Below, piece by piece: positions 1-64,000 of a stretch of DNA of 64,000 bases. Below the pieces are notes generated by a model. It saw nothing but the letters and a program-made list of their open reading frames with translations. It was not told the origin of the DNA and ran no database searches. Source of the stretch: an uncultured delta proteobacterium (GTDB taxonomy: Bacteria; Myxococcota_A; Polyangia; Polyangiales; Polyangiaceae). Every line of letters starts with the position of its first letter. Position 1 is the first letter of the stretch. A program made the position numbers and the translations under genes. The DNA lies in contig CAVQUB010000004.1 in the NCBI GenBank assembly GCA_963716725.1, positions 96,001 through 160,000 of the forward strand, read 5' to 3'.

Positions 1-3497
<3,497 letters not shown>

Positions 3498-3624
3498 GGG
3501 GCCGGCACTCTGAACGTATGTCGGGGCATATCGAGCCAGGTATTGGGTCACGTTTTGACGCGCCGCGCAAGGCGGAGCGGAGCAGTGTTGCGCGCAGCCG
3601 GGCACTCGACGTTTGATGGAGCCG

Positions 3625-4374
3625 ATGAACTTCGCCGACCGAAGCGCCGCCCTGGTCTTGATCGTCGTCGCGCTGCTCGCGTGCAAGAGCAAGTCCGAGA
3701 ACTCCACGCCGCCGCCGCCCGTGTCGACCGCGCCGGTCGCGCTCACGCCAGGCGTCTGCCCCAAGGGCGCCAGCATGGATCCAGGTCAGGGCGAGTTCCG
3801 ACCCGCGGTCACGGCCTTCAAAGACAAAGACTACAAGACCGCGCAGCGGCTGCTCGATCATCTCTCCAAGCAGTACCCGAACAGCGCGACGGTGCGCGTG
3901 TGGCGAGGCGACTCGGCGCTCTTCGACAAAGGAATGAAGGAGAGCGAAGCCGCCGATGCGTCGATCCCGTTCTACGAAGAGGCCGAGAAGCTCCACGACA
4001 AGGGCTGCGCGCTCCCCGAGTACGAGCACTACTACATGCGGATGGGTGTGGCGTACGCGCTCTTGCGCAAGAAGAACGGCGACGAGGCCCTTCGCCACCT
4101 CGGCATCGCCAAGAAGCAGTGGGACAACAGCGCCGAGGTGTTTTACCACCTCGCGCGGGCCCACTGCATGAAGGGCGACGTCGACGAGTGCGCGACGAAC
4201 TTCGAGAAGTCGCTGGAAGTCGCCAAGTCCCTCCGGCGCCCGAAGTTCTTGCGCTCGCACAACTCGCTGGACGATTGGATTCGCCGCTCGCGCACCCAGA
4301 GCGAGTTCGTCGCGCTGCGCCGGGACAAGCGTTACGCCGCGACCATCAAGAAGATGAAGACCGACGACGAATGA
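3625..4374 (+). CDS. TPR-like lipoprotein, hypothetical
   Basis: Hydrophobic signal ending LLAC (lipobox-like); helical TPR-type repeats (YYMRMGVAYAL, VFYHLARAHC); start could be 3616. Confidence 0.7.
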   Translation: MNFADRSAALVLIVVALLACKSKSENSTPPPPVSTAPVALTPGVCPKGASMDPGQGEFRPAVTAFKDKDYKTAQRLLDHLSKQYPNSATVRVWRGDSALFDKGMKESEAADASIPFYEEAEKLHDKGCALPEYEHYYMRMGVAYALLRKKNGDEALRHLGIAKKQWDNSAEVFYHLARAHCMKGDVDECATNFEKSLEVAKSLRRPKFLRSHNSLDDWIRRSRTQSEFVALRRDKRYAATIKKMKTDDE

Positions 4375-4383
4375 GCTGACCGG

Positions 4384-4866
4384 CTACTTGCAGCTGGCGC
4401 TGACCGCGAAGTCGATGAGCGCGTCGGGCGAGCCGTGGTCGTCCAGGTAGAACTCCCAGCGGTACACGCCTTCCGGGAGCGGCCCGGTGTCATTGTCTCC
4501 GACGGCGGGTCCAACCTGCTCCCAGCTGATGCTGTGGTCGCCCTTGCCCGGGGCGATGTTGCCGAACTCGAGGATTTCGTCGGCGTTCGGCGTGGTCTCG
4601 GTCCAGGCCATGTAGCGGTCCTCCTTCACGTTCCGGAGCACCGGCGTCAGGATGGTGTCGTCCTTGAAGGACAGCATCTCGATGAACACGAAGTAGTGGT
4701 TGGGAGTCGCGTTGTCGAGCTTGGTCGGGCGGATGCAGTCGTCTTTGGGAAGCCGGCGTCCGTCGGAGTCGAGGGACACGTAGGCGTCCTTGATGTGCGC
4801 GGATTCGCAGCCGGTGGCGCCCAAGGCTGCGAGCAGGGCGACGGTGACGAAATGGCCGGGTCGCAT
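4384..4866 (-). CDS. Hypothetical lipoprotein
   Basis: 160-aa ORF with signal ending ATGC; codon pattern typical of coding sequence. Confidence 0.65.
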   Translation of the reverse strand: MRPGHFVTVALLAALGATGCESAHIKDAYVSLDSDGRRLPKDDCIRPTKLDNATPNHYFVFIEMLSFKDDTILTPVLRNVKEDRYMAWTETTPNADEILEFGNIAPGKGDHSISWEQVGPAVGDNDTGPLPEGVYRWEFYLDDHGSPDALIDFAVSASCK

Positions 4867-5048
4867 GAGCCCGAAGCGTACACGGCTCGGGCGCTTTTCG
4901 CCATCGCCTCGCGCGGACCTTGCAGCGGCGCCGAGACCCGGGCAAAGCCGCCCGAGTGACCGGGCGCGCGCTTCGATTTCTTCCCTGGCTCGTCGCCGCC
5001 GTGGCGGTTGTGGAGTCCGCGGCCACGCTCTTCTGGAGGTGATCGAGC

Positions 5049-6623
5049 GTGAAGCTTCGCGAGACCGCCGTCGCCCTCCTCGTCGCCGCCGCCGTCTACG
5101 CAGTGGCCGTCGCCGGGCTGATCTCGGTGTCCAAGCTGACCGGCCCGGCGGTGCACGAGCTTCGAGTGCTCGCGGCCATCGATGCCGCGGTCGAGCTCGT
5201 GAAGGGCGTCTCTGGGCGAGGCCCCTCGGAGCTGCTGCGTCCCGATCAGCGCGCGTCCCTCGAGTCCGGCGTGCTGGTGATCGGCGGCGCCTGGTCGAAG
5301 GCGAGCCTCGGGCGCATCGGTGTGCTGGACCCGCTCACCGCCATGCGCCTGCCGTGGTTGCTGCTCGGAGCGCTGGTGCCGCTCTCGCTCTACCTGATCG
5401 TGCGCCCCTCGCGTGGTCGCGCTGGCGGGTTGATGGCGGCGGCGCTGTGCGGAGTCATGCCGCGATTCTCCCACGCCGTGGTCGTGCTCGACGAAGGCGC
5501 AGTGGTCGCGTCGATGGCCTGCGTGGTGATCGCGGCCCACGTGCGCGCCATGGGTCCGGCGCGATCGGGAGCGCCCGGCGCCCGCTGGTCGCTGGCGTGG
5601 GCCGCCGGCGGGGCCGTCGCCCTCGGATTTGGCGCGTCGCTGTCCCTCGGGGTGCTCTGGGTCGTGCCCTTGCTCTTGGCGCATTTCGTCTGGGCACGCC
5701 GCCGGATCGCTCGCCGCTGGGTCGCACGCGGCCGCGTCCCGATCCCGGCGCTGCTGATCCTGGCTCTGCCCCTCGCGCCGCTGATCCTCTTGGCGCTGTC
5801 GCCCGCGCTCTGGAAGGCGAGCCCCGCCCTGGTCGCGCGCGTGTTCTTGGCGCCCTTGGAGCCTACGGTTGTGCCCAGCGAAATCGCTGGCAGAGTGGTG
5901 ACGGGGCTCCCGGTGCCCGGCCACTTGGGCTGGGCCTGGCTCGTGCACACGGTCCCCCTCGCGGTGCTCCTCGCGCTTTTTGTCGGGCTCTCCGTCATCT
6001 TTCACGAGCACCTGGCGCGGCGCTTTGCCTCGGGTTCGCTCCGCCCGGCGCGCGATCGCCACGCCCTCGGCGCGCTGGCGCTGATCGGGATCGCGGGCTG
6101 GCTCTTGGGCGTCGCGCTGATGCCCGACGTGCTCACGACATTTCCTCCACGCGTGGTCACGCTGCTGCCCTTGGTCGCGATCGCTTCGGCGTTGGGCCTG
6201 ATGAAGCTCGCGAGCTTCGTCGCCGCGCCCGGACTTCGCGCCGTGTTCGTCGGCGCCACGCTGACGGTGCTGGGCAGCGTCGCGGTGGCCCGGGCCGCGA
6301 CCGCCAGCGTGAGCGCGGGGCTGCTGACCGGCGGCGCACGCAGCGCAGCGCGTGTCTTGCCGATGGGCGACGGCAGCGAGGTCGCGGTGCTGGCGCGGAG
6401 CATCGACGCGCTGGGCAAGGCCAGCGTCAGCATCGAGACGCCGCCGCAGCTCCCGGCCGAGATCTGGAGTCGGCTGGTCGAGGCGCGGCGCATGAAAACG
6501 CGGGTGACGGTCCAGCCGAACGCGGAGCTGGTGCTCCAGCGAGGTCGTGGTGCTGGCGAGGTCGTGGGCGAGGTGAGGCGGGACGGCTTCGTGTCGTGGA
6601 CGCTGTTCCGAACCGGTCCCTGA
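5049..6623 (+). CDS. Polytopic membrane protein, possibly GT-C/PMT-like glycosyltransferase
   Basis: 524 aa, many hydrophobic segments; AMRLPWLLLGAL and MPRFSH resemble ArnT/PMT-type proteins (weak). Confidence 0.55.
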   Translation: MKLRETAVALLVAAAVYAVAVAGLISVSKLTGPAVHELRVLAAIDAAVELVKGVSGRGPSELLRPDQRASLESGVLVIGGAWSKASLGRIGVLDPLTAMRLPWLLLGALVPLSLYLIVRPSRGRAGGLMAAALCGVMPRFSHAVVVLDEGAVVASMACVVIAAHVRAMGPARSGAPGARWSLAWAAGGAVALGFGASLSLGVLWVVPLLLAHFVWARRRIARRWVARGRVPIPALLILALPLAPLILLALSPALWKASPALVARVFLAPLEPTVVPSEIAGRVVTGLPVPGHLGWAWLVHTVPLAVLLALFVGLSVIFHEHLARRFASGSLRPARDRHALGALALIGIAGWLLGVALMPDVLTTFPPRVVTLLPLVAIASALGLMKLASFVAAPGLRAVFVGATLTVLGSVAVARAATASVSAGLLTGGARSAARVLPMGDGSEVAVLARSIDALGKASVSIETPPQLPAEIWSRLVEARRMKTRVTVQPNAELVLQRGRGAGEVVGEVRRDGFVSWTLFRTGP

Positions 6624-6636
6624 GGCCCCGACTCGC

Positions 6637-7233
6637 TCACATGCGGTGAGCGCTGACCACCACGCCACCGCCGCCGTGGGCGAAGCCCACGCGGGCCACG
6701 ACCGCGGCCTCCGACGCGAAACACACCGGGCCGCGCGATCCCGCCAGCGCCACGGAGCCCGGCAGGCCGTCGGCGGCGCGGATCAGTCCCTTTTCGTCCA
6801 CCAACTCCAACGTGAGATCGGCGTCGGCGCGCTCCGCCACCGCGATCACTCGCACGCAAATCGGACCTTCGCCGAGGGGCAGTCGCACCTCGCTCGGTCC
6901 GGGCAGCTCGCGGACTTCTCCCAACAGGCGCGAGCCAGGCGCGCAGGCCTCGGCGATCTGCTTCGCTCGCTCGGCGGCACGGCCCGCGGTCGCGACCCCG
7001 GCGTGGCATCCGTCTCCGAGCGGTCGGGCGGGGCTCGGCGTCCCCGCGCTGCCCGAGGCGGTCGGCGCCGTCGCCGCGCTGGTCGCTGCCGCTGCCGCCC
7101 CGGGCCCGGCGGGCGCCCGGGTCTTGTCGCAGCCCGATGACGCCAGCAATACAAAAGCCAAGAGGCGAGCGACCTGCGCTCGCCTCGGTGGACCCGACGG
7201 TCCCGCGATCACTTCTTCTTCTTGGCGTTCCAC
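6637..7233 (-). CDS. Hypothetical lipoprotein (true start probably downstream of 7233)
   Basis: VARLLAFVLLASSGC lipobox-like segment followed by Ala/Pro linker and Cys-containing domain. Confidence 0.5.
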   Translation of the reverse strand: MERQEEEVIAGPSGPPRRAQVARLLAFVLLASSGCDKTRAPAGPGAAAAATSAATAPTASGSAGTPSPARPLGDGCHAGVATAGRAAERAKQIAEACAPGSRLLGEVRELPGPSEVRLPLGEGPICVRVIAVAERADADLTLELVDEKGLIRAADGLPGSVALAGSRGPVCFASEAAVVARVGFAHGGGGVVVSAHRM

Positions 7234-7826
7234 TCGCGCTCGACGCGGTTGCGGGATCCCATCACGGCTTCGTCGGCGGCGTACTTGACCTCGCCGGTGA
7301 CCATCGACCCCGGCACGGGCAGCTTGGGCACGATCAACAGCTCGAGGTTGAGCTGGGTGTTCTCGTCATCGATCTTCTTGATGCGCCAGCGCGCGTCCAT
7401 GCGCTTGACGTTGCCCTTGATCATCTGGCCTTCGAGGACTTCTTCGCCGTTGACGGTCTTCATCGGCTCGAAGCGGACCACGGCCCAAATCTTGGCTGCT
7501 CCCTTCAGGATCGGGACCTGGAGGTAGACATCGGTCTTGTCGCCATCGCGGCCGACGACCTTTGCCTTGTCGAACTTGGAAATGAACTTGGAGTAGTTCT
7601 TGAAGTCCGTGACGGCCTTCTTGACGTTCGCGACCGGCGCGGCGATGTGCACCCGGGCGGCGCCCGCCTTGGTGGCGCTGTGTGAGGTGGAGACCTCGTA
7701 GCGCTCGGCGTCCCGCAGCTTCATCAGGCGCTTGGCTTCCTCGCTCGACTCGGCGCTGGCAGCCGTCGCGAGCAGCGCGAGGCTCAAGGTCGTCATCACC
7801 ATGGCCAGAGTGCGTCGGGTCTTCAT
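7209..7826 (-). CDS. Secreted SRPBCC/START (polyketide cyclase-like) family protein
   Basis: Signal peptide; IAAPVANVKKAVTDFKNYSKFI and GNVKRMDARWRI match the helix-grip fold pattern. Confidence 0.7.
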   Translation of the reverse strand: MKTRRTLAMVMTTLSLALLATAASAESSEEAKRLMKLRDAERYEVSTSHSATKAGAARVHIAAPVANVKKAVTDFKNYSKFISKFDKAKVVGRDGDKTDVYLQVPILKGAAKIWAVVRFEPMKTVNGEEVLEGQMIKGNVKRMDARWRIKKIDDENTQLNLELLIVPKLPVPGSMVTGEVKYAADEAVMGSRNRVEREWNAKKKK

Positions 7827-8148
7827 TTCCGGTCTCCCTCGAGTTCAGCTCATCGCCTCATACGGTTGGAACGCAGAATTGCTTCCAACATGACGAGAAG
7901 CGGATGATTGGTAAAGCCCATCGGGCACGCTCCAAAGCAGTGCACGATGCGTGCCGGTCCGAGGAAACGACGGGCAAACGTCGTAGTGTCGCGGGGTTGC
8001 TCGGCTCGGGCCCTGCCGACGAGGCCGTCGGTCCGCGCCAGCTGGGTCTTGGCGAAGCCATTCGTTTACGGAACCTGGGCCACGCGTGCCACACCTGTTG
8101 CGCGCCACAAGGTAGCCGGGACCCCGGCGCTCGTGCTCCAATTGGGCC

Positions 8149-8868
8149 ATGTTCGCACGCAAAGGAACTGCCGCCGCGGCGGCCGCGCTGCTCCTGGCGT
8201 CTTCCGTCGCCTTCGGCCAGCAAAAGGCCGCCGAGTCGCCGCCCGCCAAGGCCGGGAGCGAGAAGTCGGCGCCGGGCAAGGCCGGGGATGCCAAGGCCAA
8301 GGGCGACGCCAAGGAGGCGGATGCCAAGGCGGAGCCGGACAAGCCCGCCGGGCCGACCGAGGGTTACTCCTGGTCCACCAAGCCCGCCAAGGGCGGCAAA
8401 TGGCGGCCGAAGAAGAAGCTCGATCCCAACACGCCGATCGCGACCTTCCCCGGCTTTCGCATGCTCGCCGATGGTTCGAGTCAGATCTGGGTTCACGTGA
8501 CCAAGAAAGTGAGCGTCACGGCCGCGGCTACGTCCCTCGTGCTGGTGGGCGCGCATGTCGCCGTCCGAAACAACACAAACGCGCTGGTGACCGAGTACTT
8601 CGACACGCCGCTCGCGCGGGCCAAGCTCAAGTCCGATGCCGCTGGCGCACAGCTGGTGCTCGAGTTGCGCGAGAACGTGGTGCTCAAGCATCGCGTCGTC
8701 GACGGTCCCGCGGGCAGCATGGTGGTCTACATCGATCTGCCCAAGGCGCAGAAGTCGTATTCCGTCCATGACGACTTCGAGCCGGACCGCCGCAGGGGCC
8801 GCCGTGGGGGCAGGGTGCTTCCGGCCAAGGGCGGAACGGGCGCGCAAAGGCGCGGCCCGACCCAGTAG
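8149..8868 (+). CDS. Secreted protein, AMIN-like beta domain
   Basis: Signal peptide, Lys/Ala-rich linker, beta-rich C-terminus (LVTEYFDTPLARAKL...QLVLELR). Confidence 0.55.
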   Translation: MFARKGTAAAAAALLLASSVAFGQQKAAESPPAKAGSEKSAPGKAGDAKAKGDAKEADAKAEPDKPAGPTEGYSWSTKPAKGGKWRPKKKLDPNTPIATFPGFRMLADGSSQIWVHVTKKVSVTAAATSLVLVGAHVAVRNNTNALVTEYFDTPLARAKLKSDAAGAQLVLELRENVVLKHRVVDGPAGSMVVYIDLPKAQKSYSVHDDFEPDRRRGRRGGRVLPAKGGTGAQRRGPTQ

Positions 8869-8872
8869 CCGC

Positions 8873-10737
8873 TTGCGCATCGCTTCGGTTCGCGTCGCTC
8901 TCCTCGCGCTCGTGGCCGCGTGGCCAACCCGCGCCCGCGGGGACGAAGCGCCGACCTCCGTCGCCGCGCCAGTGCCCTACTGGGTCGACTTCGAGGCGGG
9001 TCGGGTGGAGCTCGACCCCGAGCTGATGAAGCTCGAGCTGTCGCGGGACGTGCGTATCGTCGTCGATCGATATCGCCTCACCAGCGAACGACTCACGCTT
9101 CGCAGAACGGCCCGCGGCGTCGAGATCGACGGCGAAGGTCGGATTTCGTTCTGCCCCTGTGAGAATGCGCCGCTCTCCTTCGGATTCCAGCGGGCCATCG
9201 TGGCGCCGCCCACCGATCTGCTGGTGCAGGGCGCGACGATTCGGATCGGTGATGTTCCGGTGTTCTGGACGCCGGTGCTCTGGCTGCGCTCTCCGGACCG
9301 GTGGGGGCTCTTGCCGCCGCGGCTGGCGTGGCGCGCCGAGGAGGGGCTGCTCGTGGGCTCCGGCGTGCACCTGCCGCTCGGGGGACGCCGCGGCGCGACG
9401 CTGTCCTTCGCCGAGGTGTCGGCCGGCGCCTACCTCCGAGGCGGCTTTGAGCTCGAGACGCGCCTGGTGACGCCGACCACCACCTCGCGCGTGCGCTGGG
9501 ATCATCTCGACGACAGCCTGCTCGCCGCGGACGCGCACGGGTCTGCGGTGAGTCGCGAGGGAGCGACCCTGGCATTTCGCGTCGACTCCATTCGCGGTGC
9601 ACGGGGGCGTTCCGCCACCCTCGATCTGGAGCCCGCGTCGAAGCGCTTCGACCACGCGAGGGTGGGGCTGAGCGGTTCGGGTCGGGGCCTCGTGGGATCG
9701 CTGGGGTGATCGCAGCGGGGGAGCGGGGTGCGGCCGTGGACTCCGCGGTCGCTGCCGGGCCCATCGCACAGCTTTCTCTGGGCGGCGCCCTCGGCAGCGG
9801 CAGCAGCGCAGACGCTGACGTGGAGGCGAGCACTCTGCGGCAGCGCGGCCTGCCGAGCTCGAGCCTGGTGGTGCACCACGCACAGCTCGCGGCAGCTGCT
9901 TCGGCGGGCCCCCTGCTGCTGTCGGTCCGCCTGGACCAGCACGCGGTCTTCCAGGGCAGAGAAGCGGAGGCGCAGGCTTCGGCCTTCGCCGGGGCGCGCG
10001 GCCAAGCCAGCCTTCCCCTGGTGCGCGCCTTCGGGGGCGACGACGATCCGCTGGTTCATCGCGTCGAGCCCTTCATCGACGCCGGTTTCCGAGTGGCGGA
10101 GCGCCGAGGCCAATCGGGCGAGGTCTTTCGCGCCTTTGAGGCGGCTCCGCCGGGTCGGCTCGCCCTGGGCTCCGTCGGCGCGGCGAGCGGGCTGGGGCGC
10201 TACGGTGCTCGCGAGGCCCTCGAGGTCGAGCTGCGCGGGGGCGGCGCCTACGACATCGAGCAGGCCGCGGCGATCCCGGCGGTTGCTGCGGCGGTCGCCG
10301 CCGACGGGGAGTGGACGGGCGCGCAGGCGGAGTGTGCGGCGCGACCCGACTCGGACCGAGAGTTGTTCGTGACGGCGCGAACCAGGGCCGGACGCCTCGA
10401 TGGACTTCACATCGAGAGCCACGTCACCGGCGGGCTCGACGAACTCACCCATCGCTGCGCGCGCGCTCGCGATCCGATCACTTCCCCGGGACCATTCGTC
10501 CCTACCTCGACCGACCCGGTTGGTCCGCCGGCTCGCGCCTCGGGATCCCGTGGACGCGTGAGCTCGCTTCGCAGTTCGCGACGGAAGCGGACGTGAGCGA
10601 AGGCCGCTTCATGGCGTGGAGCGCGGCCGTCGGCTACCGGCACCCTTGCGGCTGCTTCGCGGTGGTCGGGTCGTACGGGGCAACGGGTCGGGCGCGACGG
10701 TCTCGACGCAGAGGTGACCCTCGACCTGATGCCCTGA
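8873..10737 (+). CDS. LptD-like LPS-assembly outer-membrane protein, split by several frameshifts (~9705, ~10445-10475, ~10685)
   Basis: N-terminal OstA-like part (ISFCPC, IRIGDVPVFWTP, GLLPPRL); C-terminal YRHPCGCFAV and terminal beta strand DAEVTLDLMP* pieced together across ORFs 8636..9709, 9706..10596 and 10311..10859. Confidence 0.55.
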
Positions 10738-10798
10738 CGGACCCGGCTCTGTCGCCCCAGGGCACGGGCGCGATGGAAATGCTCTACTCTGAGCCAGC

Positions 10799-11950
10799 GT
10801 GTCCGACTCCGAGCCGAGAATCAGCGAGCCCCCGGCCTCCGCCGGCACCCGCAGCCTAATCGGGTCGACCATCTTGGTCGCGGACGACGAGCGCTTGACG
10901 CGGGAGCACCTCGCCTCGCTGCTGCGGGGCAGCGGCTATTCGGTCGAGACCTTCGCCGACGGACAGGCCTTGATCGAGCGCGTGGGCAAGGGGCCTCGGG
11001 ACCTGGTGCTGCTCGACGTGATGATGCCGCGACTTTCGGGGTTGGAAGCCTGTCGCATCATCAAGGGCATCTCCGGGGACGCCTTCTTGCCCGTGGTCTT
11101 GCTCACGGTCCGTTCCGACACCCAGAGCCGCGTCGATGGCCTGCGCATCGGCGCCGACGACTACGTCGCAAAACCCTTCGACGAGCGCGAGCTCTTGGCG
11201 CGCGTCGAGGCCATGTTGCGCATCAAGAAGCTGCACGACCACGTGACTCGGGCCCGATCCAAGCTCGAACAACTCAGCGTGCACGACGAACTCACGGGGC
11301 TGTACAACTACCGCTATTTGCAGACGCGGCTCGCCGAGGAGTTCAAGCGTGCCGAGCGCTATCACGATCCGCTGGCCTGCGTGCTCATCGACATCGACAG
11401 CCTGGGCGCGCACAACGAGGTCGGCGGCCGCTCTCTGGGCGACAACGTGGTGCGCGGCGTGGCCGACGTGGTGCGGCGCTGCGTGCGCGAGGTCGACGTC
11501 GTTGCGCGCTACGGGGGCGACGAGTTCTTGCTGGTCCTGCCGAGCACTCACTTCGCGGGCTCGGTGACCGTCGCGGAACGGATCTGGCGAGAGGTCACCG
11601 AGCGCCCCTTCTTCGGCGATCGAAGCGGACCCTCCCGCGTCACCTTGTCGGTCGGCGTGGCCCTCTACCCCTCGCGGGACGTGCGCGCGAAGGACGCGCT
11701 GATCCGCGCAGCCGACTCGGCGCTGCATCAAGCCAAGCGCGACGGCGGCAATCGCATCTGCGTGTTCCAGCAGCAGGGTTACGTCTACACGCCGGTCGTG
11801 GGGCCCCTTCGTGCGGAGGCGGTCGACGACCGCCCTCCGCGTTCCAGCCGCGTGCTGACGCCGCCCAGCCAGCCGCCGCCGAGCCGTTCGCCGTCCAGTA
11901 TCCCGGCCCGTCGCCGGATCTCCGATCGTCCGGCGGGCAAGCGGAGCTGA
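10799..11950 (+). CDS. Response regulator-diguanylate cyclase (REC + GGDEF)
   Basis: ILVADDE, LLDVMMP, GADDYVAKPF receiver domain; DELTGLYN and REVDVVARYGGDEF (RxxD I-site plus GGDEF). Confidence 0.93.
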   Translation: MSDSEPRISEPPASAGTRSLIGSTILVADDERLTREHLASLLRGSGYSVETFADGQALIERVGKGPRDLVLLDVMMPRLSGLEACRIIKGISGDAFLPVVLLTVRSDTQSRVDGLRIGADDYVAKPFDERELLARVEAMLRIKKLHDHVTRARSKLEQLSVHDELTGLYNYRYLQTRLAEEFKRAERYHDPLACVLIDIDSLGAHNEVGGRSLGDNVVRGVADVVRRCVREVDVVARYGGDEFLLVLPSTHFAGSVTVAERIWREVTERPFFGDRSGPSRVTLSVGVALYPSRDVRAKDALIRAADSALHQAKRDGGNRICVFQQQGYVYTPVVGPLRAEAVDDRPPRSSRVLTPPSQPPPSRSPSSIPARRRISDRPAGKRS

Positions 11951-12019
11951 AGCGCCGGCCCCGAGCCGGGGCGCTCCGGGAGATCCATCCATCGTCGACT
12001 TCGACTAGGCTCGTGCGGA

Positions 12020-13405
12020 ATGCGCCGACTGAAGGTTCTCGTGCTCGCGGGCGCGGCGCTGTGGTCCTTGGCCGCGCACGCAGATCCTGAGAAGCCTCCT
12101 CCCCGGATGAGCGCTGCGGTGACCGCTCGGGCGCCCGTCTACACGCTCCGGCGCTGCCTGGAGCTGGCCGCGCGGAACTACCCGAAGGTCGCCGAAGCCA
12201 AGGCGCGCCTGCGACACAAAGAGGCGCAGCTGTCCCAGGCGCACACCGCGCCATTCAGCGAATGGAACCTGACCGCTGGGGTCGGTCCGGCGCCCACTGT
12301 TCGCGGCACCAGTATTTACAGCCCGAACACCGACGCGGCGCTGACGTCCAACATGGCGCTGGCCTGGCAGGTGGGCATCGACGGTGTGGTGCCGCTCTGG
12401 ACCTTCGGCAAGATCACCAACCTGTGGGACGCAGCCGAGGCCCAGATCAAGGTCGGCGAGCACGAGGTCAAGCGAGAGAAGAACGACGTCAAGATGTCGG
12501 TGCGTCGGGCCTTCTACGGGGCGCAGCTTGCGCGCGACTCGCTGGCGCTGGTGCGCGAAGCCACGCAGCGGATCGACAAACACCTGGGGCGACTCGAGGC
12601 CCGGGTGGCCGACGGCGACGGCGACGACATCGAGCTGCTGAAGCTGAAGATGTATCGCGCCGAGCTCGAGGCTCGGGAGAGCGAAGCGGCGAAACAAGAG
12701 CGGATCGCCCTGGCCGGACTGAAGTTTCTGATCGGAGCGCCCTCGGCCGTCGAAATCCCCGACCAACCGCTGCGACGCGTGCCGCACCGGCTGGCGCCCC
12801 TCGGTCGCTATCTGGAGGCAGCTCGCCTGTTTCGACCCGAGGTCAACATGGCGCGGGCCGGGGTGATGGCGCGCCAGGCCCAGGTCCGGCTGGAGCAGTC
12901 GCGCTACTTCCCGGATTTCGGTCTGGCCCTCAGCGGGCGCTACGGCCGGGCGCCCGAGGTGACCAATCAGATCAACCCCTGGGTCAACGACAGCGCCAAT
13001 CGCTTTCACTACGGCGCGGCGCTGGCGCTGAAGTGGAAGCTCGACTTTCTCCCGCAGAGCGCCCGGGTGGCCCAGGCGCAGGCGCAGCTCGAGGAGATCC
13101 GCGCCACGGAGCGCTACGCGCTCGGAGGCGTCGGGACCGAGGTGGAGCAGGCCTTTGCCGAGGCCGTCGACGCGGCCACACGCGTTGACGCCTACACCCG
13201 CGCGCAGGGCTACGCACGCCAGTGGCTGATCAAGGTGCAGCAGGGCATCGACGTGGGCACCTTCGAAGACGAGGACGTCGTCTCGCCGGCGAAGGAGTAC
13301 GCGCTCAAGCGCTTCGCGCAGATGAGCGCGGTCTACGAGTACAACATCGCCATCGCCCGGCTCTCGCAGGCGACGGGCTGGGACTCCATCGCACCGGTGG
13401 ACTGA
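12020..13405 (+). CDS. TolC-family outer membrane protein
   Basis: Signal peptide; two OEP-like repeats (TLRRCLELAARNYP, RPEVNMARAGV, YFPDFGL, YNIAIARLSQATG). Confidence 0.85.
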   Translation: MRRLKVLVLAGAALWSLAAHADPEKPPPRMSAAVTARAPVYTLRRCLELAARNYPKVAEAKARLRHKEAQLSQAHTAPFSEWNLTAGVGPAPTVRGTSIYSPNTDAALTSNMALAWQVGIDGVVPLWTFGKITNLWDAAEAQIKVGEHEVKREKNDVKMSVRRAFYGAQLARDSLALVREATQRIDKHLGRLEARVADGDGDDIELLKLKMYRAELEARESEAAKQERIALAGLKFLIGAPSAVEIPDQPLRRVPHRLAPLGRYLEAARLFRPEVNMARAGVMARQAQVRLEQSRYFPDFGLALSGRYGRAPEVTNQINPWVNDSANRFHYGAALALKWKLDFLPQSARVAQAQAQLEEIRATERYALGGVGTEVEQAFAEAVDAATRVDAYTRAQGYARQWLIKVQQGIDVGTFEDEDVVSPAKEYALKRFAQMSAVYEYNIAIARLSQATGWDSIAPVD

Positions 13406-13730
13406 GAGGCTCGGCTCGGGCGTGGGCGTGGGCTCAGGGCCTGTGAAAGAATCCCCAGCGACCACGAGGGAAGGAGCACCGGCAGCGCTTCGGAGTCGCC
13501 GGCATGGGGGCGAGGCGCAACCCCAGCACGATTCGCCGAGAGACGCTGGGTCGGGTTTGTGCGGCGCCGCGAGCAGCAGCGTCGCGGACTAGGCGCGAGC
13601 GCTTCCGACCTGGACGCATTCCCGCACGGCGCTCTGCCGCGCTCGAAGGCGAAACGGCCACCCACTGCGCTGCCGCTGACAAGGACCTGGGGGGGCGTCC
13701 CATGCACGACCCTTGGAAGTCCCTGGCGAG

Positions 13731-15213
13731 CTCACGATCAGTCACATCTTTTGATCCGGTTTCGTCCCCCCGTGCGTCCGGAGAGCATGGCAAGAGCGAA
13801 GGCGAAGGTGCGAGTGTCTGTGGCAATGGAGTTCGAGGGGGCTGAGCTTGGGGATCGGCGGCTGAACGCCCGACTGGAGCGGATCGCGCGAGCAGCGGAC
13901 GCGAACCCGCGCGATACCTTTCCCGACATGATGGGCTCTGGGGCAGAACTCGAAGGTTTCTACCGCTTTGTCCGGAACGAAAAGGTGAGCTTCGACGAGG
14001 TGCTCCGGCCGCACGTCAGCGCCACAGTGCGTCGGGTTGCGGAGCACGGCGAAGTGATCGTGATCCACGACACGACGGAGTTTCGGTTCTTGGGCGACAA
14101 GCGCCAGGGGCTCGGCAGGGTCGGCATGGTAGGCCAAGGGTTCATGGGGCACTTCTCGCTCGCGGTCGTCCATGGCGAGGAGAGAGAGCCGCTCGGTGTG
14201 CTTGCGGTCGAGCCGTGGACGCGGCGCGGCGATTCCGTATCGAAGCGTGAGAAGGATGGGCGGACCACCGGCAAGGAAGCCAGAACAGCGCCTGAGCGGG
14301 AATCGCTGCGCTGGGCCAGAGGGATTTCCGCTGCAGAAGACGTCGTGGCCCAGCGAGCTGCCTTGATCCACGTGATGGACAGCGAGGCCGATGACTATGC
14401 GCTCTTGACGCAACTGATCGGGGATGACCGTCGGTTCGTGGTTCGCATGGCCCGTGATCGCGCAATCACGGATGCCGAGGGGAAGGTCAGGGCAGCTGGA
14501 GCGTCAGCGGCGATGGTCGCTGCACGAAGTGTCGCGCTTTCACGCCGTAAACCTCCCATAGGCCCGAAGGACCGACGCAGGCTGGCGCGTGCAGAGCGGC
14601 TCGCCACTCTGACGGTCGGCGCACGACAGCTATCGATCACCCGCCCCTCGTAGGCGGGCAGCAAGTTTTCGAAGAGCCTGCCAGGTCAACGTCATCTACG
14701 TGAACGAAGTCGACGTCCCAAAAGGCACCGAACCGGTCGAGTGGATCCTGTTCACCACGGAGCCCGTCAAAACGAAGAAGCAGATCCTCCGCGTCGTTGA
14801 CATCTACCGGTCGCGTTGGTTGATCGAGGAGTATTTCAAGGCGCTCAAGACCGGCTGCGACCTTGAGAAGCGCCAACTCGAGAGCTGCAGCACGCTCCTG
14901 GTGGCGCTCGGTGTTTTCGTGCCGATCGCGTGGGGTCTGCTCCGTTTGCGCGCGCTCTCCAGAACGGCGCCCGACACCCCGGCAACTCGAGTCCTCACTC
15001 CAACGCAACTCGACCTGCTCCGGCGGCACCCCAAGGCAAAGATGTCTTCGACAGCGACCGTGCGCGAAGCGCTGCTCGCAGTCGCCCGCCTCGGTGGCCA
15101 CCTGCGCAGCAACGGAGACCCTGGCTGGATCGTCCTCGGGCGCGGATACCATCACCTGTTGCTGCTGGAGATCGGCTTCCGGCTGGGCCAGGAAAGATGC
15201 GATCAATCGTGAG
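13731..15213 (+). mobile_element. IS4-family (IS50/Tn5-like) insertion sequence, 1483 bp
   Basis: 19-bp imperfect terminal IRs CTCACGATCAGTCACATCT (13731-13749) and AGATGCGATCAATCGTGAG (15195-15213); 8-bp direct repeat CTGGCGAG at 13723-13730 and 15214-15221. Confidence 0.93.
13787..15212 (+). pseudogene. IS4-family transposase, interrupted (in-frame TAG at 14651 and frameshift ~14682)
   Basis: EFEGAELGDRRLNARL, YRFVRN, IHDTTE, ESLRW, HVMDSEAD; second part EWILFTTEPV, YRSRWLIEEYFKALKTGC (YREK motif), LGGHL...PGW. Confidence 0.9.
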
Positions 15214-15465
15214 CTGGCGAGGGACGCCCCTTGGTGGGCTTGGTGGGGGGCGTGCAAGCACCGTCCCCGCGCTCGGCGTCACGAGAGAAAGCGCACCGCA
15301 TCCCCATTTTCTTCTTGACGCATTTCCAGGCGACTCGCGCTCGCACTTTGCCGGGCGTGTCACCGAAGGCGTCTCTGTTGCGCGACGAAGCTCGCCCATC
15401 GTGTTTCGCTCGAGCGACGACGCGCGACGCGTTTGGACGCGTGAAACGCGCTCACCGTGTCGGCC

Positions 15466-15503
15466 GCGAGGCCAAAAAACAGCGTGTTATGCCAGAAAGC
15501 ATG
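15466..15503 (+). promoter_or_regulatory. Conserved motif immediately upstream of HNH gene (putative extended -10 TGnTATGC)
   Basis: GCGAGGCCAAAAAACAGCGTGTTATGCCAGAAAGCATG aligns with GCGAGGCCGAAAATCCTCGTGGTATGCCGGAGACATG at 62364-62400; promoter function is inferred. Confidence 0.45.
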
Positions 15504-16784
15504 CACGCTCTCTCTTCGGTCTCCGATCGCGAGCTTCGCGAGCGCCTCTCCTCCGCCGTGAGCGCCGAGCAGCTGGCTTCTGCCGACGTCATCTTCCACC
15601 TGGCGGAGCTCGACCGCCGAAAGCTCTACCTCGAGGACGCCTGCTCCTCACTCTTCGCGTACTGCGTGGAGCGGCTCGGCTACTCCGAGGACGGCGCGAG
15701 CAAGCGAGTCCGTGTCGCCCGCTTGGTTCTGCGTTTTCCCCAGGCCCTCGACGAGCTCGCGAGCGGCGCCATCCACCTGACCGGACTGTTCCTGCTCTCC
15801 GGGCACCTCACGGAAGACAACGCCGATCGACTCATCGCCGAGGCTCGCGGCAAGTCGAAGCGGCAGCTCGAGGAGCTGCTCGCTCGGTGGGCGCCCCGGT
15901 CCGACGTACCGGCGACCATCACCCCGAGCGGGCCCGAGCCAGCTCGAGCGGAGTTATCAACAATGTCCGGGACAGGTGGCTCCGAGCTGTCGGCGCCGCC
16001 GCCATCGGCGCACCGTCCTCGTGTCGAGCCGCTCTCGGCCACGAGCTTCCGCGTGGAATTCACCGCCAGTGCCACGCTCCGCGACAAGCTCGAACACGCC
16101 CGGAACCTCCTCAGCCACGCCGTGCCGAGCGGGGATCTCGCGACCCTGATCGAGCGAGCCATCGATCAGCTCATCGCCGTGGAGACGAAGCGCCGCGCGG
16201 GCGCGGGCCAGCCACGCAAGCGCCGTGAACCTCGCGCCGGCTCGCGCCACGTGCCGGTGGAGGTCCAGCGCGCGGTGCGGGAGCGGGATGGCAACCAGTG
16301 CACCTTCGTCGATGCCGAGGGACGCCGCTGCTCCGAGAATAGACCGTCCGGCCGGGCCGGAGGAGCGCCGTCCGCTGATGCGAACAGTCGCAAGGAGCCA
16401 TCTCGAGTCAGGACGCTGAACACGAGTGGTTTCCTGACCATCGAGCACGTCGACCCGTACGCGATGGGAGGACCAACGACAGTGGATAACTGCTGCTTGC
16501 TTTGTTCGGCTCACAACGCCCACCGGGCGCGACAGGTCTACGGCGAGCAGCACGTCCGGAAGAAGGTCTCGGAGGCTCGCGCGGGCCGGGAAGCGCGCGG
16601 TGTGTCTGCGGGGACTGCGGCCGAGCTGAAGAGCGAAGTGTTCGAGAAGGTGCTGGCGGCTCTGCTTCACTCGGGGTTCAAGCGGCACGAGGCGCGGCGA
16701 GCCCTCGAACAGGTGCGCTCGCTCGGAGTCGAGCCGCAGCTCGAGCCAGTGCTGCGCGGAGCGCTGGCGGTACTCACTCCCTGA
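15501..16784 (+). CDS. DUF222-like/HNH endonuclease with C-terminal RuvA domain III-like tail (427 aa)
   Basis: VPVEVQRAVRERDGNQCTFV...RC...TIEHVDPYAMGGPTTVDNCCLLCSAHN is an HNH/Zn motif; tail VLAALLHSGFKRHEARRAL...VLRGALAVL resembles the RuvA C-terminus; start chosen by alignment to the paralog at 62398. Confidence 0.85.
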   Translation: MHALSSVSDRELRERLSSAVSAEQLASADVIFHLAELDRRKLYLEDACSSLFAYCVERLGYSEDGASKRVRVARLVLRFPQALDELASGAIHLTGLFLLSGHLTEDNADRLIAEARGKSKRQLEELLARWAPRSDVPATITPSGPEPARAELSTMSGTGGSELSAPPPSAHRPRVEPLSATSFRVEFTASATLRDKLEHARNLLSHAVPSGDLATLIERAIDQLIAVETKRRAGAGQPRKRREPRAGSRHVPVEVQRAVRERDGNQCTFVDAEGRRCSENRPSGRAGGAPSADANSRKEPSRVRTLNTSGFLTIEHVDPYAMGGPTTVDNCCLLCSAHNAHRARQVYGEQHVRKKVSEARAGREARGVSAGTAAELKSEVFEKVLAALLHSGFKRHEARRALEQVRSLGVEPQLEPVLRGALAVLTP

Positions 16785-18256
16785 GACGGTTCGTGCACAC
16801 CCCCGACAAAGGGGGGGTGCACGGGATGCCGCTTTTGGTCTTGGTAGCGGCAGCGCCGCGGGCACGGGACGCGGCGCCCGACTTCGACAGGCCCATCGTG
16901 AGCAACTCGGCTGGGGGCGCATCGATCTGGAGGCGCAGGTACCTCACGACCACCCCGTGCGTGCCATCGCCGCGGTGATCGACCGCCTGGACCTCTCGAA
17001 GCTCTACGCTCGCATCGGCGCACACGACTCGAACCCCGGCGCGCCGGCCATCGACCCCAAGCTCTTGCTCGGCCTGTGGGTGTACGCCACCAGCGACGGC
17101 GAGAACAGCGCTCGGGAGATCCAGCGCCTGACCGAGTTGCACGCCGCCTGTCGGTGGCTGTGCGGCGGGGTGAGGCTCAACCACCACACGCTCAGCGACT
17201 TTCGCAGCCACAACGCCGAGGTGTTCGACGACCTGGTCACGCAGGTGCTGGCCTTGCCCATGAGCCACGACCTGGTGGACCTCATGCGTGTCGCGCAGGA
17301 CGGCACGCGCGTACGGGCCAGTGCTGGGGCGAGTTCTTTCGCAAGGGCACCACGCTGGAGGCTCTGCGCCAGGAGGCTCTTCTCCCATCTGGCCGCGGTC
17401 ACGGCAGACACCGAGAGCAGCTCACGCCGAGCCGCGGCGCAGAAGCGTGCAGCCCAGGATCGCCTCGACCGGCTCGACGCGGCGCTCGCGCAGTTGCCCG
17501 GGGCCGCGAAGACCAAAAGCAAGAGCGGCGCCAAGGACCCGACCCCTCGAGTGTCGACGACCAATCCGCAGGCACGGGTGATGAAAATGGGCGACGGAGG
17601 ATTCCGGCCCGCCCACAACGTGCAGCTCGCCACGACCGCCGACGACGCGCGGGTCATCGTCGGTGTCGCCGGCACCCACCGCGGCAGCGACATGGCCGAA
17701 TCGACTCCGATGCTCGAGCAGATCGAGAAGCGGACTGGCGTCCGGCCACGAGAGCTCCTCGTCGATGGGGGATACGCGAAGCATGAAGCCATCGACGAAG
17801 CAGCCGCGCGCAACGTCACCGTCTACGCTCCGCTGCCCAAGCCCCGCAACGACGACGGCTCTGACCCTCATCGGCCGAGGGATACCGACAGCTCAGCCGT
17901 TGCCGCCTGGAGACACCGCATGGCCACCGACGAGGCCAAGCAGATCTACCGGCAACGGGCCGCGACCGCCGAGTCCGTCCACGCGGACGCCAAAACGCAC
18001 CGCGGGCTCGACTCGCTGACCCTGCGGGGACGGGGCAAGGCTCTCGCCAGCGTGACGCTCTTCGCGCTCACGTACGACATCCTGCGCGCCATCACGCTCG
18101 GCGTCTGACCCCTCCACCGCTCCGCCGCGGCCCCGTTTTCCGCGCTCGGCCCACCTGAATCGCGTCGCGCTCCACGCGCTCCCGCCCTGCGCCTGGGACT
18201 CGCCCTCGCTCGATCCCCCGGCGGCGCATGCTCAACCGATTTCTTCTCACCCGCTC
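16783..18256 (+). mobile_element. IS1182-family insertion sequence
   Basis: Contains an IS1182-type transposase; ends GAGACGGTTCGTGCAC... and ...TTCTTCTCACCCGCTC are weak IRs with homologs at 13437/15267 and 61930/62159. Confidence 0.75.
16826..18108 (+). pseudogene. IS1182-family transposase, probably degenerate (5' frameshift ~16835, compensating pair ~17338-17382)
   Basis: VPHDHPVRAI, GAPAIDPKLLLGLWVYA, WLCGGVRLNHHTLSDFR, AQDGTRVRASA, STTNPQARVMK...FRPAHNVQ, LVDGGY, IYRQRAATAE. Confidence 0.85.
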
Positions 18257-20093
18257 AGGCCGGGACGGGTCGCCCGCGCGTCTCGTGATCGTCCAGGCGC
18301 TTCTCGATGCCCGCCAAGCCGTTGTTGAGCGACTCGGTGATCATCTGCACCAGCGTCGGCAGGCTGCTCTTGAGCGCCTCGTAGTAGCGCTGGCGCTCGG
18401 TTGAATGGATGATCGCGGGCGGGTGGCCGGCGCGCAGCAAGATGATGTTCATCAGCATGCGCGAGACCTTGCCGCTGTCGTTGGAGAAGGGGAAGACGCG
18501 CACCAGATCGTAGTGGACGCGGGCGGCGATCCGCAGCGGATGCTTGATCTTCTTGGGTTCGGGCCCGTTCAACCAATCGACCACCTGACGGACCTTGTAG
18601 GCGATCTTGTCGGGCGAAGCGTACTCGTGGAAGTACAGGCGGTGCTGCGGGATGTCCTTCCGGTAACGCAGGTTCTTGATGTCACCCTCTTCTGGGTGCA
18701 GCGTCAGGTAGATCTTCTTCACCGTGTCGACGGTGATGGGCGCACGCTTCTTCTCGCCCAGGTCGCGCACGAGCGCGAGCGCCAGCCGGTGCCGCCGGAT
18801 TTCGTCGACCACGGGCTGAAGGCTCGAGTCGGGCACCACGGTCTGTGAAGGATCGGTGGCCGTTCGGAGCTCTTGGTAGGTGTAGACCACGCCCTCGAGC
18901 GCGCTGTCGTGATAGACCCACGACATCTCGAGGCTCTCGGCGTACTCGTTGCGGAAGGCGTCGTCGCACTCCGCCAGGCGCTTCAGAACCAGAGCGTAGC
19001 GGTCCTCCATGGAGGCGGGCGGCGGCTCTTTCGGCGGCGGCGGCGGCGACACGACCGCTGCCGTGGGAGAGGTTCGAGCGAGCGCGGGTCGCGCCGACTG
19101 TGAGCCTTGGCGCGTCGTGCCTGCTTGGTTCGGGATCGCGTCTGGACGATAGACTCGGGTCGTCGACGCCCGCCCGGCGCCTGCTCGAAGCGCGCGCTTG
19201 GTGGCCCGTGCCACCCGTCCCTCGAGGGCGCGTCGGGCGGCTTCGCGGTCCGCCCGGAGGCGCTCCCGCTCGACCTCTTTGGCCTTGCGATAAACTTCGC
19301 GCTCCGCGTCGCGTCGCGCCCGCTCTTCATCTTTGGCGCGCCGCGCCTCTTCCCGGACGCGCTCGCGCTCGGCCTCGCGCTCCGCGCGCTCGGCCTCCTT
19401 CAGGTCGCGCGCGGCTTCCTTCACGCGCTCGCGCTCGGCCTCCCGCGCCTTGCGCTCGGCGTCGCGCTTGGCTGCCAGGGCCTTCTGCTCGCGAGCACGC
19501 TCTTTCTCGCGCTCTTTCCGCTCGCGTTCGCGCTCTTTCTGTTCGCGTTCGCGCTCTTTCTCGCGCTCACGCTTCTCGCGTTCGCGCTCCTTCTGCGCGA
19601 GCGCGCGCTCTTTCTCGCGCTCACGCTTCTCGCGTTCGCGCTCGCGGAGCGCGTTGGCCCGCTCGCGCTCTTTTTCGCGCAGCGCTCTCGCTCGGTCTTG
19701 CTCGCGCTGCCGCTTCGACGGCGGCGGGCGCTTCCCGGCCTTGGCCTTGGGCTTCAGCGTGGCCTTGGCCTTGGGCTTCAGCGTGGCCTTGGCCTTGGGC
19801 TTCGAAATAGCCTTGGGCTTGGGCTTGGGCTTCGAAATAGCCTTGGCTTTGGCTTTGGCTTTGGCCTTGGCCTTCGGCGTGGCTTTGGGCTTCGGCGTGG
19901 CTTTGGGCTTGGCCTTCGGGCGGGTCGTGGGCTTCACTTTGGATTTGGGCTTCGGCTTCGCCGTGGCCTTGGCCTTGGCCTTCGGCCGCGAGGCCGAAGG
20001 TCGCGCCTTGGCCGCCGCGCCCGCCTTCTTTTTTGTAGCGGGGCGGGGTTTCGCAGCGGACTTGTTTGGTTTTTTCGTTGTACGGGCCGGCAT
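18255..20093 (-). CDS. Fic-domain protein with histone-H1-like Lys/Ala/Pro N-terminus and charged coiled coil
   Basis: C-terminal YHDSALEG, YRKDIP, AARVHYDLVRVFPFSNDSGKVSRMLMNIILLRAGHPP, RYYEAL; N-terminal KPKAKA repeats. Confidence 0.85.
   Translation of the reverse strand: MPARTTKKPNKSAAKPRPATKKKAGAAAKARPSASRPKAKAKATAKPKPKSKVKPTTRPKAKPKATPKPKATPKAKAKAKAKAKAISKPKPKPKAISKPKAKATLKPKAKATLKPKAKAGKRPPPSKRQREQDRARALREKERERANALREREREKREREKERALAQKEREREKREREKEREREQKERERERKEREKERAREQKALAAKRDAERKAREAERERVKEAARDLKEAERAEREAERERVREEARRAKDEERARRDAEREVYRKAKEVERERLRADREAARRALEGRVARATKRALRAGAGRASTTRVYRPDAIPNQAGTTRQGSQSARPALARTSPTAAVVSPPPPPKEPPPASMEDRYALVLKRLAECDDAFRNEYAESLEMSWVYHDSALEGVVYTYQELRTATDPSQTVVPDSSLQPVVDEIRRHRLALALVRDLGEKKRAPITVDTVKKIYLTLHPEEGDIKNLRYRKDIPQHRLYFHEYASPDKIAYKVRQVVDWLNGPEPKKIKHPLRIAARVHYDLVRVFPFSNDSGKVSRMLMNIILLRAGHPPAIIHSTERQRYYEALKSSLPTLVQMITESLNNGLAGIEKRLDDHETRGRPVPA
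19736..19985 (-). repeat. Coding low-complexity tandem repeats (KPKAKATL, KPKATP, KAKA)
   Basis: Repeated GGCCTTGGCCTTGGGCTTCAGCGT and GCTTCGGCGTGGCTTTGG units. Confidence 0.85.
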
Positions 20094-20214
20094 CGCCGAA
20101 GCCTCGGCCGCGGGCCGATCGCAGTCGCACACCGCGGAAAAAGTCGGGCTTCACGCTAGTCGCGGCGCACGCAATTCGTCAACAGCCTTCGTTTGGCCGA
20201 GGCACCGGAATCGA

Positions 20215-21039
20215 CTAGCGGGCGTCGAAGTACTCGGGGAAGAGCTCGCTCTGGGCCAGGACCTGAGAGCGGCCGGTCAGGACCTCCGCGCCCGTCTCGG
20301 TCACCAGCACCGTATGCTCGAATTGGGCCGAGAGGGAGCCATCGGTGGTCACGGCGGTCCAGTCGTCATCGAGGACCCGGACTTCCCAGCCCCCGACGTT
20401 GATCATCGGTTCGATGGTGAAGATCATCCCGGGACGGAGGCGGATCCCCCGACCCCAGGTGCCGTAGTGGCTGACCTTCGGCTCTTCGTGGAACTGGCGT
20501 CCGATGCCGTGGCCGACGAAGTCTCGCACCACGGAGCAACCCTGGCCTTCGGCGAAGCCCTGAATGGCAGCGCCGATGTCACCCAGTCGCGCGCCGGCGC
20601 GGACCTGCGCGATGCCGAGGGCCAACGAGCGTCGGGCCACCTCGGTGACCTTGATCGCCTCCGCGCTGGGCTTCCCGATGTAGAACGTCGCGGACGTGTC
20701 GCCGTAGAAGCCTTTGTACACGTGGGTCACGTCGACGTTGATGATGTCCCCGTCCCGGAGCACCTGCGCACCCGGGATGCCGTGGCAGACGACGTCGTTG
20801 ATGCTCGTGCAAACGCTCTTCGGAAAGCCTTTGTACTGGAGCGGCGCCGGCCGCGCGCCTCGGCGCAACGTGTCTTCGTGAACGAAGCTGTTGATGTCCT
20901 CGGTGGTGATGCCGGGGCGCAGCATTTCACCGACGAGCTCGAGGGTCTCTGCCGCCATGCGGCAGACCTCGCGCATGCGGTCGATCTCTTTCGGTCCTTT
21001 GATTTCAACCGAGGTCCCGCGAAATCCCATGATGTCCAT
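20215..21039 (-). CDS. map: Type I methionyl aminopeptidase
   Basis: FPKSVCTSINDVVCHGIP, DIINVDVT, GHGIGRQFHEEP, FTIEPMIN, SAQFEHT. Confidence 0.96.
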   Translation of the reverse strand: MDIMGFRGTSVEIKGPKEIDRMREVCRMAAETLELVGEMLRPGITTEDINSFVHEDTLRRGARPAPLQYKGFPKSVCTSINDVVCHGIPGAQVLRDGDIINVDVTHVYKGFYGDTSATFYIGKPSAEAIKVTEVARRSLALGIAQVRAGARLGDIGAAIQGFAEGQGCSVVRDFVGHGIGRQFHEEPKVSHYGTWGRGIRLRPGMIFTIEPMINVGGWEVRVLDDDWTAVTTDGSLSAQFEHTVLVTETGAEVLTGRSQVLAQSELFPEYFDAR

Positions 21040-21582
21040 CTAACGCCTCAGTTCTCCCATGATGCGGGCTTGGTCTATGGCTCGGTTCACGCGAGGATTG
21101 TCGGCTTCGATGCGCCAACGCAGCGTCGACTCACCGTCTTCAGCGTAGCGCTTGTAGAGCAGGATCACTACTCTGCCCACCAGCTCCGCTTCGAAGCTCT
21201 TGACGAAGCCGAAGCTCGGGTTCGTCGGGGGGATGCTCAGGCTGAGGCTTTCGGACACGCTCGGTCCCTTGAGCGCAGGGGGCAGCGGCGCCAGGGTGAT
21301 CACGAAGCTCTCGGCCTGGCCCGTGCTGTCGCGCGTGACCGTGACCACCTTGGCGCGCATGATTCCGTCCGCCAGCGCGGCCCGGCGCCCGACGGGGTCC
21401 GCAGCCTCCGCCTCGCCGCCGAACACCTCGGCGCTCAAGCGATCGTCGAGCAGCGCCGCGTCAGACGCGGTAAATGGTGGCAAATGGGCTAGGTCTGGGT
21501 CGGCTGCGGGTCGGGGGCCGCTGGGGCCACAGGCAGCGACGCAGGCCACCAGAGCGGCGACGATCGAACGAGTGGGGGGCAT
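21040..21582 (-). CDS. Hypothetical lipoprotein
   Basis: Signal ending VAAC; abuts map. Confidence 0.65.
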   Translation of the reverse strand: MPPTRSIVAALVACVAACGPSGPRPAADPDLAHLPPFTASDAALLDDRLSAEVFGGEAEAADPVGRRAALADGIMRAKVVTVTRDSTGQAESFVITLAPLPPALKGPSVSESLSLSIPPTNPSFGFVKSFEAELVGRVVILLYKRYAEDGESTLRWRIEADNPRVNRAIDQARIMGELRR

Positions 21583-21740
21583 GAGGGGTGGATCGATTTC
21601 CAGGCTGCCGGAGCTTGCTCCATCGTCTGCCGCCGTCCAACGTCTAAGCTGAGCGGCCGCTTGAGCGGCAGCGCGCTTCGGTGCTAGCGTCCCGCGGCCC
21701 GCAGTACAGTACCCACCAAGGATTTCGGGAGGATAGCCAA

Positions 21741-22595
21741 ATGTTGCTCCGCGTCTTCGGGATGCTCTCCATCACCAGCGTACTTGCCCTCGGCCTCGCC
21801 GCCGCGCCTGCCTCCGCCCAGGGGAAGGGCAAGGCGGCCGCCAAGAAGAAGGCAGAGGAGCCCGCTCCCACCGGACCGGCGAAGATGAAGGGCAAGCTCG
21901 GGCTGAGCCCCAAAGGGCTGGGCTGGAACGCCTCGCTCGAGGCCGTCGCCAAGATCTACGACAAGGTCTTCGACCAAGAATTCATGCCCCTTTACAAGAA
22001 GGCGCAGCCTGGCCCGGGCATGGATGCCCTCGACGCCGAGTTGGCGGACAAGAAGGCGCTGCTTCGGCGGAACAAGATCGCGTTTGCCGATCTGCCCACC
22101 GGCGTCGACTACAGCGCACTCAAGGGTGAGTACAGCTACGGCAACAAGGAGAGCATGACGAGGCTGACGCTGCGCACCGGCGTGACTCGGAACTTCTTCT
22201 TCTTCGACGACAAGGCGTGGAAGGTCTACGACGAGCACAAACTGCGCAAGGGTGGGCCGTACGGTGAGAACTGGGAAGAGGCCAGCGAGATCCTGACCAA
22301 GAAGTTCGGAACCGCCGGATTCAAGGTCGAATCCGACTACGCCAAGGGGCGGAACTACGCGGAGCTGCAGTGGACCGACGGAACGACGGTGATCCGCGCC
22401 ATCGATCGCGGCAACGTCATCGGGCTGGTCTACCAGGACGCCAACGTGTTCTTCAATTTGCCGAAGTACCGCCCGAACAAGCCGAAGAACCCTCACGCGA
22501 TCGACAAGGACGTCGCCGCCGCAACCGCCAAGCCGCCGCCGCCAGAAGAGAAGAAGCCGGCCGGCAAGGGCAAGGGCAAGGGCAAGGGCAAGTAG
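21741..22595 (+). CDS. Secreted Lys-rich hypothetical protein
   Basis: GGAGGA RBS, signal peptide ending ASA, strong GC3 bias. Confidence 0.75.
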   Translation: MLLRVFGMLSITSVLALGLAAAPASAQGKGKAAAKKKAEEPAPTGPAKMKGKLGLSPKGLGWNASLEAVAKIYDKVFDQEFMPLYKKAQPGPGMDALDAELADKKALLRRNKIAFADLPTGVDYSALKGEYSYGNKESMTRLTLRTGVTRNFFFFDDKAWKVYDEHKLRKGGPYGENWEEASEILTKKFGTAGFKVESDYAKGRNYAELQWTDGTTVIRAIDRGNVIGLVYQDANVFFNLPKYRPNKPKNPHAIDKDVAAATAKPPPPEEKKPAGKGKGKGKGK

Positions 22596-22636
22596 CGGCG
22601 AACCTGCGCGGGTCGCCCAACAAGGCCCAGTCGAGC

Positions 22637-22903
22637 TCAGTCTGCGAGCTTCTGGGCGCCCTTGGGAACGATGACGCCGGACGAGACCGAGACTTGCGCG
22701 TTGGGCGCGACCGCGCGGATCGCGGGCTCGATGATCTGGCGCCGCGCCAGGGCATTGCCTGGGCAGCCGCCGAAGCGCCCGCTGAGGTGAAGGGTGACGG
22801 AGTCGTCTTCGACCCGAACCAAGTACAGGTCCCCGCCGTCGGCGCGGACCAGCGGTGCCAGTACTTCCCGCAGGACTTGCAGGATTTCGTCTCGAGCGCC
22901 CAT
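22637..22903 (-). CDS. NifU C-terminal domain family protein
   Basis: LAPLVRADGGDLYLV...LHLSGRFGGCPG...IIEPAI. Confidence 0.8.
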   Translation of the reverse strand: MGARDEILQVLREVLAPLVRADGGDLYLVRVEDDSVTLHLSGRFGGCPGNALARRQIIEPAIRAVAPNAQVSVSSGVIVPKGAQKLAD

Positions 22904-23080
22904 CGAGGAGAGCGACGCTACCACGGCGCTTGACCTGACTCCTACCCTTACTCTACGTTCCGCCCCCCGCCGCTCGGCCGGCCTCTCCATCCGGGCGCGG
23001 CAGCTCACTGGCGCGACGAGCGCCAGGTGCTACCTTCCCAGGGTCCGGGCGACCCACGATTCGAAGTCTCAGAGGAAACC

Positions 23081-23329
23081 ATGGTCACCATTCGTCTTGC
23101 CCGACACGGCACCAAGAAAACGCCGTTCTACCGCATCGTCGTCACCGACCACCGCCACAAGCGGGACGGGCGCCACATCGAGAACATCGGCACGTTCGAT
23201 CCGAACAAGACCCCGGTGCGCTTCGAGCTCGACCGCAGCCGCTTGGCGTTCTGGACGGAACGCGGTGCCCGCCCGTCGGAAACCGTGACGCGCCTCATCA
23301 AGCGCAACCCGGCTCCCACGGCGGCGTGA
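23081..23329 (+). CDS. rpsP: 30S ribosomal protein S16
   Basis: MVTIRLARHGTKKTPFYRIVVTD...GARPSETV. Confidence 0.97.
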   Translation: MVTIRLARHGTKKTPFYRIVVTDHRHKRDGRHIENIGTFDPNKTPVRFELDRSRLAFWTERGARPSETVTRLIKRNPAPTAA

Positions 23330-23431
23330 GTCTGACCCGGGTCGCAGCTCACCCGAACTCCTCCACACAACTTCCAGCACCCCCTCGGGCGCGTCTTTGA
23401 ACCGCGCCAGCGACCCCGGAGTTCTTCAGTC

Positions 23432-23668
23432 ATGGCTCTCAAGGAATTGATCACCACCATTGCGCGCGCGCTGGTCGACGAACCGGACGCCGTCGAAGTC
23501 ACCGAAATCGAAGGCGACCACAACTCGCTGATCGAGCTGAAGGTGGCCAAGGACGACATCGGCAAGGTCATCGGGAAAGATGGCCGAACCGCTCAGTCGA
23601 TGCGCACCATCCTCACCGCCGCTTCGACCAAGATCGGACGCCGGGCTCACCTCGACATCGTCGATTGA
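23432..23668 (+). CDS. khpA: KH-domain RNA-binding protein
   Basis: IARALVDEPDAV...DIGKVIGKDGRTAQSMRT; position after rpsP. Confidence 0.92.
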   Translation: MALKELITTIARALVDEPDAVEVTEIEGDHNSLIELKVAKDDIGKVIGKDGRTAQSMRTILTAASTKIGRRAHLDIVD

Positions 23669-24165
23669 AGACGGTCGAGATCGGGCGGGTGCTTCGCCCT
23701 CACGGGCTCCGCGGCGAGCTCAAGGTGCGTCTGCACTGGGACGGCAGCACGACGCTGTCCGACGTGGAGAGCGTGGTGATCGGCGAGGCGGATCAGACCC
23801 GAACCCTCGCGGTCGAGTCCGTGCGGCCTGGCCCCAAGGGCGCGCTGCTGAAGCTCGCGGGCATCGACGACTGCGACGCGGCCCAGGCCCTGGCCGGCGC
23901 GCCGGTGTCCGTCCCGCGGTCCGCGCTGCCCGCGCTCGAAGCGGGGGAGTACTACCTCTCGGATCTGATCGGCGCCGAGGTTTGGGGCCCGGAGGGTCGG
24001 GTGGGCGAAGTGATCGAGGTGCGGCTGCATCCGAGCATCGACTCACTGGTGGTGCGCCGGTCCGACGGCAGCGTGCTCGAACAGGCGCTCACCGAGCCCT
24101 GGCTCGAGTCGGTCGACGTCGAAGCCGGACGCGTCACGCTCACCACCACCGAGGGCCTCGTCTGA
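23665..24165 (+). CDS. rimM: 16S rRNA processing protein RimM
   Basis: IGRVLRPHGLRGELKV, LPALEAGEYYLSDLIG. Confidence 0.93.
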   Translation: MKTVEIGRVLRPHGLRGELKVRLHWDGSTTLSDVESVVIGEADQTRTLAVESVRPGPKGALLKLAGIDDCDAAQALAGAPVSVPRSALPALEAGEYYLSDLIGAEVWGPEGRVGEVIEVRLHPSIDSLVVRRSDGSVLEQALTEPWLESVDVEAGRVTLTTTEGLV

Positions 24166-24167
24166 AC

Positions 24168-24869
24168 ATGCGCGTCGCTGTGGTGACCCTGTTCCCCGAG
24201 CTGTTTGCGCCCTTCCTGGCCACCAGCTTCGTGCGTCGTGCCATCGAGGGAGGCCAACTGGCCGTCTCGTTGGAAGACCTGCGCCGCCACGGTCTCGGCA
24301 AGCACCTCTCGGTCGACGACACGCCCTACGGGGGCGGCTCCGGAATGGTCATGCGCGTGGACTGCGTGGTGGCGGCCGTGGAGGCCGCCGAGGCTGGGCT
24401 CGGAGCGCGGGCGCAGCGCGTGCTGCTCACTCCGGGCGGTGAGCGCCTCGGCCAGCGTCACCTCGAAGAGTTCTCCGAGCGCGAGTCGCTGCTGCTGATC
24501 GCAGGTCGCTACGAGGGCTTCGACGAACGCATCTCGGGCTTCGTCGACCAAGAGCTGTCGCTCGGCGATTTCGTGCTGACCGGCGGTGAGGTCGCGGCAA
24601 TGGCCGTGATCGAAGGAAGCGCCCGACTGCTGCCCGGAGTGCTGGGCAACGCCGACTCTCCCCGGGAGGAGTCCTTCAGCGGGAACTGGGGCGGGCTGCT
24701 CGAGTACCCACAATTCACGCGGCCGGCGGAGTTCCGCGGCGCCGGCGTGCCCGAGATCCTCAAGAGCGGCGACCACGCAAAGATCGCGGCCTGGCGCCAG
24801 GAGCAGGCGATCGAGCGCACCCGGGCGCGCCGGCCGGATCTGCTCCACGGCAACAAGGGCGAGACGTGA
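24168..24869 (+). CDS. trmD: tRNA (guanine37-N1)-methyltransferase
   Basis: VTLFPE, VDDTPYGGGSGMVM, GRYEGFDER, SLGDFVLTGGE, LLEYPQFTRP. Confidence 0.97.
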   Translation: MRVAVVTLFPELFAPFLATSFVRRAIEGGQLAVSLEDLRRHGLGKHLSVDDTPYGGGSGMVMRVDCVVAAVEAAEAGLGARAQRVLLTPGGERLGQRHLEEFSERESLLLIAGRYEGFDERISGFVDQELSLGDFVLTGGEVAAMAVIEGSARLLPGVLGNADSPREESFSGNWGGLLEYPQFTRPAEFRGAGVPEILKSGDHAKIAAWRQEQAIERTRARRPDLLHGNKGET

Positions 24870-25417
24870 GGCGGGTAGCGGCGCTCCTGGCGCATCACCC
24901 GGTGCTCGACCGCCAGGGTCAGGTGATCACCACGGCCATCACCAATCTGGATCTGCACGACATTGGCCGAAGCGCGTACACGATGGGGCTCGGCGACTTC
25001 TTCGTCGCGCACCCGGTGGGGGCGCAGCGCGAGCTCGCACTGCGCGTTCGCGAGCACTGGACCTCCGGCAGCGGTGCGCGGCGCATCCCCGATCGCAAAC
25101 CGCCGATGGAGTGCCTGAGAGTGGTCGAGTCCATCGACGACGCACTGGCCGCGCTCGGACCAGCGGAGATCTGGGTCACGAGTGCTCAGCGTGCCGCCTC
25201 CACCCTCGATTTTGCAGGTGCCCGCGCGCGTCTGTCGGAGCCCGGGCCGGCGGTGCTGCTCGTGTTCGGCACCGGCTGGGGGCTCGCCCCTGCCATCATC
25301 GAGCGCGCCGCGGTGCGGCTCTGCCCCATCGAGTCGCCGCGGCCCGACGGCTTCAATCACCTGAGCGTGCGGGCTGCCGCCGCCATCATTTTCGACCGAT
25401 TGCTCGGCCGGCCCTGA
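24866..25417 (+). CDS. SPOUT-family RNA methyltransferase (TrmD-associated, DUF2168-like)
   Basis: HHPV...TTAITNLDLHDIGR, LLVFGTGWGL, FNHLSVRAAAAIIFDRL. Confidence 0.85.
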   Translation: MRRVAALLAHHPVLDRQGQVITTAITNLDLHDIGRSAYTMGLGDFFVAHPVGAQRELALRVREHWTSGSGARRIPDRKPPMECLRVVESIDDALAALGPAEIWVTSAQRAASTLDFAGARARLSEPGPAVLLVFGTGWGLAPAIIERAAVRLCPIESPRPDGFNHLSVRAAAAIIFDRLLGRP

Positions 25418-26114
25418 CGGCGGAGAGCTCCGGGCTCGGGCGGCCGCGGCCCTCCCACTCGACCAGCGGCGCTTCGACCACGAGTCCGCCGGCCTTGGCC
25501 CGTCGCACCTCGACCAGCGCAATGCGCGCTGGCTCGGACGCGAAGGAGTGGACGAAACACAGGCGTTTGGGCGTGAGCCCGTGGGCCTCGCAGAGCGACA
25601 AGAGCCGCACCAGGTTGCCTGCCGGGTAGACGAAGGCGGCGCGGACCCGGCTCGAAGCGATGGCCAGGGCCGCCGTGCGGACGAAGGGCTCGAGGGCGCC
25701 ACAGCGGCCCGGCTCGCGGTCGCTGCGTGCGGCGCGCCGCTCGTTCGGCTCGAAGAAGGGTGGATTGGAGACGATCAGATCGAAATCGCCATCGATGCGG
25801 GCGCGTGAAACGTCGGCGGTGATCACTTGCGCGTCGATCGAAGCGCGCGCGAGGTTCGCCGAGCAGAGCCCCGCCAGCATCGGATCTTTTTCGACCAGTG
25901 TCGCGCGCACGACGCCCGCGAAGTGGTGCGCGATGAGCGTCACCGCGCCGGCGCCGGCGCCCAGGTCCAGGAGGTGTCCCAGGCGGCGGTGGCCGGCGGC
26001 AAAGGCCCCGAGCCAGAGCGCGTCGACGTTGAATCGATAGCCGCTCGTCGGCTGTTCGACGACGAGCGCCCCGTCGAAGAGTGCGTCGGTTGTCGTCTTG
26101 CGGGCCGCGGTCAC
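25386..26114 (-). CDS. tRNA1(Val) A37 N6-methyltransferase-like SAM-dependent methyltransferase
   Basis: EQPTSGYRFNVDALWL, LDLGAGAG, DLIVSNPPFF, PKRLCFVH. Confidence 0.85.
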   Translation of the reverse strand: MTAARKTTTDALFDGALVVEQPTSGYRFNVDALWLGAFAAGHRRLGHLLDLGAGAGAVTLIAHHFAGVVRATLVEKDPMLAGLCSANLARASIDAQVITADVSRARIDGDFDLIVSNPPFFEPNERRAARSDREPGRCGALEPFVRTAALAIASSRVRAAFVYPAGNLVRLLSLCEAHGLTPKRLCFVHSFASEPARIALVEVRRAKAGGLVVEAPLVEWEGRGRPSPELSAVRAGRAIGRK

Positions 26115-27352
26115 TTGAGCTGGAAAGGCCGGAGCCCGCGCAGCGTGACGCTGGTGACGCTGTTGGGGAAGACGCGTACGTCGAAGTAGCCGAGGCTCAC
26201 CAGTTTGTCCTGGTCGCCGCCGGGCACGAGGCCGGTGCCGGCAACTCGGGTGAAGGTCCCCGCGCTGCCTCCGCCTTTGACGTCGAAGGCAGAGTAGAGC
26301 GCGGTCTTGCCGGTGCCGATCTCGCGACGGCTGCCCTCCGGGAGCGGATCGTCCTCGCTGTCGTTGAAGTACTCGAGAGCGACTCGGTTCTGCGACACGT
26401 CCACTCGGGCAAACTGCAGGCGTACGTTGCCGCAGTCGTGCACCTCGCCGCCGATGATGCCGTTGCCATCGGTGACGGTCTTGCCAATGGCCGCCGTTGG
26501 GATGGTTCCGTAGTCGTCCTCGGCGAGCGCGCGGATCTTGTAGGTGTAGGTCCCGGCCGATGCGTCGTAGTCGGGATCGCCCTCGTGCACGTAAACGTTG
26601 TAGGTGTAGAGGGGCGACCAGCCTGGGCCGTAGGTCTTGATCACGAGCTCCGTGTTCATGGGCACGTCCGCGTACTCGTACTCTCGATCGAATCGGATCT
26701 TGTCGACGCAAGAGTCCTTCACCGTCGTCTCCACCAACGTCATGCTGTCGGTGGCCTCGATCGTCGAGCCGATGAGCTGGCCCAGCGAGCCGTCGGTGGC
26801 GGGATCACCGGTGCGCTTCACGGAGTAGACCTCGATCTTCACGCCGCCGTGCGACGCGGCGCTCGGGCAGCTGCTCCCGGCGGCGCACCAGCCCGTGCCT
26901 TCGGTGTTGATCAGGTCGTACTTGCCGCAGCCACCATTGGAGAAGGGGCGCAGGACGCCGGTGAGCTTGACGGTCTTGCTGCTGGCCGCCGGCGGGGTCG
27001 GGTAGCCCTCGGGATCGAAGCACTTCAAGTCCGGCGGAGCGCCGTTCGGGTCGGCGTACTCGGTCGTGTCCGTGGTCCGCACCAGGTACTTACTCGACGC
27101 CGAATTGCCGGGCTCACCCACCATCACGCAGCAACTGTCGACGGGGCGGTTGGCACAGGTCGGCGTTCCAACGCAGCTGCCGGCGCAGAACTCGTCGTTG
27201 GCGGGTCGGGTCGAGCCCTTGCACTCGCCCGCGCCGTTGTTCGTGTAGTCCTTGCTCCCGGAGCCTCCCGAGCCGGCGGGGTTCTTTTCGTCCGAGCAGC
27301 CGAGGGGAAGGGAGGCAACCAGGCACAGGGCAGTCGTGATCAGGATACGCAT
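26111..27352 (-). CDS. Cys-rich hypothetical lipoprotein
   Basis: Signal ending PLGC, multiple Cys, strong GC3 bias. Confidence 0.75.
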   Translation of the reverse strand: MRILITTALCLVASLPLGCSDEKNPAGSGGSGSKDYTNNGAGECKGSTRPANDEFCAGSCVGTPTCANRPVDSCCVMVGEPGNSASSKYLVRTTDTTEYADPNGAPPDLKCFDPEGYPTPPAASSKTVKLTGVLRPFSNGGCGKYDLINTEGTGWCAAGSSCPSAASHGGVKIEVYSVKRTGDPATDGSLGQLIGSTIEATDSMTLVETTVKDSCVDKIRFDREYEYADVPMNTELVIKTYGPGWSPLYTYNVYVHEGDPDYDASAGTYTYKIRALAEDDYGTIPTAAIGKTVTDGNGIIGGEVHDCGNVRLQFARVDVSQNRVALEYFNDSEDDPLPEGSRREIGTGKTALYSAFDVKGGGSAGTFTRVAGTGLVPGGDQDKLVSLGYFDVRVFPNSVTSVTLRGLRPFQLK

Positions 27353-27571
27353 GGGGTGCACCTCTCCGGGCGGGTTTGCGGCCCGCCCGCTTGAAGAAAG
27401 CCGTGCGCCCCACGTCTTACGGGGCGACGGTCGCCTGAAACTTAGCGAAGAACGCCGGCCCTCGCATGCATTTTGGGCCGGCGGGACCGCTACGGCATTG
27501 AAGGGCGGGGCGTTTGGTGGCAGATCCCCGCGCCGCTCGGCGCCGAGCGGCTTTCAGGGGGCATGGCGATC

Positions 27572-28843
27572 ATGAACGGATACCGACGGATGAACTCAGT
27601 GTGGGCGGGCCTGATCGCCCTTGCCGTGGCTACCCCCGCCGTCGGTGAGGACCTGGCTGCGGCCGCCAAGAAGCCGCCCAAGGATCCCGAGGCGGCCCTC
27701 GCGCTGGGGCGATCGCTGCGTCGCGCGGGCATGTTCGACGAGGGCGTCCGGGTCCTTCGCGGGGCCGCGCTGCGCGCGCAAGGGGAGCTGTCGGTGGCCG
27801 CTCGCTACGAAGCGGCGCGGACGCTGATCGCGGCGAATCGCCAGAAGGACGCGCTGCGGGAGTGCCAAGGCATCAAGGCAAGAAGCAAGGTCAGGTGGGA
27901 GACTTGCTTCGCGGAGGCTCAGCTGCTTTGGAAGCGGGCGTCGCTCGCGCTGCCCGCCGCCGAGCGCGCACTCGCGGAGTCCCCGGACAACTACGACGCG
28001 CTGGTGGCAAAGGGTCGCGCCCAACGCATGCTCGGGAAGAACGCCGAGTCCGAAGCCGCGTTCAAAGCCGCCATCGTCAAGGACGGGTCCCGCTTCGAGG
28101 CGCCGATGTTCTACTCGGAGTTGCTCTCGGGCTTGGGCAGGGGCACCGAGACCGTGGCGGCGTTGCGCAAAGCGCACGCGGCAGCGCCCGAAGAACCCGA
28201 GCCCACTTTGGCCCTCGCCTCGGAGCTGCCTGCCGGAGCCGAGGCCACCAAGCTGCTGCTCGACGCGCTGTCGATTCGACCGAAATACGGTCCGGCCCAG
28301 GCGCGGCTCGGGGACGTTCACTTGGAGCTTGGCAAGGTGGCAGAGGCCGAGACGGCGTTCCGCGCGGCCATCGCCATCAACGCCAAGGTCGCCGACTGGC
28401 AGGCTGGGCTCGCCCGGGCGCTGGTCGCCAAGAACGACTGGGACGAGGCGCTCAAAGCCAGCGCCGTCGCGCTCAAGCTCGTGGGAAACCATGGCCTGGC
28501 CATGCTCGCCGAGGCCGACGCCACCGCGGGCAAGGGCGAGATCGATCTGGCCATCGAGGCCTACGAGAAGGCTGCCAGTTTCACCCGCGACAGCCCAAAT
28601 CCCCTCGTGCACGCGGCGCGGGCCTGCCTCCGCCAGAACCGCCCCACCACCGCCCGCGCCTTCGCCGATCGCGCGACCCAGTCCTTCGAAGCGTTTGCGC
28701 CCGCCTGGCTGGTCCTGGGCGACGTTGCCGTCGCGACGAAGGACAAGGGCGCGGCAAAGCAGGCGTATCAGAAGGCGCTGTCGGCGCCCCGCGGAAGCAT
28801 CGACAAGGCCGAAGTGAAGAAGAAGCTCGCGGCCATCAAGTGA
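27572..28843 (+). CDS. Secreted tetratricopeptide repeat protein
   Basis: Signal peptide and multiple TPR-like units (ALVAKGRAQRMLG, AQARLGDVHLELG, AWLVLGDVA); start uncertain (27563-27590). Confidence 0.82.
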   Translation: MNGYRRMNSVWAGLIALAVATPAVGEDLAAAAKKPPKDPEAALALGRSLRRAGMFDEGVRVLRGAALRAQGELSVAARYEAARTLIAANRQKDALRECQGIKARSKVRWETCFAEAQLLWKRASLALPAAERALAESPDNYDALVAKGRAQRMLGKNAESEAAFKAAIVKDGSRFEAPMFYSELLSGLGRGTETVAALRKAHAAAPEEPEPTLALASELPAGAEATKLLLDALSIRPKYGPAQARLGDVHLELGKVAEAETAFRAAIAINAKVADWQAGLARALVAKNDWDEALKASAVALKLVGNHGLAMLAEADATAGKGEIDLAIEAYEKAASFTRDSPNPLVHAARACLRQNRPTTARAFADRATQSFEAFAPAWLVLGDVAVATKDKGAAKQAYQKALSAPRGSIDKAEVKKKLAAIK

Positions 28844-29724
28844 GCAACGACGGGACTCGGCGCCCTGGGGTGTTCGCGCCGACCAGCGCGTTCTGGCGGC
28901 GCCTGGCCTACCTCGGCGCGCGCTACGGACCCCGGCCCTGGCTTCGCTTCAGTCCGCCGGTCATCGGTCTGGCGTTTGCGCTGGCGCTGCCCACGTTGCG
29001 CCGACGCGTCCAGAGCAATCTGCGTCGTGCGCTGGGGCGGCGGGGCATCATCGCAGAGCAACTGGACATCGCGCGCACCTTCATCAGCTACGCCGGGTGC
29101 CTGGCCGAAGCCCTGGGTGGCGAACGAGCCGAGGCCGCGAGCGCCGTCAGGCGCCTCGACGAGGAAGAGACGCGCTCCCTGCTCGAGTCCGGCAGCGGAA
29201 TGATCGTCGGGACCGCGCACTTCGGCGCTTGGGACGCCGCGGCCCCACTTCTGGCTCGGGACTTCGGTCGACCCGTCGTGGTCGCGATGCAGGCGGAGGC
29301 CGACCCCGCCGCGCGGGCCATCCACGATGCGGTCCGGGCGCGGGCCGGCGTTCGGGTCGTCCACGTCGGGACCCACCCCCTGGACGCGCTCGCCCTGCTG
29401 CACCACCTGCGAGACGGAGGCATCGTGGCCGTGCAACTGGACCGCGTCGCGCCGGGGGGGCGTAGCCTGAGCGTGCCATTCTTGGGCCGGAGCCTCGAGA
29501 TGCCCGAGGGGCCCTTTTTGCTGGCCTCGATGGCTCAGGTGCCGCTGGTCGCCCTCTTCGTCCGGCGAGCGGGCTTTCTGGACTACGAAATGAGCGCCGG
29601 CGGCGTGGTGTCGCTGCCCAGGGGCGCTCGCGGGGCCGATCTGCTGGCGGCGGCAGGCCGCGTCGCCGAGGCGATCGAGCGATCGGTCCGGTCGTGCCCG
29701 ACCCAGTGGTTCGACTTCGGCTGA
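28840..29724 (+). CDS. Lipid A/lysophospholipid acyltransferase family protein (LpxL-like)
   Basis: TAHFGAWD, VAVQLDR, VPFLGR..MPEGP, PTQWFDF. Confidence 0.85.
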   Translation: MSNDGTRRPGVFAPTSAFWRRLAYLGARYGPRPWLRFSPPVIGLAFALALPTLRRRVQSNLRRALGRRGIIAEQLDIARTFISYAGCLAEALGGERAEAASAVRRLDEEETRSLLESGSGMIVGTAHFGAWDAAAPLLARDFGRPVVVAMQAEADPAARAIHDAVRARAGVRVVHVGTHPLDALALLHHLRDGGIVAVQLDRVAPGGRSLSVPFLGRSLEMPEGPFLLASMAQVPLVALFVRRAGFLDYEMSAGGVVSLPRGARGADLLAAAGRVAEAIERSVRSCPTQWFDFG

Positions 29725-29768
29725 AAGCGATGGCGCTCCGCGCCTGGGTTTGGCAATAAGGTCCCCCC

Positions 29769-30580
<812 letters not shown>

Positions 30581-30584
<4 letters not shown>

Positions 30585-31552
30585 AGCGCCGCTCAGCAGC
30601 GATTTCCAATGATCCGATCGCCGCCGAGGCAGCACGCGAATACCTCGCGGCGGGAGCCTCGGCCGTGGGCGCGGTGCTCGCCGGGTTTTTCGCAGCTGCC
30701 GGTGCCCACGCCGGAGTGTTGCTCGGGCCCGCTACGTTGCTGATGGGTGGGGTGGGCGTTGGCGCGCGGGTGTTCGACGGGCGACTGCGCCAACCCGGCG
30801 TGGGAGCGAAGCGCCCGCGCGGCGTGGTGGCCTCCGCTGCGGTGCCGGATGCCGCGAAGGTCGCAGTGCCAACGGCGATCACCGCCCTCGCGGTGGCGCA
30901 CGCCTACGATGGCGGCAAGAGCCTCGGTGGCGTGATCAAGCCGGGGATCGCGCGGGCGGAGCGCGGTGGGGCCGACGAGCGGGCGGGCGTGCTCCAGCTC
31001 GTGCGCGGCGCGGGGGCCGGAGCGTTTCGAGATGCGGGCTTCATTCGCGCGATGTTGCGCGTCGCCGGTCCCAGTCAGGGCGGCCTGCTCTCGCCCGCGG
31101 ACTTTGCCGCCGTGCCCAAGGTGGACGCCGAGGCGGTGACGCGCGGTCGAGGGTCGGACCGGATTCTGGAGGCACCCTGGGCTGCGGCGGCCGCGGGCAT
31201 GGACGTCGAGCCGATCGGGCTCGGGTTTGCCGTGTGCGCGGTGGACGTCCGCCGGGTGCTCGCGGCGCTGTGCTACCGACGGGTGACGTCAGGCTTCACC
31301 GTGGATGAACTCGAACTCGAAGCCCCCCTCGCGGCCGTTCCCGTCATGCGGGGCGTGCCCCGCGTTTCGCCGGGGGAGCCGTTGCTGGCTCCGGCTCCGA
31401 TGGTCATCATCGCGGACGCGTCGAATACGACCATGGAAGTCGCGGCGTTGCCCGGCGCAACGGCGCTCAGCGACGCCGATCTCGACTCGCTCTCATTGCG
31501 GCTGCGCTGTCATCTCGCCACCGGCGAGGTGGACGTGCTCGCCGGCGCCTGA
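30581..31552 (+). CDS. Hypothetical protein with gamma-glutamyltransferase-like N-terminus
   Basis: DPIAAEAAREYLAAGASAVGAVLA and VAVP resemble the Ggt N-terminus; much shorter than Ggt. Confidence 0.55.
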
Positions 31553-31562
31553 GAAGCCTCGC

Positions 31563-31787
31563 TCAGTTCGAGGCGTTGAGCTTCTTGGCGTACGCCAGGA
31601 GGCCGATCTTGTCGATCGTGCGCAGGTCACCCGCGGTGAGCTTGAGCGTCACGTAGCGGCCGAGCTCCGGCACGAAGAGGCGCCGCTTCTGAACATTCAC
31701 GTTCTGCCAGCGCGGCGTCTTGATGTTCGAGTGGGATACGTTCCTGGCACGCATCCGGCGCTTTCCGGTCAGTTCGCTTCGGGCCAT
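31563..31787 (-). CDS. rpmB: 50S ribosomal protein L28
   Basis: ELTGK...NVSHSNIKTPRWQNVNVQKRRL...LRTIDKIG. Confidence 0.95.
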   Translation of the reverse strand: MARSELTGKRRMRARNVSHSNIKTPRWQNVNVQKRRLFVPELGRYVTLKLTAGDLRTIDKIGLLAYAKKLNASN

Positions 31788-31823
31788 AGGGGGCGCGTAT
31801 TTCAGCTCAGCCGTACCCCTCAT

Positions 31824-32723
31824 TCAAGCGCTTCCGCTGATCTTGTTCGGCGAGCTGACCAGCGACAAACGCCGAGCCTCGGGGGCGAAGGCCGCAGCCA
31901 GGAGCTGAAAGAGGCCCAGACTGGCCACGATTCCGGCGCAAACCAGGCCCACGGCCGTGGCCGGGTAGGTGAGATAGCCGGTGGCAGCATCGGCCAAGGT
32001 GAAATGCCGGAGCCCCACGGGGATAGGGAGTCCGCCCAGGACTAGCGTGGCCCAGAGCGCTGCCCAGCCCGTCGTGCCCTGGCCCATGAATCCGAACAGC
32101 GAGAGGGCGACCAGGGCGACGCTCAGCGCCGCGCCGGCCCGGGCGATCACGGGCGCGGATCCGTCCGCCACCAGGATCGCTTCGAGGATGACGAAGGGAA
32201 GGGCGAGCGCCAGCGCTACCGCCAGGATCACCCGCGCCCGCCGGAACGCCGTGTAGCGCGCGCGGAACATCAACGCCGCTGGCAGTGCGGTGAGCGTCAA
32301 CATGCGAGCCACGCCCCGCTCCAGGCTGCCGTCCACCGTGAGCCCGCCCAGCGGTCCTCCGCTCTGCAGGCCCAGTCCCATCAGCACCACGCCCACCAGG
32401 AGGGCGACGCCGGCACGGAGCGCGTAGGGGAAGGGCAAGACCGCGACCGCGGTGAGGGCGCCGGCCGCGGAAAACGCGACGGTTGCGGCCCCGAATCGCT
32501 CGGCAGGGACACCGACGCCGAAGCGCAGGGCGAGCCCCAGGGCGGTCAGGGCGGCCGCCACCAGCGCCAGCCACAGGCGGCAGGAGTCCCGAGAAGGCTG
32601 AAGCGGCGCGAGCTCCTCCCGGAGGACCTCGGAGGCCAACAGAGGCGGCTTGGGTTCGCTGACCGACCGGTGAATTCCCGACGTCGGTCCGCGCGGTACC
32701 GGCGCGGTGGAGGGCTCAGCCAT
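31824..32723 (-). CDS. Hypothetical membrane protein
   Basis: 299 aa with about 8 hydrophobic segments, co-oriented in the operon. Confidence 0.7.
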   Translation of the reverse strand: MAEPSTAPVPRGPTSGIHRSVSEPKPPLLASEVLREELAPLQPSRDSCRLWLALVAAALTALGLALRFGVGVPAERFGAATVAFSAAGALTAVAVLPFPYALRAGVALLVGVVLMGLGLQSGGPLGGLTVDGSLERGVARMLTLTALPAALMFRARYTAFRRARVILAVALALALPFVILEAILVADGSAPVIARAGAALSVALVALSLFGFMGQGTTGWAALWATLVLGGLPIPVGLRHFTLADAATGYLTYPATAVGLVCAGIVASLGLFQLLAAAFAPEARRLSLVSSPNKISGSA

Positions 32724-32738
32724 CAGGTCAGTCAGCGG

Positions 32739-33590
32739 TCATGCTAGCGCCAGAGACCCGAGGCGCGCCACCACCGCCCGACAATAATCGCGAGTCGCCT
32801 CGAAATCATTGGGTTTTTTTGAGAGAGTTCGCTCGCTCATGTAGAGCCGCCGGCTGAGCTCGATCTGGAGGGAGTGGGTGCCGGCGCGGGGTCGCCCATA
32901 GCGACCGGTGCTGTAGCCGCCCTTGTAGGGGTCGTCGTGGGCCACCTTCCACCCGCGCTCCCGCGCCAAATCGTCCGGGACCGCGATCACGCTCGGCGCG
33001 GCGGTCGTCCCGCCGCGGCTGCCGGGGACCACGTCCGCTCGGGCGCGGCCAGGGTCGGCGTGGCCGGCTCGACCGCGGGAGGGCATGGAGTGCCCGCACA
33101 GGAGGACCGCGTGTCCGAAGCGAGCGACTTTGCTGTCGAGCAACTCCCGAAGGGTCGCGTGGTACGGCTCCCAAATGCAACGCAGCCGGCGGTCGAGCTC
33201 GCGCCGGGGCAACGGCTCCTTGAGCGCTGGGAGGTTCTCGGTCGTGGCGCGCCAGACCAAGCCGTGGGGCGACGGACGGCCCTTGGCTCCCTCGACCGTC
33301 GAGGCGTCCACGTCATCCGGCGCGCGGTTCAGGTCGCAGACGTATCGGCTCACGTGCGCGACGAGCAAGGTCGCACCCTCGGCCGGAGCGTCGGCGAAGA
33401 GCTCGTCCACGAACAGATCGGCGTCCTGGCCAATGGCCCGCGCCGGCGCAATGAGGGTCGCGAGGGCCTCGGGCTCGATGGACAACCCCGCGTGGGGCAC
33501 CTCGACCACGACGGGGGTCTCGGGGGAGGTCGGCGCGTGAACCGAGAAGTACACCCGTGGGAATTTAGAGCCCCCGGAGCCGGAAGTCAT
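32739..33590 (-). CDS. N-formylglutamate amidohydrolase
   Basis: VEVPHAG, DADLFVDELF, SRYVCDLNR, PYHATL, HSMPS, PYKGGY, LQIELSRRLYM. Confidence 0.9.
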   Translation of the reverse strand: MTSGSGGSKFPRVYFSVHAPTSPETPVVVEVPHAGLSIEPEALATLIAPARAIGQDADLFVDELFADAPAEGATLLVAHVSRYVCDLNRAPDDVDASTVEGAKGRPSPHGLVWRATTENLPALKEPLPRRELDRRLRCIWEPYHATLRELLDSKVARFGHAVLLCGHSMPSRGRAGHADPGRARADVVPGSRGGTTAAPSVIAVPDDLARERGWKVAHDDPYKGGYSTGRYGRPRAGTHSLQIELSRRLYMSERTLSKKPNDFEATRDYCRAVVARLGSLALA

Positions 33591-34474
33591 CCCCGCGGGT
33601 GGGCCTTCTGGTGGGCCTTCTTCACGTGGTCCCGGGTGACGTGGGTGTAGATCTCGGTCGTGGACACGTCGCTGTGGCCGAGCAGGGTCTGAACGGCTCG
33701 AAGATCCGCGCCGCCGCGCAAGAGGTGGGTTGCGAACGAGTGACGGAGCTGGTGAGGGTGGGCCTCGAAGCTGATGCCTGCGATCCGGGCGTAGCGGCGC
33801 ACGATCTTCCAGAAGGCCTGCCGTGTCAGGGGCGCGCCGCGCGGGCCGGCGAACAATACCTTGCTGACCAGGCCGCTCTCGGCTTGCCGCGCTTCGAGGT
33901 ACGCCGCCACGTGGTCGAGGGCGACCTCGCCGAGGGGCACCAGCCGGCGTTTGCCGCCCTTGCCCAGCGCGCCGACGATGCCGCGGGCGAGATCGACGTC
34001 GCCGAAGGTCAGGTTCACGAGCTCGCTGACTCGGAGCCCCGAGGCATAGCCCACACTGAGCATCGCGCGGTCCCGCAGACCTCGGAGCCGACTGACGTCG
34101 GGGGTGTCGATCAGGCGGACCATCTCTTGTTCCCCCAAGGTGTGCGGCAGCTTGCGCCCGAAGCGGGGGCGGGCCGCGAGCGCGGTGGGGTCCGAGGCGA
34201 TGGCGCCCTCCTTGACCAAGAAGCGAACGAGGCCGCGCACCGACGAGAGGTGGCGGGCGGCGCTCCGGGGCCCGAGGCCGGCCTTGGCCAGCGACGATTG
34301 CCAGGCGCTGAGCCGCCCGAGATCCAGCTCGCGTGGATCCTGTGCGCCTTGGTCTTCGAGGAAAGCCGCGAGCTTTGCCAGATCGCGCCCGTAGCCGGCG
34401 ATGGTGTTGGCCGAGAGTGCCCGCTCGACCCGAAGGTACGACAAATACAGATCGATGGCCGTGTCGATGCGCAC
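33587..34474 (-). CDS. xerD: Site-specific tyrosine recombinase XerD
   Basis: ERALSANTIAGYGRDL, RDRAML..GLRVSEL, GKGGKRRLVP, TRQAFW, HPHQLRHSFATHLL, LLGH...TEIYTHV, HPRG. Confidence 0.92.
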   Translation of the reverse strand: MRIDTAIDLYLSYLRVERALSANTIAGYGRDLAKLAAFLEDQGAQDPRELDLGRLSAWQSSLAKAGLGPRSAARHLSSVRGLVRFLVKEGAIASDPTALAARPRFGRKLPHTLGEQEMVRLIDTPDVSRLRGLRDRAMLSVGYASGLRVSELVNLTFGDVDLARGIVGALGKGGKRRLVPLGEVALDHVAAYLEARQAESGLVSKVLFAGPRGAPLTRQAFWKIVRRYARIAGISFEAHPHQLRHSFATHLLRGGADLRAVQTLLGHSDVSTTEIYTHVTRDHVKKAHQKAHPRG

Positions 34475-34514
34475 TCCCCGGAGCTTAGCGAAACTCGAGG
34501 TTGCGGCGAAAATC

Positions 34515-35273
34515 TCAGCCGGCCGCGGCCCGCAGCTGATCGAGCAGCTCCGAGGGGTCGTCGCGCCGCATCAGCGCTTCACCGATCAGGGCCGCGTCGA
34601 GACCGGCCGCGGCCAGTACACGCACGTCGTCGGCGCTCTTCACCCCCGAGAGGTGCACCCGGGTGACCTCCGGCGAGAGTCCCGCGACGATGCGTCGGGC
34701 GCGGTCCTGATCCATCCGTAGGCTGTCGAGGTCCCGAGCGTTCACGCCGATCAGGTCGGCCCCCAGGGCGCAGGCCTGCTCGGCCTCGGCTTCGGTCGCG
34801 ACTTCGACGAGCGGCGTCAGCCCACGAGTCCGAGCGGCGCCGAGCAACCTCGCCAGCTGTTCTTGATCGAGGCAGCGCGCGATCAACAGCACGGCGTCGG
34901 CGCCCAGGGCTCGCGCCCAGTCGAGCTGAACCTCGTCGATCACGAAGTCTTTGCACAGGATGGGGATCGAAGTAGCGGCCCGCGCTTCGCTCAGGTGCGC
35001 GAAGGCGCCATCGAAGTACTTGGCGTCGGTCAGCACGCTGATCATGCTCGCGCCGCCGTGTTCGTAGAGCCGTGCGCGCTGGCCCACTCCCAGCGCGGTC
35101 GAGAGTTGCCCCGCCGAGGGCGAGCGGCGCTTGATCTCGCAGATCAGGTGCAGCGGTCCGGGCGCCGAACGTCGAAGCGCGAGCGGTCGGGGCACGAAGC
35201 TCGATGCGGGAGCCGGCCCGAGTCGGTCGACCTCGAAGCGCTTGTGCGCGAGGATCTCCTGCAACCGGCTCAC
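34515..35273 (-). CDS. trpC: Indole-3-glycerol phosphate synthase
   Basis: EIKRRSPSAG, ISVLTD..YFDG, PILCKDFVID, IGVNARDL, LIGEALMR. Confidence 0.93.
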   Translation of the reverse strand: MSRLQEILAHKRFEVDRLGPAPASSFVPRPLALRRSAPGPLHLICEIKRRSPSAGQLSTALGVGQRARLYEHGGASMISVLTDAKYFDGAFAHLSEARAATSIPILCKDFVIDEVQLDWARALGADAVLLIARCLDQEQLARLLGAARTRGLTPLVEVATEAEAEQACALGADLIGVNARDLDSLRMDQDRARRIVAGLSPEVTRVHLSGVKSADDVRVLAAAGLDAALIGEALMRRDDPSELLDQLRAAAG

Positions 35274-36279
35274 GCCCGCGCTTCCCGACGCCAGCGCTCG
35301 AGCAGCGCCAACGCGCGCCCGCTCACCAGCGCTTCCCGAGCGCGCTCCGCGGCACGCAGAGGTTCGATGCCCTCGAAGACCACCAACGCGGCGGCAGCGT
35401 TGAGCACGAACGCGTCGCGAGCCGGGTGCCCCGCGCCGGCCAAGACGCTTTGGATCGCGTGGGCGTTGTCGACCGCGCTTCCTCCCGCGATGGCGCTCGG
35501 TGGGCTCTCGCTCAGGCCGAAATCGGCCGGGCTCAACCGGAGCTCGCTGACGCGCCCCTGATCGAGGCAGCTCACCCGGGTCGGCCCGCAGGGGCTCACC
35601 TCGTCGAGTCCGTCTTCCCCTCGCACCACCCAGGCTCGCTCGACGCCGAGGCAGCCCAGCGTCCGAGCGAGCACCGGTCGGAGGGCGTCGTCGTAGGCGC
35701 CGAGCAGCTGATGGGTGGCGCGGGCGGGGTTCGCCAGGGGGCCGAGGCAGTTGAAGATGGTGCGGATCCCCAGCTCGCGCCGGGCCACGCCCCCATGCCG
35801 CATTGCTGGGTGATGGACCGGCGCCATCAAGAACGCGATGCCGACCTCACGGAGCAGTCGGGCGGCGGCGCTCGCCGGCAGATCCGTGGGGATGCCCAGG
35901 GCCTCGAGCACGTCCGCGCTGCCGGCCTGGCTCGAGACGGCGCGGTTGCCGTGTTTGGCCACGACGACGCCACAGGCGGCAGCGATGATCGCGGCGCCCG
36001 TCGACAGGTTGAGCGTGCCGCTGCCGTCGCCCCCGGTCCCACAGGTGTCGAGGACCGCTCCGAGGCCGTGCTGCACCGGCACCATCGCGTCGCGGAGGGA
36101 GCGCGCGGCGGCCTCGATGACCTCGGCGCTCTCCCCGGTCAAGCGCAGCGCTACCGCGAAGCCGGCGACCTGCACCGGGGTCCATTCACCGCGCAAGATG
36201 GCGTCGAAGACCTCCCGCACGCGAGCGGGACCGATGCCTGCCGGCGCCGTCAGCTCGGCGAAGACTTGGGCGAAGCTGG

Positions 36280-36283
<4 letters not shown>
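35270..36283 (-). CDS. trpD: Anthranilate phosphoribosyltransferase
   Basis: DTCGTGGDG, AKHGNRAVSS..GSADVLE, RTIFNCLGPLANP, DGLDE. Confidence 0.95.
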
Positions 36284-36855
<572 letters not shown>

Positions 36856-36946
36856 GTCGCCGAAGGTGTCACCGCCGGCGGCCACGGTCAAACCTGCATC
36901 GCATGGAACTTAGAAGGCGCGGCAGCGACTCGCTACGATTGCGGTC

Positions 36947-37261
36947 ATGGACGAACGCCGTCGCTCCGCTCGCAAGGCCGTCGATGTGTTCTTGAACAAA
37001 TTCATCGGCGGTTACCCCCACCTGTGCCGCGCCGTCGACATCTCGACGGAGGGCATCCAGCTCGTGGGATATCACGAGCCCGCCACGCGCATGGAGTCGT
37101 TCCAGCTCGAACTGCGCCTGCCGGGCGACGGCCACACGCTGTGGCTCTGGGCGCGTCGGATCTCGACCCGCGGGCGCAACCAGGTGCTCGAATTCGTGAG
37201 TCGGAGCGCCGAAGACGCCCACCGAATCGAGCGCTTCATGGCGTCGTACCAGCCCGCCTGA
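36947..37261 (+). CDS. PilZ-domain protein
   Basis: ERRRSAR (RxxxR) and DISTEG (DxSxxG). Confidence 0.85.
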   Translation: MDERRRSARKAVDVFLNKFIGGYPHLCRAVDISTEGIQLVGYHEPATRMESFQLELRLPGDGHTLWLWARRISTRGRNQVLEFVSRSAEDAHRIERFMASYQPA

Positions 37262-37262
37262 G

Positions 37263-38118
37263 TCAGTAGCCGTGCTCCCTCAGGAACTTCTCGATCCTGA
37301 GGTTCACCAGCTCCGGGTACTCGAGCGCGGCGTAGTGCGTCGCGCCGCGCACGACCAAGAATCTCTCCGCCCCGAATGCGCCGCGCCATCTGCTGGGCGA
37401 GTTGTCGCGGAGTGAACGCGTCGCGGTCGCCCGTGATCACCAGGGTGGGGACCGCGATGGCATCGAGCACGTGCGCGGCGTCGTGGTCGCCGAGCTCTCG
37501 CAAGATCGAGAGGTAGCGGTCCAGGTTGACGCCGCCGAAGTCCGCGGCAATCTCCCGGAACAGGTCCTCGTCCATGGTGCCGCCGACGATGCCGAGCCGC
37601 TTGAGCCACATTACGGTCTCCGGCCACTGGGTTGCGCGGCGCAGCACCGACGAAGCGGTCTCGTGCACGCGCCGGACCTGGTCCACGAGGCCAGGCACGA
37701 TCCTCGAAGACAGGGGCACGCTCGTCGAGTGCAGCGGCCGGCCGAAGGTCCCGTTCACCAGCAGCAGGTGCGACACCAGCTCGGGCCGGCGCTCGTACAG
37801 CTCCAAGATGACCTGGACCCCCATGCTCCAACCGACGAACGCCGCGCGCTCGATGCCCAGCGACTCGAGGACCGCCTCCAGGTCTTCGACGTGCCGCCCG
37901 ACGTCGAGACGTGGCGAGTCGCCGGCCGGCACCGTGGATCCGTACAGGCCGCGGTAGTCCCAGCTGACGATCCGGTAGCGGTCGGAGAGGTAGTCGACCT
38001 GGTGCCGCCAGGACGCGAAGGGGCCGCCCAGGCCGTTGGCCAGCACGAGCGGTCGGCCCGAGCCGCCGGTGTCGTGGATGGCGATGCTGGCGCCGTCGCT
38101 GACGGAAAGGTTCGGCAT
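37263..38118 (-). CDS. Alpha/beta hydrolase (frameshift ~37358)
   Basis: LANGLGG, WDYRGLY, GWSMG, PTLVITGDRD; shifted frame gives VRGATHYAALEYPELVNLRIEKFLREHGY*. Confidence 0.88.
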
Positions 38119-38302
38119 GCGGCTCGAGGGCGCCTATATCGCCCGGGGGGAGCGCGGGCGACAACCCCAAAGCACCTGGGCGGGCGGCGCCGCGCAGCGC
38201 TCGCCAAGTTCAATCTTGCCCGGGGGATTTTTGCCAGATAGTGTGCCGGCGACCTTCCGCGCGGGCGATTCGAACGAACCGGAAGGCTCCTGAGCACCTG
38301 CA

Positions 38303-39421
38303 ATGGCCGAAGAAAAGAAGCCCAAGATCGATCTCAAGTCCCGCCTCGGGAAGAAGACCGTCAGCGCGCCTGGTGGCCCGACTATCCCGCCGCCCGTCGG
38401 CATGTTGGGAGGGTCCGTTCCCGTACCGCCCTTCGGATCGTCGCCGTCGCAACCCCAGCGACCCGCGGTGGACGCGTCCAACCCCTATTCATCCATCTCC
38501 GCTGATCAGTCGTCCGCGAGATCGGAACCTCAGGCGATCAAGATCGAGATGACCGAAGAGGTCGTCGCCGCCCAAAAGAAAGGGCGCGCCAAGGTGGTGG
38601 TGCTGGCTGCCATCACCGCCATGGTGGGTGGTCTCATCGGCTACGCCTTTGGCGGCGGAGTCGAGCGCGGCAAGTCGGCTGAGGCGGCGGTCACCGGCGC
38701 CGAAGAGCTCGCCAAAGAGGTCGAGGACGCTGCGAGCAAGATCGACGAGCTGGCGGAGGTGCTGAAGTCCGCCCAGAGCAAGCTCAAAGACAGCAAGTTC
38801 CCCGACGAAGAGGTGCAGAAGCTCGGCGCCATCGACATCCCCTTCAAGGGTGCGAACCTCACCGGCAAGGGCATCGGCCGGTTCAAGGCCGATATCGTGA
38901 CCATGCTGATCAGCTTTGCCAGCGGCGCTCACGAGGCCAACGACGGCAAGGACAAGATCCGAAGCCTGCTCACCGGCGCCAAGCCCGCCATCGAAGATCT
39001 GCTCGCCCAGCAGACGACCCCCAAGGTTCGCTGGGGCACCTTCCTCGAGAACGGTCCGGGCGGCCCGTGGATGAGCATGCAGCCGCTCCCGACTGCCTTC
39101 TTGGTTTCGAAAGAAAAAGAGAAGACCTACAAGTGGCCGGACGACTTCAAGATCGCCCAGGGCGGCAAGACCTTCACGCTCAAGCGCTACTCGAGCGGTG
39201 ATCCGACCAAGGCCAAGGCGGGTGAGCCCTACATCATCCCGGTCAATCCCCAGACGCAGAACGCCGTCTGCCCGTCGGATCTGGCCGTGCGTCTCCAGCG
39301 CGAGCTCCGGACTCTCGAAGAGGTGCTGCGTGGTGACAAGACGCCAGGCGCCGAGCGGGACGGACTGATCGACATGGGCACCGTCCTGGCTGACAAGCTC
39401 AAGGGCGTCGGGCGCCCCTGA
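38303..39421 (+). CDS. Hypothetical single-pass membrane protein
   Basis: Pro-rich N-terminus, one TM segment, coiled coil; strong GC3 bias. Confidence 0.75.
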   Translation: MAEEKKPKIDLKSRLGKKTVSAPGGPTIPPPVGMLGGSVPVPPFGSSPSQPQRPAVDASNPYSSISADQSSARSEPQAIKIEMTEEVVAAQKKGRAKVVVLAAITAMVGGLIGYAFGGGVERGKSAEAAVTGAEELAKEVEDAASKIDELAEVLKSAQSKLKDSKFPDEEVQKLGAIDIPFKGANLTGKGIGRFKADIVTMLISFASGAHEANDGKDKIRSLLTGAKPAIEDLLAQQTTPKVRWGTFLENGPGGPWMSMQPLPTAFLVSKEKEKTYKWPDDFKIAQGGKTFTLKRYSSGDPTKAKAGEPYIIPVNPQTQNAVCPSDLAVRLQRELRTLEEVLRGDKTPGAERDGLIDMGTVLADKLKGVGRP

Positions 39422-39446
39422 GGCAGGGCAGCGCTTCGAGGGTGGG

Positions 39447-40766
39447 TCAGGCTGCGGAGACGCGGGTCGGCTTCGTGGACTCCGTGCCCTTCTGAACCGG
39501 TAGCTTCTCGATCTCGACCTGAATCACGCGCCGATCGTCCGCAGCCCGGACGTGGAACGAGAAGCCCTTGTCGGAGATGCTCTCGCCGACGGCGGGCACA
39601 CGACCGAGGCGCTCCAGGAGCAAGCCTCCGACGGTGTTGTAGTCGCCGTCCTCCGCGAACTCGGCGTCCAGACGGCGATTGACGTCGCCGATCGACACCG
39701 AGGCGTCGACCAGCAGGCGCCCCTCGGCGAGCTCCACGATGCTCTCCTCCTCGGAGTCGTGCTCGTCTTGGATGTCGCCGACGATCTCCTCGATCAGATC
39801 TTCCAGCGTGACGATGCCGCTCATGCCGCCGAACTCGTCGATCACGATGGCGAGGTGGTGGCGCCCGGCGCGCATGTCCTTCAAGACCTTGCTGGCCTCG
39901 TGCGTCTCCGGCACGAACGCCACTGGGCGCCTCAAGATAGTCTCCAAGCGCAGCGACTCGAGCCGCTCGCTCTGCGCGGCGAAGGTGAGGAGATCCTTGG
40001 CGTGCAGTACGCCCACCACGTTGTCGATGCGCTCTCGATATACGGGAAAGCGCGAGTGTCCGCTCTCGCGGACCTTGAGCAGGAGCTCCTCGGGCGGCAC
40101 GTCGATGTCGAAGGCCATGACCCGGGTGCGAGGGACCATGGCCTCGCCCGCGGTCAGCTCGCCGAACTCGAGTACGTTTCGGACCATCTCGGCCTGGTCG
40201 TGGTCGATGGAGCCCGCGCGCTCGCCTTCGTCGACCAGGATTTCCATCTCGGTCTCGGTGACTCGCGGGGGCGGGATGGTGTGCGCGGCCGTCACGACCC
40301 TGCGTCCCACCAGGCGACCCAGCAGCGCCAGCGGTGCGGCGAAGGGAGCCGCGAGCAGCTCGAAGGGCCGGAACAGGCGCAGCGCAATCACGGTCGCCCG
40401 CTCGGGCGCTCGCAGGGCGACGCCCTTGAGCACCTCGGCCGGCAGACCGTAGCCAATCACCGCTGCCAGCGCCGCGGCGAGCGGCGACCACGCTCCGAGC
40501 ACGTGCCCGACCTGCTGGATGAGCAACGCAGCGCTGGTCGCGATTCCGACCACCCGAAGCACCAGCCACCGGGACTCCACTCGGCGTCCGTCCTCGATGT
40601 ATCGCTCCAGCGCCGCGCGGCTGGCGCCCTCGAGGGTCTCTCGGAGCGCGGCCTTTCGCGGGCCCGAGAGCGCACCCAAGGCGGCGCTCGCCGCACCGAA
40701 GACAGAAACGAAGGCTGCAGGGACGGCGGCCAGTAGCAGGCCGAAGACGGTAGGTGGGGTGCTCAA
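39447..40766 (-). CDS. Hemolysin/CNNM family protein (DUF21-CBS-CorC)
   Basis: AMVPRTRV, HSRFPVY, GVLHAKDL, AIVIDEFGGMSGIVTLEDLIEEIVGDIQDEHD, YNTVGG; start uncertain. Confidence 0.9.
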   Translation of the reverse strand: MSTPPTVFGLLLAAVPAAFVSVFGAASAALGALSGPRKAALRETLEGASRAALERYIEDGRRVESRWLVLRVVGIATSAALLIQQVGHVLGAWSPLAAALAAVIGYGLPAEVLKGVALRAPERATVIALRLFRPFELLAAPFAAPLALLGRLVGRRVVTAAHTIPPPRVTETEMEILVDEGERAGSIDHDQAEMVRNVLEFGELTAGEAMVPRTRVMAFDIDVPPEELLLKVRESGHSRFPVYRERIDNVVGVLHAKDLLTFAAQSERLESLRLETILRRPVAFVPETHEASKVLKDMRAGRHHLAIVIDEFGGMSGIVTLEDLIEEIVGDIQDEHDSEEESIVELAEGRLLVDASVSIGDVNRRLDAEFAEDGDYNTVGGLLLERLGRVPAVGESISDKGFSFHVRAADDRRVIQVEIEKLPVQKGTESTKPTRVSAA

Positions 40767-40873
40767 TGCCGGGGGCGTGTGGGGCGCCAATCCGGCACCC
40801 CCTCCAGGCACCAACCTTAGCGTCGGGGTGAGCAAACGCGCAACCCAGCCCGCGTGCGCACCGAGGGGGGAGG

Positions 40874-41473
40874 GTGATTCTCCCTGGCCCGCTCCGCCGC
40901 GTCTCTCCGCCACCACCGGCAAATACCCAAAAGCACAAGGGAAAACCCCTGACGTTCCGGCTGGTTCTAGAAAAACAGGTGGAGCAAAAGCTCCGCCCCG
41001 ACCCGCGGGCGCTGCCCGAGACGGATGCGCCCCGCCGCGTCGACGCGACCAGGCACCCGGTGGACGAGCCGCTGCCGCGCGCCGTCGTCGAGACCGAACC
41101 GGCAGCGCTCGCGCCGGCCCAGCCCCTCGACCCGATGCTGGCAGCCCTGGCCGCTCCGATGAGCCGCGTCGCCGAGGCCCCGGTCCCCGTGCCCGGCCCC
41201 GGCCCCGGCGCGAATCCCTTGCCCGACGACTTGGCGCTCGAGCGCATCGTCAAGCGGCTGTCTTGGGGCGGCAACGGCAAGCGGGGTAGCGCACGCATCG
41301 AGCTCGGGGCCGGCAGCCTGGCCGGTGCCACGCTGCTCGTTCACGCTGAAGGTCGCGAGGTCACCATCGAAGTCGAAGGGGCCGACCCGTCGGCAGTCGA
41401 GGCGCTCGCACGACGCATCAGTCATCGCCTCGACCAGAAGGGGCTCAGCTTGCGCGAAGTTCGTCAGGGCTGA
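40874..41473 (+). CDS. Hypothetical protein with FliK/SctP-like C-terminal domain
   Basis: Pro-rich N-terminal half, then ARIELGAGSLAGATLLVHAEGREVTIEV...ISHRLDQKGL. Confidence 0.5.
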   Translation: MILPGPLRRVSPPPPANTQKHKGKPLTFRLVLEKQVEQKLRPDPRALPETDAPRRVDATRHPVDEPLPRAVVETEPAALAPAQPLDPMLAALAAPMSRVAEAPVPVPGPGPGANPLPDDLALERIVKRLSWGGNGKRGSARIELGAGSLAGATLLVHAEGREVTIEVEGADPSAVEALARRISHRLDQKGLSLREVRQG

Positions 41474-42340
41474 AAGCCGCGCACGACCCGCTGCTCGCCG
41501 GACGCTTCGGGCTGGCCGAGCGCGACGAGCGATCCTTGTTCCGAGAGCCAGGCGCTCACGCCCGAGTCGCTTGGCGAGCTCATGAAGTGCTCGGGCCCCA
41601 GCTTCTTGCCGCAGCGGGCGCGCGTCACGCCTTCCTGATTCAGGGTTGCAGTGGGCAGCGCACGGCTCGCGGCGATCACCGTGGGCATCACCGGCCGAGC
41701 GGCGTCGAGGGGCCAGGTCGCGGCGTCGTCGAGGGTGAAGGTGCCGCTGGCAACGCGACGCAGCTCCGCGAGGTGGGCTGGCACGCCGAGGGCCGCGCCG
41801 AGATCCCGCGCCAGCGCCCGCACGTAGTAGCCCTTGGAGACTCGGAGATCGAGGGACACTCCGTGGTCGTTTGCCGAGAGCAGCCTCAGATTCCTGCAAC
41901 GAAACCCCACGCGCTGGCAGTTCGAGGGGCTGGCCGCGACGTGCGGCCCGGTACGCGCGCTCACCGTCGACCTGGATCGCGCTCACCGCCGGAGGAACTT
42001 GCGACTCGCGCTGGCTCTCGAGGCTCAAGGCTGCCGCCAGAGCCGCCTGATCGAGCCAGCCAGCGGGCAAGACCCGCTCCTCGGTCGTCTGTCCCAGGGC
42101 GTCCAGAGTGTCGGTGCTGCGCCCGAAGCCGACCGTGGCCAGGTAGCGCTTGGAAGCTGCGGTCAGGTACTGGCTCAGCTTGCAGGCTTCGCCGATCATC
42201 AAGACCAACACGCCGCTCGCCATCGGGTCGAGGGTGCCTGCGTGGCCGATCTCCCGCGTGCCGTAGACGCGTCGCGCGCGCGCCACCACGTCGTGGCTGG
42301 TGGGCCCCGAAGGCTTATCGACGACGAGCACTCCGTGCAC
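41464..42340 (-). CDS. truB: tRNA pseudouridine(55) synthase (frameshift ~41893)
   Basis: GVLVVDKPSGPTSHDVV, GHAGTLDPMASGVL, QVPPAVSAI..DGERAY; next frame VSKGYYVRALARDLG, LRRVASG. Confidence 0.93.
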
Positions 42341-42346
42341 GATCGT

Positions 42347-43600
42347 TCAACCGAGCCACACGCTCTGGCGCCGCGCGAGGCCGGCATCTACGAGCCGCTG
42401 AATCGTCGCCCGGACGCGCTCGGACAATCGCCCCACCAGGACGTGGTCGTCCGCGGCTTCGGGGCCGTAGCCCTCGAAGTGCATCGGTTCGCCGAACACG
42501 ATCTGCCACTTGGTCGGCGCCGGCAGCAGGCCCAAGGGACCCAGCGCGGGGAAGGTGGGCGTGACGGGCAGGTAGGGCAGGCCGAGCAGCTTCGATACGC
42601 CCTCGACTCGGTAGAGCAGCGGCGCGGCTTCTTCGGCGCCGACGATGGCGCAGGGCACGACCGGCGTTTGGGTGCGCAAGGCCAGCCGAATGAAGCCGCC
42701 GCGACCGAAGCGCTGGAGCTGGTAGCGATGGCGATAGAGCTTGCCGATGCCCTTCACTCCTTCGGGAAAGACCGCCACCAGGGCGTTCTGCCGGAGTAAG
42801 CGCTCGGCGTTCTCTTGGCACGCGCGCACGGCGCCGATGCGGTTCAGGAACGCGCCCGCGAAGGGCAGGTAGAAGACGAAATCTTCGGCGAGCCAGCGCA
42901 GCTCCCGCGCGGAGGCGTGATCGAGGCGAAGTGCCGCGCGCAACATCACCCCGTCGAGCGGCAGGGTGCCCGAGTGGTTCGCGACGACCAGGCAGCGGCC
43001 GTCCGATGGGATTTGGTCGGCGCCTTGGGTCTCGACGCGAAAGTAGCGGCGATACAGAAAATCGATCACGGGCAAGAGCCGCGCCTCGTATTTTGGATCC
43101 AGCCCAAAGTCGTCGACGTCTTCGGAGCGATTGCGCATGCCGAGCCGACCCCACTGCCGCAGGTAGTAGTCACTCGAGATGAGCTCCCGCACGGCTTCGC
43201 CCGCGCCGGCGCCGCTTCCAGGTCGCTCGACGGGCACGCTGAGGCGCGCCGCCATCTTCTGCGCCGCAGACCCGACTTGCTCACGCAAGCTGGGAGGCGG
43301 CGGCTCTTCGGTCGCGCCGCGGATCAGGCCGTCGAGACGCGCTTCCAGCGCTCGGATCTGCGCCTCGACGTCTTCGTCCGGGGCCGCCGCACGGGGCTTC
43401 TTCGCGCGCTCGGGGCTCGGTTTTCCCCAGTCGGTGTTGGGCGGCACCATGCGCGAGCCGATCCCGAGCTCGTCCTCGTCGATGGACTCTGGTGCCGGCT
43501 CCGAGGCAGGAGCCCGCTTCTTGGCGCTCGGCGCGCGTCGACGAGTCGCGGCGGGACGCGCGGCAGGCTTCGGCTTCGGAGCTTTTCGGCGCATGCTCAC
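42347..43600 (-). CDS. Lysophospholipid/glycerol acyltransferase (PlsC-like)
   Basis: VANHSGTLPLD, VFPEGVKG, FGRGGFIRLA, VGAEE. Confidence 0.88.
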   Translation of the reverse strand: MSMRRKAPKPKPAARPAATRRRAPSAKKRAPASEPAPESIDEDELGIGSRMVPPNTDWGKPSPERAKKPRAAAPDEDVEAQIRALEARLDGLIRGATEEPPPPSLREQVGSAAQKMAARLSVPVERPGSGAGAGEAVRELISSDYYLRQWGRLGMRNRSEDVDDFGLDPKYEARLLPVIDFLYRRYFRVETQGADQIPSDGRCLVVANHSGTLPLDGVMLRAALRLDHASARELRWLAEDFVFYLPFAGAFLNRIGAVRACQENAERLLRQNALVAVFPEGVKGIGKLYRHRYQLQRFGRGGFIRLALRTQTPVVPCAIVGAEEAAPLLYRVEGVSKLLGLPYLPVTPTFPALGPLGLLPAPTKWQIVFGEPMHFEGYGPEAADDHVLVGRLSERVRATIQRLVDAGLARRQSVWLG

Positions 43601-44680
43601 GCGGGGGTCTCCGGCAAGAGTCTCACGTCACGGAGGTGTTGTGCGCTCGCGTAGTCGATGACCGCTTCGCGTGTGGTGTAAACGGGCGAAAATCCCATCG
43701 CGCGCCCGGCTTGCTCTCCATCGGCAACACATACGTACTGAAGGTAGTCGAGCAGGGCCGGCGGCGCCTCGGACAGATGCGCGAACCAGAGGGCGCTGAC
43801 CACGGGCCCCGCAAGCGGGCGGGGCAGTGGAAGCGCCACCCGACCGGCGAGCTTCACCACCGTCGACAGCGGCAAGACGCCGTCGGCGACGATGTTGAAG
43901 ACGCCCGGCACGTCGTGGTCCACGGCCAGCTTGATGGCTGCGACGGCGTCCGCCTCGTGCACGAACTGCATCAGCGGATCGAAGCCGAGGATGGTGGGCA
44001 CCAGTCGACGACTCAAGTACTGGGAGACGTAGTTGTTCACCGTGGGCCCGAGGATGGGCGCCGTTCGGAGGACGGTGACCACCCGCCCCTTGCCCGGCTT
44101 GCCGAAGCGCATCGCCTCGCTCTCGGCTTCGATTCTTGTCTGCGAAGAACGGGTCTTCGCGACGCGCACGCAGCGGATGGCGCTCGGACAGAAAGTTGGG
44201 GTTCGTCGGGTGCGCGCCGTAGAGCACGGTCTGGCTCCACATCACGAGCTTCTGCACCTTGCTGCGCCGGCAGGCGTTGAGCACGTGCAGGGTCCCCACG
44301 CTCTCGAGCTCGTGGGCCCATGCGGTGGCGTGGGTGGGGGACGCCAAGAACGCCAGGTGCACCACCACGTCGACCCGCTCCGCCGTGAAGATCTCCGCCA
44401 CGCGTTCTTCGGCGGTCGGCTGGGTCAGATCGACGTCGTACACCCGGGTCTTCTGACCTGCCGTCTCGGGTCGCTCGATGTCCAGGCTCACGATGCGGCC
44501 GATGCGGTCGTCTTCCTCGAGCAGCCCGATCAAGTTCTTGCCGAGGAACGAGCGGGCGCCCGTGACAGCGACGGAACGCGTCGCTGCTGCCGGACGGGTC
44601 ACGGCGCCTGTGGGGGGCAGGGCGGCGACGGTTCCGCCGGGGATCGCCTTCTTCGCCTCTTTCTGTCGGCCTCGAGCCAT
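43597..44680 (-). CDS. NAD-dependent epimerase/dehydratase (frameshift ~44133)
   Basis: VAVTGARSFLG, VVHLAF, YGAHPTNP; next frame IEAESE, GFDPLMQFVHEAD, FNIVADG. Confidence 0.85.
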
Positions 44681-44776
44681 CGGACCGACACGGTAATCGA
44701 ACCTGCGCGAAAGTGGGACCCCCGGAAAATGGGTTCGGGCCCTGCGCGTTGCCGCGGCCTCTGGTAGCTTTGAACC

Positions 44777-46891
44777 ATGTCGGAGCTGTCCGCGCCGAGA
44801 GGACCGCGCCTGGGTCCCTATGTTCTCGGCGAGCGTCTGGGCAGCGGCGGCATGGCGGAGGTCTTCATCGCCAGCCGCGCCGGCCCCCGTGGCTTCAGTA
44901 AGCGCTTTGCCATCAAGCGCATCCTGCCGCAGCTCGCGCGCGACGCGCACTTCGTCGCGATGTTCAGCGACGAGGCGCGCATCTGCGCGGCGCTCTCCCA
45001 TCCCAACATCGTGCAGGTCGTCGACTTCGGTGAGCAAGACGGCGAGCTGTTCATGGCCATGGAGTACGTCGAAGGCGTCTCCTGCGCCAAGCTGCTCCGG
45101 GCCGTCGCGTCGCAGCATACGCGAGTGCCCCTGGGCGCGGCGCTCTACATTGCGCACGAGGTGCTGCGCGCGCTCGCCTACGCTCACTCGGCGCGGGACG
45201 AGCAGGGTCGGCCCTTTGGCATCGTGCACCGCGACGTATCTCCGGGCAACGTCCTGCTCGGGCGCGCGGGCGAGGTCAAGCTGACGGACTTCGGCATCGT
45301 GCGAAGTGAGTTCATCGACCGGCGCACCAACCCCGGCGAGCTGAAGGGCAAGATCGGCTACATGTCCCCCGAGCAAGCGCTCGGCAGCGAGGTCGACGCG
45401 CGCAGCGATCTGTTCACCCTTGCCATCATCTTGGCCGAGCTGGTCATGGCGCGACCGCTCTTCCCGGGGCGGAGCGAGATCGAGATCCTGTCGCGAATCC
45501 ACGACGCCGATCTGAGCGTGCTCGACCGACACGCGGCTGAACTGCCGATCGAGCTGGTCCGGATGTTGCGCCGTGCCCTGGCGCGGGCGCCCGCCGATCG
45601 CTTCGAGTCGGCGGAGGAATTCGCCGAAACTCTGCGGGCGGTGGCCCGCGGCGCGCACCTGCCGCTGTCGGACTCCGAGCTCTGCGTCTTTCTCTTCGAC
45701 CTGGGGCTCATGCCCAAGGGCAGCGGGTTGCGCCCGGCGGTGGGCGCGGCCCGGTCCATTGTCGAGGCGCCGCGACTCCGATCCGTTCCGAGCGATCGTC
45801 CCACCGAGCGTGCCGCGCCGAGTCGACGCGGGCGTTCGGCGCCAAGCGCTCGCCCACCGGCACCGGAGCCCAGGGCAGTCCTCCTACGTTCCGTGCTCAG
45901 CGATCGTCCCACCGAGCCGGGCATCATTCCGGACAGCTCCGCCAGGTTTCGGCTGGAGGTGCCCGAGGGACGCGCGGTCGGGCTGCTCGGCACCACGGAT
46001 CTGATCGAGCTGGTCGTGACGGGGCGCGTGCCCCGCGACGCGCGCGTGGTCGAGCCCGGCCGAGCGCCGCGCCCGATTGGTGAGGTGGCGCAGCTGGGTC
46101 GCCTCACGCGGCAAGAGACCTACGCGTTCGGCCTGCCCCCGTCCGAACACGCAGAGACCATGCCGCTGAAGGCGAGCGCGCTGCCCTCGCTGCTCTACTC
46201 TCTGGCCGCGCGGCGCGCGACCGGTCTGCTGGTGGCTCGGGATCGACGGCGCGAGAAGCGCATCTACTTGCGTGGTGGCGCTCCCGTCTTCGTGGCCAGC
46301 ACCAGTCGCGAAGAATTGCTCGGTCGGCGCTTGGTGGCCCAGGCCCTGATCCGCACGGAGCAGCTGGGCGTCGCGCTGACGGACGTGGCCGAATCCGGCG
46401 GACACTTGGGCGTGACCTTGGTCGATCGCGGCTACCTCCGGCCGGCTGTGCTGGTGCGCGCGCTGCATTCGCAGATCGAAGCGCGGGCCATTGAGCTGGG
46501 CACTTGGACCCGGGGCGAGCTCGCCTTCGACGCGGGCCAGCGCACGGCCCACGAAGCCGTGCCGCCGGCGCGGAGTCCGGCGGTCTGGGTCACGCGTTTG
46601 GTGCGGACGCAGCTGCCTGTTCGCGCCATCGACGAGGCTCTCGCGTCCCTGGGCCCCGTACCGCTGGCGGCGAACCCGTCGGCGCCCTTCGACTTGGACG
46701 CGCTGGGTCTGGATGCCGAGGAGACGTTGGTCCTCGCCGCCGCCATCGGAACCCGGTCCATCGCACATCTGATCGATCGACTCACGCTCACGGGCACGGC
46801 GGCCGAGACCGCGCGACGCGCGGTCTACGTGGGCCTGTGCTCCGGGATCTTGGTGGCCCCCGGTTGGTCGTCGCAGTCGCCGAGGCGCTGA
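44777..46891 (+). CDS. Ser/Thr protein kinase with C-terminal DUF4388-like domain
   Basis: LGSGGMAEV, AIKRI, HRDVSPGN, DFG, GYMSPEQ; C-terminal TGLLV..EKRIYLRGGAPV..ELLGRRLV. Confidence 0.92.
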   Translation: MSELSAPRGPRLGPYVLGERLGSGGMAEVFIASRAGPRGFSKRFAIKRILPQLARDAHFVAMFSDEARICAALSHPNIVQVVDFGEQDGELFMAMEYVEGVSCAKLLRAVASQHTRVPLGAALYIAHEVLRALAYAHSARDEQGRPFGIVHRDVSPGNVLLGRAGEVKLTDFGIVRSEFIDRRTNPGELKGKIGYMSPEQALGSEVDARSDLFTLAIILAELVMARPLFPGRSEIEILSRIHDADLSVLDRHAAELPIELVRMLRRALARAPADRFESAEEFAETLRAVARGAHLPLSDSELCVFLFDLGLMPKGSGLRPAVGAARSIVEAPRLRSVPSDRPTERAAPSRRGRSAPSARPPAPEPRAVLLRSVLSDRPTEPGIIPDSSARFRLEVPEGRAVGLLGTTDLIELVVTGRVPRDARVVEPGRAPRPIGEVAQLGRLTRQETYAFGLPPSEHAETMPLKASALPSLLYSLAARRATGLLVARDRRREKRIYLRGGAPVFVASTSREELLGRRLVAQALIRTEQLGVALTDVAESGGHLGVTLVDRGYLRPAVLVRALHSQIEARAIELGTWTRGELAFDAGQRTAHEAVPPARSPAVWVTRLVRTQLPVRAIDEALASLGPVPLAANPSAPFDLDALGLDAEETLVLAAAIGTRSIAHLIDRLTLTGTAAETARRAVYVGLCSGILVAPGWSSQSPRR

Positions 46892-46895
46892 GCGA

Positions 46896-48143
46896 TCAGC
46901 TGCCGAGGCAGCCGAGCAAGAGATCGACCTTCGCCGAGGCGTCGTTGGTCACGGTGGTGCACGAGTTCGGGCACAGGGTGACCTTGGTCGGGTTCGCCGG
47001 GTTGTCGTAGTAGTAGCCGTTGCCGGTGCAGGCGGCGGCGTTGGGGACTTGCGGGAAGGTGGTCGGCGTTCCGGTGCCGCCGGGCGTGTACTGCACTTGG
47101 ACCTTGGTCCAATCGATGACACCTGCGTCGCTCTGTGCCGGCGTCAAGAGTTCGCAGGCCACGGCCTTCACGATGCTGTTGGCGATGTTGTTGAAAACTG
47201 CCGAGTAGTTCGTGTCGCACACGGGGTGGCGCAGGCCGCCGGTCAAGATGCTGAGGTCCTGGTACTGCGGTCCGGTGTTCACCGCCGAGGAACACTTGGT
47301 GTTGGTCTTGGGCTGAGTCGGCAGGAGCGGGGCGTTCACGCCGACGATCGAGTGGAAGACGTAGCCACGCTTGGCGGCCGTTCCGAAGTAGCCGGCGCCG
47401 GCGCCGCTGAGCAGGAATGCGTCGAACTGAGCCGCGGTCGTCGGGTTGGACTGATCATCAGTGACCTCGATGAAGGCCTTGAACGCGCCCGGTCGCAGGT
47501 TGGCTTTGATTTGGTTGTAGTAGGTGGTGTTCATGAACAGCGAGAGGGAGTCCGAGCTCTCGATGCTGCGGTTCACCTGGAAGAAGGTCGGCGGTTTGTT
47601 CTGCCCGCAGGTGGCGGCGCCCAGCGGCGGCAGCACGCAGACTTGGCGTGCGGCGGTGGAGTAGGCCGAGTTCGCGAACATGATCACGCGGTAGTCGAGC
47701 TTGCTCGCCTGGATGATGTTGGCGAAGTTGCCGTTGACGTTGGCCTTGACCTGCGCGATCTCGGTGGCCATCGAGCAGGACTGATCGATGATCCAGATGA
47801 TGTCCACCGGCGTCGACGTCGCCGACGCAGTCACCGCAGCGCAAGCGTCGTCTTCAGCTGCGTCCGGCGGGTCGTAGGGGAACGAGACGTCGGGGATGCC
47901 AGCGTCGCCTGGGCTGCCCGCGCTGCCCGCGCTGCCTGCTGCGTTGCCCGAGCCGCCAGAGCCTGCGTTGCCCGCTGCGCCCCCGCTCGACGAAGCTCCG
48001 GTACCGCCGGCGCCCGCGCCGCCCGACGCGACGGCGCCGGAACCTCCGGTGCCCGCGATGCCGCTGCTATCGCTGCCGCCGCAGGCGACGAAGAACAAGC
48101 CCGTGATCGAGAGACTGGTCAGGCCAGAGACAATCCAACGCAT
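46896..48143 (-). CDS. vWA-domain lipoprotein
   Basis: Lipobox FVAC, Gly/Ser linker, MIDAS DQSCS, VTDD, C-terminal GYYYDNPANPTKVTLCP..C...LLGC. Confidence 0.82.
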   Translation of the reverse strand: MRWIVSGLTSLSITGLFFVACGGSDSSGIAGTGGSGAVASGGAGAGGTGASSSGGAAGNAGSGGSGNAAGSAGSAGSPGDAGIPDVSFPYDPPDAAEDDACAAVTASATSTPVDIIWIIDQSCSMATEIAQVKANVNGNFANIIQASKLDYRVIMFANSAYSTAARQVCVLPPLGAATCGQNKPPTFFQVNRSIESSDSLSLFMNTTYYNQIKANLRPGAFKAFIEVTDDQSNPTTAAQFDAFLLSGAGAGYFGTAAKRGYVFHSIVGVNAPLLPTQPKTNTKCSSAVNTGPQYQDLSILTGGLRHPVCDTNYSAVFNNIANSIVKAVACELLTPAQSDAGVIDWTKVQVQYTPGGTGTPTTFPQVPNAAACTGNGYYYDNPANPTKVTLCPNSCTTVTNDASAKVDLLLGCLGS

Positions 48144-48207
48144 GTGCCCAGTTTATACGGCTTCGGAACAAAGTCCTTGAGCGCTCTCCGTCCCACACCT
48201 GCCCACA

Positions 48208-49479
48208 TCAGTTGACGTCTTGCAGGCAGCCGAGATCGAGCTGGATGTCCGCCCCGGGCTTCTTGGCGTCGTCACACGCCGTCCCGCACAGGAAGATCTT
48301 GCTCTTATCGGCGCTGAACTGCCAGCCGTTGGCCTGATCGCAGGTCGTCGAGGCGTCCTGGGTGATCGGGTTGCCCCCGACGCTGACCTTCACGTCGTTG
48401 GGGTTGATCTTCTTGCCAGTGGGCGGCTTGGGCACATTGATCTCGCAGGAGAGCACCGTACCGCTGATGTCCTGGAGCGCCTTCTGGAGGTCGGCGGCGA
48501 AATTCGCGCTGGTGGTCATGTCGAAGTGGCAGTCCCCGACGTTGCCCGGGCTCGGGTTGTGGGTGCAGCTGGTGCTCTTCGCGGTGCCTCCCTCCCAGGC
48601 CACCTGCGACAGCAATGCGCGCGCGTCTTCGCTGCCCGGCACGCCGATCACGAAGGTGCGAATGTTGACCGAGTTCGCGGTCTGCACGCAGGGCTTCGAG
48701 TTTGGATCGTTGGGATCGCAGGGGCTGTTGAGCAGCTTTGGAAGCTCCCCGAGGGCGCAGGTCTCGAAGCCGTCGGTCAAGAGCACGACGAACAGATTGC
48801 CCTTCAAGGTGCCGGTCTTGAGCTGCTCGTAGAGGTGCGCGTAGGAGAGGATGGCCGCACCCGTGAGCGGCGTCTTGCCCTTCGGAGAGACCGTGCCCAA
48901 GAAGCCCTTGAGCGCTGTGACCTGCGTCGCGTCGAGGTTCCCGATGGGAACGTCGGGCGTCTGCGTCACGGCGCAGTCGCTCGCGGGCCGAGGGAACACC
49001 ACCAGACCGGCGTTCGTGTTGCCACCGAGCGCGAGGCCGTCGATGGCCTGATCCAGCGCGGTCTTCGTCAAGTTCCACTTGATGGGCTTGCTGGCGTCGG
49101 CGGGTGCGGGAAAGCTCTCGCACTGGGTCGACGACTGAATCGGCGGAAGGTTGCAGTTCATGCTTCCGCTGCGATCGATCACCAGCAGGAGGTTCGCTGG
49201 GACCAAGGTTCCCTTCTCGATCACGGAGGCGCAGGCGTCGCCTTGCGCGCCACCGCTGCCGCCGCTGGAGCCGCCGCCTCCGAAGTTCAGCCCGCCGACG
49301 CCCGAGCCGCCGGAGCCGCCCCCGCCGCCGGATCCCCCGCCGGCGCTGCTGCCGCCGGTGGCCGATCCGCCGCCGCCGGCCGTGCCGCCGCCGCCGTCGT
49401 CGGAGCCGCAGCCCCCAAACGCGAGACCCAGTGCGAGCGGAGCGATGAGCGTGAGGAAGGGGAGGCGACGCAAGTTCAC
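48208..49479 (-). CDS. vWA-domain lipoprotein
   Basis: Lipobox FGGC, Gly linker, DRSGS MIDAS, TP, VLLTDG, C-terminal GW..IFLCGTAC...LGC. Confidence 0.85.
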   Translation of the reverse strand: MNLRRLPFLTLIAPLALGLAFGGCGSDDGGGGTAGGGGSATGGSSAGGGSGGGGGSGGSGVGGLNFGGGGSSGGSGGAQGDACASVIEKGTLVPANLLLVIDRSGSMNCNLPPIQSSTQCESFPAPADASKPIKWNLTKTALDQAIDGLALGGNTNAGLVVFPRPASDCAVTQTPDVPIGNLDATQVTALKGFLGTVSPKGKTPLTGAAILSYAHLYEQLKTGTLKGNLFVVLLTDGFETCALGELPKLLNSPCDPNDPNSKPCVQTANSVNIRTFVIGVPGSEDARALLSQVAWEGGTAKSTSCTHNPSPGNVGDCHFDMTTSANFAADLQKALQDISGTVLSCEINVPKPPTGKKINPNDVKVSVGGNPITQDASTTCDQANGWQFSADKSKIFLCGTACDDAKKPGADIQLDLGCLQDVN

Positions 49480-49516
49480 GGGTGGGCTCCTTGGTGGAAC
49501 GGTTGGCAGGAGGATA

Positions 49517-50695
49517 TCACGAGCAGCGCGCGCGCACCCACGAGAGCGACTGACCCGAGATCAACCACAGCGAGAGGTCGTCCCCGCGGGTGGCGAGGGC
49601 GAACCCGGTGGCATCCGCGACGGCCATGGGGCTGGAGGCCGGCACTCCCGACGGGCCGAGCAGAGTGGCATACACCACCCTACGATCGAGGTGCTGACAG
49701 CTCACCGGGGCGACCCAAGCGACGATGGCACCCTTCGAGAGGGGGCGTACGATCACGCTCTCGGGCGGGGCGGGGGTCCGGAGCTCGTGGCGTCTTCCGT
49801 CCGCGGACAGCACGAAGATGGGGAACTCCTCGCTGCCGCAGGGACGATCCGTGCGTTCGCCCGGGACGACGATGATCGGATCGACGGCGATCGTTGCGTC
49901 GTAGGCGCCATGGGGCGAATCGAAGACGTGCTGCTTTTCGGCGCGCTCGGGGCCGACCGCGAAGAGCGCGACGTGACGGTCACTCGCGAGCGCCCCGAGC
50001 CCGGTGCCGTCCGGCCGGACCCCGGCGATGGCGAGGGGGCGCCACGCTTCGTCGCCGCCGAGCTCGAGGTCGATGCGCTTCCAGGCGCTCGCTCCAGCTT
50101 CGGCTTTGCCGACGTGCCAGCTGCCCCCGGGTGCGGCCGCCCCGCGCACCAGGCTGCTCAGGACGACACACGTGTCGCCCTCGCAGGCGAGATCCGCGAG
50201 CTCGAGTTCGTCGCCCTCTGCCAGGGACTCGGCGCGCCCGCCGCCGCGCCAGAGCAGCGCGCGTCGGAGCCCGGCCGCAGTGGAATCGACCCAGGCGAGC
50301 ACCCAGCCTCGGCTCGAGCGGTCCATGAGGGGCGGCGCATCGAGCTGGCCCCAGGGCGCTTCGCCGACGGTCGCCGTGGCGAACTCGACGAAGCCGGCGC
50401 GATTGTCGTGGGAAAGCGCCAGCGACTCGAGGGCGGAGCGCGGCGCGACGAAGCGGGCGCCGGGGTTGGGCAGCGTTGCGCGCTTGATGTCGCCCTCGAA
50501 ACGGCAGCCCGCCGGCAGTCCGTAGCCCTGTGGCGAAGGCAAGGGGGCCAGGGACGGGTAGGGCACCTTGGCCGGCATTCCGACGTCGAAGCTGGCGGGA
50601 GTGTGCCCCGCGTCGGTGGGCGCCGCCTTCGAAGAGCAGCGTTGGCAGCCCGGCGATGCCGAGGCCAGCAGCGCGAGCGCCCAGTGCCACCTCAA
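49517..50695 (-). CDS. Hypothetical lipoprotein
   Basis: TTG start overlapping the upstream stop; WALALLASASPGC lipobox-like. Confidence 0.6.
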   Translation of the reverse strand: MRWHWALALLASASPGCQRCSSKAAPTDAGHTPASFDVGMPAKVPYPSLAPLPSPQGYGLPAGCRFEGDIKRATLPNPGARFVAPRSALESLALSHDNRAGFVEFATATVGEAPWGQLDAPPLMDRSSRGWVLAWVDSTAAGLRRALLWRGGGRAESLAEGDELELADLACEGDTCVVLSSLVRGAAAPGGSWHVGKAEAGASAWKRIDLELGGDEAWRPLAIAGVRPDGTGLGALASDRHVALFAVGPERAEKQHVFDSPHGAYDATIAVDPIIVVPGERTDRPCGSEEFPIFVLSADGRRHELRTPAPPESVIVRPLSKGAIVAWVAPVSCQHLDRRVVYATLLGPSGVPASSPMAVADATGFALATRGDDLSLWLISGQSLSWVRARCS

Positions 50696-51286
50696 GCGTT
50701 CGATCCCAGGGCGAGGCGCATCACCGGATACTGAGCGAGATCGCTCGCGATGGCGAAACCACGTGATCGATACAGCTCGAAGGGCCCTGTCCAGAACTGC
50801 TCGGCGGCCACGTCCTGGGCGCGTCGCGGGAAGGCCTCGATGCTGGTGGCTCTGCAGAACGCGCGCTGACGATCCCGCGGTCGAGCAACGCGCCCGCCAC
50901 GCCACGCCGGCGCCAGCTCTCGTCAATCAAGAAGCAGCCGATGACCCACACCCCGCTGCGCTCACCCTTCAGGGAAGGCAGCCCCTTGTAGAGTCGCTGC
51001 TCGAAGAGCTTGGGCAGGGCCATCGCGGGCGCGAGCTTCATCCATCCGACGACGACGCCTTCGGCATCCAGGGCCACGATGCCGTGGGCCTCGGCGCTGC
51101 CTTCGGCGAGCGCGCCCTCGAATTCGGCGCGGCTGTCCTGCGGCCGATTCGCGCAGCGATCGAGCCAGGCGTCTTCGTCCCTGCGAAGTGCCACCAGCGA
51201 CAGAAGCACGGCGACCCCGTGCGTTCGAAGAGCGCGACGAGGCCGGCAGCGTGGCTGCCATCCGCGGGCGCGGTGACGACGCTCAT
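50692..51286 (-). CDS. GNAT-family acetyltransferase (two apparent frameshifts, ~51178 and ~50850)
   Basis: CFCRWWHF, VVGWMKLAP, VIGCFLIDESWRRRGVA, IEAFP...WTGP...GF...YPVMR across three frames. Confidence 0.72.
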
Positions 51287-52743
51287 GCCGGCGGCCTCGC
51301 GCCACGAAAGGGGCTGGAGCGCTCGCAGGCCGCCGCCACGGACAGCAGGCGCTCTTCGCCGAAGGCCGGCGCGATCAACTGCAGGCCGATGGGCAGCCGC
51401 GACGACGTGAGTCCCACCGGCAGCGACAGCGCAGCGACGCCCGCCAGGCTCGCGGGCAGCGTGTACACGTCGGCGAGGTACATGGAGAGTGGATCTTCGA
51501 CCCGCTCGCCGAGGGCGAATGCAGGCGTCGGGGTGGTCGGCGTCGCGATCACGTCGACCTGAGCGAAGGCCTGATCGAAGTCGCGCCGGATCAGCGCGCG
51601 CACGCGCTGGGCCTGCCCGTAGTAGGCGTCGTGGTAGCCGGCCGACAGCACGTAGGTGCCCAGCAGGATGCGCCGCTTGACCTCGGGGCCGAAGCCGGCC
51701 GATCGGCTCGCCTCGATCATCTCGTCCAAGGCGCTTCCGGGCGGCTCCTCCCGCAGCCCAAAGCGCACGCCGTCGAAGCGCGCCAGGTTGCTCGAAGCCT
51801 CGGCAGTAGCGAGCACGTAATAGGTGGCGACGCCGTGGTGCGTGTGCGGCATGCGGATCGGCACGACCTCGAGCCCGTCGCCTTCGAGGCGCGCGATGGC
51901 CGCCCGGACCGCGGCGGCGATTTCGGGCTCGAGCCCGTCGCCGAAATAGTCCTCGGGCAGACCCACCCTCAGACCGCGGGGATCGCGCTCGCAGGCGGCC
52001 TCGTAGTCCGGCACGGCGTCGGTCGCGGAGGTCGAGTCTCGGGGATCGTGGCCGGCGATCACCGACAAGAGCCGCGCAGCACCCCGCACGTCCCGTGCGA
52101 AGGGCCCCACCTGGTCCAAGCTCGAGGCGAAGGCGACCAGGCCCCAGCGCGATACACGCCCGTAGCTGGGCTTGATGCCGACAATGCCCGTCAGCGCCGC
52201 GGGTTGACGGATGGAGCCGCCGGTGTCGCTGCCGAGCGCAGCGCTGACCATGCCGGCCGCCACCGCGACCGCGCTGCCCCCGCTCGAACCGCCCGGGATC
52301 GTGCGCTGGTCCCAGGGGTTCTTCACGGGACCGAAGGCGCTGTTTTCGTTGGATGAGCCCATGGCGAACTCGTCCATGTTGGTCTTGCCGACGAGCAGGG
52401 CGTCCGCTGCCGCGAGGCGACTCACCACCGTCGCCGCGTAGGGCGAACGCCAGCCAGACAAGATCTTGGACGCGCAGGTGGTGGGCGAGTCCAGGGTGCA
52501 GAGCGCGTCCTTGATGGCGACGGGGACCCCGGCGAGGGGACCGAGCGCCTCACCGCGGCGTCGGCGCTCATCGATGGCGCGAGCTCGCTCGAGGGTGGGT
52601 TCTTCAGCGACATGGAGAAATGCATTCAGCGCGCGACTCGCCGCGATCTGGACGAAGCTCTCTTGCGCGACGGCCTCCGCGGTGACCGCGCCGTCTTGTA
52701 CCTCGCGAGCGAGCTCTGCGATGGACATCGACAGCAGGCTCAT
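51283..52743 (-). CDS. gatA: Asp/Glu-tRNA amidotransferase subunit A
   Basis: GVPVAIKD, GKTNMDEFAMGSS, PGGSSGGSA, GSDTGGSIRQPA, SSNLARFDG, EVKRRILLG. Confidence 0.96.
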   Translation of the reverse strand: MSLLSMSIAELAREVQDGAVTAEAVAQESFVQIAASRALNAFLHVAEEPTLERARAIDERRRRGEALGPLAGVPVAIKDALCTLDSPTTCASKILSGWRSPYAATVVSRLAAADALLVGKTNMDEFAMGSSNENSAFGPVKNPWDQRTIPGGSSGGSAVAVAAGMVSAALGSDTGGSIRQPAALTGIVGIKPSYGRVSRWGLVAFASSLDQVGPFARDVRGAARLLSVIAGHDPRDSTSATDAVPDYEAACERDPRGLRVGLPEDYFGDGLEPEIAAAVRAAIARLEGDGLEVVPIRMPHTHHGVATYYVLATAEASSNLARFDGVRFGLREEPPGSALDEMIEASRSAGFGPEVKRRILLGTYVLSAGYHDAYYGQAQRVRALIRRDFDQAFAQVDVIATPTTPTPAFALGERVEDPLSMYLADVYTLPASLAGVAALSLPVGLTSSRLPIGLQLIAPAFGEERLLSVAAACERSSPFRGARPPA

Positions 52744-53033
52744 GACTCGTCCACGAAGGCCGGTACGGCGAAGGCTCCGTCCACCGAGCGGGGAGCGGCA
52801 GCGAGCGCTGCCTCCCTCGACAGACCGGGAGTCACGCGGTCGTCGCGCAGCGGCGCCGCATTGGGCCCGATGCTGGGCACCTCCGTGACCGCGCTCGTGT
52901 CGACCTTCCCGAGCTCGGCGACGTAGTCCACGATCCGGCTGAGCTCCGCCGCGAGCTTCGGCAGCTCGTCGTCGGCGAGGCGCAGCCGAGCCAATCGAGC
53001 CAGGCTTTGGAGCTCTTCTCGCGACACGGCCAT
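52740..53033 (-). CDS. gatC: Asp/Glu-tRNA amidotransferase subunit C
   Basis: LARLARL, LRDD, FAVP; overlaps the gatA start. Confidence 0.92.
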   Translation of the reverse strand: MAVSREELQSLARLARLRLADDELPKLAAELSRIVDYVAELGKVDTSAVTEVPSIGPNAAPLRDDRVTPGLSREAALAAAPRSVDGAFAVPAFVDES

Positions 53034-53120
53034 GGGGCGCGGACCGTAAATCAAGCCGTTGAAGCAGGCCAGCGGGCGGTGCGACTCGCCACGGTCCCGA
53101 CGGCTGAGGTAGAAGGGCCC

Positions 53121-53642
53121 ATGAGCGTCGAGCTCGCAATTCGTGAGTCGCAGGGCGGCGGCTGGGGGCCGCCCGGGGGCTACGGGCCACCCGGCTCGCC
53201 CCCAGGAGGCTATGGACCACCGGGGCCAGGTGGGTTCGGTCCGCCCGGCGCGCCACCTGGAGCACCGCCTGGGGCACCCCCTGGAGCACCCGGGGGCTTC
53301 AGCCCGCCCGGACCCAAGCCCATCACGGGCGGCAAACAGACCATGGCCCTGCATGCCATGAGCATCGACCCGACCACGGGCATGCCCAAGGGGGAGAAAG
53401 CCCCGGCGAGCACCGCCGCGGTAGTGGCCCTGGTGTGCGGGCTCCTGCTTTGCTTGGGGCCGCTCACGGGCATCCCTGCGATCATCGCGGGGTTCATCGC
53501 GCGCGGAGCCGCCAAGAAGGACCCAGCGAACGTTGGCGGCGGCGGCCTGGCCATGGCGGGCATCATCCTCGGAGTCTTGAATTTGCTCGGGTGGGTCGCG
53601 TACTTCGTCATCGCCGTGCTGGCCATGCTGCTCGGCGGCTGA
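53121..53642 (+). CDS. DUF4190-like membrane protein with Gly/Pro-rich N-terminus
   Basis: AVVALVCG...IPAIIAGFIA...GGGLAMAGIILG. Confidence 0.78.
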   Translation: MSVELAIRESQGGGWGPPGGYGPPGSPPGGYGPPGPGGFGPPGAPPGAPPGAPPGAPGGFSPPGPKPITGGKQTMALHAMSIDPTTGMPKGEKAPASTAAVVALVCGLLLCLGPLTGIPAIIAGFIARGAAKKDPANVGGGGLAMAGIILGVLNLLGWVAYFVIAVLAMLLGG

Positions 53643-53781
53643 GCAAAATTCGCACAACTCGCGCCACTGCCTCGCCGATGAGCGAAGCGTGCGCGCGCAG
53701 AACCCCCGCTCTCGACGCTCCGCGAGCGGTGGCGTAGGCTCGACTCTGGTGTCCGGCCGCCCCGCGCGGCTGGCTCGACGC

Positions 53782-55788
53782 ATGAGTCGCGAGTTCACTG
53801 ACGGTCAAATCGTCCCCGGCACTCGCTATCGAGTGCGCGGCCACCTGGGCTCCGGGGGCATGGGTTCGGTGTACCTCGTGGAGCACACCGAGCTGGGCAA
53901 AGAGTTCGTGCTCAAGGCCCTGTTTCGCGAGCTCGCCGGACGCAAAGATCTGGTCGCGCGGCTCCGCCAAGAGTGGCGGTCCCTCGCGCGCCTGAACCAC
54001 CCGAACATCGTCAACGTCACCGACGCCGGGACCAGCGACAACGGTGCTCCTTTCTACGTGATGGAGCGCGTCGCGGGCGAGACGCTGGGGCAACTGCTCG
54101 AGCGCGAGCACGCGCTCAGCGTGCCGCGGGCCATCGGTATCGCCGCTGCAGTGCTCGACGGGCTCAGCGCCGCCCACGAGATCGGCATCGTGCACCGCGA
54201 CGTCAAACCTCCGAACATCTTCGTGGTGGCCGGCGGCGGGGTGCGCCTGCTCGACTTCGGCGTGGCCAAGCTCGCCGACCAGAGCGCCGAGGTGATCACC
54301 GCGCGGGGAGTCGCCATCGGTACGCCCCGCTACATGTCGCCAGAGCAGGCCCGGGGCCAAGCCGTCGACGCGCGGACCGATTTGTACGCCGTCGGCCTGG
54401 TGCTCTTCGAGTCCATCGCGGGCGAAGGCCCCTTCGACGCCGCCCGGGACGCCAACGAGCTCCTGATCGCTCACCTGTCCAAGCCAGTGCCACGACTCTC
54501 CAGCTTTCACCGCGGAGTGTCCGCGGAGCTCGACGACATCGTGATGAGCCTGCTCGCGAAAGATCCAAACGCCCGGCCCAAGACCGCGCGCGACGTCGCG
54601 GCGACGCTACGCGGCCTGATCAGGCGCAGCGCGCACCTGCCGTCGATCAGCGGCTCGACTCCCCACGCCGGGTACCAGGCGCCCACCGTCAACGCGATCA
54701 CCGCGCTTCCGCCCACGCGACCCGAGGGCGCCGCGCGCAATTCCGAGCCGCCCACGATCAACGCGCCGCTCGGGCTCGACGGCGTCGCGCGTCGCAATTC
54801 CGAGCCGCCCACGATCAACGCGCCGCTCGGGCTCGACGGCGTCGCGGGCCGCAAGTCCGAGTCCCCCACGATCAACGCGCCGCTCGGGCTCGACGGCGTC
54901 GCGCGTCGCTCGAACCCGCCTCCAGGCGCGACCACGACCGTGATCGGCACCCCAGTGCTCGCCGGCGGCACCACGCTGTCTGCATCGGCGCCGACGCGAC
55001 CCGGGATGGACTGGGCGAAGGACGGGTTCCAGACGGTCGCCGCGTCCAGTGACGGCCTGCTCGGAGTCGAAGACACCCTGGTCGCATCGGCTCCGCCGTC
55101 GGCCATTCAGGCGTTGCCGCTGGGCGCCGATCACACGTTGCCCATCGACAGCCCCGTCGCGCCCGCGCCAAACGAAGCGCTGACCCGCACCTCCATTCCC
55201 GTAGCCGCCCTCGTCCGCCCGCCGTCCGCAGGCTGGTCCACGCCGGACCCGTCGCCGCTGCCCTACGGATTCGTCGAGACTCCGCCGCCGTTCATGTCGG
55301 CGACGCCCGAGCCTCCGGCGCGCGCCGCGGCGGCGAGCCGCCTCCCCTTTGTGCTGGCTGGGCTCGCCATGCTGATTTTGGTCGCGGGCGTCGGCGCGTT
55401 CTTGTCGCTGCGACCCGCGCCAATCGTTCCCGGCGTCGCGGCGGCTTCGGACGTCGAGGGCATGCCCGCGGCTTCCATCCCAGTCGGTCCCGCCGCCGAG
55501 CCCGCGCCCACGGCCGCCGAGTCCGCGCCCACGGCCGCCGAGTCCGCGCCCACGGCCGCCGAGTCCGCGCCAAAGGCCGCTGGGTCCGCGCCCACGGCCG
55601 CCGAGTCCGCGCCAAAGGCCGCCGGACCCGCGCCAAAGGCCGCTGGGCCCGTGGCCCCGATCCCGGTCGCACCCGCTGCCAAGGCCCAGCCGTCGACCCA
55701 GAAAATCCAGAAAACCCCGCAAAAACCCCAGGGAAAGCCCGTGGCCAGCAAGCCCACTCCGGCTCAACTCCCCGGTTCGGGCCTGTGA
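53782..55788 (+). CDS. Membrane Ser/Thr protein kinase
   Basis: LGSGGMGSVY, HPNIV, HRDVKPPN, DFG, GTPRYMSPEQ; TM segment and Pro/Ala-rich tail. Confidence 0.93.
   Translation: MSREFTDGQIVPGTRYRVRGHLGSGGMGSVYLVEHTELGKEFVLKALFRELAGRKDLVARLRQEWRSLARLNHPNIVNVTDAGTSDNGAPFYVMERVAGETLGQLLEREHALSVPRAIGIAAAVLDGLSAAHEIGIVHRDVKPPNIFVVAGGGVRLLDFGVAKLADQSAEVITARGVAIGTPRYMSPEQARGQAVDARTDLYAVGLVLFESIAGEGPFDAARDANELLIAHLSKPVPRLSSFHRGVSAELDDIVMSLLAKDPNARPKTARDVAATLRGLIRRSAHLPSISGSTPHAGYQAPTVNAITALPPTRPEGAARNSEPPTINAPLGLDGVARRNSEPPTINAPLGLDGVAGRKSESPTINAPLGLDGVARRSNPPPGATTTVIGTPVLAGGTTLSASAPTRPGMDWAKDGFQTVAASSDGLLGVEDTLVASAPPSAIQALPLGADHTLPIDSPVAPAPNEALTRTSIPVAALVRPPSAGWSTPDPSPLPYGFVETPPPFMSATPEPPARAAAASRLPFVLAGLAMLILVAGVGAFLSLRPAPIVPGVAAASDVEGMPAASIPVGPAAEPAPTAAESAPTAAESAPTAAESAPKAAGSAPTAAESAPKAAGPAPKAAGPVAPIPVAPAAKAQPSTQKIQKTPQKPQGKPVASKPTPAQLPGSGL
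54736..54906 (+). repeat. Three 57-bp in-frame tandem repeats (RNSEPPTINAPLGLDGVAR)
   Basis: Units start at 54736, 54793 and 54850. Confidence 0.92.
55492..55650 (+). repeat. About 7 in-frame 21-bp tandem repeats (APTAAES / APKAAGP)
   Basis: GCCGCCGAGTCCGCGCCCACG units. Confidence 0.88.
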
Positions 55789-55861
55789 CGCCGCGGACGC
55801 TGGACGAAGCCGCGAGCTTGCCGTAAGTTCCGCGCCCCTCACCGGGACCCCTCGGCGAGGA

Positions 55862-55955
55862 GAACCCACGTCTCGAAGCGCGAACGACCGGATCCGGTGT
55901 TCGATGAGCACGACGCTCATCGGGCTCCCCGGCGCGGGACGGAGGCTCAACCGGA
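55862..55955 (+). promoter_or_regulatory. Probable rpsB (S2) autoregulatory leader
   Basis: GGAGGCTCAACC just upstream of rpsB resembles the conserved GGAGGCATAACC element of S2 leaders; boundaries approximate. Confidence 0.45.
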
Positions 55956-55969
55956 AAGGAATGCGCATC

Positions 55970-56860
<891 letters not shown>

Positions 56861-56888
56861 ACCGACGCTGATTTCAGGAGACAGACAG

Positions 56889-57815
56889 ATGAGCCAAATC
56901 AGCATGCAGCAGGTCAAGGAGCTTCGTGATCGCACCGCGGCGGGTCTCAACGACTGCCGGAGCGCGCTCATGGAAGCGTCCGGTGACATGGAGAAGGCTG
57001 TGGAGATCATCCTCAAGAAGGGCCTCGCCAAGAGCGCGAAGCGCGCCGGCGCTGTGGCCAGCGAGGGTGAAGTCGCAGCGTGGGTCGCGGCCGACGGGCT
57101 GTCGGGCGTGATGGTCGAGGTCAACATCCAGACCGACTTCGCGGCGCGCAACGACGACTTCAAGGCCTTCGTGCAGAAAATCGTCGACGTCGCGAGCCGG
57201 GCCAAGGGCGGCGCAGATCTGAGCGCGGAGCCCTTCCCCGGCGGCGGCAGCGTCGAAGAGGCGCGGCAGGCTCTGGTCGGCAAACTCGGTGAGAACATCA
57301 TCGTGCGCCGCTGGGATCGCCTGGTGGTCGACGGCGGCAAGGTCCACGCCTACGTGCACATGGGCGGTAAGGTCGGCGTGTTGGTAGCGGTGCAGGCCGC
57401 TGCCGCCGGCGCGAGTGCCAAGCCCGAGTTTGCCAAATTCGTCGACGACCTGGCGATGCAAGCCGCAGCGATGAGCCCGTTTTGGCTCGCGAAGAGCGAC
57501 GTGCCGGAGGCAGACAAGCAGAAGCAGATCCGGGTCTTCGACGCGCAGCTCGCCGATGAGGGTAAGCCCGAGGCCGCGCGCCCCAAGATCATCGAGGGCA
57601 AGCTGGGCAAGTGGATGAAGGAAGTGTGCTTGCTCGAGCAAGAGAGCGTGATCGAATCGGGCAAGACCATCGATCAGCTGCGCGCGGAGCTCGGCAAGGC
57701 CGTCGGCGGCGACGTCGCGGTCAAGCAGTTCGCTCGCTTCCAGCTCGGCGAAGGCATCGAGAAGCCCACCGGCGACGAGTTCGCGGCCGAGGTCGCGAAG
57801 ATGGCCGGCAACTGA
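56889..57815 (+). CDS. tsf: Translation elongation factor Ts
   Basis: VKELRDRTAAGLNDCRSAL, EVNIQTDFAARN, GENIIVRR, FARFQLGEGIEK. Confidence 0.96.
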   Translation: MSQISMQQVKELRDRTAAGLNDCRSALMEASGDMEKAVEIILKKGLAKSAKRAGAVASEGEVAAWVAADGLSGVMVEVNIQTDFAARNDDFKAFVQKIVDVASRAKGGADLSAEPFPGGGSVEEARQALVGKLGENIIVRRWDRLVVDGGKVHAYVHMGGKVGVLVAVQAAAAGASAKPEFAKFVDDLAMQAAAMSPFWLAKSDVPEADKQKQIRVFDAQLADEGKPEAARPKIIEGKLGKWMKEVCLLEQESVIESGKTIDQLRAELGKAVGGDVAVKQFARFQLGEGIEKPTGDEFAAEVAKMAGN

Positions 57816-57861
57816 TCTGATCGGTCCGCTTTGGAGCGGACGCTGACCGGCTGACTGAAGG

Positions 57862-57893
57862 AGCGCGTCGGGCGAGAGCTCGGCGCGCTTTTT
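57862..57893 (+). terminator. Rho-independent terminator after tsf
   Basis: Stem AGCGCGTCGGGC / GAGA loop / GCTCGGCGCGCT followed by TTTT. Confidence 0.75.
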
Positions 57894-57985
57894 CGTGCGC
57901 GGTCGCCCGCGCGGTGCGGGTGCAGCAGGTTGCGACGAGGTGAATGTCGCCGTGGGCGCCAAGCGGGTGCGCACGCTCACCCGCG

Positions 57986-58981
57986 TCAACGCTTCTGCCG
58001 CACGGCAGCCACCCAATTTGCGTGCTCCGCGTACCACGTCACGGTGTCGGCGATCCCCTGCTCGAACGAGCGCTCGGGGCGCCAGCCGAGCTCGGTCTGG
58101 ATCTTGGTCGCGTCGATGGCGTAGCGCCGATCGTGTCCCGGCCGGTCGGGCACGAATCGGATGAGCTCACGGCTCTGACCCACGCGCCGCCCGAGGTGCG
58201 CGTCCACGGCGTCGGCGATCCGTTCGACGAGGTGCAGGTTCACCCACTCGTTGTTAGCGCCGACGTTGTAGGTCTCACCGACGCGGCCTCGCGTGAGCAC
58301 GCACCAGAGGGCCCGACAGTGGTCCTGGACGTGCAGCCAGTCGCGTACGTGCAGGCCGTCGCCGTAGACGGGGATCGGATCGTCGCGGAGCGCGGCTGCG
58401 ATGACGACGGGGATCAGCTTCTCCGGGTGCTGATAGGGGCCGTAGTTGTTGGAGCAGTTGGTCACGACGGTGGGCAGCCCGTAGGTGTGATGATAGGCGC
58501 GAGTCAGCATGTCCCCAGCGGCCTTGCTCGCCGAGTACGGTGATCGCGGAGCGTAGGGCGTGTGCTCGCTGAACCTGCCGTCGGGGCCGAGGCTGCCGTA
58601 GACCTCGTCGGTGGACACGTGCACGAGCCGTTCGAGGCCGTTGGCCCGCGCGGCCTCGAGCAGGTGAAAGCTGCCGACCACGTTGGTGTGGATGAAGTCG
58701 GCGGGCGCCGCGATGGAACGATCCACGTGGGACTCGGCGGCGAGGTGCAACACGTGAGTCGGATTGTGGCGACGGAACACCTCGACCACGCGGTCGCGAT
58801 GGCGGAGGTCGACCTGCTCGAAGCCGTGACGCGGATCGTCGATGTCGGCCAGGCTCTCGCGGTGTCCCGCGTAGGTCAGCGCATCGAGGTTCACCACGCG
58901 CTCGACCTCCGGCTGGGCGATCAGGAGCCGAACCAAGTTCGAGCCGATGAAGCCCGCGCCGCCGGTGACGAGAACGCGCAC
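57986..58981 (-). CDS. rfbB: dTDP-glucose 4,6-dehydratase
   Basis: VTGGAGFIGSN, HLAAESHVDRSI, HVSTDEVYGSL, PYSASK, SNNYGPYQHPEKLIP, DRPGHDRRYAID. Confidence 0.95.
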   Translation of the reverse strand: MRVLVTGGAGFIGSNLVRLLIAQPEVERVVNLDALTYAGHRESLADIDDPRHGFEQVDLRHRDRVVEVFRRHNPTHVLHLAAESHVDRSIAAPADFIHTNVVGSFHLLEAARANGLERLVHVSTDEVYGSLGPDGRFSEHTPYAPRSPYSASKAAGDMLTRAYHHTYGLPTVVTNCSNNYGPYQHPEKLIPVVIAAALRDDPIPVYGDGLHVRDWLHVQDHCRALWCVLTRGRVGETYNVGANNEWVNLHLVERIADAVDAHLGRRVGQSRELIRFVPDRPGHDRRYAIDATKIQTELGWRPERSFEQGIADTVTWYAEHANWVAAVRQKR

Positions 58982-58982
58982 C

Positions 58983-60401
58983 TCAGTACTTGCGCTTCCC
59001 CCGGCGCGGAGCCGGAAAATCGGGGAGACTGCGGTCCAGTTCGGTCCACTCCCTCAGCAGCGCTTCCGCCAGCTTCTGCTTGCCGAGGTCGTCTTGTTCT
59101 CCCGGATCGCTCACGAGGTCGAAGATCTGCGGCACCTGCTCGGTCTCGGTCACCACGATCTTCTTGTGGTTGCGGATGAGGGCACGTCGCCGAGGGGCCT
59201 GATCGGTGTAGGGCATGTCGATCACGATGTCTCGCGCTGGGGGCCGCGCGCCTCCGATCTCGGGGACGAGGCTGGTGCCGCGAAACGATTTCGGCGCGTC
59301 CACCCCCGCCAGCTCACAGATCGTGCGTGCGAGATCGATGTGGCTCCGCCGCGCGTCGACCCGCCCTGGCTTCACCCCAGGCACGCGGATGAGGAGCGGC
59401 ACGCGGGTGAGTACCTCCCACAGGGTGTAGCCGTGCTCGAAGGTGCTCTTGTGTTCGCCGAAGGCTTCGCCGTGGTCTGCGCTCACGATCACGGCCGTTC
59501 GGTGGGCCCAGGGCTGTTTGTCGATGAAGTCGAGGACTCGGCCGACTTGCGCGTCAGTGAACAGGACCTCGCCATCGTAGAGGTTCTTCAGCGATTGCCC
59601 CACGCTGCCCAGCGCCACCCCCGGCGCGACCACATCGCCGCCGCCCTTCGCAGCGCTCGGCGAGCCGCCGTCCTCGTAGGCGGAGCCCGTGAAGCGCGGC
59701 TGCCCCTCGTGCCGCGCGTAGGCAAAGTGAGGATCCATGAAGTGGGCCCAAGCGAAGAAGCGTGCGCCGGAGGCCTGCGCGCCGAGGGCTTCGATGAACA
59801 TGTCCGCGAGCTTGTCGTCGACGATGTGCCCCTCGCGTGCGGGCAGGGTGGTGATCTTGGGCACGACGCGCCAGTCGTCGAAGCCCTGGCGCATGCCCGT
59901 GTCGCCCTGAAAGTACACGTGGCCGTGCGCCGCCAGCGTCTTCACGGCCGCGCCCTTCAAGACCTCGGCGAGCATCAGCGCTTCTTCGCCGAAGGCGCTG
60001 GTCGCCAGCCCGCTGCGCGGCAACTCCGAGGGGTAGCGCGCGCTCATCAGGCCGCCCAGCGACATGGACGTGTAGCTCGAGAGCGCGTAGGCGTGGGTGT
60101 AGACCACGCTCTTGTCCGCGAGGCGCGTGAGGTTTGGCGCGATGGGACGCGGGTAGCCGAGCCAGGGCATGTCTGCCCGCAGCGCGTCGACGGTGATGAG
60201 CACCACGTTCAGATCGCGCGGGAACTGGGGGACCGGCGCGGGCGGGGTGGGGAATACGGTTGGCGGCGCGGTGGGGGACGGACCCGCTGAGGGGAAGGGC
60301 CCGGCGGGCTTCGGGCGATCGTTGCAGCCGACCAGAGCGGTGGCGGCGATCAGTAAGGTCGAAGCAACGGAGGAGTTCAGCGACAACGGCGGCGATCCCA
60401 C
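58983..60401 (-). CDS. Sulfatase-like/alkaline phosphatase superfamily lipoprotein
   Basis: Lipobox LVGC, NVVLITVDALRAD, HFMDPH, YDGEV, SADHGEAFGEH, RVPLLI; start uncertain. Confidence 0.88.
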   Translation of the reverse strand: MGSPPLSLNSSVASTLLIAATALVGCNDRPKPAGPFPSAGPSPTAPPTVFPTPPAPVPQFPRDLNVVLITVDALRADMPWLGYPRPIAPNLTRLADKSVVYTHAYALSSYTSMSLGGLMSARYPSELPRSGLATSAFGEEALMLAEVLKGAAVKTLAAHGHVYFQGDTGMRQGFDDWRVVPKITTLPAREGHIVDDKLADMFIEALGAQASGARFFAWAHFMDPHFAYARHEGQPRFTGSAYEDGGSPSAAKGGGDVVAPGVALGSVGQSLKNLYDGEVLFTDAQVGRVLDFIDKQPWAHRTAVIVSADHGEAFGEHKSTFEHGYTLWEVLTRVPLLIRVPGVKPGRVDARRSHIDLARTICELAGVDAPKSFRGTSLVPEIGGARPPARDIVIDMPYTDQAPRRRALIRNHKKIVVTETEQVPQIFDLVSDPGEQDDLGKQKLAEALLREWTELDRSLPDFPAPRRGKRKY

Positions 60402-60532
60402 TCGCCCAGTTTAGCCGAGGTGATCGCCGGAAGGCTGCTTCCATGAGCACGCGGAGCGCTGTTCGGGCGTTGCCGGGGAGGGTTGCAGCGGGACGGTGCG
60501 GGATGCAGGGTCTGGGCGCGGCCGTCGTCGTG

Positions 60533-60755
60533 ACCACGAGCTTGCCGCCGATCCACCACGAGCTTGCCGCCGATCCACCACGAGCTTGCCGCCGATCCAC
60601 CACGAGCTTGCCGCCGATCCACCACGAGCCTGCCGCCGATCCACCACGAGCTTGCCGCCGATCCACCATGAGCTTGCCCGCCGATCCACCACGAGCTTGC
60701 CCGCCGATCCACCACGAGCTTGCCCGCCGATCCACCATGAGCTTGCCGCCGATCC
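60533..60755 (+). repeat. Tandem array: 10 copies of 22/23-bp unit ACCACGAGCTTGCCGCCGATCC
   Basis: Six 22-bp units, three 23-bp units, one final 22-bp unit; no spacers. Confidence 0.95.
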
Positions 60756-61285
60756 TCTCAGTCGTCTTCGTCCTCACCCTCGTCTCGGGCTCCACCACGG
60801 GATGTGGCGCCAAGCCGAACCGGACGCGCGACGCTGCGGTCGTGACGGGGGCGGCCCTCGTCACGGCCGGCGTCTACCGCGCGACGACTGGCGGGTGCTG
60901 GGCTCAGTGTTCCCCCGGCCGCTACTGCAACCGAAGGACCGGCACCTGCGAGGAGCTACCCCGCTCCGGGCCGAGGGGCGCAGCGCCTTCCGCGAGCGCA
61001 ACGCCTTCCGCGAGCGCAGCGCCGCCAGGGGGCGACTGGTGGGAAACCGGCGACGGCGCGTGCCCCGCGGGCGCGACCATCGACAGGAACCCGTCCGAGG
61101 AGGGTGACCGAGTGATCTTGTGCAGCCGCGCGGACGGCACTCCGCACGGATCTGCGACCTTCTTCTACCCGAACGGCCGGCGCGAGATGCACGGCGAGTA
61201 TCGCGACGGCAAACCCATTGGCACCTGGCGGCATTGGGACGAAGACGGGACGCCCGGCAAGTCGGAGCAGCTCGGCGAGAAGTGA
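60737..61285 (+). CDS. Cys-rich lipoprotein with MORN-variant (YwqK-like) C-terminus
   Basis: MSLPPILSVVFVLTLVSGSTTGC signal, GCWAQCSPGRYCN..C, HGSATFFYPNG..GEYRDGKPIGTWRHWDEDG; in-frame upstream ATGs at 60668 and 60503. Confidence 0.72.
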   Translation: MSLPPILSVVFVLTLVSGSTTGCGAKPNRTRDAAVVTGAALVTAGVYRATTGGCWAQCSPGRYCNRRTGTCEELPRSGPRGAAPSASATPSASAAPPGGDWWETGDGACPAGATIDRNPSEEGDRVILCSRADGTPHGSATFFYPNGRREMHGEYRDGKPIGTWRHWDEDGTPGKSEQLGEK

Positions 61286-61291
61286 GGCGCG

Positions 61292-61376
61292 CCGCCGAGC
61301 GGGCAACCGCCGAACGGGCAACCGCCGAGCGGGCAACGGCCGAGCGGGCAACCCCCGAGCGGGCAACCCCCGAGCG
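61292..61376 (+). repeat. Tandem array: about 5.7 copies of 15-bp unit CCGCCGAGCGGGCAA
   Basis: Units at 61292, 61307, 61322, 61337, 61352, partial at 61367. Confidence 0.92.
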
Positions 61377-61625
61377 TAGTCTTGCTCGGTAGTCGGGCCG
61401 GACGCGCGCAAGAAGCGACGCGTTCACGATCACTTACGACTGCGGCGACGGCGCTCGTCCCGCACGCACAATTTCGCAGGCCTACTTCCGGAATGCCCCC
61501 CCGCCGGCGCCGCAGCCCTGAGGGGCCTCGAGCGGAGCCCTTCCCAAGCGTTCGGCGTCGGTTCGGTGCGGCAGGCGGAAATGGAGCACGGTCGGTGGCA
61601 CCCGCGCACCGAGGACGCGCTTCGT

Positions 61626-61926
61626 GACGACCCTTGGAAGTCCCTGGCGAGGGACGACCCTTGGAAGTCCCTGGCGAGGGACGACCCTTGGAAGTCCCTG
61701 GCGAGGGACGACCCTTGGAAGTCCCTGGCGAGGGACGACCCTTGGAAGTCCCTGGCGAGGGGCGACCCTTGGAAGTCCCTGGCGAGGGACGACCCTTGGA
61801 AGTCCCTGGCGAGGGGCGACCCTTGGAAGTCCCTGGCGAGGGACGACCCTTGGAAGTCCCTGGCGAGGGGCGACCCTTGGACGACCCCGGGAAGTACCCG
61901 GAGGGGCAAGTCCCCGACGGGGGACA
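61626..61926. repeat. Tandem array: 9 full 27-bp palindromic units GACGACCCTTGGAAGTCCCTGGCGAGG plus partial and degenerate copies
   Basis: Units every 27 bp from 61626 to 61868 (A/G variant at position 2); degenerate tail to 61926; internal hairpin GTCCCT-GGCG-AGGGAC. Confidence 0.96.
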
Positions 61927-61929
61927 CTC

Positions 61930-62159
61930 GAAGGGGTGAAACGAGCGCTCTCTACTTCGAGGTCCGGCCCTGCGCGCCCGCGGCCCGGCGCGGAGCATCG
62001 CGGAAGCCGCGCCTGCGCGTGATGTCGACGAGCGCAGGCAGGAACCGGAAACCTTCGCTTCACGTGCGCGCTGCCACACCCGCGACGCTGCCGCTGCCAA
62101 GCCCACCAACGGCAATCCGTGCACGACCCGTTTGTCAGGGGGTGTGCAAGCACCGTGGT
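61930..62159 (-). mobile_element. MITE-like internally deleted IS1182 derivative (~230 bp)
   Basis: Reverse complement ACGGTGCTTGCACACCCCCTGACAAACGGGTCGTGCACGGATTGCCGTTGGTGGGCTTGGCAGCGGCAGCGTCGCGGG aligns over ~75 bp with 16786-16862. Confidence 0.7.
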
Positions 62160-62363
62160 TCTGGCGCACGCTTCAGCCGGCTGCGAATCGAAAAGAACGC
62201 ATCTCGTACGATTTCGACACGTTTCTCGACGCACGACGCACGCGAGTGACGCGTCGTTCGAAACTTGCCGCGTGCGAGCGCGAGGACGATCCACGACGGC
62301 GCTCTGGCTCCCGGATGACTTTCGACGCGTCGAGCTGCGCGTTCGTTGCTCTCGGTGGCAGCT

Positions 62364-62400
62364 GCGAGGCCGAAAATCCTCGTGGTATGCCGGAGACATG
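62364..62400 (+). promoter_or_regulatory. Second copy of the conserved motif upstream of the HNH-family gene
   Basis: Aligns with 15466-15503. Confidence 0.45.
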
Positions 62401-62808
62401 TTCGCGCTCGACGCTCTCGAGAACCAGGCTCTCCTCGCGCGTTTGCCCAGCCTTCGGGCTCTCGAACGCGAAGCCACCGCCGAGCTCATCGCGTACCTCT
62501 GCGAGCTCGACCGCCGCCGCTTGTACACAGCGGTGGCTTGCTCGTCGCTCTCCTCGTATTGCACCGAGCGGCTCGGCTACTCCGAGAACGAGGCCCAGGT
62601 GCGGGTCGGGGTCGCTCGACTTTGCCAGCGTCTGCCCCAGGCCCTCGACGAGCTCCGGAGCGGGCGAATCCACCTGACCGGCCTGTTCCTCCTGTCGGGG
62701 CGGCTGACCTCGGAGAACGCCGATGCCCTGCTCGCCGAAGCTCGGGGCAAGTCTCGGCGTGACCTCGAGTGTTTGCTGGCCCGCTGGTTCCACCCCTTCG
62801 GCTCATGA
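62398..62808 (+). pseudogene. 5' fragment (~131 codons) of a DUF222-like/HNH nuclease paralog
   Basis: ELDRRRLY..ACSSL..YCTERLGYSE..VARL..PQALDEL.SG.IHLTGLFLLSG.LT..NAD.L.AEARGKS..LLARW matches the protein at 15501; similarity stops at ~62790, and the stop codon lies inside the IS4 IR. Confidence 0.88.
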
Positions 62809-64000
62809 TCAAACACATCTCATTGCGAGCGGACGGCGCGTGTGATCTACGGGAGAAATGCCGGCAACAGAATGGTTAGGGCGGTCGATTTCGGACGAGT
62901 TCGAGGGCTCTCAGCTCGGCGATAAGCGGCGCAGTGACAGGCTCGGTTGGCTCGCTGAGAAACTGATGGCGGCGCCCGGTGTTGGGTTTCCGCAGGCTGT
63001 CGACACTCCGTCCGAGCTTGAGGGAGTCTACCGATTCCTGCGCAACGAGCAGTTCGACGCGGAGCAGATCCTCGACCCGCACCTGTCGGCGACGGTGGAG
63101 CGTGTGAGTTCCGCTGGCCTGTGTATCGTCGCGCACGATACGACCGAAGTATCGCTCGGCGGCGCCAGTCGGCGAGCTGGGTTGGGCGTCACGTCCGGCG
63201 GCAGCCAGGGGTTTCTCGCACACGTGGCGCTGGCCGTGCTTCCCGGCGAGGAGCGAGTGCCACTCGGAGTTCTGGGTCTACAGCGACACGTCCGCCTCGT
63301 ACACAAGGGTGGACGCGGGCGCCGCCGGTCTGTCAGTCGGAGAGACCCCGAGCGCGAATCACTGCGCTGGCCGGCCATGCTCGAGGCCGTCCATGCACGC
63401 TGCCCCGGCAGCGCGCTCATTCACGTGATGGACCGCGAAGCGGACATTTTCGAGGTCCTGGCGAAGGCGCAGGAACTCGGTGCGCGCTACGTCATCCGTT
63501 CGGCTCACGACCGAGTAACTGAGGAAATAGGCATCTGCTTGCGCAGTGCAATCTCAACGCTCGAACCGCAGTTTTTTCGCACGATCTCGGTGTCATCGAG
63601 GAAACCGAGCAGTCGCGCGCATGCTGCAAAAGAGCACCCGTCTCGCAACGCCCGGAGCGCGGAGGTCGCCGTGGCAGGCAAACGTTTGACTGTGCTGCGC
63701 CCCCGCAACACTCGACATGAGACGCGCAGCATCGAACTCAACGTGGTTCGAGTCTGGGAACTCCAACCACCAGAAGGCGAGCCGTCGGTCGAGTGGGTGC
63801 TGCTCACTACCGAACCCATTGACACCGTCGCCGAACTCGCGACCGTCGTGGACTGTTACCGCAGTCGGTGGGTGATCGAAGAGTTCTTCAAGGCACTCAA
63901 GCAAGGGTGTTCTCTCGAGAAACGACAGCTCGAGTCGTATCAGGCACTGAGCAACGCGCTCGCCGTGTTCCTGCCCATCGCCTGGCGCCTGTTGCTCATG
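62802..64000 (+). mobile_element. IS4-family (IS50-like) insertion sequence, right end outside window
   Basis: Left IR CTCATGATCAAACACATCT (62802-62820) is 16/19 identical to the IR at 13731. Confidence 0.88.
62858..64000 (+). CDS. IS4-family transposase (open to window end; absent from ORF track because no stop codon)
   Basis: MPATEWLGRSISDEFEGSQLGDKRR, YRFLRN, AHDTTE, ESLRW, HVMDREAD, EWVLLTTEP, YRSRWVIEEFFKALK; GGGAGA RBS. Confidence 0.9.
   Translation, partial: MPATEWLGRSISDEFEGSQLGDKRRSDRLGWLAEKLMAAPGVGFPQAVDTPSELEGVYRFLRNEQFDAEQILDPHLSATVERVSSAGLCIVAHDTTEVSLGGASRRAGLGVTSGGSQGFLAHVALAVLPGEERVPLGVLGLQRHVRLVHKGGRGRRRSVSRRDPERESLRWPAMLEAVHARCPGSALIHVMDREADIFEVLAKAQELGARYVIRSAHDRVTEEIGICLRSAISTLEPQFFRTISVSSRKPSSRAHAAKEHPSRNARSAEVAVAGKRLTVLRPRNTRHETRSIELNVVRVWELQPPEGEPSVEWVLLTTEPIDTVAELATVVDCYRSRWVIEEFFKALKQGCSLEKRQLESYQALSNALAVFLPIAWRLLLM

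Follow-up and report, generated by a model that had tools for sequence, protein, structure and literature searches.

Between tolC and fic, the stretch of DNA analysed here (the window, 64,000 nucleotides from an uncultured member of the Polyangiaceae) carries an HNH nuclease gene and, downstream of it, a transposase gene of the IS1182 family. A preliminary description, made from the sequence alone, had placed the nuclease gene between two head-to-head IS1182-type elements. The locus raises the question of whether the gene is held between two insertion sequences or lies within one. The reading that we favor, with a probability of roughly 0.6, is that the block is a crippled ~3.3-kb IS1182-family insertion sequence in which a self-contained HNH cassette lies between the left terminal repeat and the gene for the DDE transposase. 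We found no published description of an IS1182-family element with a self-contained HNH nuclease gene.

A single insertion at the tolC-fic junction

13433..13437, no strand: left target-site duplication (5 bp, CTCAG)
13438..13462, plus strand: left terminal inverted repeat (GGCCTGTGAAAGAATCCCC...), present likewise in other copies
13731..15213, plus strand: nested IS4-family insertion sequence (Pfam Tnp_DNA_bind and DDE_Tnp_1; NCBIfam IS4 models)
18229..18253, minus strand: terminal inverted repeat of the right end (CGGGTGAGAAGAAATCGG... when reverse-complemented)
18254..18258, no strand: right target-site duplication (5 bp, CTCAG)

Positions 13438-18253 are one insertion, a single copy of a ~3.3-kb unit into which an IS4-family element is nested. 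The transposase of the latter is spread over two reading frames; the element has inverted ends (CTCACGAT...), an 8-bp duplication (CTGGCGAG, at 13723-13730 and 15214-15221) and BLAST boundaries at 13730 and 15214. CTCAG is present at either edge of the unit. The relatives were searched for empty sites, as had been proposed, and in all six congeners searched tolC and fic are adjacent and the element is absent; in one of them (G004) the uninterrupted site, GTGGGCTCAGGCGCCG, contains CTCAG once. The unit enters CTCAG as one piece and duplicates it. The fic stop codon, on the minus strand, is the TCA within the right-hand CTCAG.

With the nested IS4 removed, the whole unit was found at eight loci in the genome, with common ends and unrelated flanks. 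CTCAG stands at both edges of five copies and is matched at 4/5 bases in two more, and one copy has its left end deleted. The depth of short-read contigs, ~31 over the core as compared to 3.4-4.6 over unique flanks, is consistent with seven to nine copies. Of the first 25 bases, 13 agree between the left end and the reverse-complemented right end, a score equaled by 0.6% of random 25-mers from the element. From left to right, the unit begins with an imperfect terminal inverted repeat and a non-coding stretch of ~220 bp; then follow a hairpin arm with a variable 27-bp tandem repeat, a conserved 233-bp leader, a gene for a 427-amino-acid HNH protein, an inverted arm and the IS1182-family DDE transposase gene. 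The earlier proposal of a recurrent, mobile, IS1182-associated nuclease carrier is borne out by the eight copies in differing flanks, the CTCAG duplication, the six empty sites and a second lineage of the element. Similarly, the nested IS4, the leader, the HNH gene and the end resemblances that it reported are real, with coordinates correct to within 1-3 bp.

Inverted arms and the left part of the unit

13438..13657, plus strand: left non-coding region, unrelated to the transposase segment on alignment
13658..13722, plus strand: left arm of an internal inverted repeat, outer half to the hairpin loop (inverted match to 16785-16862)
13708..13730, ending at 15222-15225, plus strand: single 27-bp tandem-repeat unit (GACCCTTGGAAGTCCCTGGCGAGGGAC), split by the IS4
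15222..15267, plus strand: left arm, inner half (...GGGGGGCGTGCAAGCACCGTCC), its reverse complement aligning to 16785-16811
16785..16862, plus strand: right arm, inverted counterpart of 13658-13722 plus 15222-15267
61626..61881, plus strand: second locus, 27-bp repeat of 9.5 units (unit as in the first block)
62079..62156, minus strand: second locus, arm, inverted homologue of 16785-16862 (BLAST, 82% identity)
62161..62808, plus strand: second locus, leader (to 62397, ~237 bp) and 5' portion of an HNH gene that has diverged (63% amino acid identity, residues 1-130)

The right arm contains a hairpin (GTGCACACCCCC-GACAAA-GGGGGGGTGCAC, 16793-16822), and the left arm is continuous in copies without the IS4. 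The arm similarities exceed chance: local alignment versus shuffled sequence gave z = 4.5 for the 27 nt to the right of the IS4 alone in the window copy, 10.7 for 47 nt in the clean copy C3 and 24.8 for 78 nt at the second locus (62079-62156 versus 16785-16862). The inner left-arm sequence is also found at L003, L004, L036 and the second window locus. The 27-bp unit occurs twice in C3 and C6, four times in C2, five in C33, six in C21 and seven in C5. Recurrence of the order arm, ~237-bp leader and HNH gene was confirmed at 62079-62800, where the gene is interrupted from about 62809 by another IS4-like element that extends past the window edge. A diverged second lineage of the element in the same genome has an identical gene order, and its HNH region is more diverged than its ends.

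These resemblances could reflect a composite transposon, in which the HNH gene was caught between two IS1182 copies, the left one internally deleted and inverted and the right one full, that now move together by their outer, 3'-type ends. The outer end of the left piece does resemble the right terminal repeat, and the inner ~80 bp of that piece resemble the beginning of the transposase segment. Of the 13 bases at 16780-16792 (CTGAGACGGTTCG), 10 are shared with the right end and its target (CTGAGAGGGTGAG). Short forms of the second lineage that lack the transposase (W2, C11) also diverge from the long forms at a single point, 93 bp past the HNH stop codon. However, left and right ends are alike in any insertion sequence, so the outer-end likeness fits both models and cannot separate them. 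The presumed end at 16783 is in part the HNH gene's own: CCCTGA at 16779-16784 is its conserved C-terminus (LTP-stop), present also in arm-less relatives, and much of the end-likeness therefore derives from the gene. Apart from its terminal repeat (~20 bp) and its arm (~80 bp), the left piece does not resemble the transposase segment; when the 220-228 bp between outer end and arm were aligned to that segment, neither strand gave a significant match (z = -0.5 and -0.2). This left non-coding region is 91-95% identical to that of other copies, and BLAST showed no conservation with the G064 relatives. The right-hand unit, 16785-18253, has no stand-alone copy in the genome, no arm pair reached significance in the second lineage (z = 1.5), and HNH genes in G061 are flanked by arms of a comparable kind without a transposase between them. 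A composite origin thus appears unlikely, and a single insertion sequence with an internal cassette is the better account of the left part.

The transposase and its linkage to the HNH gene

16864..16869, plus strand: site of a 52-bp deletion (alignment of copies); the transposase ATG lies here in C3, C33, C2, C5 and C6
16870..18108, plus strand: IS1182-family DDE transposase gene without start codon (NF033551, 289 bits; Pfam DUF772, DDE_Tnp_1_6 and DDE_Tnp_1)

The transposase scored above the NF033551 (IS1182 family) cut-off of 270 bits. The window copy is defective because the 52-bp deletion takes away the transposase start; the first in-frame ATG, GTG or TTG is at 16957. Run X2 contains 52 extra letters at 16864..16869. 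An intact 421-amino-acid transposase is encoded by C3, C33 and C6, and these three copies could mobilize defective ones, the window copy included. The enzyme would act at the outer ends and carry all of the DNA in between. In G061, an IS1182-like element that stands alone ends in related sequence (CTAG followed by GGGCCTGACC, versus CTCAG followed by GGCCTGTG here).

The genome contains 19 IS1182-family matches at 11 loci, and each of the 11 lies downstream of an HNH gene with which it shares its orientation. The loci fall into two lineages that are only 41-47% identical. This linkage is beyond what would be expected of a casual passenger, and a functional partnership is possible. In its strongest form, the HNH protein would be an integral accessory of this IS1182 clade, cutting the strand that the DDE enzyme leaves or preparing the target or donor. 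Retention of the HNH and IS1182 architecture in a congener, G064, at a dS of about 0.55 agrees with such a two-enzyme transposon, as does the survival of an intact HNH gene in seven of eight copies of the unit versus an intact transposase in three of eight. It is difficult to reconcile with HNH loci from other genomes, 75 of 78 of which have no transposase of the IS1182 kind within 5 kb; entire expansions are found in genomes that lack IS1182 matches (none was found in G062 or G065, with many HNH copies each). Furthermore, the second-lineage transposase is 76% identical to one in G007, where the query used found no HNH homologue (the genome is 80% complete, in 1,500 contigs), and IS1182-like elements without HNH are active in G061 (seven matches with equal scores; the five compared as DNA were 100% identical). 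An obligate partnership is therefore improbable, and under the single-insertion reading the cassette would be dispensable for IS1182 transposition as such.

The HNH cassette across genomes

15268..15500, plus strand: conserved leader of the HNH cassette, 233 bp (motifs conserved across the leader alignment)
15501..16784, plus strand: HNH nuclease gene, 427 amino acids (Pfam HNH, 21.4 bits; RuvA_C, 20.7 bits)
16338..16430, plus strand: in-frame, lineage-specific 93-nt insertion (32 amino acids) in the HNH motif loop, missing in 14/14 aligned relatives

Two leader motifs, TTGACG at 15315-15320 and TGTTATGCC at 15485-15493, 7 nt upstream of the ATG, are kept in 23 of 23 aligned leaders (five genome-specific expansions, all clades); a strict sigma-70 promoter scan of the leader returned no site. 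The protein has three domains: a ParB/KorB-like (DUF222-like) N-terminal domain, the HNH domain and a C-terminus like RuvA domain III. Structure matches were to RuvA domain III (Z 8.2; rmsd 1.5 over 50 residues), KorB/ParB (Z 6.4-7.0) and a phage HNH protein (Z 6.0). All aligned relatives share the Cys, His and Asn of the HNH motif without exception. The 93-nt insertion is also missing from the G064 copies, and its pLDDT is below 50. A 98%-similar contig from short-read run X17 lacks it.

As judged by sequence comparison, the HNH cassette is a multicopy, selected module in Polyangiaceae, usually without a transposase. Median dN/dS was 0.19-0.29 in five sets, indicating purifying selection, and paralogues group by genome in the tree. 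The cassette is probably an independent module, separable from the IS1182 backbone. The preliminary description had proposed to test how often an inverted IS1182 5' end lies ~235 bp upstream of HNH genes; among 63 testable loci, 8 have a left arm that stops 227-260 bp ahead of the ATG, as in the window.

The arms might instead be terminal inverted repeats of a separate, non-autonomous HNH element that inserted by transposition, at some earlier time, within the 5' region of an IS1182. Besides the eight loci with similar arm spacing, this is suggested by G061, where ~13 HNH copies lie in 2.2-kb units within inverted arms of 260-320 bp with no transposase between them, along with ~12 solo arms, and by the tree, where every arm-flanked or IS-linked copy falls in one 22-row clade (SH-aLRT 97). 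In contrast, no duplication was seen at the outer arm edges, no enzyme is known for such a transposition, and the 41 arm matches of G061 include no empty arm-arm site. The G061 arms could be aligned neither to the arms here nor to the termini of the IS1182 resident in G061 (z < 1). Of the alternatives considered, we regard such a nested transposon as the least probable, and a nuclease cassette lodged in an insertion sequence remains our preferred reading.

Probable sequence exchange between copies

The window copy and C3 differ by 4 substitutions across 15358-16809, whereas their flanks differ at 3-10% of sites, and independent short-read contigs contained one core type with two backbone types. 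Thus, it appears that the cassette has been exchanged between IS backbones. Conversion of the cassette may have been triggered by the nuclease; the single occurrence of the low-divergence tract, an ordinary recombination breakpoint elsewhere in C5, near 17300, and the divergence pattern of the second lineage count against this. On our preferred reading, the cassette (leader and gene within ~80-bp hairpin arms) would be a selfish nuclease gene of the DUF222/13E12-repeat type, lodged in IS1182 backbones. It would spread by riding the insertion sequence and by recombination that copies it from one IS copy to another. Such recombination may start with the cassette's own HNH cut, and the RuvA-domain-III tail may aid it by recruiting RuvB.

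Comparison with known systems

The unit shares several features with the IS1182 family (ISfinder; NF033551): its DDE transposase scores above the family cut-off, its terminal inverted repeats are short and imperfect, it duplicates a few bases at a CTNAG-like target, and it is present in multiple copies that are nearly identical. Known members of this family are 1.3-1.9 kb long with one gene each. In contrast, the element described here is 3.3 kb, with ~2 kb separating the left end from the transposase. In that interval lies a second, nuclease gene with a putative promoter of its own, accompanied by a hairpin inverted repeat and by a tandem repeat that varies in unit number.

The preliminary description had likened the block to IS200/IS605 elements carrying IscB or TnpB, in which a nuclease gene also lies beside a transposase, with a conserved non-coding stretch upstream. 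The analogy did not survive closer comparison: the element has no HUH transposase, the HNH protein no RuvC domain and no Rfam family was matched. The leader had neither excess RNA folding energy (z about 0) nor a consensus RNA structure. The protein scored 17.5 bits as IscB (cut-off, 175), with the HNH motif alone covered. No evidence was obtained for a mechanism that, like that of IscB, is guided by RNA.

Tn7-type heteromeric transposases (TnsA nuclease with TnsB DDE) likewise encode a separate nuclease beside the DDE enzyme. TnsA has a restriction-enzyme fold, not HNH, and in Tn7 cuts the strand left uncut by the DDE enzyme. Unlike in Tn7, close relatives of the DDE enzyme here are found without the nuclease. 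Free-standing homing endonuclease genes (phage HNH, GIY-YIG seg/mob) resemble the cassette in having a putative promoter of its own, in multiplying without a transposase and in its one low-divergence tract, centered on the HNH gene. However, the copies here are at unrelated sites with no cognate target site known, and the gene rides inside a DDE transposon.

The REP13E12 (13E12-repeat, DUF222-HNH) genes of Mycobacterium tuberculosis are similarly multicopy, encode an HNH motif preceded by an N-terminal domain that is helical, and serve as recombination substrates. Passages of two reports describe them as inversion hotspots inducible by DNA damage and by the SOS response (PMC13157036) and count them among repeats near insertion sequences (PMC10589994). 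They belong to a different phylum, and a DUF222 match was obtained for just 1 of 15 members of the HNH family (E 0.032). Unlike REP13E12, the protein here has a RuvA-domain-III tail, and its gene lies physically inside a DDE transposon or within long inverted repeats. A protein atlas gave a further lead to DUF222 kinship of the HNH protein.

A 3.3-kb two-gene unit at the tolC-fic site

Features of the tolC-fic site, in order, from ORF and family scans
12020-13405, plus strand: tolC-like outer-membrane gene
between the tolC-like gene and the HNH gene: IS4-family transposase, in two frames
15501 (ATG) to 16782-16784 (stop): HNH gene
from 16630: open frame of the IS1182-family transposase, with no ATG, GTG or TTG before 16957
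18255-20132, minus strand: fic gene

When positions 12500-19000 were compared with the source genome by BLAST, 13433-13730 and 15214-18258 were found to form a single contiguous recurring unit, 3.3 kb long with two genes, which is present at seven more loci (contigs C5, C3, C2, C33, C21, C6 and C13) with unrelated flanks and the same ends. The window copy is split by a nested IS4-family element of 1,483 bp, which has inverted ends and an 8-bp duplication, CTGGCGAG. The HNH gene is full length in seven of the eight copies, and an intact 421-aa transposase read from an ATG is found in three (C3, C33 and C6). A stretch of 52 bp with the transposase ATG is missing from the window copy and from C21; the C21 gene is additionally interrupted, those of C2 and C5 are frameshifted and that of C13 is truncated.

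Some copies carry rearrangements of their own. A 152-bp duplicate of the left end (C6:47240-47391) lies immediately before the full C6 copy, about 640 bp are inserted into the C21 transposase (C21:53709-54343), and at C13:57876-63984 about 3.2 kb are inserted into the HNH gene and the 5' half of the transposase gene is replaced. A joint matching the C13 rearrangement, 16812>17416, was found in two DNA runs.

The anatomy shows that the unit moves as a whole, and the enzyme that moves it is probably its DDE transposase. The same terminal ends are present at eight loci, and the terminal inverted repeats inside the duplication are identical at 13 of 25 positions, as compared to 6.9 ± 2.2 for random 25-mers (p about 0.006). 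CTCAG flanks the window copy on each side, the right one providing the stop codon of fic; it stands at both sides of five of the eight copies, two more match at 4/5 bases and the left end of one copy is deleted. Empty sites, which the preliminary description had proposed to seek in relatives, do occur: in 6 of 6 congeners searched, the tolC and fic neighbours lie 40-150 bp apart with no element, and the insertion site of the congener G004 reads GTGGGCTCAGGCGCCG, with a single CTCAG. In short-read contigs from two public metagenomes, depth was 3.4-4.6 in unique flanks and about 31 in the core, which fits 7-9 copies per genome. The stretch is contained in 16 DNA runs from eight studies, at 67-84% of sampled words.

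The unit is an IS1182-family element with an HNH cassette

The block is an IS1182-family element that acquired, or evolved together with, a DUF222-like HNH cassette. A family-model match, terminal inverted repeats and a target-site duplication are common to it and the IS1182 family; the window transposase scores 289 bits against NF033551 (cut-off, 270), and this cut-off is exceeded at five loci of the source genome. Members of the family in ISfinder have one gene and a length of about 1.3-1.9 kb, whereas the window unit has two genes in 3.3 kb. The source genome holds 19 IS1182-family matches at 11 loci, each immediately 3' of an HNH gene. In the transposase tree, the row taken from locus L131 was disregarded as a long branch from a wrong or degenerate frame. 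A layout joining an IS1182-family element to an HNH nuclease was not found described in the literature searched.

Arms, repeat and left piece of the unit

The HNH stop gives way at once to a stretch that opens with GACGGTTCGTGCACACCCCC-GACAAA-GGGGGGGTGCAC, and to the left of the leader (15268-15500) stands its inverted copy, about 80 bp in length. In the clean C3 copy this arm match reaches z = 10.7, and the arm of the second window locus, a diverged HNH element, matches 16785-16862 with z = 24.8. The hairpin loop of the left arm contains a 27-bp tandem repeat, each unit of which can fold on itself (GTCCCT-GGCG-AGGGAC). There are 2, 2, 4, 5, 6 and 7 units in individual copies, 9.5 in the second window locus and one in the window copy, into which the IS4 inserted.

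Positions of the 27-bp repeat
13708-13730 with 15222-15225: single unit of the window copy
61626-61881: array of the second window locus

The hairpin-forming unit is identical between the two diverged element families, its number ranging from 1 to 9.5, and seven solo units lie outside arrays (C5:179738, C8:412583, C13:130395 and 142740, C23:18813, C4:160932 and 161505).

The block had been described as a nuclease gene bracketed by head-to-head IS1182-type elements. The similarities behind this description are real, and they are limited to the ~80-bp arms and the ~20-bp ends. The left 228 bp show no likeness to the transposase segment on either strand (z = -0.5 and -0.2), and the source genome holds no stand-alone copy of 16785-18253; the left piece is therefore no additional IS1182 copy. 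We rejected its derivation from IS1182 by deletion, since nothing outside the arms and ends is similar. A composite transposon made of two IS copies and cargo is also unlikely, as a recognizable left IS copy is missing and the flanking IS does not occur on its own in the source genome.

A second, diverged lineage of the element

The order of arm, leader and HNH gene was earlier seen to recur at the second window locus, and this observation held: the locus belongs to a second lineage of five loci (C6, C15 twice, C11 and window 61.6-64 kb), about 90-94% alike, in which left end, repeat, arm, leader, HNH gene and transposase follow each other as in the first. Between the two lineages the HNH proteins are about 54% identical and the transposases 41-47%. 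The second-lineage ends differ from those of the first family (GATCTGTCGAAAAATGAGG, with CTGAA-like flanks), and the second-lineage arm pair is not significant (z = 1.5). All second-lineage transposases are truncated; two copies, the window's included, stop about 140 bp past the HNH stop; they diverge from the long forms at +93, beyond which about 50 bp more are common to the two. The second-lineage transposase is 76% identical to one from genome G007, in which the query used found no HNH homologue (genome 80% complete, in 1,500 contigs). Immediately to the left of the second HNH locus lie two clean tandem arrays, one of 22-bp units (60533-60755; 10 units, 96% matches) and one of 15-bp units (61292-61376; 5.7 units), the latter adjoining the truncated left end of the element.

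Domains of the HNH protein

An AlphaFold model of the HNH protein (mean pLDDT, 68) contains three confident parts, which resemble a ParB/KorB DNA-binding domain (residues 22-132; Z 6.4-7.0), a phage HNH domain (248-351; Z 6.0) and RuvA domain III (377-427; Z 8.2, rmsd 1.5 Å over 50 residues, 28% identity). Domain III is the RuvB-binding part of RuvA, and sequence matches agree with the structural assignment. A Foldseek search against the PDB returned no match at E 0.001 or better, and the only PADLOC defence-system match was to a type IV restriction model, at 15 bits. Pfam HNH was matched by all 15 aligned members (best E, 2e-6), and C267, C277, H316, N330, C335, H338 and N339 are invariant. 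All eight first-family copies have 32 additional amino acids in the HNH loop, which are absent from relatives; the metal and catalytic residues are retained. This insertion corresponds to 93 nt in frame (16338-16430), which a 98%-similar contig from an estuary RNA library does not have; because the junction letters of that contig differ from the DNA here, it represents an allele and not splicing.

A relation of the N-terminus to DUF222, the domain of 13E12 repeats, is only a lead. DUF222 (PF02720) was matched weakly by one of the 15 members (E = 0.032), and 13 of 30 atlas hits fell within DUF222-containing sets, with 42% of members carrying DUF222 in the cluster shown. The 13E12 family is treated in passages of PMC13157036 and PMC10589994, the latter of which lists Gordon et al. 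(1999) among its references.

The leader and an RNA-guided reading

A leader of about 185-205 bp is kept in all clades; it opens with GATTTnTGTTGACG and closes with GAAAAT-N5-CGTGnTAT-N9/10-ATG. The TGnTAT 7 nt before the ATG might serve as a leaderless promoter; a strict sigma-70 scan of 15200-17000 found no site, so conservation is what this idea draws on. Two RNA libraries (X17 and X18) contain contigs that cover portions of the leader and of the HNH and transposase genes; such contigs demonstrate neither transcription nor its start.

The preliminary description had loosely likened the element to IS200/605 carrying TnpB/IscB. IscB and the OMEGA systems have an HNH-interrupted RuvC domain, whereas the window HNH protein has no RuvC match in Pfam or NCBIfam; it reaches 17.5 bits against the IscB model (cut-off, 175), through the HNH motif only. 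The Rfam scan of 13300-18400 gave a single match, below threshold (17 bits against 50). RNAalifold predicted no pairs from 23 leaders, with conflicting structures per group, and across 76 leaders the folding energy was no different from that of dinucleotide shuffles on either strand (mean z: plus, 0.04; minus, -0.27). With neither RuvC domain nor Rfam family, consensus structure nor excess folding energy, the analogy and the RNA-guided reading were set aside as unsupported.

HNH cassettes in other genomes

Relatives of the HNH protein are numerous in Myxococcales and Polyangiaceae metagenome genomes, with 406 at E ≤ 0.001 among 8,000 candidates scored; no match to the protein was found at 1e-10 in 72,556 plasmids (tblastn). 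The HNH paralogues group by genome in the tree and are under purifying selection (median dN/dS 0.19-0.29 in five sets, 94 pairs in total). Remnants of the element's transposase were found at 3 of the 78 loci fetched from other genomes, all three in one genome. Relatives of the first family in the congener G064 share its left end and arms and have deleted transposases. Arm-flanked and IS-linked HNH copies are confined to one clade of 22 rows (SH-aLRT 97). The preliminary description had asked how often an inverted IS1182 5' end lies about 235 bp upstream; an inverted repeat ending 227-260 bp before the ATG, as in the window copy, is present in 8 of 63 testable loci.

In genome G061, inverted arms of 260-320 bp flank about 13 HNH copies and enclose no transposase, while about 12 other arms stand alone. 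This genome has an IS1182-like element of its own (1,692 bp, CTAG flanks, seven matches of identical score; five copies compared in DNA were 100% identical), and its ends show no similarity to the arms. In the expansion of genome G062, several full copies have a fragment of the HNH gene (about 90 bp; L011 4419-4508 and the like at other loci) 500-600 bp upstream, which suggests that cassettes land beside or within older cassettes.

Cassette exchange and the role of the HNH protein

Relative to the majority type, 3-10% of sites are changed in the left part, arms and transposase of the window copy, but 15358-16809 has four substitutions only; this is a single case. Independent short-read contigs break at 15358 and fall into a single core type and two types of backbone. 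The mosaic is thus no polishing artefact, and indicates that the cassette was exchanged between diverged backbones. C5 is a recombinant as well, with a breakpoint near 17300. The exchange may have been started by the element's own HNH nuclease. A conversion tract centred on the nuclease would be expected of a homing endonuclease gene; one low-divergence tract (15358-16809) is seen here, and ordinary recombination is seen in C5. We favour the HNH gene as a selfish passenger spread by recombination over an obligatory co-factor.

In a further reading, the HNH protein would not be cargo but would itself act as a mobility enzyme, copying its own cassette between repeated landing pads; we regard this as unlikely, at roughly one chance in five. 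The DUF222-like DNA-binding domain, the HNH nuclease and the RuvB-recruiting tail would jointly copy the cassette by break-induced, branch-migration-assisted gene conversion, and hairpin arms, IS1182 5' regions or long inverted repeats would be the landing pads. If true, this would be a two-tier mobile element, in which a homing-type nuclease is nested in and cooperates with a DDE transposon, and would explain mechanistically, for the first time, how 13E12/DUF222-HNH repeats spread.

Descriptions of IS1182 elements usually give them a single gene. The present one is an unusual IS, with two lineages that carry a conserved, selected nuclease bearing a RuvA-domain-III tail, to which each IS1182 locus in the genome is linked. 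Actinobacteria hold many DUF222-HNH (13E12) repeats, and according to this analysis DUF222-like repeats are abundant in Polyangiaceae as well; such repeats shape genome structure. With recent copies alongside empty sites, both intact and defective transposases, a variable hairpin repeat and a defined low-divergence tract, the element makes the way in which they multiply testable at the bench. In annotation, such cassettes can be located elsewhere by their signatures, namely arms, 27-bp repeat and leader motifs.

Minor observations

Two related IS4-family elements (13731-15213 and 62809-64000), with ends CTCACGATCAGTCACATC and CTCATGATCAAACACATC, each lie inside an HNH element, the first in a tandem repeat and the second in the HNH reading frame. 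The transposase of the first is divided over two frames around 14654-14700. The N-terminal half of the fic gene (19357-19987, minus strand) is made up of tandem repeats nested in one another, their periods ranging from 6 to 54 nt.
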